Assembly: GCA_017447445.1 (NCBI GenBank)
Contig: JAFSNK010000024.1
Coordinates: forward strand, 30,877-94,876
Direction: 5' to 3'
From: Clostridia bacterium
Lineage (GTDB): Bacteria > Bacillota > Clostridia > Oscillospirales > CAG-382
DNA: 64,000 nt
In this document: positions 1 through 64,000 of the stretch, piece by piece
Position numbering within the stretch: the first letter of the stretch is position 1
Layout of the letters: each line of letters opens with the position of its first letter
Position numbers and translations under genes: made by a program
Notes under the pieces: model-generated
Seen by the model: the letters and a program-made list of their open reading frames with translations, nothing else
Databases searched by the model: none
Told to the model about the DNA's origin: nothing

Positions 1-866
1 GTAAGCTGATTGTGGTCGGTGGCGACGTTCGTCGTGGTGTATATCGGCGCAAGCTCGTGCTGGGCGGGGGCGACCTCGTTGTGTTCGGTCTTCGCCATTA
101 TCCCCAGCTTCCACAGCTCCTCGTTAAGTTCCTCCATATAAGCGGCGACGCGCGGCTTTATCGCGCCGAAGTAGTGGTCGTCCATCTCCTGCCCTTTAGG
201 CGGCTTCGCGCCGAAAAGCGTCCTGCCGCAGAAGCGCAGGTCGGGGCGCGCGTCGTACATTTCTTTTGTAATAAGGAAGTATTCCTGCTCCGGACCGACG
301 GAGGACGACACGCGTTTTACGGTGCGGTTGCCGAAAAGCCGAAGCACGCGCAGCGCCTGCCTGTTCAACGCCTCCATGGAGCGCAGCAGCGGCGTTTTTT
401 TGTCCAGCGCGTGCCCGCCGTAGGAGCAGAACGCGGTGGGGATGCAAAGAGTTTTTCCTTTTATGAACGCGTAGGAGGTCGGGTCCCAGGCGGTGTAGCC
501 CCTCGCCTCGAAAGTCGCTCGGAGGCCGCCCGACGGGAACGAGGAGGCGTCCGGTTCGCCTTTTATAAGCTCCTTGCCGGAAAACTCCATAATAACGCCG
601 CCGTCGGGGGACGGAACGATGAAGCCGTCGTGCTTTTCGGCGGTGATTCCGGTAAGCGGCTGGAACCAGTGCGTGAAATGCGTCGCGCCCTTCGCGACAG
701 CCCAGTCCTTCATTGCGTTGGCGACTGCGTCGGCGACCTCCGGGTCGAGCGCGGCGCCCTCGTCGATAGTGTGTTTGAGCGAAGCGTAGACTTTCGCCGA
801 AAGGACCGATTTCATTATCCTGTCGTCGAACACCATGCTTCCGAAGTAATCCGATACGGTTTTCAT
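1..866 (-). CDS. glnN: Glutamine synthetase type III (GSIII), N-terminal ~288 codons; the gene continues past the left edge
   Basis: Not in the ORF track because it has no stop in the window. Reverse translation from ATG (866-864) gives [95 protein letters not shown], which is typical GSIII. GGAGG lies 7 nt upstream. Confidence 0.85.
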
Positions 867-890
867 AACAAACCTCCGTTTGATTTTTAT

Positions 891-946
891 AAAAACAGAA
901 AAGGCGCCTTGCGTTATAAACAACGTAAAAGACGCCTTTGCCTTTT
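891..946 (-). terminator. glnN leader attenuator 2: terminator hairpin plus competing hexaloop hairpin
   Basis: Minus-sense RNA: GGCGUCUU (936-929) pairs with AAGGCGCC (910-903) and is followed by UUUUCUGUUUUU (902-891). The alternative hairpin AAAAGGC-[AAAGGC]-GUCUUUU (946-927) consumes the terminator 5' arm. Confidence 0.6.
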
Positions 947-959
947 TTTATTTGCCTAT

Positions 960-1012
960 AAAAACGAAAATCGCGCCTTTGACACCACACGGTCCAAAGA
1001 CGCCATTGCCTT
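960..1012 (-). terminator. glnN leader attenuator 1: terminator hairpin plus competing hexaloop hairpin
   Basis: Minus-sense RNA: GCGUCUUUG (1003-995) pairs with CAAAGGCGC (981-973) and is followed by GAUUUUCGUUUUU (972-960). The alternative hairpin AAGGC-[AAUGGC]-GUCUU (1012-997) overlaps the terminator 5' arm. Confidence 0.55.
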
Positions 1013-1022
1013 CAACGCGGTC

Positions 1023-1051
1023 ATTATAAACCCGCGAATACCGTTTGTCAA
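1023..1051 (-). promoter_or_regulatory. Sigma-A type promoter for glnN
   Basis: On the minus strand, TTGACA (1051-1046), a 17-nt spacer and TATAAT (1028-1023). Both hexamers match consensus exactly. Confidence 0.7.
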
Positions 1052-1079
1052 GTCCTTTTTTGATTTTTTAAGATAATTA

Positions 1080-1108
1080 TTGACAAAAGCGGCGCGGAGC
1101 GTTATAAT
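1080..1108 (+). promoter_or_regulatory. Sigma-A type promoter for the glt-glnA-ANTAR operon
   Basis: TTGACA (1080-1085), a 17-nt spacer and TATAAT (1103-1108). Both hexamers match consensus exactly. Confidence 0.7.
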
Positions 1109-1116
1109 GCAGGCAG

Positions 1117-1177
1117 ATGAGCAAAGGCGTTCATTCCCGCGCAGGCGTTCCCTGCGCCGGAAGCGGCGCCTTTTTTG
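1117..1177 (+). promoter_or_regulatory. Leader with an ANTAR-type two-hairpin antiterminator overlapping an intrinsic terminator
   Basis: Hairpin 1 is AUGAGC-[AAAGGC]-GUUCAU (1117-1134). Hairpin 2 is GCGCAGG-CGUUC-CCUGCGC (1139-1157). The terminator is GCGCCG-GAAG-CGGCGC (1154-1169) followed by C UUUUUU G. Hairpin 2 and the terminator share 1154-1157. Confidence 0.6.
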
Positions 1178-1203
1178 TTTTGCGAAAGAAGGTAGAGACC
1201 GAT

Positions 1204-2298
1204 ATGCTTAAAGAAGGAAAAGTAAGGATACCGTCCGGCTGCGCGATAGCCGCCGTGATATCCGTAAACGGCGAACGTATGTCCGGCGAGACCGTTATGC
1301 GGGCGATGGTCCCGATGCACGACAGGTCGAACGGGCTGGGCGGCGGGTTCGCCGGATACGGCATTTACCCGGAGTACAAGGACTTTTACGCTTTTCATAT
1401 GTTCTTCGACTGCCGCGACACGCGCAAGAAGTGCGAAACGTTCCTGAAAGAGCGTTTCGAAGTGGTGAAGGGCGAGGTCATCCCCACGCGCAAGATACCG
1501 GAAATAACCGACGAACCGCTGATATGGCGGTATTTCGCCGCGCCGTTGAAATCGGTGCTCGCCGACCTGCAGTTGGACGAAAAGGAATTCGTCGCGCGGA
1601 CGGTGATGAAGATCAACAGCGAAACGGAGGGCGCCTACGTCTTTTCCGGCGGAAAGAATATGGGCGCGTTCAAGGCGGTGGGGTTCCCGGAGGACGTGGG
1701 CAGGTTTTACCGCCTGGAAGAATACGGCGGTTACAGTTGGACGGCGCACGGGCGTTACCCCACAAACACCCCCGGCTGGTGGGGCGGCGCTCACCCGTTC
1801 ACCCTGCTCGATTATTCGGTGGTGCACAACGGCGAGATATCCTCCTACGACGCGAACCGCAGGTTTATAGAAATGTTCGGCTACAAATGTACTCTGCAGA
1901 CCGATACCGAGGTGATAACCTACATACTCGATTACCTCACGCGCAGGCAGGGGCTTACGCTTGAAGAGGCGGCGAGCGTGACAGCGGCGCCGTTCTGGAG
2001 CACGATAGAGAACAAAAAAGACGAATACGAGAAAGAACGGCTGACCTATTTAAGGACCGTGTTCCCGTCCCTTCTCGTAACGGGGCCGTTTTCGATAGTA
2101 CTCGGCTTCGAAGGCGGGCTGATGGCGCTGAACGACAGATTGAAGCTGCGCTCCATGGTTGTGGGCGAAAAGGGCGACAGGGTGTTTATCGCCAGCGAGG
2201 AAGCCGCGATCCGGGCGATGGAGCCGCAGGCGGAAAACGTATGGGCTCCCGCCGGAGGCGAGCCCGTGATAATCAGAGTCAAGGAGGGCTTATATTGA
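1204..2298 (+). CDS. Glutamate synthase, class-II (Ntn) glutamine amidotransferase domain protein (split GltB, part 1)
   Basis: Starts MLKEGKVRIPSGCAIAAV.., with HNGEISSY.. typical of GATase_2. The ATG at 1204 lies inside track ORF 1117-2298, and the upstream part overlaps the leader terminator. The stop overlaps the next start. Confidence 0.8.
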   Translation: MLKEGKVRIPSGCAIAAVISVNGERMSGETVMRAMVPMHDRSNGLGGGFAGYGIYPEYKDFYAFHMFFDCRDTRKKCETFLKERFEVVKGEVIPTRKIPEITDEPLIWRYFAAPLKSVLADLQLDEKEFVARTVMKINSETEGAYVFSGGKNMGAFKAVGFPEDVGRFYRLEEYGGYSWTAHGRYPTNTPGWWGGAHPFTLLDYSVVHNGEISSYDANRRFIEMFGYKCTLQTDTEVITYILDYLTRRQGLTLEEAASVTAAPFWSTIENKKDEYEKERLTYLRTVFPSLLVTGPFSIVLGFEGGLMALNDRLKLRSMVVGEKGDRVFIASEEAAIRAMEPQAENVWAPAGGEPVIIRVKEGLY

Positions 2299-3803
2299 TG
2301 GGCATCGGATTTATTTATCCCGAATACGAGGTCCTGCGCGACAAAGACCGCTGCGTGAACTGCCGCGTATGCGAGACGCAGTGCGCTAACGGAGTGCATT
2401 CGTTCAGCGCGGAGCGCGGGGCCGTGATAAGCGACGAGACGAAATGCGTGAACTGCCAGAGGTGCGTTTCGTTTTGCCCGACAAGGGCTTTGAAGATAGT
2501 AAAAAGCGCCTGCGCCCTGCGCGAAAACGCGAACTGGCGGAGCGAAACGGTAAAAGAAATATACAAGCAGGCGAACAGCGGCGGGGTGCTGCTTTCCTCG
2601 ATGGGCAACCCGAACCCGCTTCCGGTCTACTGGGACAGGATACTTATAAACGCCTCGCAGGTTACGAACCCGCCGATAGACCCCCTGCGCGAGCCGATGG
2701 AAACAAGGGTGTTCCTCGGGAAAAAACCGGACAGGATAACCCGCGGCGCGGACGGAAGGATAGAATGCCGGCTCGAACCGCAGATAGAGCTTGCGATGCC
2801 CGTGATGTTTTCCGCGATGAGCTACGGCTCGATAAGCTACAACGCGCACGCCTCGCTGGCGCGCGCCGCGACCGAGCTGGGGATACTTTACAACACCGGC
2901 GAGGGAGGTCTGCACGAGGATTTTTACCGGTACGGCAAAAACACCGTGGTGCAGGTCGCCTCCGGGCGCTTCGGCGTTCACGAGGACTATCTTAACGCCG
3001 GAGCGGCGATAGAGATAAAAATGGGGCAGGGCGCGAAGCCGGGCATCGGCGGGCATCTGCCGGGCGCGAAGATAGTCGGCGACGTTTCCCGCACGAGGAT
3101 GATACCCGAGGGCTCGGACGCCATATCCCCCGCCCCGCACCACGATATTTATTCGATAGAAGACCTGCGGCAGCTCGTATATTCGCTTAAAGAGGCGACG
3201 CAGTACAAAAAGCCGGTCATAGTTAAAGTCGCGGCGGTGCACAACATAGCCGCCATAGCAAGCGGCATTGCCCGGAGCGGCGCGGACATAATAGCCATCG
3301 ACGGCTTCCGCGGCGGCACCGGAGCCGCACCGACGAGGATACGCGACAACGTGGGGATACCGATAGAGCTCGCGCTGGCGGCGGTAGACAAACGCCTGCG
3401 CGACGAGGGCATACGCAACAGCGTTTCGCTTATCGCGGGGGGCTCCGTCCGATCGGCGGCGGACGTGGTGAAGGCGATAGCGCTCGGCGCTGACGCCTGC
3501 TATATCGCCACGGCGGCGCTGATCGCGCTCGGGTGCCATTTGTGCCGCACCTGCCAAAGCGGCAAGTGCAGCTGGGGCATCGCCACGCAGCGCCCCGACC
3601 TGGTGAAGCGGCTTGACCCGGAAGCGGGCTGCGAGCGGCTTGTGAACCTTATGACGGCGTGGCGGCACGAGATAATGGAAATGATGGGCGGAATGGGTAT
3701 TAACTCCGTAGAGGCGCTTCGCGGCAACCGGCTTATGCTGCGCGGAGTGGGGCTGAACGAAAAGGAGCTTGGCATACTCGGCATTTCCCACGCCGGGGAA
3801 TGA
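2298..3803 (+). CDS. Glutamate synthase FMN/central domain protein with N-terminal 2x[4Fe-4S] ferredoxin domain (split GltB, part 2)
   Basis: Cys motifs CVNCRVCETQC and CVNCQRCVSFCP are followed by ..MSYGSISYNAH..GEGG..GQGAKPGIGGHLPG..PHHDIYSIEDL. AAGGAGGG lies 9 nt upstream. The ATG overlaps the TGA of the upstream gene. Confidence 0.85.
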   Translation: MGIGFIYPEYEVLRDKDRCVNCRVCETQCANGVHSFSAERGAVISDETKCVNCQRCVSFCPTRALKIVKSACALRENANWRSETVKEIYKQANSGGVLLSSMGNPNPLPVYWDRILINASQVTNPPIDPLREPMETRVFLGKKPDRITRGADGRIECRLEPQIELAMPVMFSAMSYGSISYNAHASLARAATELGILYNTGEGGLHEDFYRYGKNTVVQVASGRFGVHEDYLNAGAAIEIKMGQGAKPGIGGHLPGAKIVGDVSRTRMIPEGSDAISPAPHHDIYSIEDLRQLVYSLKEATQYKKPVIVKVAAVHNIAAIASGIARSGADIIAIDGFRGGTGAAPTRIRDNVGIPIELALAAVDKRLRDEGIRNSVSLIAGGSVRSAADVVKAIALGADACYIATAALIALGCHLCRTCQSGKCSWGIATQRPDLVKRLDPEAGCERLVNLMTAWRHEIMEMMGGMGINSVEALRGNRLMLRGVGLNEKELGILGISHAGE

Positions 3804-3850
3804 CCGTTCCGCAAAGAAAAGTATTGATTTTTGCACGGAGGGACTATATA

Positions 3851-4573
3851 ATGATTACGGTAAACGCGGAAGGTATGGATTTCCGCGCGCTCAACGAAAG
3901 AATACGCGCCGCGGGCGGCGAATGCGCCGTGATAAACTGCGCGGGACAGCGCTTTTTGTGCGCGGGCGCGGCAAGCGGCGAGATCACCGCGGAAGGCGTT
4001 CCCGGGAACGCGCTCGGCGCTTATCTGAACGGCGCGCGCATAACAGTTTTCGGAAATGCGCAGGACGCGGTGGGCGACACGATGAACGACGGAACGATAA
4101 CCGTTCACGGCAATATCGGCGACGCGGCGGGCTACGCGATGCGCGGCGGCTGCATTTTCGTTAAAGGCGACGCCGGCTACCGCGCCGGGATACATATGAA
4201 AGAATACCGGGAAAAAGTCTCGGTAATGGTGATCGGCGGCCGCGCGGGCAGCTTTCTGGGCGAATACCAGGCGGGCGGGCTGATTATCGTGTTCGGGCTG
4301 AACAAAGGCGAAAAGCCGATAGTGGGCAATTTTCCCTGCACCGGGATGCACGGCGGAAAAATGATCCTGCGCTCCGACTGCCGGGACATACGCTTCCCCG
4401 GGCAGGTGTCCGTCCGCCCGGCGGAGGAAGCGGACAAGGCGCTGATAAAAAAATACGCCGCGGAATACTGCCGCCTGTTCGGCGCGGACGAAGCCGCGAT
4501 AACCGATTCGCCTTTTACGGTGATAACGCCCGGAAGCAGCAACCCATATAAACGCCTTTACGTTGCGAATTGA
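3851..4573 (+). CDS. Glutamate synthase GXGXG (alpha-subunit C-terminal) domain protein (split GltB, part 3)
   Basis: Repetitive beta-helix G-x-G pattern (VFGNAQDAVGDTMNDGTITVHGNIGDAAGYAMRGGCIFVKGDAGYRAG). GGAGGG RBS before the ATG at 3851. Confidence 0.8.
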   Translation: MITVNAEGMDFRALNERIRAAGGECAVINCAGQRFLCAGAASGEITAEGVPGNALGAYLNGARITVFGNAQDAVGDTMNDGTITVHGNIGDAAGYAMRGGCIFVKGDAGYRAGIHMKEYREKVSVMVIGGRAGSFLGEYQAGGLIIVFGLNKGEKPIVGNFPCTGMHGGKMILRSDCRDIRFPGQVSVRPAEEADKALIKKYAAEYCRLFGADEAAITDSPFTVITPGSSNPYKRLYVAN

Positions 4574-4625
4574 AGCGTTCGCGTCGCTTTTGCCCCATTA
4601 TGATACACGATAACGGGAGGATATT

Positions 4626-5834
4626 ATGAAATATTCAAAAGAAGAGGTCCTGCAATACGTTTCGGAGGAGGACGTGAAGTTTATCCGTCTTGCCTTCTGC
4701 GACGTTTTCGGGAAACAGAAAAACATTTCGATAATCGCGGAAGAACTGCCGCGCGCCTTCGAGCACGGCATAGCGTTCGACGCCTCGGCGATAAAAGGAT
4801 TCGGCGACGAAACGCATTCCGATCTTTTCCTGCACCCCGATCCGGAAACACTTACCTGGCTGCCCTGGCGCCCGGAGCACGGCAAAGTGGTGCGTATGTT
4901 CTGCCGTATAACCTACCCGGACGGCAGGCCCTTTGAATGCGATACGAGAAGTTTGCTGAAACGCGCCGTCGCGGACGCGTACGAAGCGGGCGTTACTTTT
5001 TATTTCGGCGCCGAGCAGGAGTTTTATCTGTTCGAGCTCGACGATAAGAACGCGCCCACGAAGATCCCCTACGACAACGCCGGATATATGGACATAGCGC
5101 CGGAGGACAAGGGCGAAAACGTCCGCCGGGAGATCTGCCTTACCCTGGAGCAAATGGGCATCCGCCCGGAAAGCTCCCACCACGAGGAGGGCCCCGGGCA
5201 GAACGAGATCGACTTCCGTTATACCGAGGCGCTCGCCGCCGCGGACAACGTTATGACGTTCCAGACCGTGGTGCGTACCGTCGCGCGGCGCAACGGGCTT
5301 TACGCCGATTTTTCGCCCAAACCGCTTGCAAACGCCCCGGGCAACGGATTCCACATAAACTTTTCGGTACGCCCGGACGGCGGCGCGGAAAAGCTTAACG
5401 CCGTTATCGCCGGTATCCTGGAAAAAGCCGCGCCGATGACTCTGTTCCTCAACCCCTGCGAGAACTCTTACGAACGGCTCGGAAGGATGAAAGCCCCGGG
5501 ATACGTTTCCTGGTCCGCGGAGAACCGTTCGCAGCTTATAAGGATACCCGCGGCATCGGGCGAGTTCCGCCGCGCGGAGCTGCGCTCGCCGGATCCGTTC
5601 GCAAACCCGTATATAGCGTTTACGCTTATGATACGCGCCGGGCTATACGGCATGGAAAACGGTCTGACGCTGCCCGAAGCGCTGGATCTGAATCTGTTCA
5701 AAGCCGACGAAAAAACGCTGTCTAAGATCCGCCGGCTTCCGAAATGCCTTGAAGAAGCGAAAAAAGCGGCGGACGACGGTTTTATAAAAGCGTTTATCCC
5801 CGCGCAGATAACGGAGATCTACCGCGCGGAATAA
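4626..5834 (+). CDS. glnA: Glutamine synthetase type I (short form, 402 aa)
   Basis: ..VKFIRLAFCDVFGKQKN.., GAEQEFYLF, SSHHEEGPGQNEIDF and NGFHINFS motifs. GGGAGG RBS. Confidence 0.85.
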   Translation: MKYSKEEVLQYVSEEDVKFIRLAFCDVFGKQKNISIIAEELPRAFEHGIAFDASAIKGFGDETHSDLFLHPDPETLTWLPWRPEHGKVVRMFCRITYPDGRPFECDTRSLLKRAVADAYEAGVTFYFGAEQEFYLFELDDKNAPTKIPYDNAGYMDIAPEDKGENVRREICLTLEQMGIRPESSHHEEGPGQNEIDFRYTEALAAADNVMTFQTVVRTVARRNGLYADFSPKPLANAPGNGFHINFSVRPDGGAEKLNAVIAGILEKAAPMTLFLNPCENSYERLGRMKAPGYVSWSAENRSQLIRIPAASGEFRRAELRSPDPFANPYIAFTLMIRAGLYGMENGLTLPEALDLNLFKADEKTLSKIRRLPKCLEEAKKAADDGFIKAFIPAQITEIYRAE

Positions 5835-5890
5835 CTCCGGGCGGATAAAACAAGCCGGCGCGGCAGGACAGCGAAAGGAGGGAGCAAAGG

Positions 5891-6475
5891 ATGAGTCTGA
5901 AAGAACAAATATACGCCGTTCTGGCGGTTTCCGCCGCGGAAAAATTCAATCAGGCGCTTCCGGATATTTTCACGCCCTCCGTATTCTCGCCGCTGAACTG
6001 CGTTTCCAGCGTGAGCGCCGCCAAACGCGCCGCCGCGGAACGCGATTTCGATTTTATAATAATCAATTCTCCCCTGCCGGACGATTCCGGCATAAGGTTC
6101 GCCATCGACGCCGCCTCCTCCCGCGGGACTGTGGTGCTGTTCCTTTCCCGAGCCGAGCAGTACCCCGACGCGTTCGACAAGCTTGCCGAACACGGGGTGT
6201 TCCTTATGCAGAAGCCGGTCTCCTCGTCCTCGTTCCGGCTCGCCTCCGAATGGCTCATAAGCGCGCGCGAACGAATAAGAAAAACCGAAAAGAAAACGCT
6301 TTCGATAGAAGAAAAAATGAACGAGATACGCATCGTAAACCGCGCGAAGTGGCTTTTGATAAGCGAGCTTAAAATGTCGGAGCCCGACGCACACCGCTAT
6401 ATCGAAAAACAGGCGATGGACCGTTGCGTTTCCAGACGCACTATCGCGGAAGAGATAATAAAAACGTATGAGTAG
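5891..6475 (+). CDS. ANTAR-domain RNA-binding antiterminator with receiver-like N-terminal domain
   Basis: The C-terminus NRAKWLLISELKMSEPDAHRYIEKQAMDRCVSRRTIAEEII is an ANTAR signature. The N-terminal part looks REC-like but reads FIIINSPLPDDSG at the expected phospho-Asp position. AGGAGGGAG RBS. Confidence 0.8.
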   Translation: MSLKEQIYAVLAVSAAEKFNQALPDIFTPSVFSPLNCVSSVSAAKRAAAERDFDFIIINSPLPDDSGIRFAIDAASSRGTVVLFLSRAEQYPDAFDKLAEHGVFLMQKPVSSSSFRLASEWLISARERIRKTEKKTLSIEEKMNEIRIVNRAKWLLISELKMSEPDAHRYIEKQAMDRCVSRRTIAEEIIKTYE

Positions 6476-6554
6476 CTAAAAAAGCAAGGTTGTCTATGGC
6501 TTTTTCATAAATGCAGAATTATAGTAGAATTATCACGCAGTAATATTCATATGT

Positions 6555-6599
6555 AAAAAAATACGAACTCCGGCTTTTCGGCAGGGTTCGTATTTTTTT
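6555..6599. terminator. Bidirectional intrinsic terminator downstream of the ANTAR gene
   Basis: A-run 6555-6560, stem AUACGAAC (6561-6568) / GUUCGUAU (6586-6593), T-run 6594-6599. Confidence 0.7.
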
Positions 6600-6603
6600 C
6601 TGC

Positions 6604-6619
6604 GCGGCTGATGGGACTT
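6604..6619. repeat. 16-nt duplicate of the tRNA-Leu 3' end (att-like direct repeat)
   Basis: GCGGCTGATGGGACTT at 6604-6619 is identical to 6821-6836. That sequence covers the tRNA acceptor 3' strand, the T-stem and part of the T-loop. Confidence 0.7.
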
Positions 6620-6630
6620 CTTGCCTTTTT

Positions 6631-6705
6631 CCCCAAAAATGCAAGCATTTTCGGGGACCCCGTTTTTGCCCCAAAAATGCAAGCATTTTCGGGGACCCCC
6701 GTTCG
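6631..6705. repeat. Two tandem copies (38-bp period) of a palindromic unit
   Basis: CCCCAAAAATGCAAGCATTTTCGGGGACCCC at 6631-6661 and again at 6669-6699 (31/31 identical). The core AAAATGC-AA-GCATTTT is a perfect palindrome. Confidence 0.85.
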
Positions 6706-6781
6706 GGCAAGCCGCGGTCGGCTCTGACAGCCCCCCGGGCTGCCATTCACTACCGACCGTTCAAGTCCCTTCAAATCAACG

Positions 6782-6806
6782 AAAAAAAGACACCCTAACG
6801 GGTATC
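6782..6806 (-). terminator. Intrinsic terminator of tRNA-Leu
   Basis: Minus-sense GAUACCC-GUUA-GGGUGUC followed by UUUUUUU, starting 10 nt after the tRNA CCA end. Confidence 0.7.
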
Positions 6807-6816
6807 TTTTCTTCGT

Positions 6817-6899
6817 TGGTGCGGCTGATGGGACTTGAACCCATACGGTTGCCCACACGCCCCTCAAACGTGCGCGTCTGCCAGTTCCGCCACAGCCGC
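6817..6899 (-). tRNA. tRNA-Leu (anticodon GAG), type II with long variable arm, CCA encoded
   Basis: Manual cloverleaf: acceptor GCGGCUG/CAGCCGC, anticodon stem CACGU/GCGUG with loop UU-GAG-GG, T-arm AUGGG-UUCAAGU-CCCAU, then A-CCA. Confidence 0.9.
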
Positions 6900-6987
6900 A
6901 TCCTTATGCACGCGTTAAGCTCCCGCCATAACGCACGGGAGGCAGGCAAGCCGCAAAGCGGCACGCCGTTCAAAACGCGCAAGAATT

Positions 6988-7015
6988 ATTATACACATAT
7001 ATTTTTGTTTGTCAA
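6988..7015 (-). promoter_or_regulatory. Candidate promoter for tRNA-Leu
   Basis: On the minus strand, TTGACA (7015-7010), a 16-nt spacer and TATAAT (6993-6988). This lies ~80 nt upstream of the mature 5' end. Confidence 0.55.
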
Positions 7016-7033
7016 GCGTTTTTTCTAATTTTT

Positions 7034-7273
7034 TCAGATATCCACAAACACCGTTTCGTCGGAATCCGGGAGCACGCGCGGACGCGGCTCCAGTTTTAAC
7101 AGATCGGGCATAAAGCGGCGGCAGGTGGATACGGCGCGAACAACGCCGTTTTCGTCGCAGACGCAGACTTCCGATTCGCGGATGACCACCGCGTGCTCGC
7201 AATAGGCGCAGACGCGCTCTATCTTATCGTCCTTTTTCAAACAGTTCGCCCCCTTCACCGTTTTATAATACAC
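7034..7273 (-). CDS. Small Cys-rich hypothetical protein (start uncertain)
   Basis: The ORF contains CAYCEH..CVCD..C. The track start is GTG without an SD. A TTG at 7240 is preceded by GAAGGGGG and may be the true start. Confidence 0.45.
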   Translation of the reverse strand: MYYKTVKGANCLKKDDKIERVCAYCEHAVVIRESEVCVCDENGVVRAVSTCRRFMPDLLKLEPRPRVLPDSDETVFVDI

Positions 7274-7289
7274 CCGCGCGGCGGTTTTG

Positions 7290-8210
7290 TCAACCGATAA
7301 AAAACGCCAGAAGCATAAAAATCGCGCAGTTTATCGCTTTGCCCGCCAGGTACGGCCGCATGGAAAGCGCTCCGCCGGTTACCGCGCGCACCTGCACCGC
7401 CACCGAAAGCCCGGTTTGTCCGCAGGCGAACGCGCACAGAACGAACGCGGTTTTATAGGGCAGATTTGCCGCGCAGGCGCAGCCGGAGGAAAACTCCAGC
7501 GCCGATCGGAGCAGCGCCTCCCCCGCCCCGGAAAGCCCGAACAGCGCGACTGTCACCTGCGAAACGGCGCTGAAAAACACCGCGCAGGCGCATATGGCGA
7601 GCATGGAATAAGCGGCTCCGGTTATGGAGGAATACCACGGGCGGTTTGCCGCCGGGAGCGCGGCGGAGCGCGGCGGAGAAGGAGGTTCCCGAAAACGCTT
7701 TCGATCCCGTGGGGAAGGACGCGCTTTTCCGAACATAATGAATTTGAGCAGAACCGCCGTCGCCGCGGTGGAGACAAGCTGGCATACCGTCAGCTTCGCG
7801 CCCGCGTAAATATTTCCGAACAGCCCCGCGCCGACGTAGCCGAGCAGGAACGAAACTCCGGCGTTGTTGGTGAACGCGATAAGATATTCCGCGCGGCGTT
7901 TGTTTACCGCGCCGGAACGGTAAAGCCCGTTTGCCAGCACCGCGCCGACGGGGACTCCGCACAGCGAGCCGAGCAGCCACAGCATAAAGCCGCATCCGGT
8001 CTTTTGCGCCGCGAGCGCCGTTAAACGCATCCCCGCCATTCTGTCGGCAAGCACGATGAACACGAAAAGCGAGGGCACCAGCGTCTGCGCGCAGAAAACC
8101 AGCGCGTTTTTTATCGTTTGCGCCGCCGTTTGCGGCGAAAACAGCAGCCGAACGAACAAAAACAGCACGAATACTTCGGCGGCGAGGGACAGGGCGCGGC
8201 GCAGTTTCAT
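7290..8210 (-). CDS. ylbJ: YlbJ-like sporulation integral membrane protein
   Basis: Polytopic membrane protein starting MKLRRALSLAAEVFVLFLFVRLLFSPQTAAQTIKNALVFCAQTLVPSLFVF... The internal ATG at 8210 was chosen. It lies next to divergent yqfC/yqfD. Confidence 0.55.
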   Translation of the reverse strand: MKLRRALSLAAEVFVLFLFVRLLFSPQTAAQTIKNALVFCAQTLVPSLFVFIVLADRMAGMRLTALAAQKTGCGFMLWLLGSLCGVPVGAVLANGLYRSGAVNKRRAEYLIAFTNNAGVSFLLGYVGAGLFGNIYAGAKLTVCQLVSTAATAVLLKFIMFGKARPSPRDRKRFREPPSPPRSAALPAANRPWYSSITGAAYSMLAICACAVFFSAVSQVTVALFGLSGAGEALLRSALEFSSGCACAANLPYKTAFVLCAFACGQTGLSVAVQVRAVTGGALSMRPYLAGKAINCAIFMLLAFFIG

Positions 8211-8253
8211 AAAATCACTCCGAAACGAGTATATTGAAACGGTGACCGAAAAT

Positions 8254-8490
8254 ATGAAGCTGTTTTCCAAAATCGCCGGGGCGAAGACCCCGCTTTTCGC
8301 GGAGGTGCGCGGCAGGGAGAGCGTTCTGTGCGAGGGATTCCGCCGCATTACCGATTATTCCCGCGCGAGGATAGTGCTTGCCTCCGATACCGAGCGTATG
8401 GAGATAACCGGGCGGGACCTGCGGCTGCGGCATTTAAGCTCCGGCAGGATAGCGGTGGACGGGAGGATAGACGGGATTGGATTTTTATAA
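8254..8490 (+). CDS. yqfC: Sporulation protein YqfC (YabP family)
   Basis: 78 aa: MKLFSKIAG..ESVLCEGFRRITDYSRARIVLASDTERMEITGRDLRLRHLSSGRIAVDGRIDGIGF. It lies immediately upstream of, and overlaps, yqfD. Confidence 0.7.
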   Translation: MKLFSKIAGAKTPLFAEVRGRESVLCEGFRRITDYSRARIVLASDTERMEITGRDLRLRHLSSGRIAVDGRIDGIGFL

Positions 8491-9703
8491 ACCTGTAAGA
8501 TTCCTGTTCGGCGAATGCGTTTACCGCACGGACCGCCGCGGCGTGGCGCGGCTGAGCGGCGTTTTCGCCGAAGAAAAGATAAGGTTCCGTCTCGGCGGCG
8601 AAGAAGAAGATTTTGTAAGAATAAGTCTGCCCCTGCTTGCGGCGGAGCGCGCGGAAGCGCTGGCGAAGACCGCGGGCGCGATGTTCGAACCCGCCGAAAA
8701 GCGCGGGCTGCCTTATCTGTTCGCGGGGTATATGCGCCGCCCCGGGCTTATCGTCGGCGCGTTCCTCGCGCTGGGGCTGCTGTTCTTTTCGCAGCTTTTC
8801 GTGTGGCGCGTGGACGTGGAGGGCAACTCCGGGGTAACGCGCGGCGCCGTGATCGCGGCGCTCGAAAAATGCGGCGTCGGAGCGGGGACCTTTATACCGC
8901 GCGTGGACCCCGCCGAAAAGGCGAACGAGCTGCTTATGGTCTGCAAAAGCATTTCCTCCGCCGAGCTGACCTTCGACGGCAGCGTGCTTACGGTATCGGT
9001 GCTGGAGCGCACGCCCGCGCCGGAGGTGGTGGACCGCGCCGGATATTACAACGTGGTGGCGGCGTACGACGGCATTATTACCGACATAGACGCCGCCGAC
9101 GGCACGCCGGAGGTGAAAGCGGGCGACGTCGCCCTGGCGGGGCAGCTTCTTATAAACTCCTTTATGCAAGGCAAATACGGCACCTTCCGCCCCACGCACG
9201 CGCGCGGCACGGTGATGGCGGACGTTCGCAGGAAGTTCTGCATAACCGTTCCGCTTGAGCGCGAGATAAAGGATTACACCGGCGACACCCGCGTGAAGCG
9301 GGAATACCGGGTACTCGGGCAGGCGATACCGCTTTATTTTTCGTCCGAAGCGCCTTATGAATACTTCGACTGCGTTTACGGCAGGCGGGAGCCGAAGCTT
9401 TTCGGGTTCGTCGGGCTTCCCGCCGAGGAATACGTTACCACCTACTTCGAATACGTCCCGCGGAGGGTGAGGATAAGCGAGGAGGAGGCGGAGAAGATCG
9501 CGCAAGGGGAGCTGGAGCTGCAGCTTGCCGCTTACGACTGCGTTGTTAAGGAATGCGAGGTAAAGGTTTACGCGGACGAAGAAAAAGGCGTCTGCATTCT
9601 GGAAGCAGACGCCGTACTGAACATAGACATAGCGCGGGAGATACCCATGAAAATAAACGATTACGGCTCGATCTCCGACAAATTGCCGAGCGCGCGGGAA
9701 TAG
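8477..9703 (+). CDS. yqfD: Sporulation protein YqfD (stage IV sporulation family)
   Basis: 408 aa with a central TM segment and a conserved position after yqfC. It resembles YqfD overall (N-terminal repeat-like half, then ..VWRVDVEGN..). Confidence 0.7.
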   Translation: MDFYKPVRFLFGECVYRTDRRGVARLSGVFAEEKIRFRLGGEEEDFVRISLPLLAAERAEALAKTAGAMFEPAEKRGLPYLFAGYMRRPGLIVGAFLALGLLFFSQLFVWRVDVEGNSGVTRGAVIAALEKCGVGAGTFIPRVDPAEKANELLMVCKSISSAELTFDGSVLTVSVLERTPAPEVVDRAGYYNVVAAYDGIITDIDAADGTPEVKAGDVALAGQLLINSFMQGKYGTFRPTHARGTVMADVRRKFCITVPLEREIKDYTGDTRVKREYRVLGQAIPLYFSSEAPYEYFDCVYGRREPKLFGFVGLPAEEYVTTYFEYVPRRVRISEEEAEKIAQGELELQLAAYDCVVKECEVKVYADEEKGVCILEADAVLNIDIAREIPMKINDYGSISDKLPSARE

Positions 9704-11061
9704 ATACGCATACCGTCGAACAGCTCGGATTCCGAAATGTATTCGTCGCGCTGGTGCGCGTTTCCGCGCTCGTCGCCCAGGAACTTGCGCTGTGAGAGTA
9801 TCCCGGAGCCGAAGGCGACCGTGTTCGGGAGCCGGCGCGCGTAGGTGCCGCCGCCCATGGTGTAGGGCTTGCATTCGACGCCCAGCACGCTTTCGCAGGC
9901 GTAAGTGAGGGCGCGTATGCGCGGGTCGTCCGCCGAAACGAAATAGCCGTTTGAATTGTCGGAACCGATCACCCTTCCGCCGACCTTCGCGACCTCGCGC
10001 GAGATGCTTTCTACAAGCTCCGCGTAAGGTGTTTCCGGCAGATAGCGTATGTTGAAGCTCTGGACGATCCTGCCGTTTTCGGTACGGACTACGCCGCCGA
10101 CGCAGGTGAGGTATCCGAAATCGGCGTTTTCGCCCGCGATGCCGAGCTTTTTGCCCAGATATTCGCCGGTGGAATCGCGCAGGAACTCGAAACGCGCCCT
10201 GTCCGCAAAAGGTATAGCGCCGGAATCCAAAAGGTATCCGCACAGCAGGGAGATCGCGTTGACTCCGGCTTCCGGCATGGCGGCGTGCGCCGCTTTGCCC
10301 TCCGCTTCGGCCTTGTAAAGCCCGCCGCATCCGGTAACCGAAATATTGCTTTCGCCGCCGAAAACGGGTTTGTTTTCCAGCAGCGCGTACGCCCTGCCGG
10401 GGACGGCGTTGGACACCGTGCCGCCGTTGATTTCTTTTATCCCTTCCGGCAGCGCGCCGAAATCGATTTTTACGCCCAGAATGCCCTTTTCGCCGATGCA
10501 GACCGGAAATTCGGAATCCGGAGTGAACGAAAACTCCGGCGGTTTGCGCACCGAAACGAAATAGTCGAGATCGGTGCTGCCGACCTCCTCGTCGCTGCCC
10601 AGAATGAGCCGCAGGGTGAACGGAAGCTTTATCCCGCGTTCCTTAAAGAACCGCAGGGTGTAGAGCCCCTGGATGAACGGGCCCTTGTCGTCGTGAGCGC
10701 CGCGGCCCAGAAGCAAGCCGTTTTCGCGCCGCAAAACGAACGGATCGCCGCTCCAGCCGTCGCCCGCCGGGACCACGTCGAGATGGCAGACTATGCCGAC
10801 CTCTTTATCCGCGTCGCCCCAGAGCACGCTGAGGCAGTGATAATCGTGATTTTCCACGCGGAAGCCGTATCCTTCCGCCATCGCGGCGGCCTTATCCAGC
10901 GCGCGGGCGCATTCTTCGCCGTAGGGGTATTCCCCGCGGGGGGAGCCCGCCACGGAGGGGACCGATACTATTTCGGCAAGATCCTTTATCGCCTGTTCGC
11001 GTATATCCGCGCGGGCGAAATATTCGTCCGCGAGACGGTTTAAATTTTCCAAATCGATCAC
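9661..11061 (-). CDS. pepV: M20-family dipeptidase (PepV/Sapep type)
   Basis: ..GIVCHLDVVPAGDGWSGDPF.., GRGAHDDKGP and LGSDEEVGS motifs. GTG start with an AAGGA RBS. Confidence 0.8.
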   Translation of the reverse strand: MIDLENLNRLADEYFARADIREQAIKDLAEIVSVPSVAGSPRGEYPYGEECARALDKAAAMAEGYGFRVENHDYHCLSVLWGDADKEVGIVCHLDVVPAGDGWSGDPFVLRRENGLLLGRGAHDDKGPFIQGLYTLRFFKERGIKLPFTLRLILGSDEEVGSTDLDYFVSVRKPPEFSFTPDSEFPVCIGEKGILGVKIDFGALPEGIKEINGGTVSNAVPGRAYALLENKPVFGGESNISVTGCGGLYKAEAEGKAAHAAMPEAGVNAISLLCGYLLDSGAIPFADRARFEFLRDSTGEYLGKKLGIAGENADFGYLTCVGGVVRTENGRIVQSFNIRYLPETPYAELVESISREVAKVGGRVIGSDNSNGYFVSADDPRIRALTYACESVLGVECKPYTMGGGTYARRLPNTVAFGSGILSQRKFLGDERGNAHQRDEYISESELFDGMRIYSRALGNLSEIEP

Positions 11062-11068
11062 TCTTTCC

Positions 11069-11641
11069 TTAATTGTTTCCTATTCCGTCACGCAGTTTGT
11101 TGAGCGCGTCGCCGAACTGGCGCTCGGTCTCGTATACGGAACGGTGTATCTCTTCCTGCTTCCTGCGGAACTCCTCCGCCGCTTTCGTAAGCTCCTCGCA
11201 GCGCCTTTCGGTTTCGGAAATAAGCTGTTCCGCCTCACGCGCGGCGTTCTGCTTTATCATACGCGCTTCGTTTTCCGCCTCGGTCTGCGCCTGGCGTTTT
11301 ATAAGCTCCGCTTCGCGTTCGGCGTTGTGCACTATATCCGCCGCGCGTTTGTCGGCGACCACCATTTTTTCGCCTACCTCGGCGCAGAGCGCGTCGTATT
11401 CCTTCTGCTTTTCCGAAAGCTCCGCCGCGTGCTCCTTCGCCGCCGATTCCGCCTCCGCGCGAAGCGAGGCGATCTCGCCGTTGAGCCGTTCTATTTCGTT
11501 CCGCGCGACGTGCGCCTGCTCGGTAAACCCGCGCTCCTTCGCGGAATAAGCGTCGCTCAGTCCGACTATGAAATCGTCGACCTGCTTTGTATCGTATCCT
11601 TTGAAAACCTTTTTGAAATATGCCTCCGCCAAAACAAACAC
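11069..11641 (-). CDS. DivIVA-domain coiled-coil protein
   Basis: N-terminal FKKVFKGYDTKQVDDFI followed by a long coiled coil. GTG start with a GAAAGG RBS. Confidence 0.7.
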   Translation of the reverse strand: MFVLAEAYFKKVFKGYDTKQVDDFIVGLSDAYSAKERGFTEQAHVARNEIERLNGEIASLRAEAESAAKEHAAELSEKQKEYDALCAEVGEKMVVADKRAADIVHNAEREAELIKRQAQTEAENEARMIKQNAAREAEQLISETERRCEELTKAAEEFRRKQEEIHRSVYETERQFGDALNKLRDGIGNN

Positions 11642-11680
11642 CGCCTTTCAGTCAATTTATACCATTTTTCCGGCTTTTTG

Positions 11681-12439
11681 TCAACACTTCGCAAACTTCA
11701 TCATTATATTGTGCGGCGCGAGCTTCGCCAGCACGCGATAGAATTTATAAAGCGCCTTGTTCGTATAGAACGCCTTGCCCTTTAACGCGCGCGCAAGCGA
11801 TTTATAAGCGACTTCCTCCGCGTTGCAGTACGGCAGAGTGCGGAAGGTCTTTGAATTCTCGTCGGTAATGTGCGCGACCGCCATAAATTCGGTGTGCATC
11901 GGTCCCGGGCAGACGGCGAGCACGTTTATTCCGGCGGGCTTCAATTCCTCGCGCAGGGCTTTCGAAAACGCGGTAACGTACGCCTTTGTGGAGGAATAGA
12001 CCGCCATTCGCGGATTGGGCACGAAGGAAGCGATGGAGGAAACGTTTACTATACAGCTTCCCTTTTGCATATACTTTACCGCCTCGGCGCAAAGATAGGT
12101 GAGCGTGCCGCAGTTGAGCGATACCATATCGCGCTGGACGAAAGCGTCCAGATCTGCGACGTTGCCCAGCTTGCCGAACCCGGCGTTGTTTATAAACGCC
12201 TTTATATCCGGCTTTTCGGCGGCGAGCAGCGAGGAAAACGCTTCCAGCCCGCTTTCGGAATCGAGATCGCATTCCACCACCCTCGTCCGCGCGTTTTCGC
12301 AAATCCGCGCGGTCTCCTCCAGCTTTTCTTTTCTGCGGGCGACGAGCCAGAATTCGCATTCCGGCAGCAGCTTTACCGCCGCCTTGAAGTATTCCCTTCC
12401 GAGCCCGGACGAAGCGCCGGTTATTATGACAGTATCCAT
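11681..12439 (-). CDS. Short-chain dehydrogenase/reductase (SDR)
   Basis: MDTVIITGASSGLGREY.. (TGxxxGxG), NNAG and YSSTKAY motifs. Only the last 252 codons of track ORF 11681-13366 look protein-like. GGAGA lies 6 nt upstream of the ATG at 12439. Confidence 0.8.
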   Translation of the reverse strand: MDTVIITGASSGLGREYFKAAVKLLPECEFWLVARRKEKLEETARICENARTRVVECDLDSESGLEAFSSLLAAEKPDIKAFINNAGFGKLGNVADLDAFVQRDMVSLNCGTLTYLCAEAVKYMQKGSCIVNVSSIASFVPNPRMAVYSSTKAYVTAFSKALREELKPAGINVLAVCPGPMHTEFMAVAHITDENSKTFRTLPYCNAEEVAYKSLARALKGKAFYTNKALYKFYRVLAKLAPHNIMMKFAKC

Positions 12440-12532
12440 GAGCATTCTCCGATCCTTATAATTCTTATATTTATAATACCACCCGGACGGGCGGTTTTCA
12501 AGTGCAAAATCAAAAAGACGCGGGTGTTTTTT

Positions 12533-13792
12533 ATGCTTTTGGAGCGGATCAAAGAAATATTGTGGGGCGTGCCGACGACAGCCGTTTTTACCGCTTTCGG
12601 GGTGTACTTCGCGGCGAAGACCGGGCTTTACAGTCCGCACGCGGTATGGAGGGAGCTGAAAAAGGCGTTTTCCGCCTTCGGGAAGAAGGAAAAAAACGGC
12701 GTTTCGCCCTTTGCGGCGGCGGCGACGGCTTTGGGCGGCACGGTGGGCGCCGGAAGCATACTCGGCGTGGGATACGGCATAGCGGTGGGCGGCGCGGGCA
12801 GCGTTTTCTGGATGTGGGTGTTCTCGTTCTTCGCCATAGGGCTGAAATACGCCGAGACGCGCGTCGCCCTGCGCGGGCGGGAGGAGGGCGCGGGCGGGAT
12901 CCGCGGCGGCGCTCACCTGCGACTGCGCTCGCTCGGATACGAAAAGCTTGCCGCGCTGTTCTGCTTCGCCTGTATACTGTGCTCGTTCGGCACCGGGAAC
13001 GCCGCGCAGACCGGCGCGGCGGCGCAGTTCCTTTTCGCGCTCGGAATACCGAAGCTCCCGGCTGCCGCCATATGCGTTCTGGCAGTGGGGCTGGCGGTGT
13101 TCGGCGGCGGAAAGCGGATAATAAGGTTCAACGCGGCGGCGGTGCCCGCGGCTTCGGCGGTATATATTTGCGCCTGCTTCGCGCTGCTGTGCCTTAACGC
13201 CCGCGGGATACCCGGATCGTTCGCGCGGATATTCACGCAGGCGTTCGGAATAAAACAGGCGGCGGGCGGGTTTTCTGGCGCTTTGCTTGCGGCGGCTGTG
13301 CGGGAGGGCTGCGCGCGCAGCGTGTTTTCCACCGAGGCTGGCATGGGCTCCTCCCCTCTCGCGCACGCGGCTTCCGCCGGGGACGAAAAAACGCAGGGCT
13401 CGTTTTCGGTGCTGGAAACGGTGTTCGACACGTTCGCGGTATCCACGCTTACGGCGCTTTGCCTGCTTTGCGGCGGCAGCGGCTCCGCGCGGGAGCTTTT
13501 CGAAAGCGCTTGGGGCGCGCCGGGCGGGCTGCTGTTCGGCGCCGCGGCGGCGGCGTTCGCCTACGCTTCTGTGATAAGCTGGAGCTATTACGCCCAGACC
13601 TGCGTTTTTTACCTTTTCGGGAACAGAAAAGCGCCGCTTTTTGTATTCCGTGCGCTGTTTTCGCTCGCCGCCGGGGCGGGAGCGCTGTTCCCGGCGGGAA
13701 CGCTTATCGCGGCTTCGGATATCCTTAATCTGCTTATGGCGGTGCCGAATCTGTTTTTACTTTATAAATGCCGTAAAGAGGTAACGTTATGA
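12533..13792 (+). CDS. Alanine/glycine:cation symporter (AGCS family)
   Basis: MLLERIKEILWGVPTTAVFTAFGVYF..GVSPFAAAATALGGTVGAGSILGV..FWMWV is typical AGCS. The start is at an internal ATG of track ORF 11870-13792. Confidence 0.75.
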   Translation: MLLERIKEILWGVPTTAVFTAFGVYFAAKTGLYSPHAVWRELKKAFSAFGKKEKNGVSPFAAAATALGGTVGAGSILGVGYGIAVGGAGSVFWMWVFSFFAIGLKYAETRVALRGREEGAGGIRGGAHLRLRSLGYEKLAALFCFACILCSFGTGNAAQTGAAAQFLFALGIPKLPAAAICVLAVGLAVFGGGKRIIRFNAAAVPAASAVYICACFALLCLNARGIPGSFARIFTQAFGIKQAAGGFSGALLAAAVREGCARSVFSTEAGMGSSPLAHAASAGDEKTQGSFSVLETVFDTFAVSTLTALCLLCGGSGSARELFESAWGAPGGLLFGAAAAAFAYASVISWSYYAQTCVFYLFGNRKAPLFVFRALFSLAAGAGALFPAGTLIAASDILNLLMAVPNLFLLYKCRKEVTL

Positions 13793-16272
13793 CTTGGTAT
13801 TGCAGGAACACAGACGCGTTGCTGAAAGAGCTCGCGTCGTCCGTGAACGGGCTGACCGACGCGGAGGCGAAGGCGCGCCTGGAGCGCGTCGGACCGAACG
13901 AGCTCGGCAAAGCGAAGAAAAAGAGCTTTTTGAAACGCTTCCTCGGTGCGATGTGCGACAGGATGACCGCGGTGCTGCTCGCGGCGGCGGCGGTGTCGTT
14001 CGCCACCTCGCTTATTGCGGGAGAACGGCTTGCGGACCCGGTGATAATACTTGTTATCGTACTTGCGAACGCCTTTATCGCCGCGGTGCAGGAAAGCCGC
14101 GCGGAGCGCGCGCTTGAAGCGCTTAAAAAGCTTTCCGCCCCGGAAATGACGGTTATCCGCGACGGGAAGGAAAAGCGGATAAGCGGTAGGGACGCGGTCC
14201 CGGGCGACGTTTTCCTGCTGGAAAAGGGCGATATCGTCCCCTGCGACGCAAAGCTTATTTCCTGCAACGAGTTGGTAGTGGACGAATCGGCGCTTACAGG
14301 GGAATCCGAGGGCGTGAGCAAGGACGCGCGCTTCCAAACGCCCGAAAACTCGCCCGTGAGCGAGGCGAAAAGCGCCGTGTTCACCTCCACGGCGGTGATA
14401 TCCGGCAGAGGGTGCGCTTTGGCGGTGAAGACCGGGAAAGAGACCTGCGTGGGCGAGATAGCGGATATGATAAGCACCGAAAACGAGCTTACGCCGCTTC
14501 AGAAGCGGCTTGCGCGGCTCAGCGCCCTGCTCGGCAACGCCACCATCGCGATCTGCGTGCTGATATTTATATTCTCGCTTATAAAAGGGATGAACGCCGG
14601 CGAGATGTTCATGACGTCGGTGGGGCTTTCGGTGGCGGCGATACCGGAGGGGCTCCCCGCGATAGTAACGGTGGTGCTTTCGGCGGGGGTGCAGACTCTG
14701 GCGAAGCGCCGGGCGGTGGTGAAGCGGCTGCCCGCGGTGGAAACGCTGGGCTGTACGCAGGTGATCTGCACCGACAAGACCGGAACGCTTACCTGCAACC
14801 GCATGACCGTTGCCGAGACGGAGGGCGACGAAGCGCGGCTGATACGCGCCTTCGCGCTGTGCAACAACGATTCCTCCCCCACAGAACGCGCGCTGCTGGA
14901 CAAGACGCCGGAATACGCGAGAATACAGAGCAGATACCCGCGCGTGGCGGAGATACCGTTTGATTCCGACAAAAAATATATGCTTACCGTGCACAAAAAC
15001 GGCGCGGGGTATTCGGTGATAATAAAGGGCGCGCCGGACGTGGTGGCGCGGTTCTGCCCCGCCGACGAGGAAATGATCAAGGCGGGCGCTTCGCGTATGG
15101 CGGAACGCGCCCTGCGCGTGATCTGCTTTGCGGGATACGAATGCGCGGACGCGCCGGCGGACCCGCTTGCGGCGCGATTCGCCTTTTACGGCTTGTGCGG
15201 GATATCCGATCCGCCGCGCCCGGAGGCGAAAAACGCGGTGGCGCTGTGCAAAAAGGCGGGGATACGCACGGTGATGATAACCGGAGACCACCCCGAAACG
15301 GCGCGCGCCATAGCGGTGGAAACCGGGATGATCCCGCCGGGCGGAAAGGTTTACACCGAAGCGGAGCTGAATGCGATGGACGGGCGGGCTTTTGCCCGCG
15401 CGGTAAAGGAATGCGGCGTTTTCGCGCGGGTGACGCCCAAATGCAAGCTTAAAATAGTGGAGGCGCTGAAAAAAGCAGGCAACGTGGTGGCGATGACCGG
15501 CGACGGCGTGAACGACGCCCCGGCGCTGAAAAAGGCGGATATCGGCTGCGCGATGGGCATAAGCGGCACCGAGGTGGCGAAGGAATCCGCCGATATGGTG
15601 CTGACCGACGACAATTTCGCCACCGTAGTGGAGGCGGTGCGCGAGGGGCGCGGGATATACGAGAACATACGCCGCGCGGTGCATTTCCTGCTTTCCTGCA
15701 ATTTCGGCGAGCTTTTCACCGTGTTCGGCGCGATACTGCTTTCGCTCCCCTCGCCGCTTTCGGCGATACAGCTTTTGTGGGTGAACCTGACCACCGATTC
15801 GCTCCCCGCGATAGCTTTGGGGCTGGAAAAAACGCCCGAAAGCGTTATGGACCGCCCCCCGGTAAAGCCGGACGAGCCGCTGTTTTCCAGAAGCAGAGGA
15901 CTGCGGATAGTGCTGGAGGGACTTTTGATCGGCGCTTTGGCGTTAACCGCTTTTTTAATAGGGCGCGGACGCAGCTTCGAAGCGGGGCGGACGATGTGCT
16001 TTACCGTGCTTTCGGTATCGCAGCTTTTCCATTCGTTCAATATGCGAAGCGAAAAAAGCGTTTTCCGGCGCCGCATAAAGCGCAATCCCTACGTTTACGC
16101 CGCGTTCGCCGCCTGCCTCGCGATGCAGCTTTCGGCGCTGCTCATCCCCTCCCTTTCGGCGCTTTTCGGAGTCGCCGCGATGACCGGGAGCGAATGGGCA
16201 TGGTGCGCGGGGCTTTCCGCGGCTCCGCTTTTAGCGGGCGAAATTCACAAATTGTTCACACATTGTTCATAG
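13789..16272 (+). CDS. Cation-transporting P-type ATPase (Ca2+-ATPase-like, P2 type)
   Basis: ICTDKTGTLT phosphorylation motif, plus TGES, MITGDH and VAMTGDGVNDAPALKKADIG. The ATGA overlaps the upstream symporter. Confidence 0.85.
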   Translation: MTWYCRNTDALLKELASSVNGLTDAEAKARLERVGPNELGKAKKKSFLKRFLGAMCDRMTAVLLAAAAVSFATSLIAGERLADPVIILVIVLANAFIAAVQESRAERALEALKKLSAPEMTVIRDGKEKRISGRDAVPGDVFLLEKGDIVPCDAKLISCNELVVDESALTGESEGVSKDARFQTPENSPVSEAKSAVFTSTAVISGRGCALAVKTGKETCVGEIADMISTENELTPLQKRLARLSALLGNATIAICVLIFIFSLIKGMNAGEMFMTSVGLSVAAIPEGLPAIVTVVLSAGVQTLAKRRAVVKRLPAVETLGCTQVICTDKTGTLTCNRMTVAETEGDEARLIRAFALCNNDSSPTERALLDKTPEYARIQSRYPRVAEIPFDSDKKYMLTVHKNGAGYSVIIKGAPDVVARFCPADEEMIKAGASRMAERALRVICFAGYECADAPADPLAARFAFYGLCGISDPPRPEAKNAVALCKKAGIRTVMITGDHPETARAIAVETGMIPPGGKVYTEAELNAMDGRAFARAVKECGVFARVTPKCKLKIVEALKKAGNVVAMTGDGVNDAPALKKADIGCAMGISGTEVAKESADMVLTDDNFATVVEAVREGRGIYENIRRAVHFLLSCNFGELFTVFGAILLSLPSPLSAIQLLWVNLTTDSLPAIALGLEKTPESVMDRPPVKPDEPLFSRSRGLRIVLEGLLIGALALTAFLIGRGRSFEAGRTMCFTVLSVSQLFHSFNMRSEKSVFRRRIKRNPYVYAAFAACLAMQLSALLIPSLSALFGVAAMTGSEWAWCAGLSAAPLLAGEIHKLFTHCS

Positions 16273-16331
16273 TTTCGTAACAATTTAAGGGTATACAATA
16301 GTTATTGAAGTATAAAAAAGGGGAATATGAT

Positions 16332-17369
16332 ATGGAAAAATTCACCTGCGTTGAAAACGACGCCGTTTCGCTTGCGGGGAACAGAATGATAAAAACGCTC
16401 GGCAGGCACACCGAGGAGGGCGGAAAGCTGCTGTTCGACTGGTCCGGCAGCGGGATCGCTTTTAACTTCCACGGCGCGGGATTCATACTTTCGCTCGGCG
16501 AATACAAAGCCGATACGCCGGCGTATATAAAAATAACCGTCGACGGCGGCGCGTACAGACAGAGGTTTGCGGTTTGCGACGGGCGCGAAAAAATAATAGT
16601 CGAGGGACTGCCCGAAAAGCGCCACCGCGCGGAGATAATCAAAATAACCGAGGGCGCGCCGAAGCTCGCGTTCGAAAAGCTTTCGCTTCTGGGAGCCGGC
16701 GCCGCGCTGCAGCTTCCGCCGCGCGGAAAACGCCGCAAGCTGGAATTCATCGGCGATTCCATTACCGCCGGATACGGCGTGCTGGGCAGGAGGAGCGATC
16801 CTTCCTACGCCACTTATCAGCAGGACGTGACGGAATCCTATGCCGGGCTCACCGTCCGGGCGACCGGCGCGGAGGGCAGATATATCTGCATTTCCGGCAA
16901 AGGGATAGTCTGCAACTGCGAAGGCAACCGCGAGGACGTTAAGGCGGGCGAATACTACGAACGGCTGACCTACGGCGGCGGGATATGCGAAGACGGCTGG
17001 ACGCCCGACGCCGTAATAATCAACATCGGCACCAATGATTGCGGCGGCCCCGCCGGGAAAGAGGAATTCGCCGCGGCGGCGGAAAATCTGATACGCGGCA
17101 TACGCGCGCGCTATAAAAACGCGCAGATAATTTGGATGTACGGGATGATGAACGACTATTATTCCGAAACGCTGAGCGACCTTCTGCGCAGACTCGCTGC
17201 GGAGGACGGCAAAGTGCATTTCCTGCACGTCGCGGGGATAACCGAAGCCGAAACCGGCGCGAACGGGCACCCGAACGTGTGCGGGCAGGCGCGCGCCGCG
17301 GCGCTTCTGACCAAAAAGCTCGCTTCCGTGCTGGGCTGGCGCGGGACCGAAGCCGCGGCGGAAGAATGA
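16332..17369 (+). CDS. SGNH/GDSL hydrolase with N-terminal beta-sandwich (CE2-like esterase)
   Basis: FIGDSITAGYG (block I), IINIGTNDCG (block III) and ..NGHP.. near the C-terminus. Confidence 0.7.
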   Translation: MEKFTCVENDAVSLAGNRMIKTLGRHTEEGGKLLFDWSGSGIAFNFHGAGFILSLGEYKADTPAYIKITVDGGAYRQRFAVCDGREKIIVEGLPEKRHRAEIIKITEGAPKLAFEKLSLLGAGAALQLPPRGKRRKLEFIGDSITAGYGVLGRRSDPSYATYQQDVTESYAGLTVRATGAEGRYICISGKGIVCNCEGNREDVKAGEYYERLTYGGGICEDGWTPDAVIINIGTNDCGGPAGKEEFAAAAENLIRGIRARYKNAQIIWMYGMMNDYYSETLSDLLRRLAAEDGKVHFLHVAGITEAETGANGHPNVCGQARAAALLTKKLASVLGWRGTEAAAEE

Positions 17370-17371
17370 AC

Positions 17372-17400
17372 TTGATTTTACCGCGCGGATATGATATAAT
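17372..17400 (+). promoter_or_regulatory. Candidate sigma-A promoter
   Basis: TTGATT (17372-17377), a 17-nt spacer and TATAAT (17395-17400). Confidence 0.55.
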
Positions 17401-17436
17401 CCAAACGTATGAATAATTGATTCGGGAGAAAACAAA

Positions 17437-18216
17437 ATGCCGGAGATACAAAAGAAAAAAACCTCCCCAGCGACGGTCGCGGGGATAATCATACTTATCG
17501 CGGCGCTTGCGGCGATGGCGGTTTACTTCATATTCATATTTTCGCCGAAGAAGGCGGAGGAGGAAGTATCCGCCGACCCGGCTTCCGCGCCGGTGTTCTC
17601 GGCGCCCGAAAGCTCCGAACCGGAGGAGATCTCCGCGGAGCTTAAAACCACGCTTGCGGAAGCCGAGGCGGGCGACCTCGTTCGCTATGGCAATTATATT
17701 CAGATACCGGGCGCAAACGCGGACGGCGACGTTTCGCCTATCGAATGGATAGTGCTGGATAAGCAGGAGGACCGGCTTTTGCTTTTAAGCTACCGCGTGC
17801 TTGAGATCTGGAGCTACGACGATTCGCGCGAGAGCGGCATAACCGGTTTTTCGCAAAGCGGGCTGTGCAAAAACCTCGACAGGTATTTTTACGGATCCGC
17901 GTTCAGCGAATCGGAGCGCGAATACATTCTGGGCGAAGAGGGGCAAAAGGTGTTTATACTTACCGCCGCGGAAGCCGAAAAATATTTAACGCCCGATTCC
18001 CACCGCATCGCGAGGGCGACTCACACCGCCGCCGACCACCACGGCAGGGACGATTCCAAGCCGATCGAATGGTGGCTCGCGGATATTACTTCCCCGGGCT
18101 TTGCCGCCTACGTTTATACCGACGGCTCGATACGCCTTAAAGGCCTTGCTTTTGATTACGACAAAGTGGGCGTTCGCCCGGCGATCTGGGTGAGCGCGGA
18201 AGCGGAAGCGGAATAA
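17437..18216 (+). CDS. Membrane-anchored extracellular protein (DUF6273-like)
   Basis: N-terminal TM anchor, an acidic linker, then ..SPIEWIVLDKQEDRLLLLS.., ..KVFILTAAEAEKYL.., ..IEWWLADITSPG.. and GVRPAIWVS. Confidence 0.6.
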   Translation: MPEIQKKKTSPATVAGIIILIAALAAMAVYFIFIFSPKKAEEEVSADPASAPVFSAPESSEPEEISAELKTTLAEAEAGDLVRYGNYIQIPGANADGDVSPIEWIVLDKQEDRLLLLSYRVLEIWSYDDSRESGITGFSQSGLCKNLDRYFYGSAFSESEREYILGEEGQKVFILTAAEAEKYLTPDSHRIARATHTAADHHGRDDSKPIEWWLADITSPGFAAYVYTDGSIRLKGLAFDYDKVGVRPAIWVSAEAEAE

Positions 18217-18250
18217 ATGCAACTAATTTAAAAAAATTTTGAAAAAAGTA

Positions 18251-18279
18251 TTGCAATTTGAATAATTGCGTGTTATACT
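18251..18279 (+). promoter_or_regulatory. Candidate promoter for rpmE
   Basis: TTGCAA (18251-18256), a 17-nt spacer and TATACT (18274-18279). Confidence 0.55.
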
Positions 18280-18336
18280 GTGCTTTGCGTAATCGTGGGC
18301 TTATGCCCTTACTATATGAAAGAGAGGACCGAAGAA

Positions 18337-18537
18337 ATGAAGCAGGGTATCCATCCCGAATACAAGACCACTACCATTAAATGTGCTTGTGGCGCGGAAT
18401 ATGTTACCAAATCCGTAAAGGATAACGTCAAGGTCGATATATGCTCTAAATGTCATCCGTTCTTCACCGGCAAGCAGAAGCTTGTCGACGCAGGTGGACG
18501 CGTTGATAAATTCAAGAAGAAGTTCAACCTCGACTAA
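18337..18537 (+). CDS. rpmE: 50S ribosomal protein L31
   Basis: [54 protein letters not shown], the canonical Zn-ribbon form of L31. Confidence 0.95.
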
Positions 18538-18553
18538 ACATTTTCGTAAAGAC

Positions 18554-18582
18554 CGCGGCACTTTTGTGCCGCGTTTCTTTTT
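18554..18582 (+). terminator. Intrinsic terminator after rpmE
   Basis: CGCGGCAC-UUUU-GUGCCGCG followed by UUUCUUUUU. Confidence 0.75.
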
Positions 18583-18602
18583 GCAGGAAGAAAGGTGTTT
18601 TT

Positions 18603-19880
18603 ATGCCGGAAATAAGGAATATTACCGATGAACTAAAAAGCGGCGAGAACCGCGCCGTGCTCGTTTCTGTATGCACAAAAGACGATACGGAGGAAACGTG
18701 TCTGCGGTCGCTGGACGAGCTGGCGCGCCTGCTGGAGACCGCGGGCGGCACAGAAGCCGGGCGGATGGTGCAGAACCGCGAAACGCCCGACAGGGCGACT
18801 TTTATCGGCAGCGGCAAGCTGGCGGAGCTGGCGGAGTTTATTAAAAACGACGGCGGGATAAAGCTTGCCGTGTTCGACAACGAGCTTACCCCTTCGCAGA
18901 TCGCGAATATAGAAAAAGAGCTGCCGGACGTGCGCGTTATCGACAGAACCATGCTTATTCTGGACATATTCGCGCTGCACGCCGTTACCGGAGAAGGCAA
19001 GCTGCAGGTGGAGATCGCCTGCCTGCAATACACCGCGCCGCGCCTTGTCGGCCGCGGGAAGGAATTAAGCCGTCTGGGCGGCGGCATAGGCACGCGCGGA
19101 CCCGGCGAATCGAAGCTGGAAAGCGACAGGCGGCACCTTAAACGCCGCATCGCCGCGCTTAAAAACGAAATAGAAAGCATCGAGCGCACGCGCGAGGTAC
19201 AACGCGCCGCGAGGAAGCGTTCCGGAATGATTACGGCGGCGATAATCGGCTATACCAACGCCGGGAAATCCACGCTACTGAACCGGCTTACCGACGCGGG
19301 CATACTCGCGGAGGACAAGCTTTTCGCCACGCTGGACCCCACCACGCGCCGGCTCGCGCTGCCATCCGGCGCGGAAATGCTGCTGGTGGACACGGTCGGT
19401 TTTATCGACAGACTGCCGACTCAGCTTGTAAAAGCTTTTAAATCCACGCTGGAGGAGCTTAAATACGCCGACCTGCTGATACACCTTACCGACGCGGGCG
19501 AGGACGCGGACGAACGCGCCCGCAAGCACGCGGTGGTAACTCAGCTTATAGAAGAGCTCGGCGCCGGGGACAAGCCGGTGCTGGAGGTGTTCAACAAATG
19601 CGATCTCGCCCTGCGCGACATCCCCTTCCCCGCCGGAGCCGTGGAGATATCCGCCAAAAACGGCGAGGGGATCGAAGAACTGCTCTCCCATCTGGACGGG
19701 ATCGCCGCGAACGGCAAAAAGCGGCTCGAGCTGTTCTTCCCCTACGGCGAAATGTCCGCCTACAACGACCTTCCGCGTTTTGCGACGGTGATCTCCCACG
19801 AGTTCACCGACGACGGCGTTAAGGCGACCGCCGACTGCGACGAGCGCGCGCAGGGTATGTTCAAAAGATTTGTGAAATGA
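18603..19880 (+). CDS. hflX: GTPase HflX
   Basis: HflX N-domain (..LVGRGKELSRLGGGIGTRGPGESKLE.DRR..) followed by the G-domain GYTNAGKSTLLN, DTVGF and NKCD. Confidence 0.9.
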   Translation: MPEIRNITDELKSGENRAVLVSVCTKDDTEETCLRSLDELARLLETAGGTEAGRMVQNRETPDRATFIGSGKLAELAEFIKNDGGIKLAVFDNELTPSQIANIEKELPDVRVIDRTMLILDIFALHAVTGEGKLQVEIACLQYTAPRLVGRGKELSRLGGGIGTRGPGESKLESDRRHLKRRIAALKNEIESIERTREVQRAARKRSGMITAAIIGYTNAGKSTLLNRLTDAGILAEDKLFATLDPTTRRLALPSGAEMLLVDTVGFIDRLPTQLVKAFKSTLEELKYADLLIHLTDAGEDADERARKHAVVTQLIEELGAGDKPVLEVFNKCDLALRDIPFPAGAVEISAKNGEGIEELLSHLDGIAANGKKRLELFFPYGEMSAYNDLPRFATVISHEFTDDGVKATADCDERAQGMFKRFVK

Positions 19881-19895
19881 CCGTATAAACGAAAA

Positions 19896-19929
19896 GGACC
19901 CGCCGGGCTGCCCCCGCGGGTCCTTTATT
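19896..19929. terminator. Bidirectional terminator between hflX and yegP
   Basis: GGACCCGC..GCGGGUCC stem flanked by AAAA on the 5' side and UUUAUU on the 3' side. Confidence 0.7.
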
Positions 19930-19959
19930 ATGCTTTGGATATCGCGCTGCCTGAAAAGC

Positions 19960-20334
19960 TTATTTCTCTTCTTTTTCGATCTTGCCTTCGGCGGCGTTCT
20001 TGCGGACCGATTCGATGCCGTTCTTGCAGCTTGCCATTGCCTTGTAGCCCTCGGAAACGGCGATTATCTGGCCGTTGGTGGCTTTAAGACGGAAGCGGAA
20101 TTCGCCCTTCTTGTCGGTGTAGATCTCGAACTTCGGGTTCTTGGCGACTTCGTAACCTTCGACTGTCTGATCCTCGATATTGGCGACGGGGGCGTTCTTT
20201 ATAACGCTGTTGACGCCGTTGCGGCAGGCGGCTTCGGTGGTGTAGACTTCGGAGGTGGCGATGATCTCGCCGTTGCCGGCCTTGAGGTTGAATTTCACGC
20301 CGGTATTGGTCTCTTTAATAACGAATTTTCCCAT
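19960..20334 (-). CDS. yegP: YegP family protein (tandem DUF1508)
   Basis: MGKFVIKETNTGVKFNLKAGNGEIIATSEVYTTEAACRNGVNSV.. and a second repeat ..FEIYTDKKGEFRFRLKATNGQIIAVSEGYKAMASCKNGIESV. Confidence 0.8.
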   Translation of the reverse strand: MGKFVIKETNTGVKFNLKAGNGEIIATSEVYTTEAACRNGVNSVIKNAPVANIEDQTVEGYEVAKNPKFEIYTDKKGEFRFRLKATNGQIIAVSEGYKAMASCKNGIESVRKNAAEGKIEKEEK

Positions 20335-20413
20335 AGTGGATTTCCTTTCTTTTGTTAAATATTTTAATTCTGTTGATATTATAACACTATTTTTTTCCAT
20401 TGTCAACAAAATG

Positions 20414-22105
20414 TCAACATTTTTCGGTCATCTCGCACACAAAAGCGGAAAACGGCGGCAGAACGAGGTTTTCGCCAGATTTTTCAAACGGCTTTTCGTA
20501 GTTCGCTATAAACACTTCGCCCGGGGCGAAATCTGCCTTTATGCTTAACGGGCAGGGCGAGAAGGAGCAGACGACGGCGACTTCCCTGCCATCTTTTATG
20601 CGCTTGTAGGCGATGATATCCGGGTAATCGAGCAACAGCGGAGCAATATCGCCCAGAGTCAGCTGCGCGCCGGGATATTCGCTTTTGCGCAGAGCGACCA
20701 TTTTTTTGTAGTAATTGAGCACGCTGCCGGGATCCTTCGCTTCGTCGGCGGCGTTGAATTCCAAATAGCGCGGGTGCGGCTTCATCCAGGGTTTTCCGGT
20801 GGTGAATCCGCCGTTTTTGCCGGGCCCCCACGGGAAGGGGACGCGCCCGTTGTCGCGGCTGTAGCGGTTCACGGCTTTAATTGCTTCCTCCGGCGTAAGG
20901 CCGTCCGCGAGCGAGATGCGGTAGTGGTTCTTTGTGGAGATATCGTCCACGTCGTCTATGCTTTCGAACACGGTGTTCGTCATGCCGAGCTCCTCGCCCT
21001 GATAGATGAACGGTATCCCGCGGAGGAAGAAGAACAGCGTGCCCAGCATCTTCTGCGTGAGCGGGCTCTGATATTCGTGCGGGATGAATTTTTCGCAGGC
21101 GCGGGGGTAATCGTGGTTCTCGAAATACACGGCGCCGAAGCCGATCTTCTGAGTCTCGAGCTGCGAGGCGAACATCTTGTCGCGCAGCAGCGATATCGGC
21201 CATTCCCACGCCTTCTTGCAGGTGTGCCAGGTGTGTCCGTGGTTGTAAAGCTCGGAATAAGTAAAATCGAACAGCGTGCTGAAATAGCCGTTTTCGCCTA
21301 TGTAATCGCCGAGCTGGTCGTAGGGCACGCCCGCCGCCTCCGCCACGGTGATGCAGTCGTAGCGGTCGAAGGTGTTTTCGCGCAGCTCGGTAAGCAGGTC
21401 GCCTATGCCGGGATAGTTGCGCGTGGGGGCGAAGCAGCCGACCATACCGTCCGGTCCGTCGGGCGGGAGCGAGGCGAGCGTGGGCTCCTTTTTGATATGC
21501 GTTATCGCGTCGATACGGAAGCCGCCCAGCCCTTTATCCAGCCACCAGCGTATCATTTCGTAAAGCTTTTCGCGCAGTTTCGGGTTTTCCCAGTTCAGGT
21601 CCGGCTGTTTTTTGGAAAACAGGTGCAGATACCACCTGCCGTCCGGGACCTGCTCCCACGCGCTGCCGCCGAACATCGAACGCCAGTTGTTGGGCGGGTT
21701 GCCGTCGTCCGTGCGGCGGAACCAGAAATAAGAAGCCTCCTCGCAATCCGGGTCCGCGAGAGCGCGTTTGAACCAGACGTGTTCGTCGGAGCAGTGATTC
21801 AGCACGAGGTCCATTATAATGCGTATCCCGCGCTTTTTCGCCTCCGCAAGCAGTTCGTCCATATCCTCCATGGTGCCGAACATCGGGTTGATGCTGTAAT
21901 AATCCGAAATGTCGTATCCGCCGTCGTCCATCGGAGAGGCGTAGACCGGGCAGATCCAGACGTAATCGACGCCGAGGTCTTTAAGATAATCGAGCTTTGA
22001 GGTGATGCCTTTCAGATCGCCGGTGCCGTCGCCGTTCGAATCCATAAAGCTGCGCGGATAGATCTGATAGGCGACTTTCTTTTTCCATTCTTCGTTTTTA
22101 CGCAT
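20414..22105 (-). CDS. GH13 alpha-glucosidase / oligo-1,6-glucosidase
   Basis: YQIYPRSFMDSNGDGTGDLKGI, DLVLNHCSDEH, GFRIDAITHI and YFENHDYPR are conserved GH13 regions I-IV. Confidence 0.85.
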   Translation of the reverse strand: MRKNEEWKKKVAYQIYPRSFMDSNGDGTGDLKGITSKLDYLKDLGVDYVWICPVYASPMDDGGYDISDYYSINPMFGTMEDMDELLAEAKKRGIRIIMDLVLNHCSDEHVWFKRALADPDCEEASYFWFRRTDDGNPPNNWRSMFGGSAWEQVPDGRWYLHLFSKKQPDLNWENPKLREKLYEMIRWWLDKGLGGFRIDAITHIKKEPTLASLPPDGPDGMVGCFAPTRNYPGIGDLLTELRENTFDRYDCITVAEAAGVPYDQLGDYIGENGYFSTLFDFTYSELYNHGHTWHTCKKAWEWPISLLRDKMFASQLETQKIGFGAVYFENHDYPRACEKFIPHEYQSPLTQKMLGTLFFFLRGIPFIYQGEELGMTNTVFESIDDVDDISTKNHYRISLADGLTPEEAIKAVNRYSRDNGRVPFPWGPGKNGGFTTGKPWMKPHPRYLEFNAADEAKDPGSVLNYYKKMVALRKSEYPGAQLTLGDIAPLLLDYPDIIAYKRIKDGREVAVVCSFSPCPLSIKADFAPGEVFIANYEKPFEKSGENLVLPPFSAFVCEMTEKC

Positions 22106-22196
22106 ATATATTCCCTTCCTTTCGGCTTATATAACGAATATAACATATAATTCATAATAATACAATAATTAACGCTAAAATTTCGGTGAAAAACTA

Positions 22197-22225
22197 TTGA
22201 AAAATCGTTTTGTATGTGTTACAAT
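22197..22225 (+). promoter_or_regulatory. Candidate promoter of the hydrogenase operon
   Basis: TTGAAA (22197-22202), a 17-nt spacer and TACAAT (22220-22225). A ~100-nt leader follows before the AGGAGG RBS. Confidence 0.55.
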
Positions 22226-22326
22226 TCATTGGATAGGCACGGACGCGGGATCATCCGCGGCGAAAGCCGTTCCTGTCGCGTAAAACGAAATAAAAAAACG
22301 TAATAAACCATTCAGGAGGACACGAA

Positions 22327-22803
22327 ATGGCAATGACCAAAGAACAGATCGCGGCTAAAACAGAGGAGCTGGAGGCGTACATAGCCGAAAACAAGGATAT
22401 GCAGGGCGTGCTTATTCCCGTTATGCAGAAGGCGCAGGAGCTGTTCGGCTATCTTTCTTTCGAGACGATGCAGCTTATTTCCGACCGTCTCAACGTACCC
22501 GTCGCCGAGATCTACGGCGTGGCGACTTTCTACGCTCTGTTTTCGCTGCAGCCCAAGGGCGATAACGTTATAAGCGTCTGCACCGGTACCGCCTGCTACG
22601 TAAAGGGCGCGGCGGACGTTCTGAACGCGGTTAAATCCACGCTCGGGATAGAAGCCGGCGAAACCACCCCGGACGGCAAATTCAGCATTCAGGACACCCG
22701 CTGCCTCGGCTGCTGCGGACTCGCCCCGGTTATGACCGTGAACGGCGAAGTGTTCGGCAGACTCACCCCCGCCGACGTTCCCGGCATACTTGCGAAGTAT
22801 TGA
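22327..22803 (+). CDS. NuoE-like [2Fe-2S] subunit of NAD(H)-dependent [FeFe] hydrogenase (HydC/HndA-like)
   Basis: Thioredoxin-like [2Fe-2S] pattern ..VCTGTACYVKG..CLGCCGLAPVMTVNGE... Confidence 0.8.
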   Translation: MAMTKEQIAAKTEELEAYIAENKDMQGVLIPVMQKAQELFGYLSFETMQLISDRLNVPVAEIYGVATFYALFSLQPKGDNVISVCTGTACYVKGAADVLNAVKSTLGIEAGETTPDGKFSIQDTRCLGCCGLAPVMTVNGEVFGRLTPADVPGILAKY

Positions 22804-22824
22804 TGTTTTCGCGGGAATAAAATT

Positions 22825-23175
22825 ATGAAGATAAGAGAAATTGCATCGCTCGCGGGGGCGGAAGTGCTTGCCTGCGGCGAACTGCTGGATACCGAGGTGT
22901 TCTCGGCGTGCGGCAGCGATATGATGAGCGACGTCCTGGCGTTTGTGAAAGACCAGGGCTTGCTTATCACCGGGCTTGTGAACACCCAGGTCGTGCGCAC
23001 CGCGGAAATGATGGATATGCGCGCGATACTGTTCGTTCGCAACAAACGCCCGACGCCCGAAATAATCGAGCTTGCCGAAAAATGCGAGATCGTCGTTATG
23101 GCGAGCCCGCTGCGTATGTTCGAGGCCTGCGGCCTGATCTATGAATCGGGGCTGAAAGGCACGGCGCTTAAATGA
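22825..23175 (+). CDS. DRTGG domain protein
   Basis: 116 aa with ..GSDMMSDVLAFVKDQGLLITGLVNTQVVRTAEMMDMRAILFVR.. in a DRTGG-like pattern. Confidence 0.6.
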   Translation: MKIREIASLAGAEVLACGELLDTEVFSACGSDMMSDVLAFVKDQGLLITGLVNTQVVRTAEMMDMRAILFVRNKRPTPEIIELAEKCEIVVMASPLRMFEACGLIYESGLKGTALK

Positions 23176-23594
23176 GCGCCCCGCTGAAGCTGCATTTCGA
23201 CATCGACGGAGAGAATTTCACCTCCGCCGGCGAAGCGTCGGTCAAAGTGAAAAAGTGGCTCCGCCAGCTCGGACTGCCGCAGGACATTATACGCAGAGTC
23301 GCCATCGCGATGTACGAGGGCGAGATAAATATGGTGATACACGCAAGCGGCGGATACGCCGAAGTCACCGTGTTCCCGGACAGGATAGAGATAATCCTGT
23401 GCGACAAGGGACCGGGGATAAAGGACGTCGAGCTCGCCATGCAGGCGGGGTATTCCACCGCGCCGGAGCGCATACGCTCGCTCGGGTTCGGCGCCGGGAT
23501 GGGGCTGCCGAACATGAAGGCGAATTCCGACACGATGAAGATCAATACCGAAATAGGAGTGGGGACCACGATCACGATGACCGTGAATATGTGA
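23172..23594 (+). CDS. GHKL ATPase-like protein (RsbW/SpoIIAB-type anti-sigma kinase fold)
   Basis: 140 aa with ..EGEINMVIHA.., DKGPGI and GFGAGMGLPNM (N, G1 and G2 box-like). ATGA overlap with the upstream gene. Confidence 0.6.
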   Translation: MSAPLKLHFDIDGENFTSAGEASVKVKKWLRQLGLPQDIIRRVAIAMYEGEINMVIHASGGYAEVTVFPDRIEIILCDKGPGIKDVELAMQAGYSTAPERIRSLGFGAGMGLPNMKANSDTMKINTEIGVGTTITMTVNM

Positions 23595-23634
23595 CCGCCG
23601 CCGCTTCTGTTTTACCCCACCATAAGGATACGAT

Positions 23635-24942
23635 ATGGAAAACGTTACTTACAACCACAGCGTTTCGCTGAACCCCGATAAATGCGTCGGCTGCACGAGC
23701 TGCCTTAAACGCTGCCCTACCGAGGTGATACGTATAAGGAACGGCAAGGCGCAGATCAACGCCGAAAAGTGCATCGACTGCGGCGAATGTATCCGTATGT
23801 GCACCCACAAAGCGAAAAAGGCGGTCTACGACCACTTCGAAGCGCTGGACGGGTTCAAATGGAAGATCGCGCTGCCCGCGCCTTCGCTTTACGGACAGTT
23901 CAACAATCTTTACGACCTCGATTATTTAATAGAGGGGCTTTACCGATTGGGGTTCGACGACGTTTACGAAGTCGCCTGCGCCGCGGAGATAGTTACCGGG
24001 TACACCCGCCACTATCTTATGCAGCCGGGCGTGAAGAAACCGGTGATCAGCTCCGCCTGCCCCGAGGTGGTACGGCTTATAAGTCTGCGCTACCCGGAGC
24101 TGTGCGACCATCTGCTGCCAATTAAATCCCCGATGGAGATCGCGGCGATGGAAGCGCGCAAAAAGGCCCTGCGCGAGCATCCGGAGTTCAAAAGCGAGGA
24201 TATAGGGATAGCTTTCATATCCCCCTGCCCCGCAAAGATAAGCTTTGTGAAGAACCGCCCCGCGGACGACAGGACCGACGTGGACGTGGTGCTGGCTATG
24301 TCGGAGGTTTATTTTTCGATGCTGAACGTGATGAACGCCGACGAACCGCCCAAACATTCATCCTCTTCCGGGATGATCGGCGTGGGCTGGGCTTCCTCCG
24401 GCGGAGAATCGACGGCGCTTTTCAACGAAAAATACCTTGCCGCCGACGGCATAGAGAACGTTATTATGGTCCTTGACCACTTGGAAGACGATTCGCTTTC
24501 CGAACTGGAGTTCATAGAGCTGAACGCCTGCAACGGCGGCTGCTCCGGCGGCGTGCTCGCGGTGGAGAACCCGTATATCGCCAACGCGCGGCTTACCAAC
24601 CTTCGCCGCACGCTGCCCATCGCGAACAACGTTATACGCAACAAGGACGGCGACGCAGTCACCGTTCCGGAAGAATACGTTATGCGCCCGGTGGAATATA
24701 TCCCCGGCACGCCTTTGGGCAAAACGCTGGGCGAATCGCTGGAGAAGATGGCGAAGATCGAAAAGATATATCAGCGCCTGCCGGACCACGACTGCGGCTC
24801 CTGCGGGGCTCCGACCTGCCGCGCTTTTGCCGAAGACGTGGTGAAGGGCGAGGTGACCGAGGACGAATGCATAGTGAATATGCGGTCGCTGATCGACGAA
24901 ATGGCGAAAAAGCTCAATCCCGATATATTCAAAAACCCTTAA
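23635..24942 (+). CDS. [FeFe]-hydrogenase-like putative sensory protein (HydS-like, no PAS domain)
   Basis: N-terminal 2x[4Fe-4S] domain (CVGCTSCLKRCP, CIDCGECIRMC). H-domain motifs are SSACPEVV, ISPCPAKISF and ELNACNGGCSGG. Extra C-terminal motif CGSCGAPTCRAF..EDEC. Confidence 0.75.
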   Translation: MENVTYNHSVSLNPDKCVGCTSCLKRCPTEVIRIRNGKAQINAEKCIDCGECIRMCTHKAKKAVYDHFEALDGFKWKIALPAPSLYGQFNNLYDLDYLIEGLYRLGFDDVYEVACAAEIVTGYTRHYLMQPGVKKPVISSACPEVVRLISLRYPELCDHLLPIKSPMEIAAMEARKKALREHPEFKSEDIGIAFISPCPAKISFVKNRPADDRTDVDVVLAMSEVYFSMLNVMNADEPPKHSSSSGMIGVGWASSGGESTALFNEKYLAADGIENVIMVLDHLEDDSLSELEFIELNACNGGCSGGVLAVENPYIANARLTNLRRTLPIANNVIRNKDGDAVTVPEEYVMRPVEYIPGTPLGKTLGESLEKMAKIEKIYQRLPDHDCGSCGAPTCRAFAEDVVKGEVTEDECIVNMRSLIDEMAKKLNPDIFKNP

Positions 24943-24955
24943 GGAGCATCGGACA

Positions 24956-25285
24956 ATGACAGCCGGAGAACTCGCACAAGAGCTTTCGCTCAATATACTT
25001 TGTCTGCCTCACCCGGAACGCGAAGTTACCGGCGGCTTTGCCGGAGACCTTTTGAGCTGGGTGATGGGCGGCGCCAAAGAGGGCGACGCGTGGGTGACGA
25101 TAATGTCCAACCTGAACGTGGTCGCCGTCGCGTCGCTGTGCGACACGGCGTGCGTCGTGCTGGCTTCCGACACGGTGCTTGACGAAAAGGACCTTAAGAC
25201 CGCGGAGGAAAAAGAGATAAACGTGCTTAATTCCCCGCTGCCCGAATTCGAGCTTTGCGTTAAGATAGGCGAGCTTCTGAAATGA
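24956..25285 (+). CDS. DRTGG domain protein (second copy)
   Basis: 109 aa with ..AGDLLSWVMGGAKEGDAWVTIMSNLNVVAVASL... AAGGAG RBS. Confidence 0.55.
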   Translation: MTAGELAQELSLNILCLPHPEREVTGGFAGDLLSWVMGGAKEGDAWVTIMSNLNVVAVASLCDTACVVLASDTVLDEKDLKTAEEKEINVLNSPLPEFELCVKIGELLK

Positions 25286-26019
25286 ATCCGTACTACTACG
25301 ACCTGCACACCCATTCGGCGCTTTCGCCCTGCGGCGACAACGCGATGACGCCCAACAGTCTGGCGGGAATGGCTTCGCTGGCGGGGATACAGGTGCTTGC
25401 GCTGACCGACCACAACACCGCGAAGAACTGCAAGGCGTTCTTTGCCGCCTGCAAGCGCTACGGGGTGGTCCCGGTCGGCGGGATGGAGCTCACCACGGCG
25501 GAGGAGATACACGTCGTCTGCCTGTTTCCCACGCTGGAAGCCGCGCTGGATTTCGATTCCGCGGTGGAAAAGCGCCGGATGAAGATCGAAAACAAGCCGG
25601 AGATATTCGGCGATCAGCTTATTATGGACGACGAGGACAACGTGATCGGCACCGACCCTTGGTTTTTGCCCGCGGCGACGGAGATATCGCTTGCGGAAGC
25701 GCCGGAGCTGGTGCGCCGCCACGGCGGGATATGCTACCCGGCGCACATCGAAAGGCCGGCAGGCGGCGTGATACCGATACTGGGCGATTTTCCGCCGGAC
25801 GTTCCTTTTGCGAGCTACGAGCTGCACGATATGTCGCTACGCGCGGAATACGAAGAAAAGTTCCCGGTTTTGAAAGGTCTGAACTGCGTTTGCAGCTCCG
25901 ACGCGCACTATCTGGAGCAGATACGCGACGCGGAGCATTCGCTTATGCTCGACGACGAGCCCTACAGCTCCGCGATGCTGCGGATAAGTCTTCTGAAGCG
26001 GCTCGGAAACAAACCTTAA
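25282..26019 (+). CDS. PHP-domain phosphoesterase
   Basis: YYDLHTHSALSPCG.. and ..LALTDHNT.. are PHP metal-binding His motifs. ATGA overlap with the upstream gene. Confidence 0.7.
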   Translation: MNPYYYDLHTHSALSPCGDNAMTPNSLAGMASLAGIQVLALTDHNTAKNCKAFFAACKRYGVVPVGGMELTTAEEIHVVCLFPTLEAALDFDSAVEKRRMKIENKPEIFGDQLIMDDEDNVIGTDPWFLPAATEISLAEAPELVRRHGGICYPAHIERPAGGVIPILGDFPPDVPFASYELHDMSLRAEYEEKFPVLKGLNCVCSSDAHYLEQIRDAEHSLMLDDEPYSSAMLRISLLKRLGNKP

Positions 26020-26031
26020 GGGGGCCGCAGC

Positions 26032-26586
26032 GTGAAGGAATTATCGCTTAACATACTCGACATAGCGCAGAACTCGGTGAAAGCCGGGGCGAAGAACATT
26101 GAAATATCGCTTGCCGAGGAAGGAAACCGGCTTACATTCAGGATAACCGACGACGGCTGCGGTATGAGCGAAGATTTTCTGGCAAGAGTGCTCGACCCGT
26201 TCACCACAACGCGCACCACGCGCAAGGTCGGGCTGGGGCTTCCGCTTCTGAAAATGGCGGCGGAGGCGACGGGCGGTTCGCTGGAGATAAGCTCCCGAAG
26301 CGAAAAGGAGCACGCCGACCACGGCACCGAGGTCACCGCGACGTTTTACACCGACCATATAGACTGCCCGCCTTTGGGCGATATAGTTTCGACGGTCGTA
26401 CTGCTTTTACAGAACGCGCCGTTCGAACCGAGATACGTATATTCCCACAGCAAGGGCGAAAACGTGTTTTCGCTGGATACCGACGAGCTGCACGAGCAGC
26501 TCGGCCCGGACATCCCTCTTTCCGAACCCGCGGTGCTTGAATTTACAGAAAGCTATCTGCGCGAAGGCGAGGAAGGGCTTGGATAA
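26032..26586 (+). CDS. GHKL (histidine-kinase-like) ATPase domain protein
   Basis: LNILDIAQNSVKAG.., ITDDGCGM and ..KVGLGLPLLK... GTG start after AAGGGGG. Confidence 0.65.
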   Translation: MKELSLNILDIAQNSVKAGAKNIEISLAEEGNRLTFRITDDGCGMSEDFLARVLDPFTTTRTTRKVGLGLPLLKMAAEATGGSLEISSRSEKEHADHGTEVTATFYTDHIDCPPLGDIVSTVVLLLQNAPFEPRYVYSHSKGENVFSLDTDELHEQLGPDIPLSEPAVLEFTESYLREGEEGLG

Positions 26587-26646
26587 ACGCTTTTAATACG
26601 AAAAAAAATAAAAATATATAAAAAAGAAAACGAAAGGAAACCCGTA

Positions 26647-27009
26647 ATGAAAACCTTAGCAGAGCTCAACGAGATCAGAGAACGCATGAAAACGAAGGTA
26701 TCCGTTCGCGAAAACGGCAATACTTACAGAGTTGTTGTCGGTATGGCGACCTGCGGTATCGCGGCGGGCGCGCGTCCAGTTATGAGCGCGCTTCTTTCCG
26801 AGGTCACGGCTCAGCATCTTGAAGACACCGTTCACGTTTCGCAGACGGGATGCATCGGCATCTGCCAGTACGAACCCGTGGTGGAGATCTTCAAAGGCGA
26901 CGAGAAGTACACCTACGTTAAGATGACGCCCGAAAAGATGAAAGAAGTAGTGGATTCTCATCTTAAAAACGGCAAACCCATTACCGAGTACACCATCGGC
27001 TCGATGTAA
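26647..27009 (+). CDS. Thioredoxin-like [2Fe-2S] ferredoxin (HydD-like small subunit)
   Basis: ..VVGMATCGIAAGA.. and ..QTGCIGICQYEPVVE... Confidence 0.7.
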   Translation: MKTLAELNEIRERMKTKVSVRENGNTYRVVVGMATCGIAAGARPVMSALLSEVTAQHLEDTVHVSQTGCIGICQYEPVVEIFKGDEKYTYVKMTPEKMKEVVDSHLKNGKPITEYTIGSM

Positions 27010-27076
27010 AGAGCGGACGACAACTTTATAAGAAAGGAAGATTCTTTTCCGACGGAAAAGAAAAAGGACACAGAAT

Positions 27077-28873
27077 ATGATTCGTACACACGTACTTGTC
27101 TGCGGCGGCACCGGATGCATGTCCTCCGGAAGCGCTAAAATACGCGAGGTCCTTCAGAGCGAGATCGACAAAGCGGGGCTCACCGAGGAAGTAAAAGTAG
27201 TCCAGACCGGCTGTTTCGGCCTCTGCGCGCTCGGACCCGTTATGATAATCTACCCCGAAGGGACCTTCTATTCCCGCGTTACCGCGGAAGACGTTCCCGA
27301 AATAGTCGAGGAGCACCTTGTTAAAGGCCGCCTCGTTCAGCGGCTCGTCTATAACGACACCGGCGAAGCGAAGAAGCCCGAAGGGCCCGTTTCGCTCAAC
27401 GAGACCGGGTTCTATAAAAAGCAGATGCGCGTTGCGCTTCGCAACTGTGGCGTTATCGACCCGGAAAACATCGACGAATACATAGGACGCGACGGTTACA
27501 GCGCTTTGGAAAAGGTGCTCACGAGCATGACTCCCGACGACGTCATAAAGGTGATAGGCGATTCCGGTCTGCGCGGCAGAGGCGGCGCGGGATTCCCGAC
27601 CGCACGCAAGTGGCAGTTCGCGAAGAACAGCGTTTCCGATAAAAAATACGTCGTCTGCAACGCCGACGAGGGCGACCCCGGCGCGTTTATGGACCGTTCG
27701 GTCCTGGAAGGCGACCCGCACGCCGTGCTGGAAGCGATGGCTATCGCCGGCTACGCCATTGGCGCCGACGAGGGCTACGTTTACGTCCGCGCGGAATACC
27801 CCATCGCGGTAAAGCGTCTTTCCATCGCCATAGGTCAGGCGCGCGAATACGGCTTGCTCGGCAAGGATATATTCGGCACCGGCTTCAATTTTGACGTTTC
27901 GATCCGTCTCGGCTCCGGCGCGTTCGTCTGCGGCGAGGAGACCGCGCTACTCACCTCCATCGAGGGCAACCGCGGCGAGCCCAGACCGCGTCCTCCGTTT
28001 CCCGCGGTCAAAGGTCTGTTCGGTCAGCCGACAATCATCAACAACGTCGAAACGCTTGCCAACGTCGCGCAGATAATCAACAACGGCGCGGAATGGTTCG
28101 CGCAGATGGGCACCGAAAAGTCCAAGGGCACCAAGGTGTTCGCGCTCGGCGGCAAGATCAACCACACCGGCCTTGTTGAAATACCCATGGGCACCCCGCT
28201 CCGCACCATTATCGAAGAGATCGGCGGCGGCATACCCAACGGCAAGAAGTTCAAGGCGGCGCAGACCGGCGGTCCTTCCGGCGGCTGCATCCCCGCTTCG
28301 CTCATCGACACCCCTGTCGATTACGAATCCCTGCAGTCCATCGGTTCGATGATGGGCTCCGGCGGACTTATAGTTATGGACGAGGACAACTGCATGGTCG
28401 ACATCGCGAAGTTCTTCCTGGAATTCACCGTCGACGAATCCTGCGGCAAATGCACTCCCTGCCGTATCGGCACCAGAAGGATGCTGGATATACTTAACCG
28501 CATAGTCGAAGGCAAGGGCGAGGAAGGCGATATCGAAAAGCTGGAAGCGCTGGCGAACGACATTAAAGCCACCGCGCTGTGCGGACTCGGCCAGACGGCT
28601 CCGAACCCCGTTCTTTCCACCATAAGATATTTCCGCGACGAATACGAAGCGCACATCCGCGAGAAGAGATGCCCCGCCGGCAAGTGCAAAGCGCTGGCGA
28701 GATTCACTATCGACCCCGAGAAGTGCAAGGGCTGCTCGGCTTGCTCGCGCAAGTGCCCCGTCAACGCGATAAGCGGCGTTATAAAGAGCCCGTTCGTTAT
28801 AGATCAGGACAAGTGCATTAAATGCGGCACCTGCCTTGAGACCTGTAAGTTCGGCGCCATTTCGAAGAAATAA
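27077..28873 (+). CDS. NuoF-like NAD(H)/FMN/[Fe-S] subunit of [FeFe] hydrogenase (HydB/HndC-like)
   Basis: N-terminal [2Fe-2S] (VCGGTGC..GCFGLCALGP). NuoF core GLRGRGGAGFPT..YVVCNADEGDPGAF..ESCGKCTPCR. C-terminal 2x[4Fe-4S] (CKGCSACSRKCP, CIKCGTCLETC). Confidence 0.9.
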   Translation: MIRTHVLVCGGTGCMSSGSAKIREVLQSEIDKAGLTEEVKVVQTGCFGLCALGPVMIIYPEGTFYSRVTAEDVPEIVEEHLVKGRLVQRLVYNDTGEAKKPEGPVSLNETGFYKKQMRVALRNCGVIDPENIDEYIGRDGYSALEKVLTSMTPDDVIKVIGDSGLRGRGGAGFPTARKWQFAKNSVSDKKYVVCNADEGDPGAFMDRSVLEGDPHAVLEAMAIAGYAIGADEGYVYVRAEYPIAVKRLSIAIGQAREYGLLGKDIFGTGFNFDVSIRLGSGAFVCGEETALLTSIEGNRGEPRPRPPFPAVKGLFGQPTIINNVETLANVAQIINNGAEWFAQMGTEKSKGTKVFALGGKINHTGLVEIPMGTPLRTIIEEIGGGIPNGKKFKAAQTGGPSGGCIPASLIDTPVDYESLQSIGSMMGSGGLIVMDEDNCMVDIAKFFLEFTVDESCGKCTPCRIGTRRMLDILNRIVEGKGEEGDIEKLEALANDIKATALCGLGQTAPNPVLSTIRYFRDEYEAHIREKRCPAGKCKALARFTIDPEKCKGCSACSRKCPVNAISGVIKSPFVIDQDKCIKCGTCLETCKFGAISKK

Positions 28874-28886
28874 GGAGGACGACGCA

Positions 28887-30638
28887 ATGAATATGGTCAA
28901 TCTTACTATCGACGGCGTAAAAGTTACCGTTCCCGAAAATTACACTATACTCGAAGCGGCGCGCGAAGCGCATATAAACATCCCCACCCTTTGCTATCTT
29001 AAAGACATAAACCAGATCGGCGCCTGCCGCATCTGCCTTGTCGAGATAAAGGGCGCGCGCGCGCTCCAGGCGGCGTGCGTTTCCCCCGTCGGCGAAGGAA
29101 TGGAAGTCACCACCAACAACGAAAAGCTTCGCCGCGCAAGAAGGACGAACCTTCAGCTCCTCCTTTCCAACCACAACCGCGAATGCACCTCCTGCGTGCG
29201 CAGCGCGAACTGCGAACTTCAGGCGCTCTGCCGCGAATACGGTGTGGACGATTACCCCTACGACGGCGAAAAGACGAAGACTACGCTTGACGAAGTAGGT
29301 CCTTCCATTGTCCGCGACAACAGCAAGTGCATCTCCTGCCGCCGCTGCGTCGCCGCCTGCAACAAGATACAGAAGATCGGCGCGATAGGCGTTTCCAAGC
29401 GCGGATTCAAGACCACTATCGGCAGCATCTACGGCAAGAGTCTTTCCGAAAGCCCCTGCGTCAACTGCGGCCAGTGCATACTCGCCTGCCCCGTCGGCGC
29501 CCTGCACGAAAAGGACAGCACCGCGGAAGTCTACGCCGCGCTCGCCGATCCGGCAAAGCACGTCGTCGTTCAGCCCGCCCCCGCCGTCCGCGCCACTTTG
29601 GGCGAGGAATTCGGCCTGCCCGTGGGCACCAGCGTCACCGGAAAGCTTGCCGCTTCTTTAAGAAGACTCGGCTTTGATAAGGTATTCGACACCGATTTCG
29701 GCGCCGACCTCACCATTCTGGAAGAGGGCACCGAGCTTATCGGCCGTCTTAACAACGGCGGCGTCCTGCCGATGATCACCTCCTGCTCGCCCGGCTGGAT
29801 AAAGTACTGCGAGGAATTCTATCCCGATTTCATCCCCAATCTTTCGACCTGCAAATCCCCGCACGAGATGATGGGCGCGGTAATAAAGAGCTACTACGCC
29901 GAAAAGGCGGGCATCGACCCGAAGGATATCTTTGTCGTTTCGGTGATGCCCTGCACCGCGAAGAAGTTCGAAGCCAAGCGCGAGGAGCTTTCCAACAACG
30001 GTCTGCAGGACGTTGACGCCGTGCTTACCGTTCGCGAGCTTGCAAGGATGATAAAGAACGCCGGCATCGACTTTAACCGTCTGCCCGACGAGGACTTCGA
30101 TTCCGTGCTCGGCGAATCCACCGGCGCCGGCGTCATCTTCGGCGCTACCGGCGGCGTTATGGAAGCCGCGCTGCGTACCGTTTACGAAGTCGTTACCGGA
30201 AAAACGCTTGACAACGTCGATTTCCACGCCGTTCGCGGCACCGAAGGCATTAAAGAAGCCGAAGTCGATCTCGGCGGCAAGGTCGTTCACGTCGCCGTGG
30301 CGCACGGCACCGGAAACGCAAGCGCCCTGCTCGATATGGTCAAGCGCGGCGAAAAGCACTATGAGTTCATCGAAGTCATGGGCTGCCCCGGCGGCTGCGT
30401 GACCGGCGGCGGCACTCCGATAGTCGACGCCACCACGCGTTCCTATATCGATCTTAAGACCGAGCGCGCGAAAGCCCTTTACGGCGAGGACGCCGGCAAG
30501 GCAAAGCGCAAATCGCACGAGAACGAAGAGCTCAAGACGCTTTACAAGGAATACCTCGGCGAGCCGAACTCCCACAAAGCGCACGAGCTGCTTCACACTC
30601 ACTACGTCGAAAGACCGAAATACAGCATCAACAAATAA
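28887..30638 (+). CDS. hydA: [FeFe] hydrogenase catalytic subunit, group-A3 (trimeric/bifurcating-type) architecture
   Basis: N-terminal [2Fe-2S] and His/Cys clusters (CYLKD..GACRICLVE; NHNRECTSCVRSANCELQ; CISCRRCVAAC; CVNCGQCILACP). H-cluster motifs are TSCSPGW (variant), MPCTAKKFE and EVMGCPGGCVTGGG. AGGAGG RBS before the ATG at 28887. Confidence 0.9.
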   Translation: MNMVNLTIDGVKVTVPENYTILEAAREAHINIPTLCYLKDINQIGACRICLVEIKGARALQAACVSPVGEGMEVTTNNEKLRRARRTNLQLLLSNHNRECTSCVRSANCELQALCREYGVDDYPYDGEKTKTTLDEVGPSIVRDNSKCISCRRCVAACNKIQKIGAIGVSKRGFKTTIGSIYGKSLSESPCVNCGQCILACPVGALHEKDSTAEVYAALADPAKHVVVQPAPAVRATLGEEFGLPVGTSVTGKLAASLRRLGFDKVFDTDFGADLTILEEGTELIGRLNNGGVLPMITSCSPGWIKYCEEFYPDFIPNLSTCKSPHEMMGAVIKSYYAEKAGIDPKDIFVVSVMPCTAKKFEAKREELSNNGLQDVDAVLTVRELARMIKNAGIDFNRLPDEDFDSVLGESTGAGVIFGATGGVMEAALRTVYEVVTGKTLDNVDFHAVRGTEGIKEAEVDLGGKVVHVAVAHGTGNASALLDMVKRGEKHYEFIEVMGCPGGCVTGGGTPIVDATTRSYIDLKTERAKALYGEDAGKAKRKSHENEELKTLYKEYLGEPNSHKAHELLHTHYVERPKYSINK

Positions 30639-30655
30639 GTTTTTGCATACGAAAA

Positions 30656-30685
30656 GGCCCCGGAAGCGTTTCCGGGGTCTTTTTG
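30656..30685 (+). terminator. Intrinsic terminator of the hydrogenase operon
   Basis: GGCCCCGGA-AGCGUU-UCCGGGGUC followed by UUUUUG. Confidence 0.8.
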
Positions 30686-30696
30686 CCGCGTTGCAC

Positions 30697-30725
30697 TTGA
30701 CATTCCCGCGTGAAAAATATATAAT
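30697..30725 (+). promoter_or_regulatory. Candidate promoter for tRNA-Pro
   Basis: TTGACA (30697-30702), a 17-nt spacer and TATAAT (30720-30725). Confidence 0.6.
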
Positions 30726-30810
30726 ATATAAGCTTCGGGAAACGAATCGTTCGCTCCGCAAGCCGGCAAAAAGTAGGATTTTAGATTTAATACGTTATGA
30801 TCATTCACTT

Positions 30811-30886
30811 CGGGGTGTGGCTCAGTTGGTAGAGCGGGTGGTTTGGGACCATCAGGCCGCAGGTTCAAGTCCTGTCACTCCGACCA
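30811..30886 (+). tRNA. tRNA-Pro (anticodon UGG), CCA encoded
   Basis: Manual cloverleaf: acceptor CGGGGUG/CACUCCG, anticodon stem GGUGG/CCAUC with loop UU-UGG-GA, T-arm GCAGG-UUCAAGU-CCUGU. Confidence 0.9.
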
Positions 30887-30887
30887 T

Positions 30888-30936
30888 ATCGAGTATTCAT
30901 AACGGACTTGAGTTATGGATACTCGATTTTCTTTTG
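30888..30936 (+). terminator. Intrinsic terminator directly after tRNA-Pro
   Basis: Long hairpin AUCGAGUAU..(CAUAAC/GUUAUG)..AUACUCGAU followed by UUUCUUUUG. Confidence 0.7.
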
Positions 30937-30961
30937 TTTTCTCGAACTTTTCCTATGTATC

Positions 30962-30992
30962 GAGCAGGTTCGGATGAGCCTGCTCTTTTTTT
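30962..30992 (+). terminator. Second plus-strand terminator abutting the recombinase stop codon
   Basis: GAGCAGG-(10 nt)-CCUGCUC followed by UUUUUUU. It ends 2 nt before the TAA (30996-30994) of the minus-strand recombinase. Confidence 0.6.
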
Positions 30993-30993
30993 G

Positions 30994-32709
30994 TTATGCC
31001 GTGGCGATCTGCGGAACGTATTCGACGGATACGCCCTGTCGGGTGTCCGCTCTGACGTTATGCCGGTGTTTAGGAAGTTCAGGTATCTCGATATACCCGA
31101 CGAATCGGTAATACACCGCTACCCGCTGCACTCTGCTTTTGCCAACGCCTTCCGTCTCGAAAACGTCGATGTGGTCGATCAGTTCCTGCAGCAGAGGTCG
31201 CGTCAACACCTGCACCTCAAGAAATCTTCGGATCGCCGCTACGAATTGCTCTTGACCGATCTTGAGCGCATCTGCTTCGGCGAGGTCTTTACGGAAACGG
31301 CCGATCTTGTTTTTCAGTTCAAGACGCTCCGTTTCGTACTTTTGCGACATGTGCATGAACCATTCTTCCGAAACCTTGTTTTCGGCGTGATCCTCATAGA
31401 GCTTTTCGTACAATCCGGAAACCTTTTCGTTTCTCGCGACGGCTTTGTTGATCTCGTCCTGCAAATGCTTCTGCTCCTTGAGAATATCGCCGTTCGTCTT
31501 GTTCGTCAGAATCTCGATGAATGCTTCCTCATCGTCCTGCAGGAACTCGGCGAGGCGGCGAAGCTCCAGCATCACAACCTGCTCGATAGCGTCGGCGCGG
31601 ATATAGTGCCTTGTGGGACAAGTGCCGCGATAGTCTTTGGTATAGTTGGAGCACGAAAAATAGTGGATTTCCTTGTTGATCGTGTTCGTGTGATACCAAA
31701 GCTTTTTGTGGCAATCCCCACAGTAGAGATAATCCGAAAGCAGATGCTTTTCGCCGCCGTCGTTCTTCGGGGCGCGCCGCTTTGTTTTAGACTTGATTTC
31801 CTGCACCCGTTCAAACACCGCCCGCTCGATAATTGGCTCGTGAACGTCCTTGAAAATCACCCAGTTGTCTGGATCGTTCGGCAAGCGTTTCTTGTTGCGG
31901 AAGTTCTTGGAGTAGGTCTTGAAGTTGATCACGTCGCCGCAATACTCCTGATTCTGAAGGATCGACCATACCGTCACGCACTTCCACTTGCACGGATCGC
32001 TCGGCATTTTCTTACCGCCTCGATTGATACCTCTGTCGTGCCAGTACGCCGTCGGGTTCAGGATCTTACGCTCTGAAAGAATACGGGCGATGGTTTCGTT
32101 GCCCTTACCCTCCATACACATCTTGAAGATCTCACGAACGATCTCTGCCGCGCCGGGTTCGATGATCCACTTTTTCTTGTTCAGCGGGTCTTTGATATAC
32201 CCGTAAGGCGGCTGACCGAGCGGCTCTCCGCAATTGCCGCGAATACGATGAGCGGAGCGTACCTTCTTGCTGATGTCGCGGGCGTACATTTCATTCATGA
32301 CGTTCTTGAACGGCGCGATCTCGTTCTCCCCGTCGTTGCTGTCCACAAGATCATTTACGGCAATGAAGCGGACGTCGTGTTCGGGAAAGTAGTTGTCCAT
32401 ATACATTCCGACGGTCGGCGCGTATCTGCCGAGACGGGAGAGGTCTTTTACCATTACGGTCGTGACGTAGCCCGCCTCGATGTCGTCCAGCATCTGCTGA
32501 AAGCCGGGACGGTCGAAGTTCGTGCCGGTATAGCCGTCGTCAACATAGCAGCGAGTGTTTTTCAGCCCGTATTCCTTTGCCTTCTTTTCGAGCAAACGTT
32601 TTTGATTATTGATCGAATTACTCTCGACCTCCGCGCCGTCGTCGCGCGACAGACGGCAGTAGAGCGCGGTCGTTCCTACGATCTTATTCAGTTTTGTTTT
32701 CGACTGCAT
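30994..32709 (-). CDS. Large serine recombinase (TnpX/TndX-like)
   Basis: N-terminal resolvase domain ALYCRLSRDDG..SNSINNQK..VKDLSRLGR. Recombinase/Zn-ribbon region ..YLYCGDCHKKLWYHTN..FSCSNY... Long C-terminal coiled-coil extension. AGGAGG RBS before the ATG at 32709. Confidence 0.85.
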   Translation of the reverse strand: MQSKTKLNKIVGTTALYCRLSRDDGAEVESNSINNQKRLLEKKAKEYGLKNTRCYVDDGYTGTNFDRPGFQQMLDDIEAGYVTTVMVKDLSRLGRYAPTVGMYMDNYFPEHDVRFIAVNDLVDSNDGENEIAPFKNVMNEMYARDISKKVRSAHRIRGNCGEPLGQPPYGYIKDPLNKKKWIIEPGAAEIVREIFKMCMEGKGNETIARILSERKILNPTAYWHDRGINRGGKKMPSDPCKWKCVTVWSILQNQEYCGDVINFKTYSKNFRNKKRLPNDPDNWVIFKDVHEPIIERAVFERVQEIKSKTKRRAPKNDGGEKHLLSDYLYCGDCHKKLWYHTNTINKEIHYFSCSNYTKDYRGTCPTRHYIRADAIEQVVMLELRRLAEFLQDDEEAFIEILTNKTNGDILKEQKHLQDEINKAVARNEKVSGLYEKLYEDHAENKVSEEWFMHMSQKYETERLELKNKIGRFRKDLAEADALKIGQEQFVAAIRRFLEVQVLTRPLLQELIDHIDVFETEGVGKSRVQRVAVYYRFVGYIEIPELPKHRHNVRADTRQGVSVEYVPQIATA

Positions 32710-32948
32710 GAGTCCTCCTTTCCGGCAGCCGAACATACATATTCATCGTTAATTGTAGCTGAGTCCATATCCGCTGTCAAATCTGCGAAATCCCCGCCGA
32801 CAAAGCTTTTCATTCTGTCTGTGATAGTCAGTTTTTCCGTATCTGTCGGTTTGGCGAAGTGGGACGTAACGATATACGTCACGTCCCCGATCTTGTACTC
32901 ATGCTCGACGGCGCCGAGTCCGATGATCCAATTTCCCATATCCGTCAC
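32688..32948 (-). CDS. Small hypothetical protein coupled to the recombinase
   Basis: 86-aa ORF. Its GTGA start overlaps the ParB-like stop, and its 3' end overlaps the recombinase start by ~20 nt. No family could be assigned from memory. Confidence 0.45.
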   Translation of the reverse strand: MTDMGNWIIGLGAVEHEYKIGDVTYIVTSHFAKPTDTEKLTITDRMKSFVGGDFADLTADMDSATINDEYVCSAAGKEDSCSRKQN

Positions 32949-33928
32949 CTCGCACCCTGATCGCGGTTACGCTCAAGATATTTCTTGTAGTAATCGACGG
33001 CGGAGTAGAGATACTTGATAAAATCTTCGTCCGTCATATTTTTGCCGATGCGCTTGCGGAGTTCGTCAGCGGGAATCTTGACTTTTTCGATCTGGTTCGG
33101 TTTTTGCTCGTCCATGATCGCCTTGACGTCTTCGTAGCTGATCTCGCCTTCGGCGGCTTTCTCGCGGATGCGCCGCGTCTGTGCATGGGACGGAAAAACC
33201 TCGCCTCCGCTTTCGTCGATGCGGTCAACAATATCGCGCTGGACTTCCTCGTCAAGATACGACATCTCGACTGCCGGACGCATCCCGATTTTACCGTCAT
33301 CCACATACTGCAAGAGCTCGGGTACAAGGTAGGTCAGACGGATATAGCGGGAAATCTGACGGGCGCTGTCATTGCTGTTTTCAGCCAGTTTTTCGTCGGT
33401 GCGATTATCGCGTGACTTCGCGCCCAGTGGGCGCGAAGTTGAATCAACGTTTTCTGTCTGCTCCAAATCCGTCCGTTTGCCCTGTCTGCTCATCGCGTCC
33501 ATCTTCATCTTGTACGCCTTCGCCTTTTCCGACGGCAGTAATTCGGTGCGCTGACAGTTGGAATCGACCATCATAACCGTGGCGGCGTCGCGGTCGATAA
33601 AGTGTACGGTGCACGGCACTTTCTTCAAGCCGAGCTTCTGCGCGGCGAAGAAGCGACGATGCCCGGATATTATCTCATACTTGCCGTCCTCGCCTTCCAA
33701 CGGACGGACGAGCAGCGGACTCAGAATACCGTGTTCTTTGATACTGTCGGTCAATTCGGTCATGCTCTCGTTTTCGATCACCTTGTAGGGATGATCCCTG
33801 AACGGGACTAAATCTTCGAGCTTGATGATAAGAGATTTCGCTTTTACTGCGGTTTCGTGTTTTGCCTCAACAACGGTGTCGGTTTTGTCATTCATAATAA
33901 CGTCGGTTTCTTTTTCGGTTTTCTTCAT
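32945..33928 (-). CDS. ParB/Sulfiredoxin N-terminal domain protein (ParB-like nuclease/partition family)
   Basis: ..LVPFRDHPYKV..SIKEHGILSPLLVRPL..YEIISGHRRFFAAQKLG... GGAGGG RBS before the internal ATG at 33928. Confidence 0.75.
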   Translation of the reverse strand: MKKTEKETDVIMNDKTDTVVEAKHETAVKAKSLIIKLEDLVPFRDHPYKVIENESMTELTDSIKEHGILSPLLVRPLEGEDGKYEIISGHRRFFAAQKLGLKKVPCTVHFIDRDAATVMMVDSNCQRTELLPSEKAKAYKMKMDAMSRQGKRTDLEQTENVDSTSRPLGAKSRDNRTDEKLAENSNDSARQISRYIRLTYLVPELLQYVDDGKIGMRPAVEMSYLDEEVQRDIVDRIDESGGEVFPSHAQTRRIREKAAEGEISYEDVKAIMDEQKPNQIEKVKIPADELRKRIGKNMTDEDFIKYLYSAVDYYKKYLERNRDQGAR

Positions 33929-34032
33929 GACGGAAAACCCTCCTTTTTTATTTATTTCGCTGTTGTAGCAAAGTCGTTTCAAGCAGTGATGAACGGTCAA
34001 CAGCCGCCCGTGTGTTTTTTTGGGGTACAACT

Positions 34033-35532
34033 TCATCGTGAGACCGTCTTTTCGGTCTCTCTTGCGTCTTTCATCTTGAAGCCTTTTGCGTGTTCATAGG
34101 GGTCGAGCCCGCGCTGTACGTTCTGCTCTGCGCGGAGCAGTTCGCGGACTTTGGGAACGTCGTTTAAAATCGTCTGTGCGGTATCCTTTTGAAAACGGAG
34201 CCGCGTAAGATATTCGGTGCATTTGTCGCGTTTTTGCTTGTACTCGGCGATCAATTTTGTATCGGTCGCGTTGCGGAGCTTATTACGCCAGTGCTCACGG
34301 ATCTTTTTCATATCAATGATGTCAAACTCCCGCTGCGCGATATAGTCCCGTATCTCGTCCGCCGTTTTGAACTTTGCTTCCGACATCAAAAGCATTTGGT
34401 TCGTCCGTCTATCCAAAAACCGTTCCGCTTCTTTCATTTCCGGCGACTTCGGTTTCATCCGGACGGCGACGACGTATTCCGGAACTGTCGCTTGGTCCCG
34501 CAGAAGTTCATACGCGAGTTTTACCGTCTCAACCGTAATGTCAAGAAGCAGAACGAACAGCGTCAGATATATCTCCACGAGATTTGAACTGCCGAAATCC
34601 GCGTAGTAGAACTTCTTGCGGTATTCGTACTCCTTGCCGGGCGGATGTGCGACGATCCATTCCCGCGTGTACGGATCCATATATCTGTCGTATTTCCGCC
34701 TTGTGTTTTCAAAGTCGTAATCGTAGTTTTCATAGTAACGGGCTTCGATCGCGGGTCTGTCGTACTGCTCGCCGAGATGATACAGACGCATGGGTTTCTT
34801 TGCGTTGACTGAGCGGATCGTACCGTGCCTGTGCCCGAAAGGCATTGAGACGATATATCCCTGAGATTTCATCACGTCGACAAAGCTGTTGTGATCCCAG
34901 CTCATCGTCAGCGCCTTATCTATCGCCTCGCGCATCAGATTGTACTTGGTCGGCTCTCCGTTCTTTTCCGCGATATAGATCGGGCGGGGTATTCTCTTTT
35001 TTCTTGGGTGCTGTATGACCGTCAAACCCTCCCTGGCGCACATCTCGTCGGAGAGATTTCTCATCCGGTAATACTCCCGCTTGCAGCAGTCGTATTTCTT
35101 TCCGTCCCACATTCCCACGGCGTTGAGAACGAAGTGGTTGTGAAACGTACCCGTATTGAAATGGGTGGCGACGAGGACCTGGTATTTATCGCCCCACATC
35201 TTTCGGGCAAGCTCCACGCCGAGCCGGTGGCATTGCTCCGGCGTGACCTCTCCGGTCTTGAAGCTCTGGTAGGCATGGTATGCGACGTTCTTGCCGCCGC
35301 TCTTGCCAAATCGCTCCTGCACGTCCCGCATTTCTTCAAACGCGGTTTCCACTTTGCAGTTGACACCGGTGACGGCGTAGAACCGTTCGCCTTCCGACAT
35401 CACCTTATCCTCGTTGGAAGCGTATTTGACGACGTGCTCCAGATCGGTAAACTTCGTCTTTTCGGGGTTGTTGCAATAGTCGATCACACGGGAGATACTA
35501 TCCGTTACCGGCCAGATCTTCGTCACCGCCAT
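34033..35532 (-). CDS. MobA/VirD2-family relaxase/mobilization nuclease
   Basis: ..KNVAYHAYQSF.. (catalytic Tyr region) and ..VATHFNTGTFHNHFVLNAV.. (His triad HxxxxxxHxH). 499 aa. Confidence 0.8.
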   Translation of the reverse strand: MAVTKIWPVTDSISRVIDYCNNPEKTKFTDLEHVVKYASNEDKVMSEGERFYAVTGVNCKVETAFEEMRDVQERFGKSGGKNVAYHAYQSFKTGEVTPEQCHRLGVELARKMWGDKYQVLVATHFNTGTFHNHFVLNAVGMWDGKKYDCCKREYYRMRNLSDEMCAREGLTVIQHPRKKRIPRPIYIAEKNGEPTKYNLMREAIDKALTMSWDHNSFVDVMKSQGYIVSMPFGHRHGTIRSVNAKKPMRLYHLGEQYDRPAIEARYYENYDYDFENTRRKYDRYMDPYTREWIVAHPPGKEYEYRKKFYYADFGSSNLVEIYLTLFVLLLDITVETVKLAYELLRDQATVPEYVVAVRMKPKSPEMKEAERFLDRRTNQMLLMSEAKFKTADEIRDYIAQREFDIIDMKKIREHWRNKLRNATDTKLIAEYKQKRDKCTEYLTRLRFQKDTAQTILNDVPKVRELLRAEQNVQRGLDPYEHAKGFKMKDARETEKTVSR

Positions 35533-35824
35533 CGTCGTCGACCTCCTTTCCGTGATAAAGATCCAGCAATATCTCCTGCACCGATTTCAGTGCCGCTGTA
35601 AATTCTTCCGTCCCTTTGTACTGCTCAAGTTTTTGCACAATAACACCGACTTTTCGGTACGCAATCTGCAATCCCTCGCGCGGCATTTCGTTGACCGGCT
35701 TGTCCAAAGCGCAGTTTCGGATATAGTCCGCGTCTGTCATCCCGCATCGTTTCGCCTTACGGTGTATCTTTTCTTTTTCCGTCTTTGTCGCTCTGAAATT
35801 GATCTGCTGTTTTCTTTCCCTCAT
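35498..35824 (-). CDS. mobC: MobC-like relaxosome accessory protein (RHH)
   Basis: ..QINFRATKTEKEKIHRKAKRCGMTDADYIRNCAL.. typical of MobC. It overlaps the relaxase start. Confidence 0.7.
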   Translation of the reverse strand: MRERKQQINFRATKTEKEKIHRKAKRCGMTDADYIRNCALDKPVNEMPREGLQIAYRKVGVIVQKLEQYKGTEEFTAALKSVQEILLDLYHGKEVDDDGGDEDLAGNG

Positions 35825-36015
35825 GGTGTTTCACCTCCTCTCCACGGGGTCATAGGGGCAGCGCCCCTGAGCGCCTTCGGCGCGTCCGGTTTTGTGGCTA
35901 TACAAAACCTATGCTCGCTATCCTTACGGATAAGATAGCCGCGTATAGCCGTCCTCTTTCGGGCTTCGTTCTTCACGGAAAGCCGCCCGCGCTTTTCGCT
36001 GCCGTGTTGGATCAT
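35821..36015 (-). CDS. Possible small basic ORF translationally coupled (ATGA) to mobC
   Basis: 64 codons, with AGGAG 9 nt upstream of the ATG at 36015, and the stop overlaps the mobC ATG. The composition is low-complexity and the region is rich in inverted repeats, so it may be non-coding oriT DNA. Confidence 0.25.
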   Translation of the reverse strand: MIQHGSEKRGRLSVKNEARKRTAIRGYLIRKDSEHRFCIATKPDAPKALRGAAPMTPWRGGETP

Positions 36016-36082
36016 ATACACCAACTCCTTTCTCGGCTCCCGTTCAGGTGGGAGCAGTATTCGTTTTGATAACCGCTTCTGC

Positions 36083-36271
36083 AAAGGTGGGCGCAATATT
36101 CATAAATGCGTATTTCTGAAAAGTGGGGGCAGTTATCATAAATTGAGTTTTGTACTTTTTCCGGGTGACGCTCGTGGCGGCGGTGACGGCAATTTGGGTA
36201 TATATCTCTTTACCCGTCACACCTGTCACTGCCGTCACCTTTTTGAAAATGTGGGTGCAGTATATTAAAAT
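36083..36271. repeat. Three imperfect 25-nt direct repeats (iteron-like)
   Basis: AAAGGTGGGCGCAATATTCATAAAT (36083-36107), AAAAGTGGGGGCAGTTATCATAAAT (36119-36143) and AAATGTGGGTGCAGTATATTAAAAT (36247-36271). Confidence 0.75.
36182..36239. repeat. Perfect 10-bp inverted repeat around an AT-rich core, with extra GTGAC half-sites
   Basis: GGTGACGGCA (36182-36191) and TGCCGTCACC (36230-36239). Additional GTGACG copies lie to the left and CGTCAC/TGTCAC copies to the right. Confidence 0.75.
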
Positions 36272-36492
36272 CCATTTGCCGTTTTTCCGAACGCAGTTCC
36301 TGCCCGAGTTTTTCTCCGGCGGCGCTTTGCTCGCTCCCGCGCATAGAGGTCTTGGCAAAGTCGTATCACCGTTCGACGGTCATTCAGTTGTGCGAGAAAG
36401 AAAGTTTTCTCTTTCTCCCTCACATAAAGAACAATGCGAAAAACGCAAAATGTTCCTGACTTTTGAAAAAATTACAAAAATCTTTTCGGGCA

Positions 36493-36521
36493 AAGAAAAA
36501 GCCCGGAGATTTTTCTCCGGG
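36493..36521 (-). terminator. Intrinsic terminator after the AraC-like gene
   Basis: Minus-sense CCCGGAGA-AAAA-UCUCCGGG followed by CUUUUUCUUUG. Confidence 0.75.
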
Positions 36522-36570
36522 TGATTCAGTAAAATGATTTATTGTTCTAATGTACGAAAAGTGTTATCGG

Positions 36571-37770
36571 TCACTGTTTTCCGTATCTCCTGCATTCGGA
36601 GACTTTTACAAGTCCTGCGGTTTCACAGGCTTTTACACCGAGCGGCGAATCGTCGTCTTTTGCTCCGGCGCTGCCGATACGGGCGTTGTCGCCTAAGCAC
36701 ATTCCGATCGCATACCGCCATATTTCGTTTGCCTTCCGTTCGGTATCAGTCTTATCGAGAATGAAGATCGCTCCGATATCGTATTTTCTAAAGTCGCGTA
36801 TCACGTCGAGAGTCGGCATTGCCAGTGCGGCAATCGCGCCGTCTTCGAACAGACCCACCGGGCGCAATCCGATATTTCCTTTACGTTCAAACGAGATCTG
36901 TATCGCACGCACGTGGCATTCCGAGCACCCGCCGCGCTCCATGAATTGCCTGATCGACGGCAAATCGTCCGCGTTGAGTTCGCGAATGAATTCAAGATCC
37001 GCAAATTCGGGCGCCTCGCCGCGATACAGCATATCGTATGAGATTTTGCACGTCAATCCCGCTTTTGCCGCAGCAGCGTCAAACGATTCCCAGATCGTAC
37101 CGCAATCGACATGGATCGTAAATTTGAAATTATCGTTTTTGGAAAGCAGTTCGAGATACCGCACCGCCGACGCTTCATCCACACATACAAGATCGATTAT
37201 CGGTTCGGCGTCGTTGTAATCTGAAACGTAGATAAAGCTGTTCGGATCACGGGAATCGTCGAGCGTGAAGACCGCTGTTTCGGCAACCGTCAGGCCGACG
37301 AGGTCCTCGCCGTATTTGACGGGATCGTGCGTGAACAGGAAGTCCAGCGCGATCTCGCGGTCGACGGGCTTTAGTTCCGGAAACTCTTTGCCAAACCTGC
37401 TGAGCGATATCTTTGATGAAAGATCGTGCCATGTCACCGCTTTGTCGGAATATTTGTCGCGGTAATCGCTTGGGGAAAGTCCGTAAAAGCTTTTGAACGC
37501 CCTTGAAAAACTTTCCGGGCTTTGGTAGCCGAACTCAAGCGCAATGTTTAGCACGGTCTTTTCGGTGCGCCTTAATTCCAGCGCGCAACGCGTCAGTTTG
37601 TAAACGCGTGAATATTCGACGGGGCTGTATCCGGTATGCTTTTGAAACAGCGCGTCAAAATAAGTCAGCGAAAACCCAGCGTTGGATGCGATGCTATCCA
37701 GCGACAAATTGTCCTTCGGGTTGCCTTGAATGTACTTTATGGCTTTTGTGATGAGTTCTTTGTTTTCCAT
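36571..37770 (-). CDS. AraC-family transcriptional regulator with large C-terminal (possibly GNAT-like) domain
   Basis: N-terminal dual HTH LSLDSIASNAGFSLTYFDALFQKHTGYSPVEY..ALEFGYQSPESFSRAFKSFYGLSPSDYR. The C-terminal 280 aa are unassigned. Confidence 0.7.
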   Translation of the reverse strand: MENKELITKAIKYIQGNPKDNLSLDSIASNAGFSLTYFDALFQKHTGYSPVEYSRVYKLTRCALELRRTEKTVLNIALEFGYQSPESFSRAFKSFYGLSPSDYRDKYSDKAVTWHDLSSKISLSRFGKEFPELKPVDREIALDFLFTHDPVKYGEDLVGLTVAETAVFTLDDSRDPNSFIYVSDYNDAEPIIDLVCVDEASAVRYLELLSKNDNFKFTIHVDCGTIWESFDAAAAKAGLTCKISYDMLYRGEAPEFADLEFIRELNADDLPSIRQFMERGGCSECHVRAIQISFERKGNIGLRPVGLFEDGAIAALAMPTLDVIRDFRKYDIGAIFILDKTDTERKANEIWRYAIGMCLGDNARIGSAGAKDDDSPLGVKACETAGLVKVSECRRYGKQ

Positions 37771-37895
37771 AACAGTATCATCTCCTTTCTGCCGCTATTA
37801 TAACATATTGTTTTCATTCTGTCCTTGCAGGGATTATGGAATTATTATAGCATAACGGCGCCGGTTTTTAAGCCGACGCCGCATTCTAACTTGTA

Positions 37896-38879
37896 TTATT
37901 TTTTCTGCTTTTCTTTCTGCATTGCCTCTACGTTTCCGCAAAATTCATCGTATTTTTCGCGCATTGCTTTCAGTCTTTTCGTTACCGAGCTGTGCGATTT
38001 GTAACCAAGCCGCTGTGCGATCTCCGCCTGCGTGTAACCCTGCTCGCGCATATAGTAGATCTCGCGGTCGATACTGTTCAGCGTATTGGCAAAGGCGTCG
38101 CGGATCTCTTCATACTCCTTTTGCGTATGCGCGTCCGCGCTTTCAAAGAAACTTTTTGCTCCCTCCAGCCCGGTCATTTCTTCTTCCGACAACTCGCTGA
38201 AAAGGAGAGGAGCGCCGAGCTTTGTTTTACAGTGCGTCCACTTATTATGGAAATTGATCAGATCGTAATTGCCTGGAAGCGATTTGTTGAAATCTTCGTG
38301 TGTCCGGATTTGTGCGGAAATATCGTAAACCTCCGGGACTTGCTGACCGAGCATGAGAACTTTTATGAATTCTTCGTTTAGGACTTCTACGATTTTTCCT
38401 AACACAAACTCAAATTCTTCCTGTGTTATTTCATCGCGTTTTCTGCCGAAATTTTTGCAGTATGCGTCAATTCCGGCGTCGATTTGACCTTCATACATGT
38501 CATAAAACTGCATGAAAATCTTGTCGAACTGTTCGGGGTCGAAGCATATTTCTACGATCTGTTCGATAAAATGATCCGCGTCGGCATTCTGCAAAAGTTT
38601 GACCGGATAGTCCCGCGTGAAGTTTTTCATCATTCGGTTGATGCCAAGCTCTTGCAGATTTTTCAGCCAGTATTGAGCGAATATGTACTTCGATTTTTTG
38701 TAAAGCTCCGCTTTATTTCCCGAATAATCCGGCTTATGATCGACCGACATCATCGCGGTGAAATCGTTGCTTTTGAAGAAATCCTGTATTTCTTTTATCT
38801 GCTCCGGCGTATAGCCGGAAGGCGGTCTTTGTTTTTTCTTTGCCATTTTGCTCTCTACATGGTTGTTTTGTGTACTCAT
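37896..38879 (-). CDS. Hypothetical protein with C-terminal sigma-70 region-4-like HTH
   Basis: C-terminal ..REIYYMREQGYTQAEIAQRLGYKSHSSVTKRLKAMREKY... Start uncertain (ATG at 38879 or 38846). Confidence 0.55.
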   Translation of the reverse strand: MSTQNNHVESKMAKKKQRPPSGYTPEQIKEIQDFFKSNDFTAMMSVDHKPDYSGNKAELYKKSKYIFAQYWLKNLQELGINRMMKNFTRDYPVKLLQNADADHFIEQIVEICFDPEQFDKIFMQFYDMYEGQIDAGIDAYCKNFGRKRDEITQEEFEFVLGKIVEVLNEEFIKVLMLGQQVPEVYDISAQIRTHEDFNKSLPGNYDLINFHNKWTHCKTKLGAPLLFSELSEEEMTGLEGAKSFFESADAHTQKEYEEIRDAFANTLNSIDREIYYMREQGYTQAEIAQRLGYKSHSSVTKRLKAMREKYDEFCGNVEAMQKEKQKK

Positions 38880-39006
38880 ATACGATTATTGTAGCATACG
38901 AAGAAAACAATTTCAAGAGGAAAAGATATATGTTTTCCCAATTGTCGCCATATACCGACAATTAAGTTGTTATTGACGATAATGACGTCTTTATTCGGTT
39001 TAGCTC

Positions 39007-39035
39007 TTGAAAAAGCGGAAGTTACGTGCTATAAT
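39007..39035 (+). promoter_or_regulatory. Candidate promoter of the RHS toxin gene
   Basis: TTGAAA (39007-39012), a 17-nt spacer and TATAAT (39030-39035). The GAAAGGA RBS and ATG at 39076 follow. Confidence 0.6.
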
Positions 39036-39075
39036 CAGGTTTGTCAAAAATCACCGCAATGAAAGGAATTTATAT

Positions 39076-42000
39076 ATGAAATACTCGCATTTTAATATGA
39101 CTTTTAGAACGATTTCCATTCTCCTCTGTTTTGTCATGCTTTTCGTGTTCATGCCGCAGTCTATACTGGCAGAAGCTGGCGAACTGCTCGGCGGCGACGA
39201 TCCGGAAGCTGCGATTGAAGAGCAGAAGTCCGAGCCGGCGTACGTGCTCGGTGAGATGATCGATGACAGATCTTCAAATACAAAGACTTTCAGAATGTCC
39301 GACGGTAGTTTTGTGCTTGCCGATTACGACAAACCTGTCCATTTTGAAGATGCTGACGGCAAATGGACCGATTACGATAATACCCTTAAATACATAGAAG
39401 ACGACGGATTCGTCGGCTATGAGAACACTGCATCCGACGTCTTGATGAGATTTTCCGAATCGATCAGTGACAAATGGCTTGTCAGCTTGCAGTCCGGCAA
39501 ATATGCGATCGGTATGCAGCTGAAAGACGCCGTTTCGGGCGGTAAGACCGAAATCACCAATACTGCCGAAGCTCCCGAAGGAAACGATATAGATTCCGCC
39601 ACGACGCTTACCAAATATTCTTCCGGCGTCAAGTATGAGGATATACTTGCGGATACGGATATTCAGTACGTTCTCAACGGCGGAAACCTTAAAGAGAACA
39701 TAATCGTCAAAGAAAGAACGGGCGAATACGTATATACCTTTAACCTCGCGCTTGAAGGTCTTGCCGCCGCGCTTGCCGAAGACGGAAGCGTGCTGCTCAA
39801 CGACGACGAGACGGGCGAGGCTGTTTTCGTCATTCCCGCGGGATATATGTACGACGCCAACTATGAATGCTCGGATAACGTGTATTATTCCATAGAAGAA
39901 AAAGACGGCGTTCTGACGCTGACCGTCATCGCAGACGCCGAATGGATGGAAGACGAAGAAAGAGCGTTCCCGGTTACGATAGATCCGACGTTTGAAGCGG
40001 CGTCCACAGGGCTGGACACTCTTGATACGTACGTTTCTCAAGCAAACCCTTCAACAAACTATTATCTTTCGCAGACTATGCCGGCTGGGTATCAGAACGG
40101 TTCCGCCAACGAAGTGCTTATTAAAGCCAAGCATTTGAACGAAATCCCAAAATCTGCCGTCGTGATAAATTCTTACATCAATTTCCGTGTTTCTTCTGTT
40201 GCGGCGGGAAGCAGGACAGACGGTATCAACGCCATAATCAAGGCGTATCCCGTTACATCTTCCTGGACTTCGGATGCCGCAACGTGGAACAACAAACCGT
40301 CTTATTCGGGAGAAGCGTTGGACTATGTCGCTTTCTACAGCAACTCTTCTTACGGTGACGTTCAATATGATATAACGCGCATTGCCCGGGAATGGTACTC
40401 CGGCACCGCAAATAACGGTATAGTGCTGAAAGCCGGCGATAATACCGACGGTTACGTGGTATTCTACAGTTCGGATAACAACGTGAATGCGGATTACAAA
40501 CCGAAACTCGTAATTGAATACCGCGACACTAAGGGCTTGGACGACCGCTGGACCTTTGCTGCGCAGTCCGCAGGAAGCGCAGGCGGCGGATACGTCAACG
40601 GCTTCAACGGCAATCTCGTGTTCGTTCACAACGATATGAACACCAAGGGCGGGATACTGCCCGTCGCGGTAAGCCACGTATTTAACGCCGCAAAAGCGAA
40701 CGAAGAGTTTTCTTCCGCTATGCCTGTCGGCAAGGGATGGAAACTTTCCGTTCAGGAAACAATTAGTTCCACAACAATCGGAAATACCACGTGGTATATT
40801 TTCAACGATTCCGACGGGACCGATTTGTACTTCTACTATGACTCCATCGCGGGCAATTATATCAGCGAAGACGGGCTCGGATTGACTCTTACCTTCGGCA
40901 GCGGCGATAACAGATATACCCTGACCGATGATTACGGCAACAAAAAGAACTTCAATGCGTCGGGCAACATTTCCTCTATAGTCGACGTCAACGGAAACAA
41001 AAAACTGTTTAAGTATATTAGCGGTACGAGTAAACTCGAAAAAATACAATTTCAGGGCGCCGGTTCAAATACTGCGGCAGATCAATTAACCTTCGCTTAT
41101 TACACCAACGGCGCCATAAAGACCATAACCGACGCCGTTGATACTGACGATTACGTAACATTTAAATACTCAAGCACGTATAACGGTGCGTATAATGATT
41201 CGGCAAGCTCCGGATATCTTCGCAGTATAACTTACAGCAAAGGCGGCGGATGCTATTACGCATATACTTCTGCGGGTAATATATCCGGCGCATACGATAA
41301 CGATACCGATTGCGCGGTATATTACTCATATACCGCACATTCATATACAGGCGTGAACAACGCGACTGTAACAACGTATAAAGTATCGCAGGTAAGCGAA
41401 TCCGGCTTTGACAACGATATAATCGATTGGCCGACCGGGCAGACGGTTCGCTTCACCTATGCGGATAAAAAGTTTACGGCTCGAACCAGCGGCACCGACG
41501 ATACTATCGGAAACATTGACGATATACTCACAACGTATATCTTCGACAACGAGGGCAGAGAAATTTGCTCCTACAGCAGCGACGTTAACGATCAGTATGT
41601 ATACGGCACTTCGTATAATAAATACACAACCACAGAGCAAGGTTCAAAAAAGAACAGCAAAATAACCGTCGACAGCGTAAAAGGCGCGAACAGCTTCAAT
41701 TACGTCGTAAACGGCAATCTGGAATCGTTAAGCGGATGGACGAGCGGCGTTTCCGGAAACGGGTATTCTTCCGCGCTCTCGAGTGCGGACAGATTCCTCG
41801 GGACGTATTCGATGAAGTTCGCTTCCACCTCCGGCGGGACCGGTTACGCAAGACGTTACGCCACTGTCGAACTGCCTTCTAACGGAACTTATACACTGTC
41901 CGCGTACGTAAAAATCGATGAAAACTTCACCGCCTCGTCCGGCGGCGGAGCGTATATTGTTTTCGACGGCACCGAAAGCGAAAAGTTCACGGCGAAAACT

Positions 42001-45000
42001 AATACGAATATCCAAAACGGCTGGCGCAGGATAAGCGTTACAAAGACCTTTTCTACCGGAGGAAATAAAACGATTCAGCTGCGTCTGGCAAACGCCGCCG
42101 GAACGGTTTACTTCGACTGCGTTCAGGTGGAAAAGGGCGAAGCGCCTTCCGGATTCAACGCCGTACAGAACGGCCATATGGACCTGCAGAACTCCTGGAG
42201 CGGCGGAAGCACGTACGAGTTTGACAATTGGCGGCTCGAATACACAAAAAAAGTAGTCGGCAACCCGAACGCACATAACTACGCAAGCCAGACGGTAAAG
42301 CTTTCCGTGCCATCGGACACCACGCTGATGCTTTCCGGCTGGGGCAAAGCAGTTTCCGCGCCGACCGGTGAAGACGTCAATAATAAAACCCGCACGTTCC
42401 GTATAGTAGCGAACGTACACTATACCGACGGTTCGTGGGACGACCAACCCGCCGACTTCAACGCGGATTACACCGACTGGCAATACTCCGCTGCGGCGAT
42501 CATTCCTGGTCTGGACGATAATAATAACCCGAAAGCCATCTCGTATATAATCATCTATTTGAGTTACGACTTTAATATCAACGAAGCGTTTTTCAGCGAC
42601 GTGTGCCTTACCGTCGAGCCCGCGCAGACCTATAAATACGACGAAAACGGCCACGTTGAAAGCGCAAAGGACGCGCTCGGCAACACCACCGGCGCAACGT
42701 ACAATAACGTGGATCTTACCGATCTGACCACGCCGGTCGGTCTGAACTATGAATATACATACGATTCCAAACATCGGTTGACTTCGGCAACGAAGAACTC
42801 AAACGGCAGCAGCCAGACGGTGACTTACGGCTACGATTCATACGGCAACACTACCTCCGCCGTCCTTTCGTCGCCGGATATAAGCAAGACGATTTCTTCA
42901 TCCGCTTCCTATTCCTCCGACGGAAACTTTCTCGCTTCCGTAACGGATCAGCTCGGCGGAGTTACGGCCTATTCGCGTGATAACACGACCAAGCTGCTGA
43001 GCTATATCCAGAACGCGAACGGCAACCGCACGGCGTACGTCTACGATAACCGTTACCGCACGTCGAAGATATACAACGACAAAGACGGCGACGGCACGCC
43101 CGACAGCAACGAAGAATTCGTGCAGTACCTGTATTCTTCGATGAACAGACTGCAAAGCGTCAACACGGACACTTCGACCTATACGCTCGAATACGACGCT
43201 TTCGGCAACGTGTCCAAGATAAAGGCGGGCACTAATACTATTGCGACCTACACCTACGGTCCGTATAACGGCAAGCTCAAAAAGCTTACCTACGGAAACG
43301 GGTATTACGAGGAATACACCTACGACTATCTTGACAGGATAAAGCAAGTAAAGTATAATGGAGACAGCACAAAGACGTATACTTTAACATATTCCAACGA
43401 CGGCAATATCTACAGCGCTGCCGATACCGTCGCGGGGATAAAGTATATATACGAGTACGATTCACTCGGGCGCCTGATCCGCGGGGAACAGAAAAAGACG
43501 AGCGACAACAGTACGTCAATGTCTCTTGAGAACCGGTTCGACGAATACGGAAGATCTTCGGGCGGGAGTTACGTTCTCGGAAACAAGACGCTTAATTACG
43601 ACATAGAATACGAAGACGGTTCGGACCTTGTTTCTTATTACACCTTCCCGGACAACACCGTAAACAGTTATGTTTACGACGCATTTGATCGGCTGACTTA
43701 TAAGAAGTACCACAACCTTGCGTATTATTCAGCTTATCAGTATTATTCTCCTTCCTCTGCTGCCACAAGCTCGCTGGTAAGCCTGCAGTACAACAGCTAT
43801 TCCGGCGGCACGTCGAAATACGATTACACGTACGATATCCTCGGGAATATAACGGAGATATACGAAAACAACGTATTAAAGCTATCGTACGAGTATGATT
43901 CGTTAGGTCAGCTTGTGCGCGAGAATAACGCCTACGCTAACAAGACCTGGGTCTATACTTACGATCTTTCTGGCAACATTACGGCGAGGAAAGAATACGC
44001 CTACACCACCGGAACGCTGCCGGCGTCGTATACGCAGAAGATATATTCCTACTCCGCCGGAACGTGGGGCGACCTGCTTACGGCTTACGACGGAACGACG
44101 ATAACCTACGACGCTATCGGTAATCCGATGAACTGGAGAAACGCGACTTCGCTTACGTGGGACGGCAGGAAGCTGACAAACCAGAGCATTTCGTCCACAA
44201 ACTCGCTATCCTACGGTTACAATTCCGATGGTATTCGTGTAAGTAAGAGTTACGGCAGCTCCAGCGAGATGTTAAGCCGGTCGTACCAGTATATCCTTGA
44301 CGGGACGAGAATCATTTACGAAAAACAGCAAACCGTGGCGCAATACGGCGGCTCGACAAACGAACTGTATTATTACTACGACGAATCGGGCGTGGCGGGA
44401 TTTGAGCTTGACGGTACAAAGTATTACTACCTGAAAAACATCCAAGGCGACGTAATAAATATACTCAATTCGTCAGGGCAAGTCGTTGTTACTTATACTT
44501 ACGACGCGTGGGGGAAAGTGCTTTCGATCACCGGCACCCTCGCAAGCTCGGTGGGGCAGATAAACCCGTTCAGATATCGCAGCTACTATTACGACCGCGA
44601 GACAGGATTCTATTACCTGCAGACAAGGTATTATGATCCGGAAGTGGGTAGGTTCTTGAATGCGGACGGCATTATCGGCGCAAACGGCGGCATACAGGGT
44701 TACAATATGTTTGCGTATTGTAATAATATGCCCGTTATGGCGAGTGATCCCAGTGGTGAATGGTGGCTTAGCGATGCTTGGGATTGGGTATGTGACAAGG
44801 TTGATAAAGTCGTGGATACGGTCGCTGTTGTGGTAGATACCGTAGTAACATTCGTCGATAACGTAATCGAGGATATATCCAAATTTGATTTTGACAATAC
44901 CGACGGCGATAAAGTATTCGAAGCACATTACTTTTCGTTTTATAAAGGGCAATTGGTAATTCGTCACGAATTGCCGTTTGTAACTTCTTGGGCAATATGC

Positions 45001-45336
45001 GGAACAATATTTTTGAATCATGATTTAGACGATAATGAGAATAGAATGGATGATTTGAACCACGAATGGGGGCATACGCAGCAAGAAAAAGAGCTCGGCT
45101 TAATGTATATTCCTATGGTTGCAATTCCATCTGTAGGTTATAATATTGCTTCTCGCTTTGATGATGATCTCAAAGAGAATTATTACAATATGCCTTGGGA
45201 ACGAAAAGCAGATTTATTTGGCGGGGTAAATAGAAGTGGGCATAAACCCGGTTCGGAAAAAATGGCCAATATATATCATGGAATCGGCGTTGGATTAAGT
45301 CATTTATTTGGATTATCCGGTCCCGGCTTGTGGTGA
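39076..45336 (+). CDS. Secreted RHS/YD-repeat polymorphic toxin (WapA-like): signal peptide, DNRLRE-like domain, CBM-like jelly-roll, YD repeats, RHS core, HExxH C-terminal toxin domain
   Basis: Signal peptide MKYSHFNMTFRTISILLCFVMLFVFMPQSILAEA. DNRLRE-like ..LDTYVSQANPSTNYY..YPVTSSWTSDAATWNNKP... Many YxYDxxGN units. RHS core NPFRYRSYYYDRETGFYYLQTRYYDPEVGRFLNADG ending MASDPSGEW (D codon at 44746). The CT contains HEWGH (45061-45075). Confidence 0.9.
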   Translation: MKYSHFNMTFRTISILLCFVMLFVFMPQSILAEAGELLGGDDPEAAIEEQKSEPAYVLGEMIDDRSSNTKTFRMSDGSFVLADYDKPVHFEDADGKWTDYDNTLKYIEDDGFVGYENTASDVLMRFSESISDKWLVSLQSGKYAIGMQLKDAVSGGKTEITNTAEAPEGNDIDSATTLTKYSSGVKYEDILADTDIQYVLNGGNLKENIIVKERTGEYVYTFNLALEGLAAALAEDGSVLLNDDETGEAVFVIPAGYMYDANYECSDNVYYSIEEKDGVLTLTVIADAEWMEDEERAFPVTIDPTFEAASTGLDTLDTYVSQANPSTNYYLSQTMPAGYQNGSANEVLIKAKHLNEIPKSAVVINSYINFRVSSVAAGSRTDGINAIIKAYPVTSSWTSDAATWNNKPSYSGEALDYVAFYSNSSYGDVQYDITRIAREWYSGTANNGIVLKAGDNTDGYVVFYSSDNNVNADYKPKLVIEYRDTKGLDDRWTFAAQSAGSAGGGYVNGFNGNLVFVHNDMNTKGGILPVAVSHVFNAAKANEEFSSAMPVGKGWKLSVQETISSTTIGNTTWYIFNDSDGTDLYFYYDSIAGNYISEDGLGLTLTFGSGDNRYTLTDDYGNKKNFNASGNISSIVDVNGNKKLFKYISGTSKLEKIQFQGAGSNTAADQLTFAYYTNGAIKTITDAVDTDDYVTFKYSSTYNGAYNDSASSGYLRSITYSKGGGCYYAYTSAGNISGAYDNDTDCAVYYSYTAHSYTGVNNATVTTYKVSQVSESGFDNDIIDWPTGQTVRFTYADKKFTARTSGTDDTIGNIDDILTTYIFDNEGREICSYSSDVNDQYVYGTSYNKYTTTEQGSKKNSKITVDSVKGANSFNYVVNGNLESLSGWTSGVSGNGYSSALSSADRFLGTYSMKFASTSGGTGYARRYATVELPSNGTYTLSAYVKIDENFTASSGGGAYIVFDGTESEKFTAKTNTNIQNGWRRISVTKTFSTGGNKTIQLRLANAAGTVYFDCVQVEKGEAPSGFNAVQNGHMDLQNSWSGGSTYEFDNWRLEYTKKVVGNPNAHNYASQTVKLSVPSDTTLMLSGWGKAVSAPTGEDVNNKTRTFRIVANVHYTDGSWDDQPADFNADYTDWQYSAAAIIPGLDDNNNPKAISYIIIYLSYDFNINEAFFSDVCLTVEPAQTYKYDENGHVESAKDALGNTTGATYNNVDLTDLTTPVGLNYEYTYDSKHRLTSATKNSNGSSQTVTYGYDSYGNTTSAVLSSPDISKTISSSASYSSDGNFLASVTDQLGGVTAYSRDNTTKLLSYIQNANGNRTAYVYDNRYRTSKIYNDKDGDGTPDSNEEFVQYLYSSMNRLQSVNTDTSTYTLEYDAFGNVSKIKAGTNTIATYTYGPYNGKLKKLTYGNGYYEEYTYDYLDRIKQVKYNGDSTKTYTLTYSNDGNIYSAADTVAGIKYIYEYDSLGRLIRGEQKKTSDNSTSMSLENRFDEYGRSSGGSYVLGNKTLNYDIEYEDGSDLVSYYTFPDNTVNSYVYDAFDRLTYKKYHNLAYYSAYQYYSPSSAATSSLVSLQYNSYSGGTSKYDYTYDILGNITEIYENNVLKLSYEYDSLGQLVRENNAYANKTWVYTYDLSGNITARKEYAYTTGTLPASYTQKIYSYSAGTWGDLLTAYDGTTITYDAIGNPMNWRNATSLTWDGRKLTNQSISSTNSLSYGYNSDGIRVSKSYGSSSEMLSRSYQYILDGTRIIYEKQQTVAQYGGSTNELYYYYDESGVAGFELDGTKYYYLKNIQGDVINILNSSGQVVVTYTYDAWGKVLSITGTLASSVGQINPFRYRSYYYDRETGFYYLQTRYYDPEVGRFLNADGIIGANGGIQGYNMFAYCNNMPVMASDPSGEWWLSDAWDWVCDKVDKVVDTVAVVVDTVVTFVDNVIEDISKFDFDNTDGDKVFEAHYFSFYKGQLVIRHELPFVTSWAICGTIFLNHDLDDNENRMDDLNHEWGHTQQEKELGLMYIPMVAIPSVGYNIASRFDDDLKENYYNMPWERKADLFGGVNRSGHKPGSEKMANIYHGIGVGLSHLFGLSGPGLW

Positions 45337-45341
45337 ATAAT

Positions 45342-46133
45342 ATGAAAAAAACAATTTGCATATTACTGTTATTTTGTTTACTTTTCTTATCCTCCTGCGA
45401 TCCGTTTTTGCCAACGTCCGAGGAATTAGCTTCCGGAAAAGTTGACGATATATATTCCGTGATGGCAGTTTCATTTATACCGGCGAGTATTGAACGTTAT
45501 TTGGATACGTTCAAAACAGTTTCTGAAGATGAATACGGACGAAAACTTTTCATATATCACGGGGCACAAGGCGCAATAGGTTCTATCAGGGATTGGGTGT
45601 TTGTGAGCCAAGGCAGCGACGGGTATTATTCATATTATTACGAGGATGTATGCTGTCAGGCAATTACGCCGGAGCAATGTGAAGAGATAAAAGAAAACGG
45701 ACCCGATTGTAGTTTTGTTTCTGGTTTGCTGTCCGTCAACGACTGGCAAAAGCCTGTCGATAAAACAAAATGCAGCAAAGTGAGAATTGCCAATCACTCT
45801 GGCAATTATTCTTTCGAAATCGCAAAGCTTTTTGAGTACGATCGCGAAAAAGATCATTACAACCGCGAAACGAATACATTTCACTATCTTATAGGTATAT
45901 GCAGGGACGACGAGGATAATCAGCTTTATATGGTTGTTGAGACCACTGACGGAAAAATCGGTTTGTTGCAGGCATATATTGTAAAAGATGATAAAATAGC
46001 AGTATGGGCAGACATAAGTGTTGACGAAATGTTTTCAGAAATACATAATTTCAAAAAAGCAAACGGTTTTGGAAAAAGCAAAACATATACAATTATTGGC
46101 TACAATTCACACACACATCAATGGCTTGGTTAG
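45342..46133 (+). CDS. Lipoprotein, candidate immunity protein for the HExxH toxin
   Basis: Lipobox MKKTICILLLFCLLFLSSC. It starts 6 nt after the rhs stop. No family assigned. Confidence 0.6.
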   Translation: MKKTICILLLFCLLFLSSCDPFLPTSEELASGKVDDIYSVMAVSFIPASIERYLDTFKTVSEDEYGRKLFIYHGAQGAIGSIRDWVFVSQGSDGYYSYYYEDVCCQAITPEQCEEIKENGPDCSFVSGLLSVNDWQKPVDKTKCSKVRIANHSGNYSFEIAKLFEYDREKDHYNRETNTFHYLIGICRDDEDNQLYMVVETTDGKIGLLQAYIVKDDKIAVWADISVDEMFSEIHNFKKANGFGKSKTYTIIGYNSHTHQWLG

Positions 46134-46251
46134 TAAGAGTCAGTTTCAAAAAGTATGAGACATGAGACAGGGGACGGTTCTGTGTCTTAAACACATAGTT
46201 CCCGGTAAGAATAAAGCGCTATGTTAAAGGCAAAGAACATGTCACTGAATC

Positions 46252-47752
46252 CTACGTTTACGATTCGTTAGGTCAGCTTGTGCGCGAGAACAACGCCTAC
46301 GCGAACAAAACGTGGGTTTATACTTACGATCTTTAGGGCAACATTACGGCGAGGAAAGAATACGCCTACACCACCGGAACGCTGCCGGCGTCGTATACGC
46401 AGAAGATATATTCCTACTCCACCGGCACTTGGGGCGATCTGCTGACGGTTTACGACGGTACGACGATAACCTACGACGCAATCGGCAACCCGACCAACTG
46501 GAGAAACGCGACTTCGCTTACGTGGAACGGAAGAACGCTGACAAATCAGAGTATTTCGTCCACAAACTCGCTATCCTACGGTTACAATTCCGATGGTATT
46601 CGTACGAATAAGCATTACAACAGTTCAAGTGATATGATCAGTCGCTCGTATCAGTATATCCTTGACGGGACGAGAATCATTTACGAGAAACAACAAACTG
46701 TAGCGCAGGGCGGCGGAGCAACTAATATACTTTATTATTACTACGACGAATCGGGCGTAGCGGGCTTTGAACTCGACGGAACAAAGTATTATTTCCTCAA
46801 GAACATCCAAGGCGACGTAGTAAACATACTCAATTCTTCCGGGCAGGTAGTTGTTACTTACACCTATGACGCGTGGGGGAAAGTGCTTTCGATAACCGGC
46901 ACCCTCGCAAGCTCGGTGGGGCAGATAAACCCGTTCAGATACCGCAGTTACTATTACGATCGCGAGACAGGATTCTATTACCTGCAAACAAGGTATTATG
47001 ATCCTGTTGTTGGTAGGTTCTTAAATTCGGACAGCATCATAGGAGCAAACGGCGGCATACAGGGTTACAATATGTTTGCGTATTGTGGTAATAATCCGGT
47101 GATTTATAATGACCCATTAGGATTGATGACCACCGCGATAGAGGTAGGCAACAAATACGGTTATGGATCGCCAGAGTATGTTTTAGCAGAACACTACGAA
47201 ACGTATTATGCCAAAGACAATTTCGATGCTAGTCCAATAATAGAGGGGCTTTTAGTTAGATTTTCCGCTGAGGAAGTAATAAGAGCGGTTGAAAACATTA
47301 ATTACCAAGTAACCCCCCAAATCCTTGAACAGTACAAGGACTTGGGAGGAACGTTACCCATTCCAATTAATGATGCTGTTATTACAAAGGCTGTTGGCGT
47401 AAGTGTTGCTATTGGCACACTTGAAATCAGCTGCGGGATTGCGGTAGATGATAGCGGCGACGCGTCAGGCTTTGCTACTGTCAGTTTTTCAAACGATTTC
47501 TCATTCGGTGTTAGCGCTTTTTATTCCACCACATATAATTCAAGCGTAAGCGGAATGTCTGGCCCCGGATCATCGGTTTCTGCCAGTTTTGAGGTGCCTA
47601 TCGGGAAATATCGATATGGTTATTCTGCATCTACAGACGGTTCAAGCATTACAAGCACACACAAGGTTGGATTTTCTCTAGGAAAGCCCGAGCCTGAAAT
47701 TAAGGTATCATGGTCCTATGAGTATACTATTATATTTGGAGGTAGAAGATAA
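46252..47752 (+). pseudogene. Orphan rhs C-terminal cassette 1 (no start or signal peptide; in-frame TAG at 46334-46336) with a distinct CT domain
   Basis: 46262-~47087 is near-identical to rhs 43897-~44722 (offset 2365). The main-gene codon TCT (43969) is TAG here. The frame continues into track ORF 46634-47752. The core ends ..NNPVIYNDPLGL and is followed by ~210 aa of unrelated sequence. Confidence 0.8.
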
Positions 47753-48690
47753 TGAAAAGAATAATAGCATTGTTTGCAGCCATATTTTTTATCATATTAC
47801 TCATTTCCTGCTCTGTTCAAGAAGAGAATTCCGATGGTTCAGAAGCCGCTTCCGCCTTTGCCTCTGCTGAAAGCGTCGAGTTGGAAGCATCTCCCGAATC
47901 CGACGAATCAGAAGAATCATATACGGAAGAAAGCGACGTTGTATCATCGGACGAATCTGTTCCTGAAAAAACAGACCGCTATTATTTATCGAAATCCTTT
48001 GTTCATGATTTCGAAGGCGTTTTGACTAAAACCTCATATGTTTTTGGGTCTGACGGAACTCTTATTGGTGAATATAAATCCGGTGGAAACCAGCCATTCA
48101 CAAGTATTGAGTATTATTACAGCAAAGAAGGACAACTTATAAAGAAAACCGTGATAGTCGTTGGAGCATATATTACGGAAACAACGTATGAATACGACGA
48201 TAACAACAATCAAGTCCTCGAAGAGGTGCGCACTCGCTCAGCCCCCGGTGGTCCGGAGGTGAAAGAAACTGTGCGTAGAGCCGAAAAGACTTATGATGAT
48301 GAAAACCGTTTTGTTTCTGCAAGTATATATCTCGACGAAAAACTTGAAATGACTTCACATGTCAGTTATAACGAAAAAAACGAAAGTATGAACGAGGAGG
48401 TATATATCGTTGATGAACAAGGAAACCCCGAATTGTTCGCTCGTGCGGAATCAGATGCTTCGGGAAGAGCATTGCGGTTGGAAAGCACGGAAAATACCGT
48501 AGAATATGAGTATGATGAATACAATAATAAAAAGGTTGTAAAAATAACACCTGCCAACGGCGAACCGTGCGAATACGTTTATGAAAATGAATATGACGAG
48601 CACGGCAACCTTGTAAAAGCGAACTGTGTCTGCAAAAAACGCGGGTTGGAATTCACCGATGAATATGAATATGAGAAAGAATACTGGTAA
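47752..48690 (+). CDS. Lipoprotein with YD-like repeats, candidate immunity protein of orphan cassette 1
   Basis: Lipobox MKRIIALFAAIFFIILLISC and an acidic linker. Repeats TYEYDDNNNQVLEE, AEKTYDDENRFVSA, VEYEYDEYNNKKVV and YENEYDEHGNLVKA. The ATG overlaps the upstream TAA. Confidence 0.6.
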   Translation: MKRIIALFAAIFFIILLISCSVQEENSDGSEAASAFASAESVELEASPESDESEESYTEESDVVSSDESVPEKTDRYYLSKSFVHDFEGVLTKTSYVFGSDGTLIGEYKSGGNQPFTSIEYYYSKEGQLIKKTVIVVGAYITETTYEYDDNNNQVLEEVRTRSAPGGPEVKETVRRAEKTYDDENRFVSASIYLDEKLEMTSHVSYNEKNESMNEEVYIVDEQGNPELFARAESDASGRALRLESTENTVEYEYDEYNNKKVVKITPANGEPCEYVYENEYDEHGNLVKANCVCKKRGLEFTDEYEYEKEYW

Positions 48691-48879
48691 CGTTTTCATA
48701 ATTTATACATCGCAAAGAGCATAACACTAAGCCTAAGGAGCCGATTCACCCGAACCGGCTCCTTAGGGAAGCAAAATCACGTATAAGCCGTCGCGGGGAT
48801 AAAGTATATATACGAGTACGATTCACTCGGGCGCCTTATCCGCGGGGAACAGAAAAAGACGAGCGACAACAGTACGTCA

Positions 48880-51165
48880 ATGTCTCTCGAAAACCGGTTC
48901 GACGAATACGGCAGGTCTTCGGGCGGGAGTTACGTTCTCGGAAACAAGACGCTTAATTACGACATAGAATACGAAGACGGTTCGGACCTTGTTTCTTATT
49001 ACACCTTCCCCGACAACACAGTAAACAGTTATTCTTACGACGCGTTCGACCGGCTTACGATGAAGAAGTATCATAATATCGCGTATTACTCACAGTACCG
49101 GTATTATGAACCGACGGGCACGGCTACAAGCTCGCTGGTAAGCCTGCAGTACAACAATTTTAATGGCGGAACGTCGAAATACGATTACACCTACGATATC
49201 CTCGGGAATATAACGTCTGTCAGTGAAAACAACGTATTAAAGCTTTCGTACGAATACGATTCGCTCGGGCAATTAGTGCGCGAGAACAACGCGTATGCGA
49301 ACAAGACGTGGAAGTATTACTACGACAACGCGGGCAACATAACCATGCGGGACGAGTACGCGTATACCACCGGAACGCTGCCCTCTTCCCCTCAGAGCCT
49401 TGTCTTTTATGATTATTCCACCGGCACGTGGGGCGATATGCTCACGAGCTATGACGGAACGACGATCAGTTATGACGCGATAGGGAATCCGACGAACTGG
49501 CGCAATGCGCTTGGATTGATGTGGTCGGGCAGACAACTTACTTATATGTCGATAGACGGTCTTGATGAAGGGCTCGGCGCGTCGTATAACGCCGACGGCA
49601 TACGCACGAAAAAGACCTATTGGGACGAAAACGCAAACCAGACCGTCCATGATTACGTTCTCGACGGAAGCAAAATAGTTAAAGAAACCGTGACCGGAAG
49701 CTCGTCATATACGATGTACTATTACTATGACGAATCGGGTGTGGCGGGGTTTGAACTTAACGGCGTAACGTATTATTACCTCAAGAACATTCAGGGCGAC
49801 GTAATAAACATCCTCAATTCATCGGGGCAGATCGTTGTTACCTACACCTACGACGCATGGGGGAAGGTGCTGTCCGTTACCGGCTCGCTTGCCGGCACTG
49901 TAGGGTACATCAATCCGTTCAGATACCGCGGGTATTACTACGACCGCGAAACGGGATTCTACTACCTCCAGACGAGGTATTATGATCCGACGGTAGGACG
50001 GTTCTTGAATGCGGATGGATATGTTGGTGCTAATGGTGGTATTCAGGGTTACAATATGTTTGCGTATTGTAATAATATGCCCGTTATGGCGAGTGATCCC
50101 AGTGGTGAATGGTGGCTTTCTGATGCATTCGAGGCTGTAGGAAATTGGATTGGAGACCATGCAGAGCAGATCATTTCGACTGTTGCTACAGTTGCCGTAG
50201 CTGTCGTAACAGTTGCTGCTGTAGTTGTAACTGCCGGGGCGGCAGGGGCTGTTGTTGGCGGCATGGCAGCTGCTTATGGAGCGTCAACTGCGGCTGCGGC
50301 AGCTATTGGCACAGCTGTTGAACTGGGTGGATACGCTGTAGCATATGGAGTTGGAGCTTTTGCTACCAGCAATGTTTATGAGACCTGGACCGGCTCAAAC
50401 CCTATTCGCGACAATGTTTTTAATGGTGACGAAACTGCATATGGAATAGCCGAAGCCGCTCTGATGGCAGCCGCAGGTGGATATGTTGATGTTGGTATGA
50501 GTGGAATGCCTCCGGCTTCAGAATGCTTTATTGCGGGTACGCTTGTGCTGACGGCTGATGGTTTAGTTCCTATTGAAAGTATCGAAGAAGGAGATATCGT
50601 CGTAGCAGAGAATCCGAAAACCGGCGAAAAAGATCAAAAACGAGTAGCACAAACATTTGTCAATGAAACACTGGAATTAGTTCATTTATTTGTTGAAAAT
50701 GAGGAAATAGTTACTACTCCTACACATCCTTTCTGGGTCATAAACGCCGAGTGGTGCAGCGCCATTGAGATTCGCGCCGGAGACATACTGAAACTGGCGG
50801 ATGGCACAAATGCCGCTGTTACCGCAACGAAATACGAAAAACTCGATACCCCCGTTAATGTCTATAATTTTGAAGTCGAAGATTTCCATACTTATTATGT
50901 TGGCGAACAGGCTGTGCTAGTACATAATAATTGCGAACATGATAAAGTTGCTAAAGATTTGGGATATAAAAAGACAAATCAGAGATCACATGGACAGGCA
51001 GTATATACAAATAAAAAGGCTCCAAGGGCACTGAGATATATTACATATGATATCAATTCACATAATAGAGGATATTGGAAAGGCGCAGATAGCGTAGAGC
51101 ATTTGCAAAACAGAACTACCAGATCTGGCACCTATGACAAAGGTCTTAGGAGGATTGGCAAATGA
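48880..51165 (+). CDS. Orphan rhs C-terminal cassette 2: YD repeats, RHS core, Gly/Ala-rich TM region, HINT domain, small C-terminal toxin domain
   Basis: Homology to rhs starts at 48788 (equivalent to 43427, offset 5361). The frame is open from 48787, and the first ATG at 48880 corresponds to an internal Met of rhs. Core ends MASDPSGEWW. HINT spans CFIAGTLVL..(50524) to ..VLVHNNC (50934). The CT is ..SHGQAVY..DINSHNRGYWK..RSGTYD... Confidence 0.8.
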   Translation: MSLENRFDEYGRSSGGSYVLGNKTLNYDIEYEDGSDLVSYYTFPDNTVNSYSYDAFDRLTMKKYHNIAYYSQYRYYEPTGTATSSLVSLQYNNFNGGTSKYDYTYDILGNITSVSENNVLKLSYEYDSLGQLVRENNAYANKTWKYYYDNAGNITMRDEYAYTTGTLPSSPQSLVFYDYSTGTWGDMLTSYDGTTISYDAIGNPTNWRNALGLMWSGRQLTYMSIDGLDEGLGASYNADGIRTKKTYWDENANQTVHDYVLDGSKIVKETVTGSSSYTMYYYYDESGVAGFELNGVTYYYLKNIQGDVINILNSSGQIVVTYTYDAWGKVLSVTGSLAGTVGYINPFRYRGYYYDRETGFYYLQTRYYDPTVGRFLNADGYVGANGGIQGYNMFAYCNNMPVMASDPSGEWWLSDAFEAVGNWIGDHAEQIISTVATVAVAVVTVAAVVVTAGAAGAVVGGMAAAYGASTAAAAAIGTAVELGGYAVAYGVGAFATSNVYETWTGSNPIRDNVFNGDETAYGIAEAALMAAAGGYVDVGMSGMPPASECFIAGTLVLTADGLVPIESIEEGDIVVAENPKTGEKDQKRVAQTFVNETLELVHLFVENEEIVTTPTHPFWVINAEWCSAIEIRAGDILKLADGTNAAVTATKYEKLDTPVNVYNFEVEDFHTYYVGEQAVLVHNNCEHDKVAKDLGYKKTNQRSHGQAVYTNKKAPRALRYITYDINSHNRGYWKGADSVEHLQNRTTRSGTYDKGLRRIGK

Positions 51166-51632
51166 TATCATATCGAATAAGTAAATACAATCCACAGTAT
51201 AGGGATTCAAACGGAGCATATAAGAAAAATGAATGGACATCTATTGATGACATAGGCGAGTTATTCCCCGATGGTATTTTGAGCGCAAATACGTATTACG
51301 AAACTGAAAATAAGTATGTTAATACTTTTAGAGAAATCCTTGAGTTCTTAAATATAGACGCGTTATATATAAGGGGTTTTGAAAAACATAAGAATTTTTC
51401 AAGAGCAAGTATTTATAAAAAGCATCGGATATTAAGTGTTGATGAAGCATGTGCGTTTTTGACGTTATGTTTACGTGAAAAGTGTTGGGGACGATTAAAG
51501 GCTAAGCGAGAAAAACAATTTTGCGCTTATGTTGGTTATGATTATTATCTACATATTGATATGATTGGGGATTTTTGCACAATTTCTAGTATTGCAACTA
51601 AAAATGGTTTATTCTGCGAAATGGTTTTATGA
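51162..51632 (+). CDS. Candidate immunity protein of orphan cassette 2
   Basis: 156-aa ORF with ATGA overlap to the toxin stop. Cytoplasmic-looking and AT-rich. No family assigned. Confidence 0.5.
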   Translation: MISYRISKYNPQYRDSNGAYKKNEWTSIDDIGELFPDGILSANTYYETENKYVNTFREILEFLNIDALYIRGFEKHKNFSRASIYKKHRILSVDEACAFLTLCLREKCWGRLKAKREKQFCAYVGYDYYLHIDMIGDFCTISSIATKNGLFCEMVL

Positions 51633-51819
51633 CGGCGTATACACAGCTATACAACCGTCCCTCCGTCTGATTGCCGATGCACAATCCGACCATGACAAGC
51701 CTCGTTTTGTGCTGCAATGCAATCGAGAGGCCGGAAAACCGGTCTCTCGAAAAAGCTAATATCGCACCCTTTTACACTTTGCTTTCAAAGTTTACATAAG
51801 CATCGGTATTGAGCCCCCC

Positions 51820-52116
51820 TCATACGAAGATCACCTCATTCAACACAATTTCGTTTACACGATCGCGGATATTGTTCATAGCGCCTACCCACGCCATTTG
51901 ATCGCGGCGTTTGAGTTCCTCGGTGACGCCTTCCTGTTTGGCAAGCTGTCTTACCAACTGAAAACACATCTCATCTGCTTGCTCGTCAACCTCTCGCAGA
52001 TAAGAGTTCAACGTCCCGTTCATTCTCATAATGTTGACGGTTGTCGGGCTATTTTCCTTTAAGTACTGATAGTGCCGCCGTCCCCATATTCCTACTTCTT
52101 TCAAATTATCCTTCAT
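51820..52116 (-). CDS. tnpV: TnpV-like transposon protein
   Basis: MKDNLKEVGIWGRRHYQYLKENSPTTVNIMRMNGTLNSYLREVDEQADEM..QEGVTEELKRRDQMAWVGAMNNIRDRVNEIVLNEVI matches my recollection of the TnpV family (Tn4451-type elements). GGAGG RBS before the ATG at 52116. Confidence 0.7.
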   Translation of the reverse strand: MKDNLKEVGIWGRRHYQYLKENSPTTVNIMRMNGTLNSYLREVDEQADEMCFQLVRQLAKQEGVTEELKRRDQMAWVGAMNNIRDRVNEIVLNEVIFV

Positions 52117-52271
52117 AATGCAATTCCTCCTTTGCAACTTCATTATAGTGCATCCAGGCGGAAAACAAAAATGTGCGATTTCGCATAACAACGCGATAAT
52201 ATGTATGTTCAGCCCCGTAAATAACTATGAATTTTCAAGTCCGTTATCAATATTCGCACCATACAGAGAAG

Positions 52272-52305
52272 CCTCTTTTGTCTACCACGACAAAAGGGGT
52301 TTTTC
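52272..52305 (+). terminator. Strong plus-strand terminator-like hairpin
   Basis: CCUCUUUUGUC-UACCAC-GACAAAAGGGG (11 bp) followed by UUUUUC. Confidence 0.6.
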
Positions 52306-52340
52306 TTGCGTTTTGGGCAAAAATCGGGCAGATATAGTCG

Positions 52341-52389
52341 AAATCGGGCTTTCAGACGGTAGATCAGCCGTCCGGAAGCCCGATTTTTT
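52341..52389 (+). terminator. Second plus-strand terminator-like hairpin with a competing upstream repeat
   Basis: AAAUCGGGCU (52341-52350) pairs with AGCCCGAUUU (52377-52386), with an inner GACGG/CCGUC stem and a following U-run. An extra copy of AAAUCGGGC lies at 52321-52329. Confidence 0.55.
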
Positions 52390-52672
52390 CATTTCAGGAC
52401 GCGAAAACGGTCAAAAATGCTGGTGTACTTTTTGCGCTTCTTTGCTCTGTAAAGAACGCCAAAAAGGGACGGGGTGGGTGGATTTGAACTTGAAAGACCG
52501 CGTGGTTAAGCCGTTTTCTAAAAAGCAAGCGAAAGTGCAAACAGTCGGAAAAGTTGAATTGCAGCAGGTTCGAATCCCACTGGTTGCATTGTGACGGATT
52601 TGCATTAGTATGTTTTCATTCCGACAGCGCAAAATATCGGAATAAAAAATAGCGGAAAATTGTTATAAGTAG

Positions 52673-52701
52673 TTGATTTTATTCCGACAATGTGGTATAA
52701 T
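52673..52701 (+). promoter_or_regulatory. Candidate promoter of the fic-hsd operon (extended -10)
   Basis: TTGATT (52673-52678), a 17-nt spacer and TGgTATAAT (52693-52701). ATTCCGACA boxes lie at 52618-52626 and 52681-52689. Confidence 0.6.
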
Positions 52702-52739
52702 ACACAATGAATAGTAATATTGTAAGGGAGGAATCCCCA

Positions 52740-53651
52740 ATGGAATATATCAAAGTAACGCAAGCTGCCAAGAAATGGGGCATCTCAACCCGTCGAGTAA
52801 GGGTATTGTGCGTAGAAGGTAAAATCCCCGGCGTCATCCGAAAAGGCAATTTATATATGATCCCGGTGAATGCACCGAAGCCGCTCGACGGACGCAAAAC
52901 CCGTGCTGGTATGCTTGCAGAGATCGAAGCCAAACGTGAGCGTTTAAGTGAAATGCGTCCGCTGACACCCGGCGAAGTGAAACAGTTGCGGGAAGAATTC
53001 ATGATCGAGTTTACCTACAACTCCAACGCCATTGAAGGCAATACGCTTACCCTGAAAGAAACAGCAATGGTGCTGGAAGGCGTTACCATCGATCAAAAAC
53101 CACTGAAAGAACATCTTGAGGCGGTCGGTCACCGAGATGCGTTCCTATATGTTGAAGATATTGCGAAGCAAAAACTCCCTCTGAGCGAATATGTTATCAA
53201 AAGCATACACTCGCTCGTTCTGATGAATCAGCCGGAAGATAAGGGCATTTATCGCAGAATTCCGGTGCGGATCATGGGCGCGTATACGGAACCGGTACAG
53301 CCATATTTGATCGAGCCCAAAATCAACGAGCTGCTGACGGTCAATGAGGAACGCAAAGAAGGAATGAATCCGATAGAACGGATCGCTCGTTTCCATCTGG
53401 AATTTGAAGGGATCCATCCGTTTATTGACGGCAACGGCAGAACGGGGCGCCTGATCATGAATCTGGATCTGATCCGCGGCGGTTATCCGCCGATCAACGT
53501 GAAGTTCACGGATCGGAAGAAGTATTATGAGGCCTTTGACGTTTATTACCGAGACGGCGACGCTGGAGCAATGACCGATCTGATTGCGGGATATGTCAAC
53601 GAGCGACTGGATGAGTATCTGAAGATATTATATGCGGAGGACTTGAAATGA
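52740..53651 (+). CDS. Fic/DOC family protein with N-terminal HTH
   Basis: Fic motif HPFIDGNGRTGRL. N-terminal MEYIKVTQAAKKWGISTRRVRVLC (HTH). GGGAGG RBS. The stop overlaps the hsdR start (ATGA). Confidence 0.85.
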   Translation: MEYIKVTQAAKKWGISTRRVRVLCVEGKIPGVIRKGNLYMIPVNAPKPLDGRKTRAGMLAEIEAKRERLSEMRPLTPGEVKQLREEFMIEFTYNSNAIEGNTLTLKETAMVLEGVTIDQKPLKEHLEAVGHRDAFLYVEDIAKQKLPLSEYVIKSIHSLVLMNQPEDKGIYRRIPVRIMGAYTEPVQPYLIEPKINELLTVNEERKEGMNPIERIARFHLEFEGIHPFIDGNGRTGRLIMNLDLIRGGYPPINVKFTDRKKYYEAFDVYYRDGDAGAMTDLIAGYVNERLDEYLKILYAEDLK

Positions 53652-55966
53652 CTGATTTTAATAAAACAGATCTCTCTGAAGCCGATATCCGCACCAAGTA
53701 TATTACGCCTGCCATTGTAAAAGCAGGTTGGAGTTCCTTTTCACAGATGCGGGAGGAATACCCCATCACAAAAGGGCGCATTATCGCTCGCGGCAAAACC
53801 TGCAAACGGGAGAAACCGTTAAAGGCGGATTACGTTCTCTTCTACAAGCCCAATAAGCCCATTGCGATTGTCGAGGCAAAAGACAACAATCACTCCATCG
53901 GCGACGGGATGCAACAGGCGCTCAATTATGCCAAAATGATGGACGTGCCGTTTGTTTTTTCCTCCAACGGCGACGGTTTTGTTTTTCATAATAAATTTAT
54001 CACCGAAGGCGACGTTGAGGTAACACTGTCGTTGGATGAGTTTCCTTCGCCTGAAACGCTGTGGAAGATGTACCATGAACAGGCTCACGTTAATCCTACT
54101 CAGGACAAAATCATCGACGAGCCGTATTATTCGGACAATCCCGATAAACAGCCGCGTTATTATCAGATGAACGCCGTCAACAAAACAGTGGAAGCGATCG
54201 CCAACGGCGAAAACCGCGTTCTGCTCGTTATGGCGACCGGCACCGGCAAGACTTACACCGCATTCCAGATCATATGGCGCTTGTGGAAAGCGGGCATCAA
54301 AAAACGCATTTTGTTCCTTGCCGACCGCACAGCGCTGATCTCGCAGACATTCACCAACGATTTTGCGCCGTTCAAGGATAAAATGACGTGGGTAACGAAA
54401 CAGAACTTCGATACCGCTCATGAGATCTATCTTGCGCTTTATCAAGGGTTGACGGGCGAAGACGAAGATGCAAACAGCTTGTTCCAGCAATTCAGCCCCG
54501 GTTTCTTTGATCTTGTCGTCGTAGATGAGTGCCACCGTGGCAGCGCAAAGGCGGACAGCCAGTGGCGTGAAGTGCTGGAATACTTCACCTCCGCTACACA
54601 GATCGGTCTGACAGCCACGCCAAAAGAAACAAATACGGTTTCCAACATCGATTATTTCGGCGAACCGATTTATACATATTCTCTGAAACAGGGCATCGAC
54701 GACGGTTTTCTCGCACCGTATCGCGTGATCCGCGTGTTCTTCGACCGCGACATTGAGGGTTTTGTGCCTTATGACGGACAGCTTGACGATAACGGCGAGG
54801 TAATCGACAACCGTGTTTACAATACCACCGATTTTGATAGGAACCTCGTGCTGGAACGGCGCACCAAACTCGTTGCGAAAACAGTTTCCGATTATCTCAA
54901 AAAGCACGATTGTAGGATGGATAAAACCATCTTCTTCTGTGTGGATCAGGAACACGCCGACCGTATGCGCCGCGCACTGATCAACGAAAATGCCGATCTT
55001 TGCGCTGTGGACGACCGTTACGTTATGCGGATCACCGCCAACGATGAAGAAGGCGTCAAGCAACTCGACAATTTCCGTAATGTGGAGAGCCAGTATCCCG
55101 TGCTCGTTACGACTTCGAAACTTCTTTCCACCGGCGTTGACATTCAGACGGTTAAATACATAGTTCTGGATTCCAACATTCGTTCCATGACGGAGTTCAA
55201 ACAGATCATCGGTCGCGGCACTCGTGTGCGCGAAGATCTCGGAAAACTTTACTTTACGATTTTCGATTTTCGCGATGTCACTCGCCTGTTCCATGATCCC
55301 GACTTTGATGGTCCTATCGAACAGCAAGATGATTTTGAACCGAATAAACCGGGTCCCGGGCCTGACGAGCCGCCGAAGGTCCCATCGAAAAATGGTGAAA
55401 AAAAGCCGAAATATGTGTTGGGCGATACGACCGTGACGGTGTCGCAAAAACACGTTCAGTATCTTGATAAAAACGGCAATCTCATTACGGAAAGCCTGAT
55501 CGACTATACTAAACGAAACGTCCGCAGTCAGTACGCATCGCTGGATGATTTCCTTTCAGCATGGAACGATGCAGATAGAAAACAGGCAGTTGTAGATGAA
55601 CTGGAAAAGCGCGGCGTGTTCTTCGATGATCTCTGTGATGAAATCGGGAAAGATCTTGACCCGTTCGATTTGATTCTACACATCGTGTTCGACCAGCCCC
55701 CACTGACACGAAAAGAACGCGCAGAACACGTTCGTAAACGCAATTATTTCACCAAGTACGGCGAAAAAGCTGCTGAGATCCTTGAAGCGCTTTTGACGAA
55801 ATACGCCAGCAGCGGCTTGAACGATCTCGAAAACGTGGACGTGCTGAAGGTCGATCCTATAAAACAATACGGCACACAAGTTTATATTATCAATACCATC
55901 TTTGGCGGCATTGCAAAATACCGCGAGGCAATAAAAGAATTGGAAGCGGCAATTTATGCTGCATAA
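53648..55966 (+). CDS. hsdR: Type I restriction enzyme R subunit (EcoEI-like, 772 aa)
   Basis: N-terminal LSEADIRTKYITPAIVKAGW. Helicase motifs MATGTGKT, VVVDECHRGSA and LTATP. EcoEI_R_C-like C-terminus. Confidence 0.9.
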   Translation: MTDFNKTDLSEADIRTKYITPAIVKAGWSSFSQMREEYPITKGRIIARGKTCKREKPLKADYVLFYKPNKPIAIVEAKDNNHSIGDGMQQALNYAKMMDVPFVFSSNGDGFVFHNKFITEGDVEVTLSLDEFPSPETLWKMYHEQAHVNPTQDKIIDEPYYSDNPDKQPRYYQMNAVNKTVEAIANGENRVLLVMATGTGKTYTAFQIIWRLWKAGIKKRILFLADRTALISQTFTNDFAPFKDKMTWVTKQNFDTAHEIYLALYQGLTGEDEDANSLFQQFSPGFFDLVVVDECHRGSAKADSQWREVLEYFTSATQIGLTATPKETNTVSNIDYFGEPIYTYSLKQGIDDGFLAPYRVIRVFFDRDIEGFVPYDGQLDDNGEVIDNRVYNTTDFDRNLVLERRTKLVAKTVSDYLKKHDCRMDKTIFFCVDQEHADRMRRALINENADLCAVDDRYVMRITANDEEGVKQLDNFRNVESQYPVLVTTSKLLSTGVDIQTVKYIVLDSNIRSMTEFKQIIGRGTRVREDLGKLYFTIFDFRDVTRLFHDPDFDGPIEQQDDFEPNKPGPGPDEPPKVPSKNGEKKPKYVLGDTTVTVSQKHVQYLDKNGNLITESLIDYTKRNVRSQYASLDDFLSAWNDADRKQAVVDELEKRGVFFDDLCDEIGKDLDPFDLILHIVFDQPPLTRKERAEHVRKRNYFTKYGEKAAEILEALLTKYASSGLNDLENVDVLKVDPIKQYGTQVYIINTIFGGIAKYREAIKELEAAIYAA

Positions 55967-55983
55967 TAGAAGGAGAATAGCGG

Positions 55984-56655
55984 ATGACAAGTCAAGAATT
56001 TGATAATTCTTTTTGGACTCATTATATTATGCTTGAAAAAGAGTTTATGAGCACGGCGTCCTATGTAAGAATTGATCCGGAAAACTACAATACCTTCTCA
56101 AATACTTATGCAAAATTATTGCTTCAAATTGGGAGTGAGGTTGATGTTGTTGCAAAAGAGACTTGCAAACTGATTCGCCCACAGTTTCGTGGTGAGAAGA
56201 TTTACCAATATTATAACGTGCTATCTTGTGAAACAGATTTTATTAACACAAAAGTTCCACTCCTTAATTACAATATCGTTCTTGAGCCATGGAAAGATAT
56301 CTATCTGTGCCCAATTGATAATAACACCCATATCGTGTGGTGGATGGCTTACAATAAAGTTAAGCATGAAAGAACGGGCACGGTTGAAATAAATGGCGTT
56401 TCAAAAGAGAGTTATAAATTTGCAAACCTTAAGAACACGTTAAGCGCTTTGGGCGGGCTTTATCAACTTCTTTTGCATACTTACTATTTAGTGTTGAAAA
56501 CCGAGGGCAAGGTCATAGATTCTCCTCTTCCGGGTTCTCGTCTGTTCAAAATAGAAGGAACCATCTGGAATAGTGTAAATTTTGCGTTTGATCACAAGTT
56601 CCATATTGACGATAACGGGTGTCTTATTTTAACAACTTCTACAATTCCGTATTAA
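55984..56655 (+). CDS. Hypothetical protein inserted between hsdR and hsdM (possible HEPN/Abi-like)
   Basis: 223-aa AT-rich ORF. The only recognisable feature is WWMAYNKVKHERTG, an N-x3-H-x-R string reminiscent of the HEPN R/N-x4-6-H motif. Confidence 0.5.
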   Translation: MTSQEFDNSFWTHYIMLEKEFMSTASYVRIDPENYNTFSNTYAKLLLQIGSEVDVVAKETCKLIRPQFRGEKIYQYYNVLSCETDFINTKVPLLNYNIVLEPWKDIYLCPIDNNTHIVWWMAYNKVKHERTGTVEINGVSKESYKFANLKNTLSALGGLYQLLLHTYYLVLKTEGKVIDSPLPGSRLFKIEGTIWNSVNFAFDHKFHIDDNGCLILTTSTIPY

Positions 56656-56667
56656 GGAGAACTCACT

Positions 56668-58116
56668 ATGGCAATGTCTGCATTGATAAAATCGTTGGAA
56701 GACATCATGCGCAAGGACGCCGGCTTGAACGGCGACGCGCAGTATATTGAGCAGATCACGTGGCTCTTGTTCCTGAAAGCTTTTGACGCAAAGGAGATGG
56801 AATGGGAATTCCGCCCCGATTATCACGGAGTGATCCCGGAGGGGCTGCGCTGGCGCGACTGGGCTGCGGATAAGGAAGGTATCACCGGCGACGCTTTGAT
56901 TTCTTTTGTCGATACGCTTTTTGCAAAACTCAAAAAACTCGACACGTCCGACGGCGATATGAAAAAATACGTCGTCCGCAACGTGTTCGAGGACATCAAC
57001 AACTATATGAAATCCGGCGTCTATCTGCGCCAACTCATCAATCGTATCAACGAAAAAGTGGATTTCATCGACGCGACGCAGAAGCATACCTTCAACGATT
57101 TGTATGAGGGCATGCTCAAAGACCTGCAAAGCGCCGGTCGCGCGGGTGAGTTTTATACGCCGCGCCCAGTCACCAATTTCATCGTGGAAAAGGTCGATCC
57201 CAAACTCGGCGAAACCGTGCTTGACCCCGCATGCGGAACGGGCGGCTTTCTCACCAGTACCATCGCGCACCTCGGCAGCGTAAAAACGACGGAAGAACTG
57301 GAAAAACTGCAAACAACGATCAACGGCTGGGAGAAAAAGCCGCTGCCGTATCTGCTTGCCATGACCAATCTCATTCTGCACGATATCGAAGTGCCGCGTA
57401 TCCGCCACCAGAATTCCCTCAACCGTCCGCTGTCGGACTATTCCGCCAAAGACCGCGTGGACGTGATCGTCACCAACCCGCCCTTCGGCGGTGCGGAGGA
57501 CGCGGCGGTCAAGCAGAATTTCCCTTCGGATATGCAGACCAGCGAAACAGCGGATCTGTTTATGGCGCTCATTATGAATTTGCTGAAAGATCGCGGGCGC
57601 TGCGGCGTGGTTCTGCCGGACGGCTTCATGTTCGGCGACGGCGTGAAGGCGACGATCAAAGAAAAGCTGCTCAAAGAATACGGCCTGCATACGATCATCC
57701 GTCTTCCGCAGGTGTTCAAACCCTACGCCAGCGTCAACACTAATTTGCTGTTCTTCCAGAAGGGCGTTACCAGCCGCGGCGTGTGGTTCTATCGGCTCGA
57801 CTATCCGGAAGGCGTCAAGAGCTTCACCAAAACCAAGCCGATGCAGGATAAGCACTTTGACCCCGTGCGGAAATGGTGGGCGGATAAACAGCCCATCGTC
57901 GTGGACGGGTTTGACAAAGCGCGCTTTTATACCGCGGAAGAACTGCGCGATCTGAACTACGATTTCGACAAGTGCTGCCCCTTCCCGCACGAGGAAGAAG
58001 AAATTTTGGAGCCGAACGATCTGATCGCCCGTTATCAGGCGGAGCGCACCGAATTGAACACCAATATCGACCGTATTCTTGCCGACATTACGGCAAAACT
58101 GGGGGGCAACGCATGA
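56668..58116 (+). CDS. hsdM: Type I R-M N6-adenine DNA methyltransferase subunit
   Basis: HsdM N-domain (..ITWLLFLKAFD..). AdoMet motif DPACGTGGFL. Catalytic VTNPPFGG. Confidence 0.9.
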   Translation: MAMSALIKSLEDIMRKDAGLNGDAQYIEQITWLLFLKAFDAKEMEWEFRPDYHGVIPEGLRWRDWAADKEGITGDALISFVDTLFAKLKKLDTSDGDMKKYVVRNVFEDINNYMKSGVYLRQLINRINEKVDFIDATQKHTFNDLYEGMLKDLQSAGRAGEFYTPRPVTNFIVEKVDPKLGETVLDPACGTGGFLTSTIAHLGSVKTTEELEKLQTTINGWEKKPLPYLLAMTNLILHDIEVPRIRHQNSLNRPLSDYSAKDRVDVIVTNPPFGGAEDAAVKQNFPSDMQTSETADLFMALIMNLLKDRGRCGVVLPDGFMFGDGVKATIKEKLLKEYGLHTIIRLPQVFKPYASVNTNLLFFQKGVTSRGVWFYRLDYPEGVKSFTKTKPMQDKHFDPVRKWWADKQPIVVDGFDKARFYTAEELRDLNYDFDKCCPFPHEEEEILEPNDLIARYQAERTELNTNIDRILADITAKLGGNA

Positions 58117-59534
58117 CAGCGCAGGATTTGAAAAACGCCATCCTTCAACTTGCCGTGCAAGGAAAACTGGTGCCGCAAAACCCGAACGACGAACCGGCGT
58201 CGGAGTTGCTAAAACGGATCGAAGTGGAAAAAGCCGCACTGATAAAGGCTGGCAGAATTAAGAAGTATAAAACACTAACTGCCCTTTCAGCGGATGATTT
58301 GCCGTTTGACATTCCCGAATCGTGGTGTTGGCTTAAGCTCGGAAGCATGTGTCAATTACTGGACGGGGAGAAGAAAAAAGGCATAAGCTACCCATATTTA
58401 GAAGCAAAATTTCTGCGTGGAAAAGCCGCTGCTACCATGAACAACGAGGGGAAATACGTAACAAAAGGGACACGATTGATTCTGGTCGATGGCGAGAACT
58501 CCGGAGAGGTCTTTTTTGCGACAGAGGACGGCTACATGGGAAGTACATTTAAGGTTCTTTTCTTCCCGCAAGAGTTGTTTGCTGGATATGTGTTGTATTT
58601 TTTACAGTTCAAGCAGTTGGCGTTTCGAAATAACAAAACGGGGTCTGCTATCCCACACCTAAACAAAGAACTGTTTTTTAACATGCCATTTCCCGTGCCT
58701 CCCCTTGCTGAACAGGAGCGCATCGTTGCAAAAATCGAAGAGCTGATGACGCTGGTGGAGGAATACGGAAAAGCGGAAGAGCGGTTGACCGTGCTGAACG
58801 CCGAGTTCCCGGACAAGCTCCGCAAATCTATTTTGCAGCAGGCGATCCAGGGCAAACTCACCGAGCGCGACCCCGCCGACGAGCCCGCCTCCGAACTTCT
58901 CAAACGCATCCGCGCCGAAAAAGAACGCCTCATCAAAGAGGGTAAGATCAAAAAGGATAGGCGAACGGAAGAATTAGGTGTTCCATCGGTAGAAGATATT
59001 ACATTTGATATTCCAATTGGTTGGGAATGTGTTTATTTAGGAAGCATTCTAAATAAATTGACAGACGGAACGCATAAAACCCCGAAATATACAAATAGTG
59101 GTGTAAAATTTGTGTCTGTAAAAGATATGAGTAATGGAGTCCTTTCATTGGAAAAGACGAAGTATATCTCTGAAAAAGAACATAATGAATTATATTTAAG
59201 ATGTGATCCTATGCGTGGAGATATGTTGCTTTCAAAAGTTGGGACTACTGGGGTACCTGCAATAGTTGACACAGACGAGCCGTTTAGTTTATTCGTAAGT
59301 GTAGCATTACTAAAATATAATCATAGTTGCATTAACGAACAGTTCTTCTATTATTTATTACAAAGTCCGTTAGTGCAAGAGCAAGCTGAATTCAATACAC
59401 GCGGTGCAGGAAATAAAAATTGGGTATTAGATGCAATAGCTAAAACAATTATTGTTATCCCTCCTCTTGCCGAGCAACAGCGCATCGTTGACCGTGTAAA
59501 CGAACTCCTCGCCGTGTGCGATAAATTGAAATGA
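58113..59534 (+). CDS. hsdS: Type I R-M specificity subunit
   Basis: Two TRDs separated by conserved repeats (..AVQGKLVPQNPNDEPASELLKRI.. and ..AIQGKLTERDPADEPASELLKRI..; LAEQERIV/LAEQQRIV). The ATG at 58113 overlaps the hsdM TGA. Confidence 0.9.
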   Translation: MTAQDLKNAILQLAVQGKLVPQNPNDEPASELLKRIEVEKAALIKAGRIKKYKTLTALSADDLPFDIPESWCWLKLGSMCQLLDGEKKKGISYPYLEAKFLRGKAAATMNNEGKYVTKGTRLILVDGENSGEVFFATEDGYMGSTFKVLFFPQELFAGYVLYFLQFKQLAFRNNKTGSAIPHLNKELFFNMPFPVPPLAEQERIVAKIEELMTLVEEYGKAEERLTVLNAEFPDKLRKSILQQAIQGKLTERDPADEPASELLKRIRAEKERLIKEGKIKKDRRTEELGVPSVEDITFDIPIGWECVYLGSILNKLTDGTHKTPKYTNSGVKFVSVKDMSNGVLSLEKTKYISEKEHNELYLRCDPMRGDMLLSKVGTTGVPAIVDTDEPFSLFVSVALLKYNHSCINEQFFYYLLQSPLVQEQAEFNTRGAGNKNWVLDAIAKTIIVIPPLAEQQRIVDRVNELLAVCDKLK

Positions 59535-59543
59535 GGTAAAAAT

Positions 59544-60488
59544 TTGGCACATAAAAAAATAGAGACTATCATAAATGATAAGATTCATCCTTTTACACTT
59601 AATGAAAAAGGCAAAGCGGATCTGGCGCAAATCATTCGCAAGTATCCTTATGACTTGCTAGTAGAATGCATAGATATAGGCGTGGCAACGTATTTTCACT
59701 ATGACGAAAATGGGAAGCTTATACAGGATTCCGTTCGGACTTTTTTAAACAAACTCGGCGGAATTGCATATAACAAATCCCGTTCACCAATTGATCAAGA
59801 AATCAATCATCTGAAAAATAAAGGTCAATCTATTTTCCGTTACTGGGATTCAAAAAAAGCAGATGAGTTGCTACACTTGTATGTTAAAGAATTAGCTTTG
59901 TATGGTTGGTCAGAGCAAATGATACTTGCGGATTTGCAAGGTGAATCATCACGTATGATGAATAATGCAAAAAATTGGTCAACATGGGTTGATATAATTG
60001 AGCATTGGATAAACGAAATAAAACATTGGAGCGACGAAGATACTGTTACTATTAGTCAATCGGGATCGGTGTTGCCAATCGAACTGTTTAATGGTCTTCC
60101 AAATAATGTTTGTACTTTATGCAAGCAAATAAACGCAAGTTATGAAAACAATCTTTATGATTGCGCGGCTGTAATGATGCGCCGGTTGTTAGAGGGATTA
60201 CTAGTGCTATCATTTCAAAACGCAGGCATTGAATCTGAAATAACAGACAAAAGCGGAAAGCATCATATTTCTCTAGATAATATGATAAAAAACGCAGAAC
60301 AGAATTCGGTGTTGGCACTTTCTGCGAACACAAAAAAGGATATGGCTTTATTTAAGGATTTGGGAAACTATTCTGCACACAAAATATGGTACAATTGCAC
60401 ACAGAGTGACTTGAGACCTCACATTTTGAAATACAGAGCCATTATTGAAGAGCTAATGTATAAATCCGGCACAAAAACGGTATCATGA
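59544..60488 (+). CDS. Hypothetical protein with C-terminal DUF4145-like module
   Basis: C-terminal ..YDCAAVMMRRLLEGLLV..FKDLGNYSAHK.. resembles DUF4145, which is often R-M associated. The N-terminal 190 aa are unassigned. TTG start 7 nt after GAGG. Confidence 0.55.
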   Translation: MAHKKIETIINDKIHPFTLNEKGKADLAQIIRKYPYDLLVECIDIGVATYFHYDENGKLIQDSVRTFLNKLGGIAYNKSRSPIDQEINHLKNKGQSIFRYWDSKKADELLHLYVKELALYGWSEQMILADLQGESSRMMNNAKNWSTWVDIIEHWINEIKHWSDEDTVTISQSGSVLPIELFNGLPNNVCTLCKQINASYENNLYDCAAVMMRRLLEGLLVLSFQNAGIESEITDKSGKHHISLDNMIKNAEQNSVLALSANTKKDMALFKDLGNYSAHKIWYNCTQSDLRPHILKYRAIIEELMYKSGTKTVS

Positions 60489-60520
60489 GCAATTGTGTCG
60501 TTTTCACAGGTAAAACGGGG

Positions 60521-60610
60521 CATTACCCACTTTGCCTTTACGAACAACAATATCAGTTTATAATTAATCGTGCAATCGAAATCCTCGCCGTGTGCGATGA
60601 ATTGAAATGA
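60521..60610 (+). pseudogene. Remnant of an hsdS C-terminal conserved region
   Basis: Translates ..PLCLYEQQYQFIINRAIEILAVCDELK*, compared with the hsdS end PPLAEQQRIVDRVNELLAVCDKLK*. At DNA level 60582-60615 matches 59506-59539 at 32/34 positions. Confidence 0.65.
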
Positions 60611-60617
60611 GGAAATT

Positions 60618-61256
60618 ATGGATTATTCAACGCTTAATCGATTGAAGGACAAGCTGGAGCAGGCGACCAGTGCTGCTCAGGTGGCGAGTATTTCTGCCGA
60701 AATTGAAAAGGAAGAGCGCAGAATTCGAGAGGCAGAAGAACGAGAAGAACGCCAAAAAGAGGCATTGATTTCCAGTGTTGAATCACTTAGACATGTTTCG
60801 CAGTCGCTACCACTAAGGCAACAGGTGGAAGGTTTTATTGAACGCGGCAAAGTAATCATGAAAGAAGAATACCACCACATAACAGAACCCGGATTGGCGA
60901 TGCCGGGTTATATCAGCGGCCCAAAATCCGATCAATGGTTCAGCGAGATTCACATATTCAATAGCCGACATTTTAAAAAACATCCGCTACATGATCAGAT
61001 TGAAAAAGTGTGTAAAGTTCATAACAGATCATATTCCGCTTACGACGATATGATGGGATACTTAAAGGCTCTTGCTACGGACGATGCTTTTTGGAAAGAG
61101 ATGGAACAAAAGGAGACTACAATGCTTCAGAATAATAGGGGCTCGATTGCTCAGATCATGTTAAAAGACATTGAGCGTTGCAAACAATACCTAGATAATC
61201 CGATACCACTCCAAATCACACGCGGCTTCTCGTCCTTTACAAAGGCAAGTGCCTGA
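60618..61256 (+). CDS. Hypothetical protein with N-terminal coiled coil
   Basis: 212-aa ORF with a GAGGA RBS. No recognisable motif. Confidence 0.5.
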   Translation: MDYSTLNRLKDKLEQATSAAQVASISAEIEKEERRIREAEEREERQKEALISSVESLRHVSQSLPLRQQVEGFIERGKVIMKEEYHHITEPGLAMPGYISGPKSDQWFSEIHIFNSRHFKKHPLHDQIEKVCKVHNRSYSAYDDMMGYLKALATDDAFWKEMEQKETTMLQNNRGSIAQIMLKDIERCKQYLDNPIPLQITRGFSSFTKASA

Positions 61257-61261
61257 TCCAC

Positions 61262-61684
61262 TTGAAATACGAATTCAAGCTTTGCGGTTGGGATGAAACT
61301 CCCGCAAGCAGGCTTTGTTACTACCGTGAACTGCGGGATATGAGCCGTGACCGCCTGAGTGAGCTGACCGGCGTCGCCGTAGGAGAACTGCAAAACTACG
61401 AGGCAGGTAAGCAGGACATCTATTACGCGGTCGCCGAAAAGCTTTCTGAAGCGCTTGATATCGACATATCGCTTCTGCTTGACGACTACACCGCGTTCCT
61501 GTCTCCCGGCTACGGAAACAGAATAAAAGCCATCCGAGAAACGACCGGTCTTTCTCAAAAAGCCTTTGCCGAAAGGCTCGGGATCAATCGCGGAACGGTG
61601 GCGATATGGGAGATCGAGCATCATCACCCATCCCGCAAAAACTATGAGATATTGAGAAAGGTGAAACCCAGAGGTGTTGTATGA
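61262..61684 (+). CDS. Tandem XRE-type HTH transcriptional regulator
   Basis: Two HTH_3-like units (..MSRDRLSELTGVAVGELQNYEAGK.. and ..TGLSQKAFAERLGINRGTVAIWE..). TTG start. Confidence 0.65.
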   Translation: MKYEFKLCGWDETPASRLCYYRELRDMSRDRLSELTGVAVGELQNYEAGKQDIYYAVAEKLSEALDIDISLLLDDYTAFLSPGYGNRIKAIRETTGLSQKAFAERLGINRGTVAIWEIEHHHPSRKNYEILRKVKPRGVV

Positions 61685-62454
61685 ACCAGACTGAAAAACG
61701 CCTGTATTTGATAAAAGAACTGCTCTCCGAGCAGTCGAGATATAAGGATATTGAGATCCCTACCGGAACGCAGGAACAAAAGGACTTGCTTCGTTCCCTG
61801 ATGAACGTGCGGATGCCTGCACCGATCTCGGAAGAGTATATCAGAATTGAAAGTGAATATCTGAGAGCGGAGACTGAAGCGAAAGGGATAACGCGCCTGT
61901 CCGATCTCACACCTGTCGAGGACGACTTGTATTTATGGCAGGGCGACATAACAACGATTGAATGCGACGCTATCGTCAACGCCGCCAATTCTCAGATGCT
62001 CGGTTGTTTCCGACCTCTCCACAACTGCGAGGACAACTGTGTTCACAGCGCTGCGGGACTGCGCTTGCGCAATTTCTGCAACGACATTATGGAAAAGCAA
62101 GGTTATGAGGAGCCGACCGGTCAGGCGAAGATCACGCCCGCGTTTAACCTTCCGAGCAAATACGTCCTCCACACGGTCGGTCCGATAGTTAACGGCTCCT
62201 TGACGGATAAGCATTGTAAACTGCTTGCTTCCTGTTATACATCTTGCCTGAAACTCGCAGATGAAAACGATTGTGAAAGCATTGCTTTCTGCTGCATCTC
62301 CACCGGCGTATTCGGCTTTCCGCAGCTCGAAGCGGCGAAGATCGCTATTCAGACGGTTCGAGAATATAAGAAGCAGACCGGTAGCCATATCAAGGTCGTT
62401 TTCAACGTGTTCAAGGACGAGGATCTTGCTATCTACCGTGCAAATCTGGAATAG
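61681..62454 (+). CDS. Macrodomain protein-ADP-ribose hydrolase (MacroD type with N-terminal helical extension)
   Basis: ..LWQGDITTIECDAIVNAANSQMLGC..CVHSAAG..AKITPAFNLPSKYVLHTVGP..ISTGVFGFP... ATGA overlap with the HTH gene. Confidence 0.8.
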   Translation: MNQTEKRLYLIKELLSEQSRYKDIEIPTGTQEQKDLLRSLMNVRMPAPISEEYIRIESEYLRAETEAKGITRLSDLTPVEDDLYLWQGDITTIECDAIVNAANSQMLGCFRPLHNCEDNCVHSAAGLRLRNFCNDIMEKQGYEEPTGQAKITPAFNLPSKYVLHTVGPIVNGSLTDKHCKLLASCYTSCLKLADENDCESIAFCCISTGVFGFPQLEAAKIAIQTVREYKKQTGSHIKVVFNVFKDEDLAIYRANLE

Positions 62455-62571
62455 CATAGAGACACGATCCATTTTTCAGCAAGGTTTTCAACAAAAATCT
62501 GCGCTTTCCATCCGCACATTCGACGATTATCGCCTCCTCTGCTACAATGTGGGCAAAGGAGGCGATATGCT

Positions 62572-62871
62572 ATGAAAGATGAATTTATCAGTAAAGTCGG
62601 AGTTTACGGTCAGATGCACTATCGGTATCTGAAAGAAGCAAGACCGTCGACAGTCAACGTGATGCGGATGAAAGGCACGCTGAGGTCGTATCTCGAAGAG
62701 GTCAACGCGGATGCAGAGGAAATGCTTGCCCGGCTTGAAACCGAAATGGCAAAGAACGAGGGCGTGACCGAAGCGCTCAAACGGCAGGATCAGATGGAAT
62801 GGGTTGCGCGAAAGAACAACATCCGTGCTCGCGCGATGGAGATCGTACTGGCGGAGGTGATCTATGTATGA
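62572..62871 (+). CDS. tnpV: TnpV-like transposon protein (second paralog, opposite orientation)
   Basis: MKDEFISKVGVYGQMHYRYLKEARPSTVNVMRMKGTLRSYLEEVNADAEEM..NEGVTEALKRQDQMEWVARKNNIRARAMEIVLAEVI. It is roughly half identical by eye to the 51820-52116 product. Confidence 0.7.
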   Translation: MKDEFISKVGVYGQMHYRYLKEARPSTVNVMRMKGTLRSYLEEVNADAEEMLARLETEMAKNEGVTEALKRQDQMEWVARKNNIRARAMEIVLAEVIYV

Positions 62872-63134
62872 CATTACTTGAAAACCTATGGTACGGCAAC
62901 GTCGATCCGCACGAAACTTTTCTTGACGGAAACCGACAGTTCAAATCTCTGCTCGCGCTACTCGGGAAAAATCGAAACACGCTGGAAGAAACGTTGACCG
63001 ATCTGCAAAAAGAAACGCTTGAAAAGTACGACGATGTCAACAACGAAATGCACTCGCTTGCCGAAGTCGAGGCGTTCTCCTACGGCTTCCGGCTCGGAGT
63101 TCAGCTGATGATCGAGGCAAAGGACAAGATATAA
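62868..63134 (+). CDS. Small hypothetical protein coupled to tnpV-2
   Basis: 88 aa starting MTLLENLWYGNVDPHE... ATGA overlap with the tnpV-2 stop. Confidence 0.5.
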   Translation: MTLLENLWYGNVDPHETFLDGNRQFKSLLALLGKNRNTLEETLTDLQKETLEKYDDVNNEMHSLAEVEAFSYGFRLGVQLMIEAKDKI

Positions 63135-63223
63135 TAAACCGATTTATAAAGACTGCCCCCACTTTTGAATGTGAGAGCTGTCTTTGAGACAAATCTTATA
63201 ACGAGAACTAAGAAAGCCGGCGG

Positions 63224-63901
63224 TCACACATCGGCTTTCTTCTTGGTCGTATTCTTTTGCGTGAGTTTCAGCAGCTCTTTCAGCCAGTAACCGATCCAGG
63301 CAAACAGGACGATCATCGCGGCGTATTCGCCGAAGACGAGGATCAGCGGTTTGCCGAAATCGAAGAAAACGAACTGCGTCTGCAGGAACATATATTCGTA
63401 CAGGCGGTTGGTTATGAACGCGTAAACGCCGAACCCGGCGATAGCCGTGAGGACGGCGGTGAGCGCGATAAACGTCGCTTTTTTCTTTTTCAGCCGACCG
63501 AACCACATATCGGCGTGGAGCCCCGCGTGGAAGCTCATCAGTGCAAAGCCCCAATAGGACAGAAGCAGATGCGCCGTGCGCGCGACAGCGGAAAGTCCTT
63601 CTGTCGGCAGGAAGGTATAAAGATGCTTTGACATCACGATCCCGCTGAGCGGCAGGAATATCATCACGACGAAAAGCAGCAGGTTGACGATTGTGTTCAG
63701 CACCCTCACGGGAGATTGCTTCCCTTTGAACGCCGCCGCCGTCGCTTTGCGGTTGAGAACGTGGTGTGCAATGAACAGCACGAGCATCGCGGTACCGACG
63801 ATCTCGTGAAGCGTCTCGCCGACGAGCGAATACGCCATCAGCACCGGCAGAGCGGCGATCATAAGGATATCGAGGATGATTTTAACGGTTTTCTTTTTCA
63901 T
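63224..63901 (-). CDS. Polytopic membrane protein (DUF4405 / cytochrome-b-like)
   Basis: MKKKTVKIILDILMIAALPVLMAYSLVGETLHEIVGTAMLVLFIAHHVLN.. with 4-5 TM segments and conserved His residues. Confidence 0.6.
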   Translation of the reverse strand: MKKKTVKIILDILMIAALPVLMAYSLVGETLHEIVGTAMLVLFIAHHVLNRKATAAAFKGKQSPVRVLNTIVNLLLFVVMIFLPLSGIVMSKHLYTFLPTEGLSAVARTAHLLLSYWGFALMSFHAGLHADMWFGRLKKKKATFIALTAVLTAIAGFGVYAFITNRLYEYMFLQTQFVFFDFGKPLILVFGEYAAMIVLFAWIGYWLKELLKLTQKNTTKKKADV

Positions 63902-63902
63902 A

Positions 63903-64000
63903 TCAGCGAACGGTCAGTCCCATCTCATACGCTTCCTTGAACGCCGGGCTGTCCTTGATCTCTCCGGGTTTGTAAACGCCGGTGCCGTAGACGACGCCCA
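63903..64000 (-). CDS. 3' end of an upstream gene (flavodoxin-fold/FMN-reductase-like C-terminus), partial at the window edge
   Basis: Not in the ORF track. Reverse translation gives ..GVVYGTGVYKPGEIKDSPAFKEAYEMGLTVR*, with the stop at 63905-63903, 1 nt before the next start. Confidence 0.4.
   Translation of the reverse strand, partial: GVVYGTGVYKPGEIKDSPAFKEAYEMGLTVR

Follow-up and report, generated by a model that had tools for sequence, protein, structure and literature searches.

The RNAs recognized by ANTAR proteins such as EutV, NasR and AmiR are dual-hexaloop antiterminators (Ramesh et al. 2012, PMC3369931). In the structure of EutV with its RNA, the base at the fourth loop position, G4, is the one that stacks on the ANTAR domain (PMC8934654). 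The same 2022 paper treats a single hexaloop as the minimal ANTAR binding unit and poses as a question how far single hexaloops are used; published work including that paper finds that antitermination by EutV needs a dimer and both hairpins. ANTAR regulators are widespread and few are understood, and searches for their targets presuppose two hexaloop hairpins.

That ANTAR proteins control GS/GOGAT genes of Clostridia by antitermination is, as a general principle, already published. Sites at GS/GOGAT/amtB operons of other Clostridia have been predicted, including C. thermocellum Clo1313_2030-2036 (Ramesh et al. 2012, Table S2, PMC3369931). The NitR system of Clostridium saccharobutylicum (glnA-nitR-gltAB) is a close parallel to the locus described here, with an ANTAR regulator beside glnA that is co-expressed with GS/GOGAT genes and a proposed relief of termination under nitrogen limitation; it differs in having an antisense RNA component, and none is evident here. 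Published targets at GS and glutamate-synthase-like genes of Desulfitobacterium have a P2 hairpin (GAGC-AAAGGC-GCUC) almost identical to the class A hairpin below, yet the published clostridial GS/GOGAT sites are modelled as dual hairpins. Other systems are alike in logic only: BglG/SacY (RAT) antiterminators, in which one protein-stabilized hairpin overlaps a terminator (the RNA motif and protein fold are unrelated), and tandem riboswitch or T-box attenuators, in which serial units sharpen the response.

The leader region

The window, meaning the whole stretch of DNA that was analysed, is 64,000 nt of the Clostridia bacterium contig JAFSNK010000024.1, and the leader region studied is 867-1203. 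It separates glnN, on the minus strand, from a plus-strand operon of split glutamate synthase (glt), glnA and an ANTAR gene, in that order. The genes and promoters are:

3-866, minus: glnN (GSIII N-terminus; GSIII_N domain, E 1e-79)
864-877, minus: glnN RBS GGAGG (877-873) and start codon (866-864), from the sequence
1023-1051, minus: glnN sigma-70 promoter (-35 at 1051-1046, -10 at 1028-1023), 12/12 consensus, 17-nt spacer
1080-1108, plus: glt-glnA-ANTAR sigma-70 promoter (-35 at 1080-1085, -10 at 1103-1108), 12/12 consensus, 17-nt spacer
1204-2298, plus: GATase_2 gene
2241-3803, plus: Glu_synthase+Fer4 gene
3800-4573, plus: GXGXG gene
4626-5834, plus: GSI glnA
5891-6475, plus: ANTAR protein gene, last of the operon, presumed trans-acting factor (PF03861, E 7e-16)

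A preliminary description of the region had claimed two back-to-back consensus promoters and an ANTAR gene closing the operon, and both claims hold: each promoter reads TTGACA-17-TATAAT, and promoter-like sites number 3 in the leader region against 0.7 expected. One hairpin/terminator unit precedes the glt-glnA-ANTAR operon and two tandem units precede glnN:

1117-1134, plus: class A antiterminator hairpin AUGAGC-AAAGGC-GUUCAU, loop 1123-1128
1123-1181, plus: glt leader intrinsic terminator (MFE fold), U-run 1171-1181
996-1013, minus: class B antiterminator hairpin 1 GAAGGC-AAUGGC-GUCUUU, loop 1007-1002
959-1007, minus: glnN terminator 1, stem 1007-969, core 1003-973, interrupted U-run 971-959
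928-945, minus: class B antiterminator hairpin 2 AAAGGC-AAAGGC-GUCUUU, loop 939-934
891-939, minus: glnN terminator 2, stem 939-900, inner hairpin 925-912, U-run 902-891

Each of the three hairpins has a 6-bp stem and a hexaloop (AAAGGC, AAUGGC and AAAGGC, respectively) with A at position 1 and G at position 4, and in both leaders a hexaloop hairpin sits near the 5' end of the transcript. Every unit also has a GC-rich stem followed by a U-run, the mark of an intrinsic terminator. The final loop bases and 3' arm of each hexaloop hairpin are the 5' arm of its terminator, and the two structures are mutually exclusive. In the glt leader, AAAGGCGUU pairs with GGCGCCUUU in a long hairpin at 1123-1173 (lower stem 1123-1131/1165-1173, middle stem 1134-1137/1159-1162, tip hairpin 1139-1157). 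Its MFE of -31.5 kcal/mol compares with -21.8 when the hexaloop hairpin is forced; the corresponding values are -19.7 and -9.9 for glnN terminator 1, and -17.8 and -5.7 for glnN terminator 2. Folding z-scores are -2.9 for the plus leader and -5.1 for the minus leader, and none of 200 shuffles folds equally well. Of the terminators proposed earlier, the minus-strand pair is borne out, and the plus-strand one at 1154-1177 was drawn too short; the MFE terminator is the longer 1123-1173, starting from loop base A1, and the short GC stem 1154-1169 is only a sub-optimal alternative fold.

The window has 16 copies of the motif CAAWGGCG where 6.9 are expected; four of them fall within the 337-nt leader region, as counted before (in about 330 nt), where the rest of the window predicts 0.064 (Poisson P ~6e-7). 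The extra CAAAGGCG / GCAAGGCG copies are located in terminator 3' arms and, with G.U pairs allowed, are the complement of GCGUCUUUG rather than additional binding loops.

Conservation and covariation

Folding upholds the central proposal of three terminator/antiterminator switches that all use the same kind of A1/G4 hexaloop hairpin, and comparison with 80 related Clostridia loci reinforces it greatly. Dozens of gut and rumen Clostridia share the single-hexaloop layout, with two hairpin types: AUGAGC-AAAGGC-GUUCAU (class A) before glt and RAAGGC-AANGRC-GUCUUY (class B) before glnN. The class A 18-mer is found with at most 4 substitutions in 78 of the 80 loci, exact in most, and the class B stem and loop are kept across 130 units of the relatives. 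The classes have the loop and the top pairs in common and differ by three compensatory pairs; in neither do the C-G and G.U top pairs vary. Pair 1:18 of class B varies among AU (51), GU (11), GC (6) and UA (3). Cells of the class A hairpin are 99.4% paired, a figure for instances that had been selected for pairing, and support for pairing in the hexaloop hairpin itself (P1) comes mainly from conservation rather than from within-class covariation. A7, A8 and G10 never change among 146 distinct units of the relatives; loop positions 3, 5 and 6 do, and they covary with the terminator 3' arm. A1 and G4 are unchanged throughout both mini-alignments, which were anchored on the partner of G4; a separate plain MAFFT alignment was also used.

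The terminators do covary, so that the proposal to look for compensatory changes in orthologous leaders is answered in its favor. The architecture of the glt terminator is the same in 71 relatives. Terminator helices in three alignments (glt first) are paired in 93.3%, 90.9% and 93.5% of cells, against 34-65% when slid, and show 28, 102 and 55 double-change cells against 6.6, 28.6 and 15.5 in shuffles. Loop base A1 is the first base of the terminator 5' arm in 53/71 of the glt units and in 52/96 of the glnN-type units. Two units are kept in 32 of 65 glnN leaders (29 have one), with a modal tandem spacing of 69 nt; the tandem single-hairpin layout of glnN, earlier called atypical, is conserved.

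A generic hairpin pattern gives 221 matches in 1.0 Mb of sequence against 3-10 in controls, and class B-type units also stand before gdhA, amtB-PII, purA, guaA and pyrG. A simple "on under nitrogen limitation" model would not predict gdhA as a member of this regulon.

A covariance model (R2) built solely from the relatives' units finds the glnN terminator 2 unit at 42.3 bits (E 6e-8) and the terminator 1 unit at 41.9 bits (E 8e-8), with nothing significant over the 64 kb beyond these two minus-strand units; a weak match at 60508-60539 on the minus strand was inspected and rejected as a unit because it lacks the hairpin pairing. The antisense strand scores only 15.8 bits. Frequent G.U pairs and this strand specificity (42 against 15.8 bits) show that the element acts as a sense-strand RNA.

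These results bear on two further readings. The repetition of CAAAGGCG around two divergent promoters might suggest a DNA operator, and an ORF from 1117 in frame with the GATase gene, with A, G or U at hairpin position 1 each giving a start codon, might suggest a regulatory leader peptide (MSKGVH...) beginning at the class A hairpin's AUG. Both are scarcely credible and were rejected. Every copy of the supposed operator is on the sense strand, after the start site, within helices that contain G.U pairs and compensatory changes, and strand specificity and covariation count against it. The mini-ORF ranges from 6 to 205 codons and shows no conservation past codon 6; only 11 of 79 loci have it in frame with the gene, and the class B hairpins lack a start codon.

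Another reading needs no regulator at all: the terminators would be constitutive or NTP-sensitive pause or termination sites, and the 5' hairpins would only stabilize the mRNA 5' end. mRNAs can be protected by 5' stem-loops, the hairpins lie at the very 5' end of transcripts, and the terminator is always the thermodynamically favored structure (forcing the hexaloop hairpin in the relatives costs 12.4-12.5 kcal/mol on average). A stabilizer, however, could do without an invariant A1/G4 hexaloop and without a precise overlap with the terminator 5' arm, yet more than 200 units with these features are found before functionally linked nitrogen genes. Internal units, such as the second glnN unit and the units after gdhA, are away from transcript 5' ends, and we consider this reading very improbable.

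One hexaloop hairpin per terminator

The preliminary description had called the A1/G4 hexaloop the published ANTAR recognition feature, and rightly so: A1 and G4 are invariant, the window loops fit the published consensus AAHGRH/AAHGDV, and hairpin loop plus closing pairs agree with the published P2 consensus RRGY-AAHGDV-GCYY at 13 of 14 positions. AAAGGC is itself one of the loops of the known nasF and eutA targets. Several elements of the Ramesh 2012 definition are present in the leaders, namely an A1/G4 hexaloop (here AAHGRC), a stem of at least 3 bp (here 6 bp) with conserved closing pairs (C-G, then G-U/A-U), an overlap of antiterminator and intrinsic terminator in all three units, by way of the sole hairpin and its loop, and an ANTAR protein encoded nearby (5891-6475). 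Short stems, exclusion with an intrinsic terminator, an ANTAR gene in the locus and nitrogen-related target genes are likewise common to both.

The remaining element, tandem P1 and P2 hexaloop hairpins joined by a short linker, is absent. Published targets have two hexaloop hairpins per terminator, and here there is one; in those targets only the 3' arm of P2 overlaps the terminator, whereas here the whole hairpin including its loop bases serves as the 5' arm. They also have an upstream recruitment hairpin, and here there is none because the transcript starts at the hexaloop hairpin. Indeed there is no space for one, as the -10 element ends about 8 nt before that hairpin (8 nt is also the modal distance from the end of the -10-like hexamer in the relatives' leaders). 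A search for a second ANTAR hairpin covered the terminator tips, the sequence before the hexaloop hairpin and the sequence after the terminator, and found none; of 164 second hairpins, with loops of 3-13 nt, none has an A1/G4 hexaloop. The "second hairpin" previously noted in the glt leader, with a loop of 5 or 7 nt, is the terminator tip. It is variable in relatives and never an A1/G4 hexaloop, and is therefore not an ANTAR P2.

A covariance-model scan for ANTAR targets, suggested earlier as a check, does not detect the leaders. The dual-hairpin model used (R1), made from 30 published ANTAR targets and run with filters off, has no match at E<=10 within 867-1203, and R1 gives nothing significant across the 80 related loci (best match E 0.24). 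An Rfam 15 scan of 1-8000 reports no family, such as the glutamine riboswitch glnA RNA or T-box, in 867-1203 at E<=10.

It could still be that recognition is of the canonical two-site kind, the second contact coming from the terminator tip, from the second glnN unit or from the AAAGGCG-like single strand of the freed 3' arm. Antitermination by EutV does require a dimer and two hairpins, a second hairpin adjoins at a 0-nt linker when the hexaloop hairpin is forced, and half of the glnN leaders have two hexaloop hairpins at the modal 69-nt spacing. But the tip loops show no conserved sequence in addition to lacking the A1/G4 hexaloop, the glt leaders and 29 glnN leaders are single units, each tandem unit has a complete terminator of its own, and the changes in the terminator 3' arm are those of a simple complement (AAAGACGC, GGAGGCGC etc.) and not of a conserved loop motif. 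A two-site arrangement therefore appears unlikely.

The presumed regulator

The 5891-6475 protein consists of a pseudo-receiver and an ANTAR domain, the latter being its best conserved part. NCBIfam has no model for it, and its nearest solved structures are Rv1626, EutV and AmiR. The REC match scores 20.9 bits, under the Pfam cut-off of 30.2. In 51 of 53 aligned proteins (52 orthologues and the window's own) the phospho-acceptor position has Asn instead of Asp, the N-terminal acidic pair of the receiver domain is absent, and no kinase gene follows the ANTAR gene, the next feature being a tRNA. It thus lacks the phospho-Asp, acidic pocket and partner kinase of response regulators of the EutV/Rv1626 type. 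With no phosphorylatable Asp and no partner kinase, its activity probably depends not on phosphorylation but on a ligand or partner protein that signals nitrogen status. AmiR of Pseudomonas aeruginosa, a pseudo-receiver and ANTAR protein sequestered by AmiC, likewise has no phospho-acceptor Asp and no kinase, and has His at the position of the G4-stacking aromatic residue, as does the window's regulator. It differs in that no AmiC-like gene adjoins the regulator here, whose neighbor is glnA.

Proposed mechanism

We put at roughly 70% the probability that the units are protein-dependent transcription attenuators of a nitrogen-assimilation regulon, in which the hexaloop hairpin is held by the operon's putative reader, the ANTAR protein. 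A weak 6-bp hairpin (about -4 kcal/mol), its A-A-N-G-R-C loop closed by C-G and G.U, is transcribed first. Its loop and 3' arm also serve as the 5' arm of a far stabler terminator, completed 30-45 nt later. By default the terminator strand would invade the hairpin, and RNA polymerase would stop before glnN or the glt-glnA operon. Active ANTAR protein would bind the hexaloop and top pairs and keep the hairpin shut, so that the lower 9-13 bp of the terminator could not form and read-through would follow. With two units in series, glnN should have a multiplied off-state and a sharper response. The regulated operon ends with the ANTAR gene, so the circuit would be positively autoregulated. We infer that the switch is on under nitrogen limitation, and that its input signal is of the kind proposed above.

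The ANTAR protein is most likely the reader of the hexaloop hairpins. Might the switch be real but read by another trans-factor, for example a GS- or PII-associated RNA-binding protein or a small RNA, with the ANTAR protein a bystander or acting elsewhere? Five loci that reach far enough, two of them from Ruminococcus albus, keep the hairpins and have no ANTAR gene within the locus, stem sequence is conserved beyond the needs of loop recognition, and binding of the hairpins by the ANTAR protein is itself a prediction. On the other hand 52 related loci have the ANTAR gene within the regulated operon, immediately behind glnA, the match of loop and closing pairs to the ANTAR consensus is close, and stem conservation is accounted for by a three-way constraint from the 5' arm, the 3' arm and the terminator 3' arm. 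A different reader is decidedly unlikely.

Significance

The single-hairpin rule, the two stem classes, the tandem glnN units and the wider regulon (gdhA, purA, guaA, pyrG) are undescribed in the literature compared, the original NitR paper (PMID 17768251) aside. It is possible, at somewhat less than even odds, that in gut and rumen Oscillospirales, Lachnospirales and Christensenellales, a large clade of Clostridia, the whole ammonium-assimilation regulon (GSI, GSIII, GOGAT, GDH and AmtB-PII, in some also PurA, GuaA and PyrG) is under one-hexaloop ANTAR attenuators, served by a phosphorylation-independent pseudo-receiver regulator whose nitrogen-status partner may be the GS encoded upstream. 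If so, the dual-hexaloop "successive binding" requirement would not be general, and searches with dual-hairpin models would have systematically missed a major class of ANTAR targets. The leaders offer a natural, deeply conserved test case of one hexaloop hairpin wired straight into a terminator, for which more than 200 sequence variants already map the tolerated base changes. They also outline a nitrogen regulon for rumen and gut Clostridia that are abundant and for the most part uncultured, and draw attention to an orphan pseudo-receiver regulator.

Divergent leaders of glnN and the glt operon

The 337-nt stretch at 867-1203 is the intergenic region separating two divergent transcription units, whose features, with some from further downstream, are:

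minus strand, 5' part of glnN, type III glutamine synthetase (GSIII_N, E 1e-79)
plus strand, glt operon: split glutamate synthase (GATase_2, Glu_synthase+Fer4, GXGXG), then type I glutamine synthetase and the ANTAR protein
5891-6475, plus strand, ANTAR-domain protein, 194 aa (PF03861, E 7e-16)
1051-1023, minus strand, glnN promoter, perfect match to TTGACA-17-TATAAT, back to back with the plus-strand promoter
1080-1108, plus strand, glt operon promoter, perfect match to TTGACA-17-TATAAT
1117-1134, plus strand, glt leader hairpin AUGAGC-AAAGGC-GUUCAU
1123-1173, plus strand, glt leader terminator, the long hairpin of the MFE fold, with AAAGGCGUU paired with GGCGCCUUU and its tip at 1139-1157
1013-996, minus strand, glnN leader hairpin, unit 1, GAAGGC-AAUGGC-GUCUUU
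1007-969, minus strand, glnN leader terminator 1
945-928, minus strand, glnN leader hairpin, unit 2, AAAGGC-AAAGGC-GUCUUU
939-900, minus strand, glnN leader terminator 2
6820-6899, minus strand, tRNA with a long variable arm, beyond the ANTAR gene

Because both -10 elements end 8-9 nt ahead of a 6-bp hairpin, both transcripts essentially start with that hairpin. Downstream of each of the three hexaloop hairpins lies a stable hairpin and then a U-run. Both leaders fold better than 200/200 shuffles (z = -2.9 and -5.1), and CAAWGGCG occurs in 4 copies within the 337 nt against 0.064 expected from the remaining window. The observation made in a preliminary description, of terminator/antiterminator switches built on a shared hexaloop hairpin, is confirmed. 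Its plus-strand terminator is present too, although the short GC stem claimed there is only a sub-optimal alternative to the MFE hairpin, whose 5' arm begins at the first base of the hexaloop. The extra copies CAAAGGCG and GCAAGGCG also exist, but they sit in terminator 3' arms as a wobble-tolerant complement of GCGUCUUUG; the sequence of that arm changes freely among relatives (for example AAAGACGC or GGAGGCGC).

Two side observations concern this locus. The glt terminator tip (1139-1157, plus strand; GCGCAGG-CGUUC-CCUGCGC) includes CAGGCGUUC, resembling CAAAGGCGUUC of the hexaloop hairpin; the resemblance is shared only by L014, one of the related loci described below, and could reflect either partial duplication or chance. 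Just 3' of the ANTAR gene, 6478-6597 (plus strand) gives a sub-threshold match to the Bacillus sRNA ncr1015 (32.6 bits, gathering score 60), probably just the operon terminator.

Two unit classes in related Clostridia

A search with the GATase subunit found 80 Clostridia loci at 78-86% protein identity (among them Oscillospiraceae, Acutalibacteraceae, Lachnospiraceae, Ruminococcus albus, Massiliimalia, Merdimmobilis, Christensenellales). The kept gene order is GATase, Glu_synthase, an extra gene in most loci, GXGXG, glnA and ANTAR; glnA leads to an ANTAR gene in 52 loci, and the divergent neighbour is usually glnN. The extra gene is about 1.6 kb long (e.g. L001 9597-11267); the window, with its 3803/3800 junction, and about 14 loci are without it. 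Five loci (L048, L058, L060, L061, L079) keep hexaloop attenuators but lack a glnA-ANTAR pair 3' of their glutamate synthase genes, two Ruminococcus albus loci being among them (L058, strain AR67; L060, a MAG).

A generic hairpin pattern is found 221 times in 1.0 Mb; reversed sequence yields 10 and local shuffles yield 3-8. Class A is the 18-mer AUGAGCAAAGGCGUUCAT lying 5' of the GATase gene in 78/80 loci, mostly exact and otherwise with at most 4 substitutions, directly 3' of a TTGACA/TATAAT promoter. Class B, (A/G/U)AAGGC-AANG(G/A)C-GUCUU(U/C/A), numbers 130 units, before glnN and several other genes. The tandem arrangement of single-hairpin units at glnN, which had been thought atypical, is a conserved feature, since about half of the relatives' glnN leaders share it (32/65, modal spacing 69 nt). 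The AUG of the class A hairpin lies in the window in the same frame as the GATase ORF (1117-2298, plus strand; 393 aa vs 364 aa). In relatives the frame it opens closes after 6-205 codons; the N-terminal extension from 1117 is therefore accidental, and the GATase start is 1204.

Mutually exclusive folds

For 71 units of class A and 96 of class B the terminator is the MFE fold, with mean energies of -28.7 and -21.4 kcal/mol. In 53 and 52 of these, respectively, the first base of the terminator 5' arm is A1 of the loop; in most of the remainder the arm starts 1-3 bases later. From there it continues through the 3' arm of the hexaloop hairpin. Imposing the small hairpin carries a penalty of about 12.4 kcal/mol; alone it is worth only about -4 kcal/mol.

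Compensatory changes in orthologous leaders support the terminator helix in each of three alignments, of which two are mini-alignments with the G4 partner as anchor and one is a plain MAFFT alignment of whole units. Paired cells make up 93.3%, 90.9% and 93.5%, against 34-65% when the partner is slid, and cells changed on both sides number 28, 102 and 55, against 6.6, 28.6 and 15.5 in shuffles (0/500 shuffles as high). Changes at the variable loop positions (3, 5 and 6) are matched by changes in the terminator 3' arm (e.g. AAAGAC/GUCUUU, AAGGGC/GCCCUU, AAAGGA/UCCUUU), so the loop bases truly belong to the terminator. The small hairpin is near-invariant within each class (99.4% and 97.1% paired, in instances preselected for pairing and so not independent). 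Covariation within class B is limited to the bottom pair (AU 51, GU 11, GC 6, UA 3), and the stems of the two classes are three compensatory pairs apart; neither class ever departs from the G.U and C-G pairs at the top of the stem, or from A1, A2 and G4 in the loop. A covariance model built from the relatives only scores the window's minus-strand units at 42.3 and 41.9 bits (E 6e-8 and 8e-8) and the antisense strand at 15.8. The structure acts in the sense RNA, as abundant G.U pairs and these strand-biased scores indicate.

A single hexaloop in place of two

By definition an ANTAR target comprises two hexaloop hairpins in tandem, P1 and P2, with the terminator overlapping the second (PMC3369931), and a 2025 review, which leaves out the nitrogen system of Clostridia, still gives all targets as dual hairpins. 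Here there is no space for a hairpin upstream, and the next one downstream is the terminator tip, with unconserved loops of 3-13 nt and an A1/G4 hexaloop in 0/164 cases. A dual-hairpin covariance model built from 30 published hits gives no match in 867-1203 at E<=10 when run over the window with filters off, and none of significance in the 80 loci, whose units number over 200 (best E 0.24). Rfam has no family for the element. Scanning for ANTAR targets thus recovers the single hairpin and not the dual architecture. The most fitting description of the elements is that of single-hexaloop ANTAR-type antiterminators, where the terminator 5' arm is the recognition hairpin itself, including its loop.

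The ANTAR protein as candidate reader

The published consensus is SYAC-AAHGRH-GUDB for P1 and RRGY-AAHGDV-GCYY for P2 (Ramesh et al. Figure S2, PMC3369931); GAGC-AAAGGC-GUUC and AGGC-AAAGGC-GUCU fit the latter at 13/14 positions, and AAAGGC is the P2 loop of both nasF and eutA (PMC3369931). EutV action requires A1, G4 and two closing pairs (PMC3369931), and in the EutV-RNA crystal structure each binding site holds a single hexaloop, whose G4 flips outward and stacks against an aromatic residue in the ANTAR domain (PMC8934654). The window protein aligns with Rv1626, EutV and AmiR and, like AmiR, has His at that aromatic position; the ANTAR domain is the best-conserved region across 52 orthologues. 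Hairpin consensus, protein alignment and conservation, and the gene's place inside the regulated operon make this protein by far the best candidate reader. The original interpretation as ANTAR-type leaders is supported.

The receiver-like domain scores below the Pfam cut-off, carries Asn at the phospho-acceptor position in 51/53 aligned proteins (52 orthologues and the window's own; IINSPLP in the window vs IMDVKMP in Rv1626) and lacks the N-terminal acidic pair; no kinase gene lies close by. These features make the domain a pseudo-receiver like that of AmiR, and presumably a ligand or a partner protein controls the protein's activity. The gene's invariable neighbour is glnA; that its product, GS, interacts with the ANTAR protein is speculation.

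The most likely mechanism is attenuation with an ANTAR clamp. The hexaloop hairpin would fold first, at the transcript 5' end, and the tip hairpin second, immediately adjacent. The emerging terminator 3' arm would then lengthen the tip helix downward, displacing the hairpin 5' arm and causing termination. With an active ANTAR dimer clamped to the hexaloop and the top pairs, such invasion would be prevented and the harmless tip hairpin would be all that is left. Two serial units before glnN would multiply repression and sharpen the response, and an ANTAR gene last in the operon would give positive feedback.

Regulon and relation to known systems

In relatives, class B units also precede gdhA (n = 26; the gene itself is in some genomes inserted between the glt operon and glnN), an amtB-PII fusion, purA, guaA, pyrG and a PPDK_N protein (L055 6698-, L079 2322-, L062 2817-, L070 1124-, L073 2568-, L045 6832-). 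In the purA, guaA and pyrG units (loop AAUGGU) the terminator pairs additionally with the hairpin 5' arm. These targets fit a wider nitrogen regulon, although the presence of gdhA is awkward for a simple model of switching on at low nitrogen.

ANTAR control of clostridial GS/GOGAT genes is documented genetically for NitR of C. saccharobutylicum, and has been suggested in C. thermocellum; predictions at GS/GOGAT/ANTAR operons were made in Desulforudis, Carboxydothermus, Alkaliphilus, Desulfitobacterium, C. lentocellum and others (Ramesh et al. 2012, PMC3369931). Two Desulfitobacterium hafniense hits at GS and a glutamate-synthase-like gene (057 and 095 of Fig. S2) pair a P2 of GAGC-AAAGGC-GCUC with very poor, degenerate or gapped P1 hairpins, so the single-hairpin rule may extend to them as really single-hexaloop units.

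The system is of a known kind but lacks one defining feature, the dual hexaloop: it is a conserved variant with distinctive wiring and an orphan pseudo-receiver regulator. The authors of the EutV-RNA structure took a single hexaloop as the new minimal binding motif; they expected such sites chiefly where the timing of polymerase imposes no limit, and urged bioinformatic work on them (PMC8934654). The general biology is as expected; the system makes single-hexaloop function directly testable.
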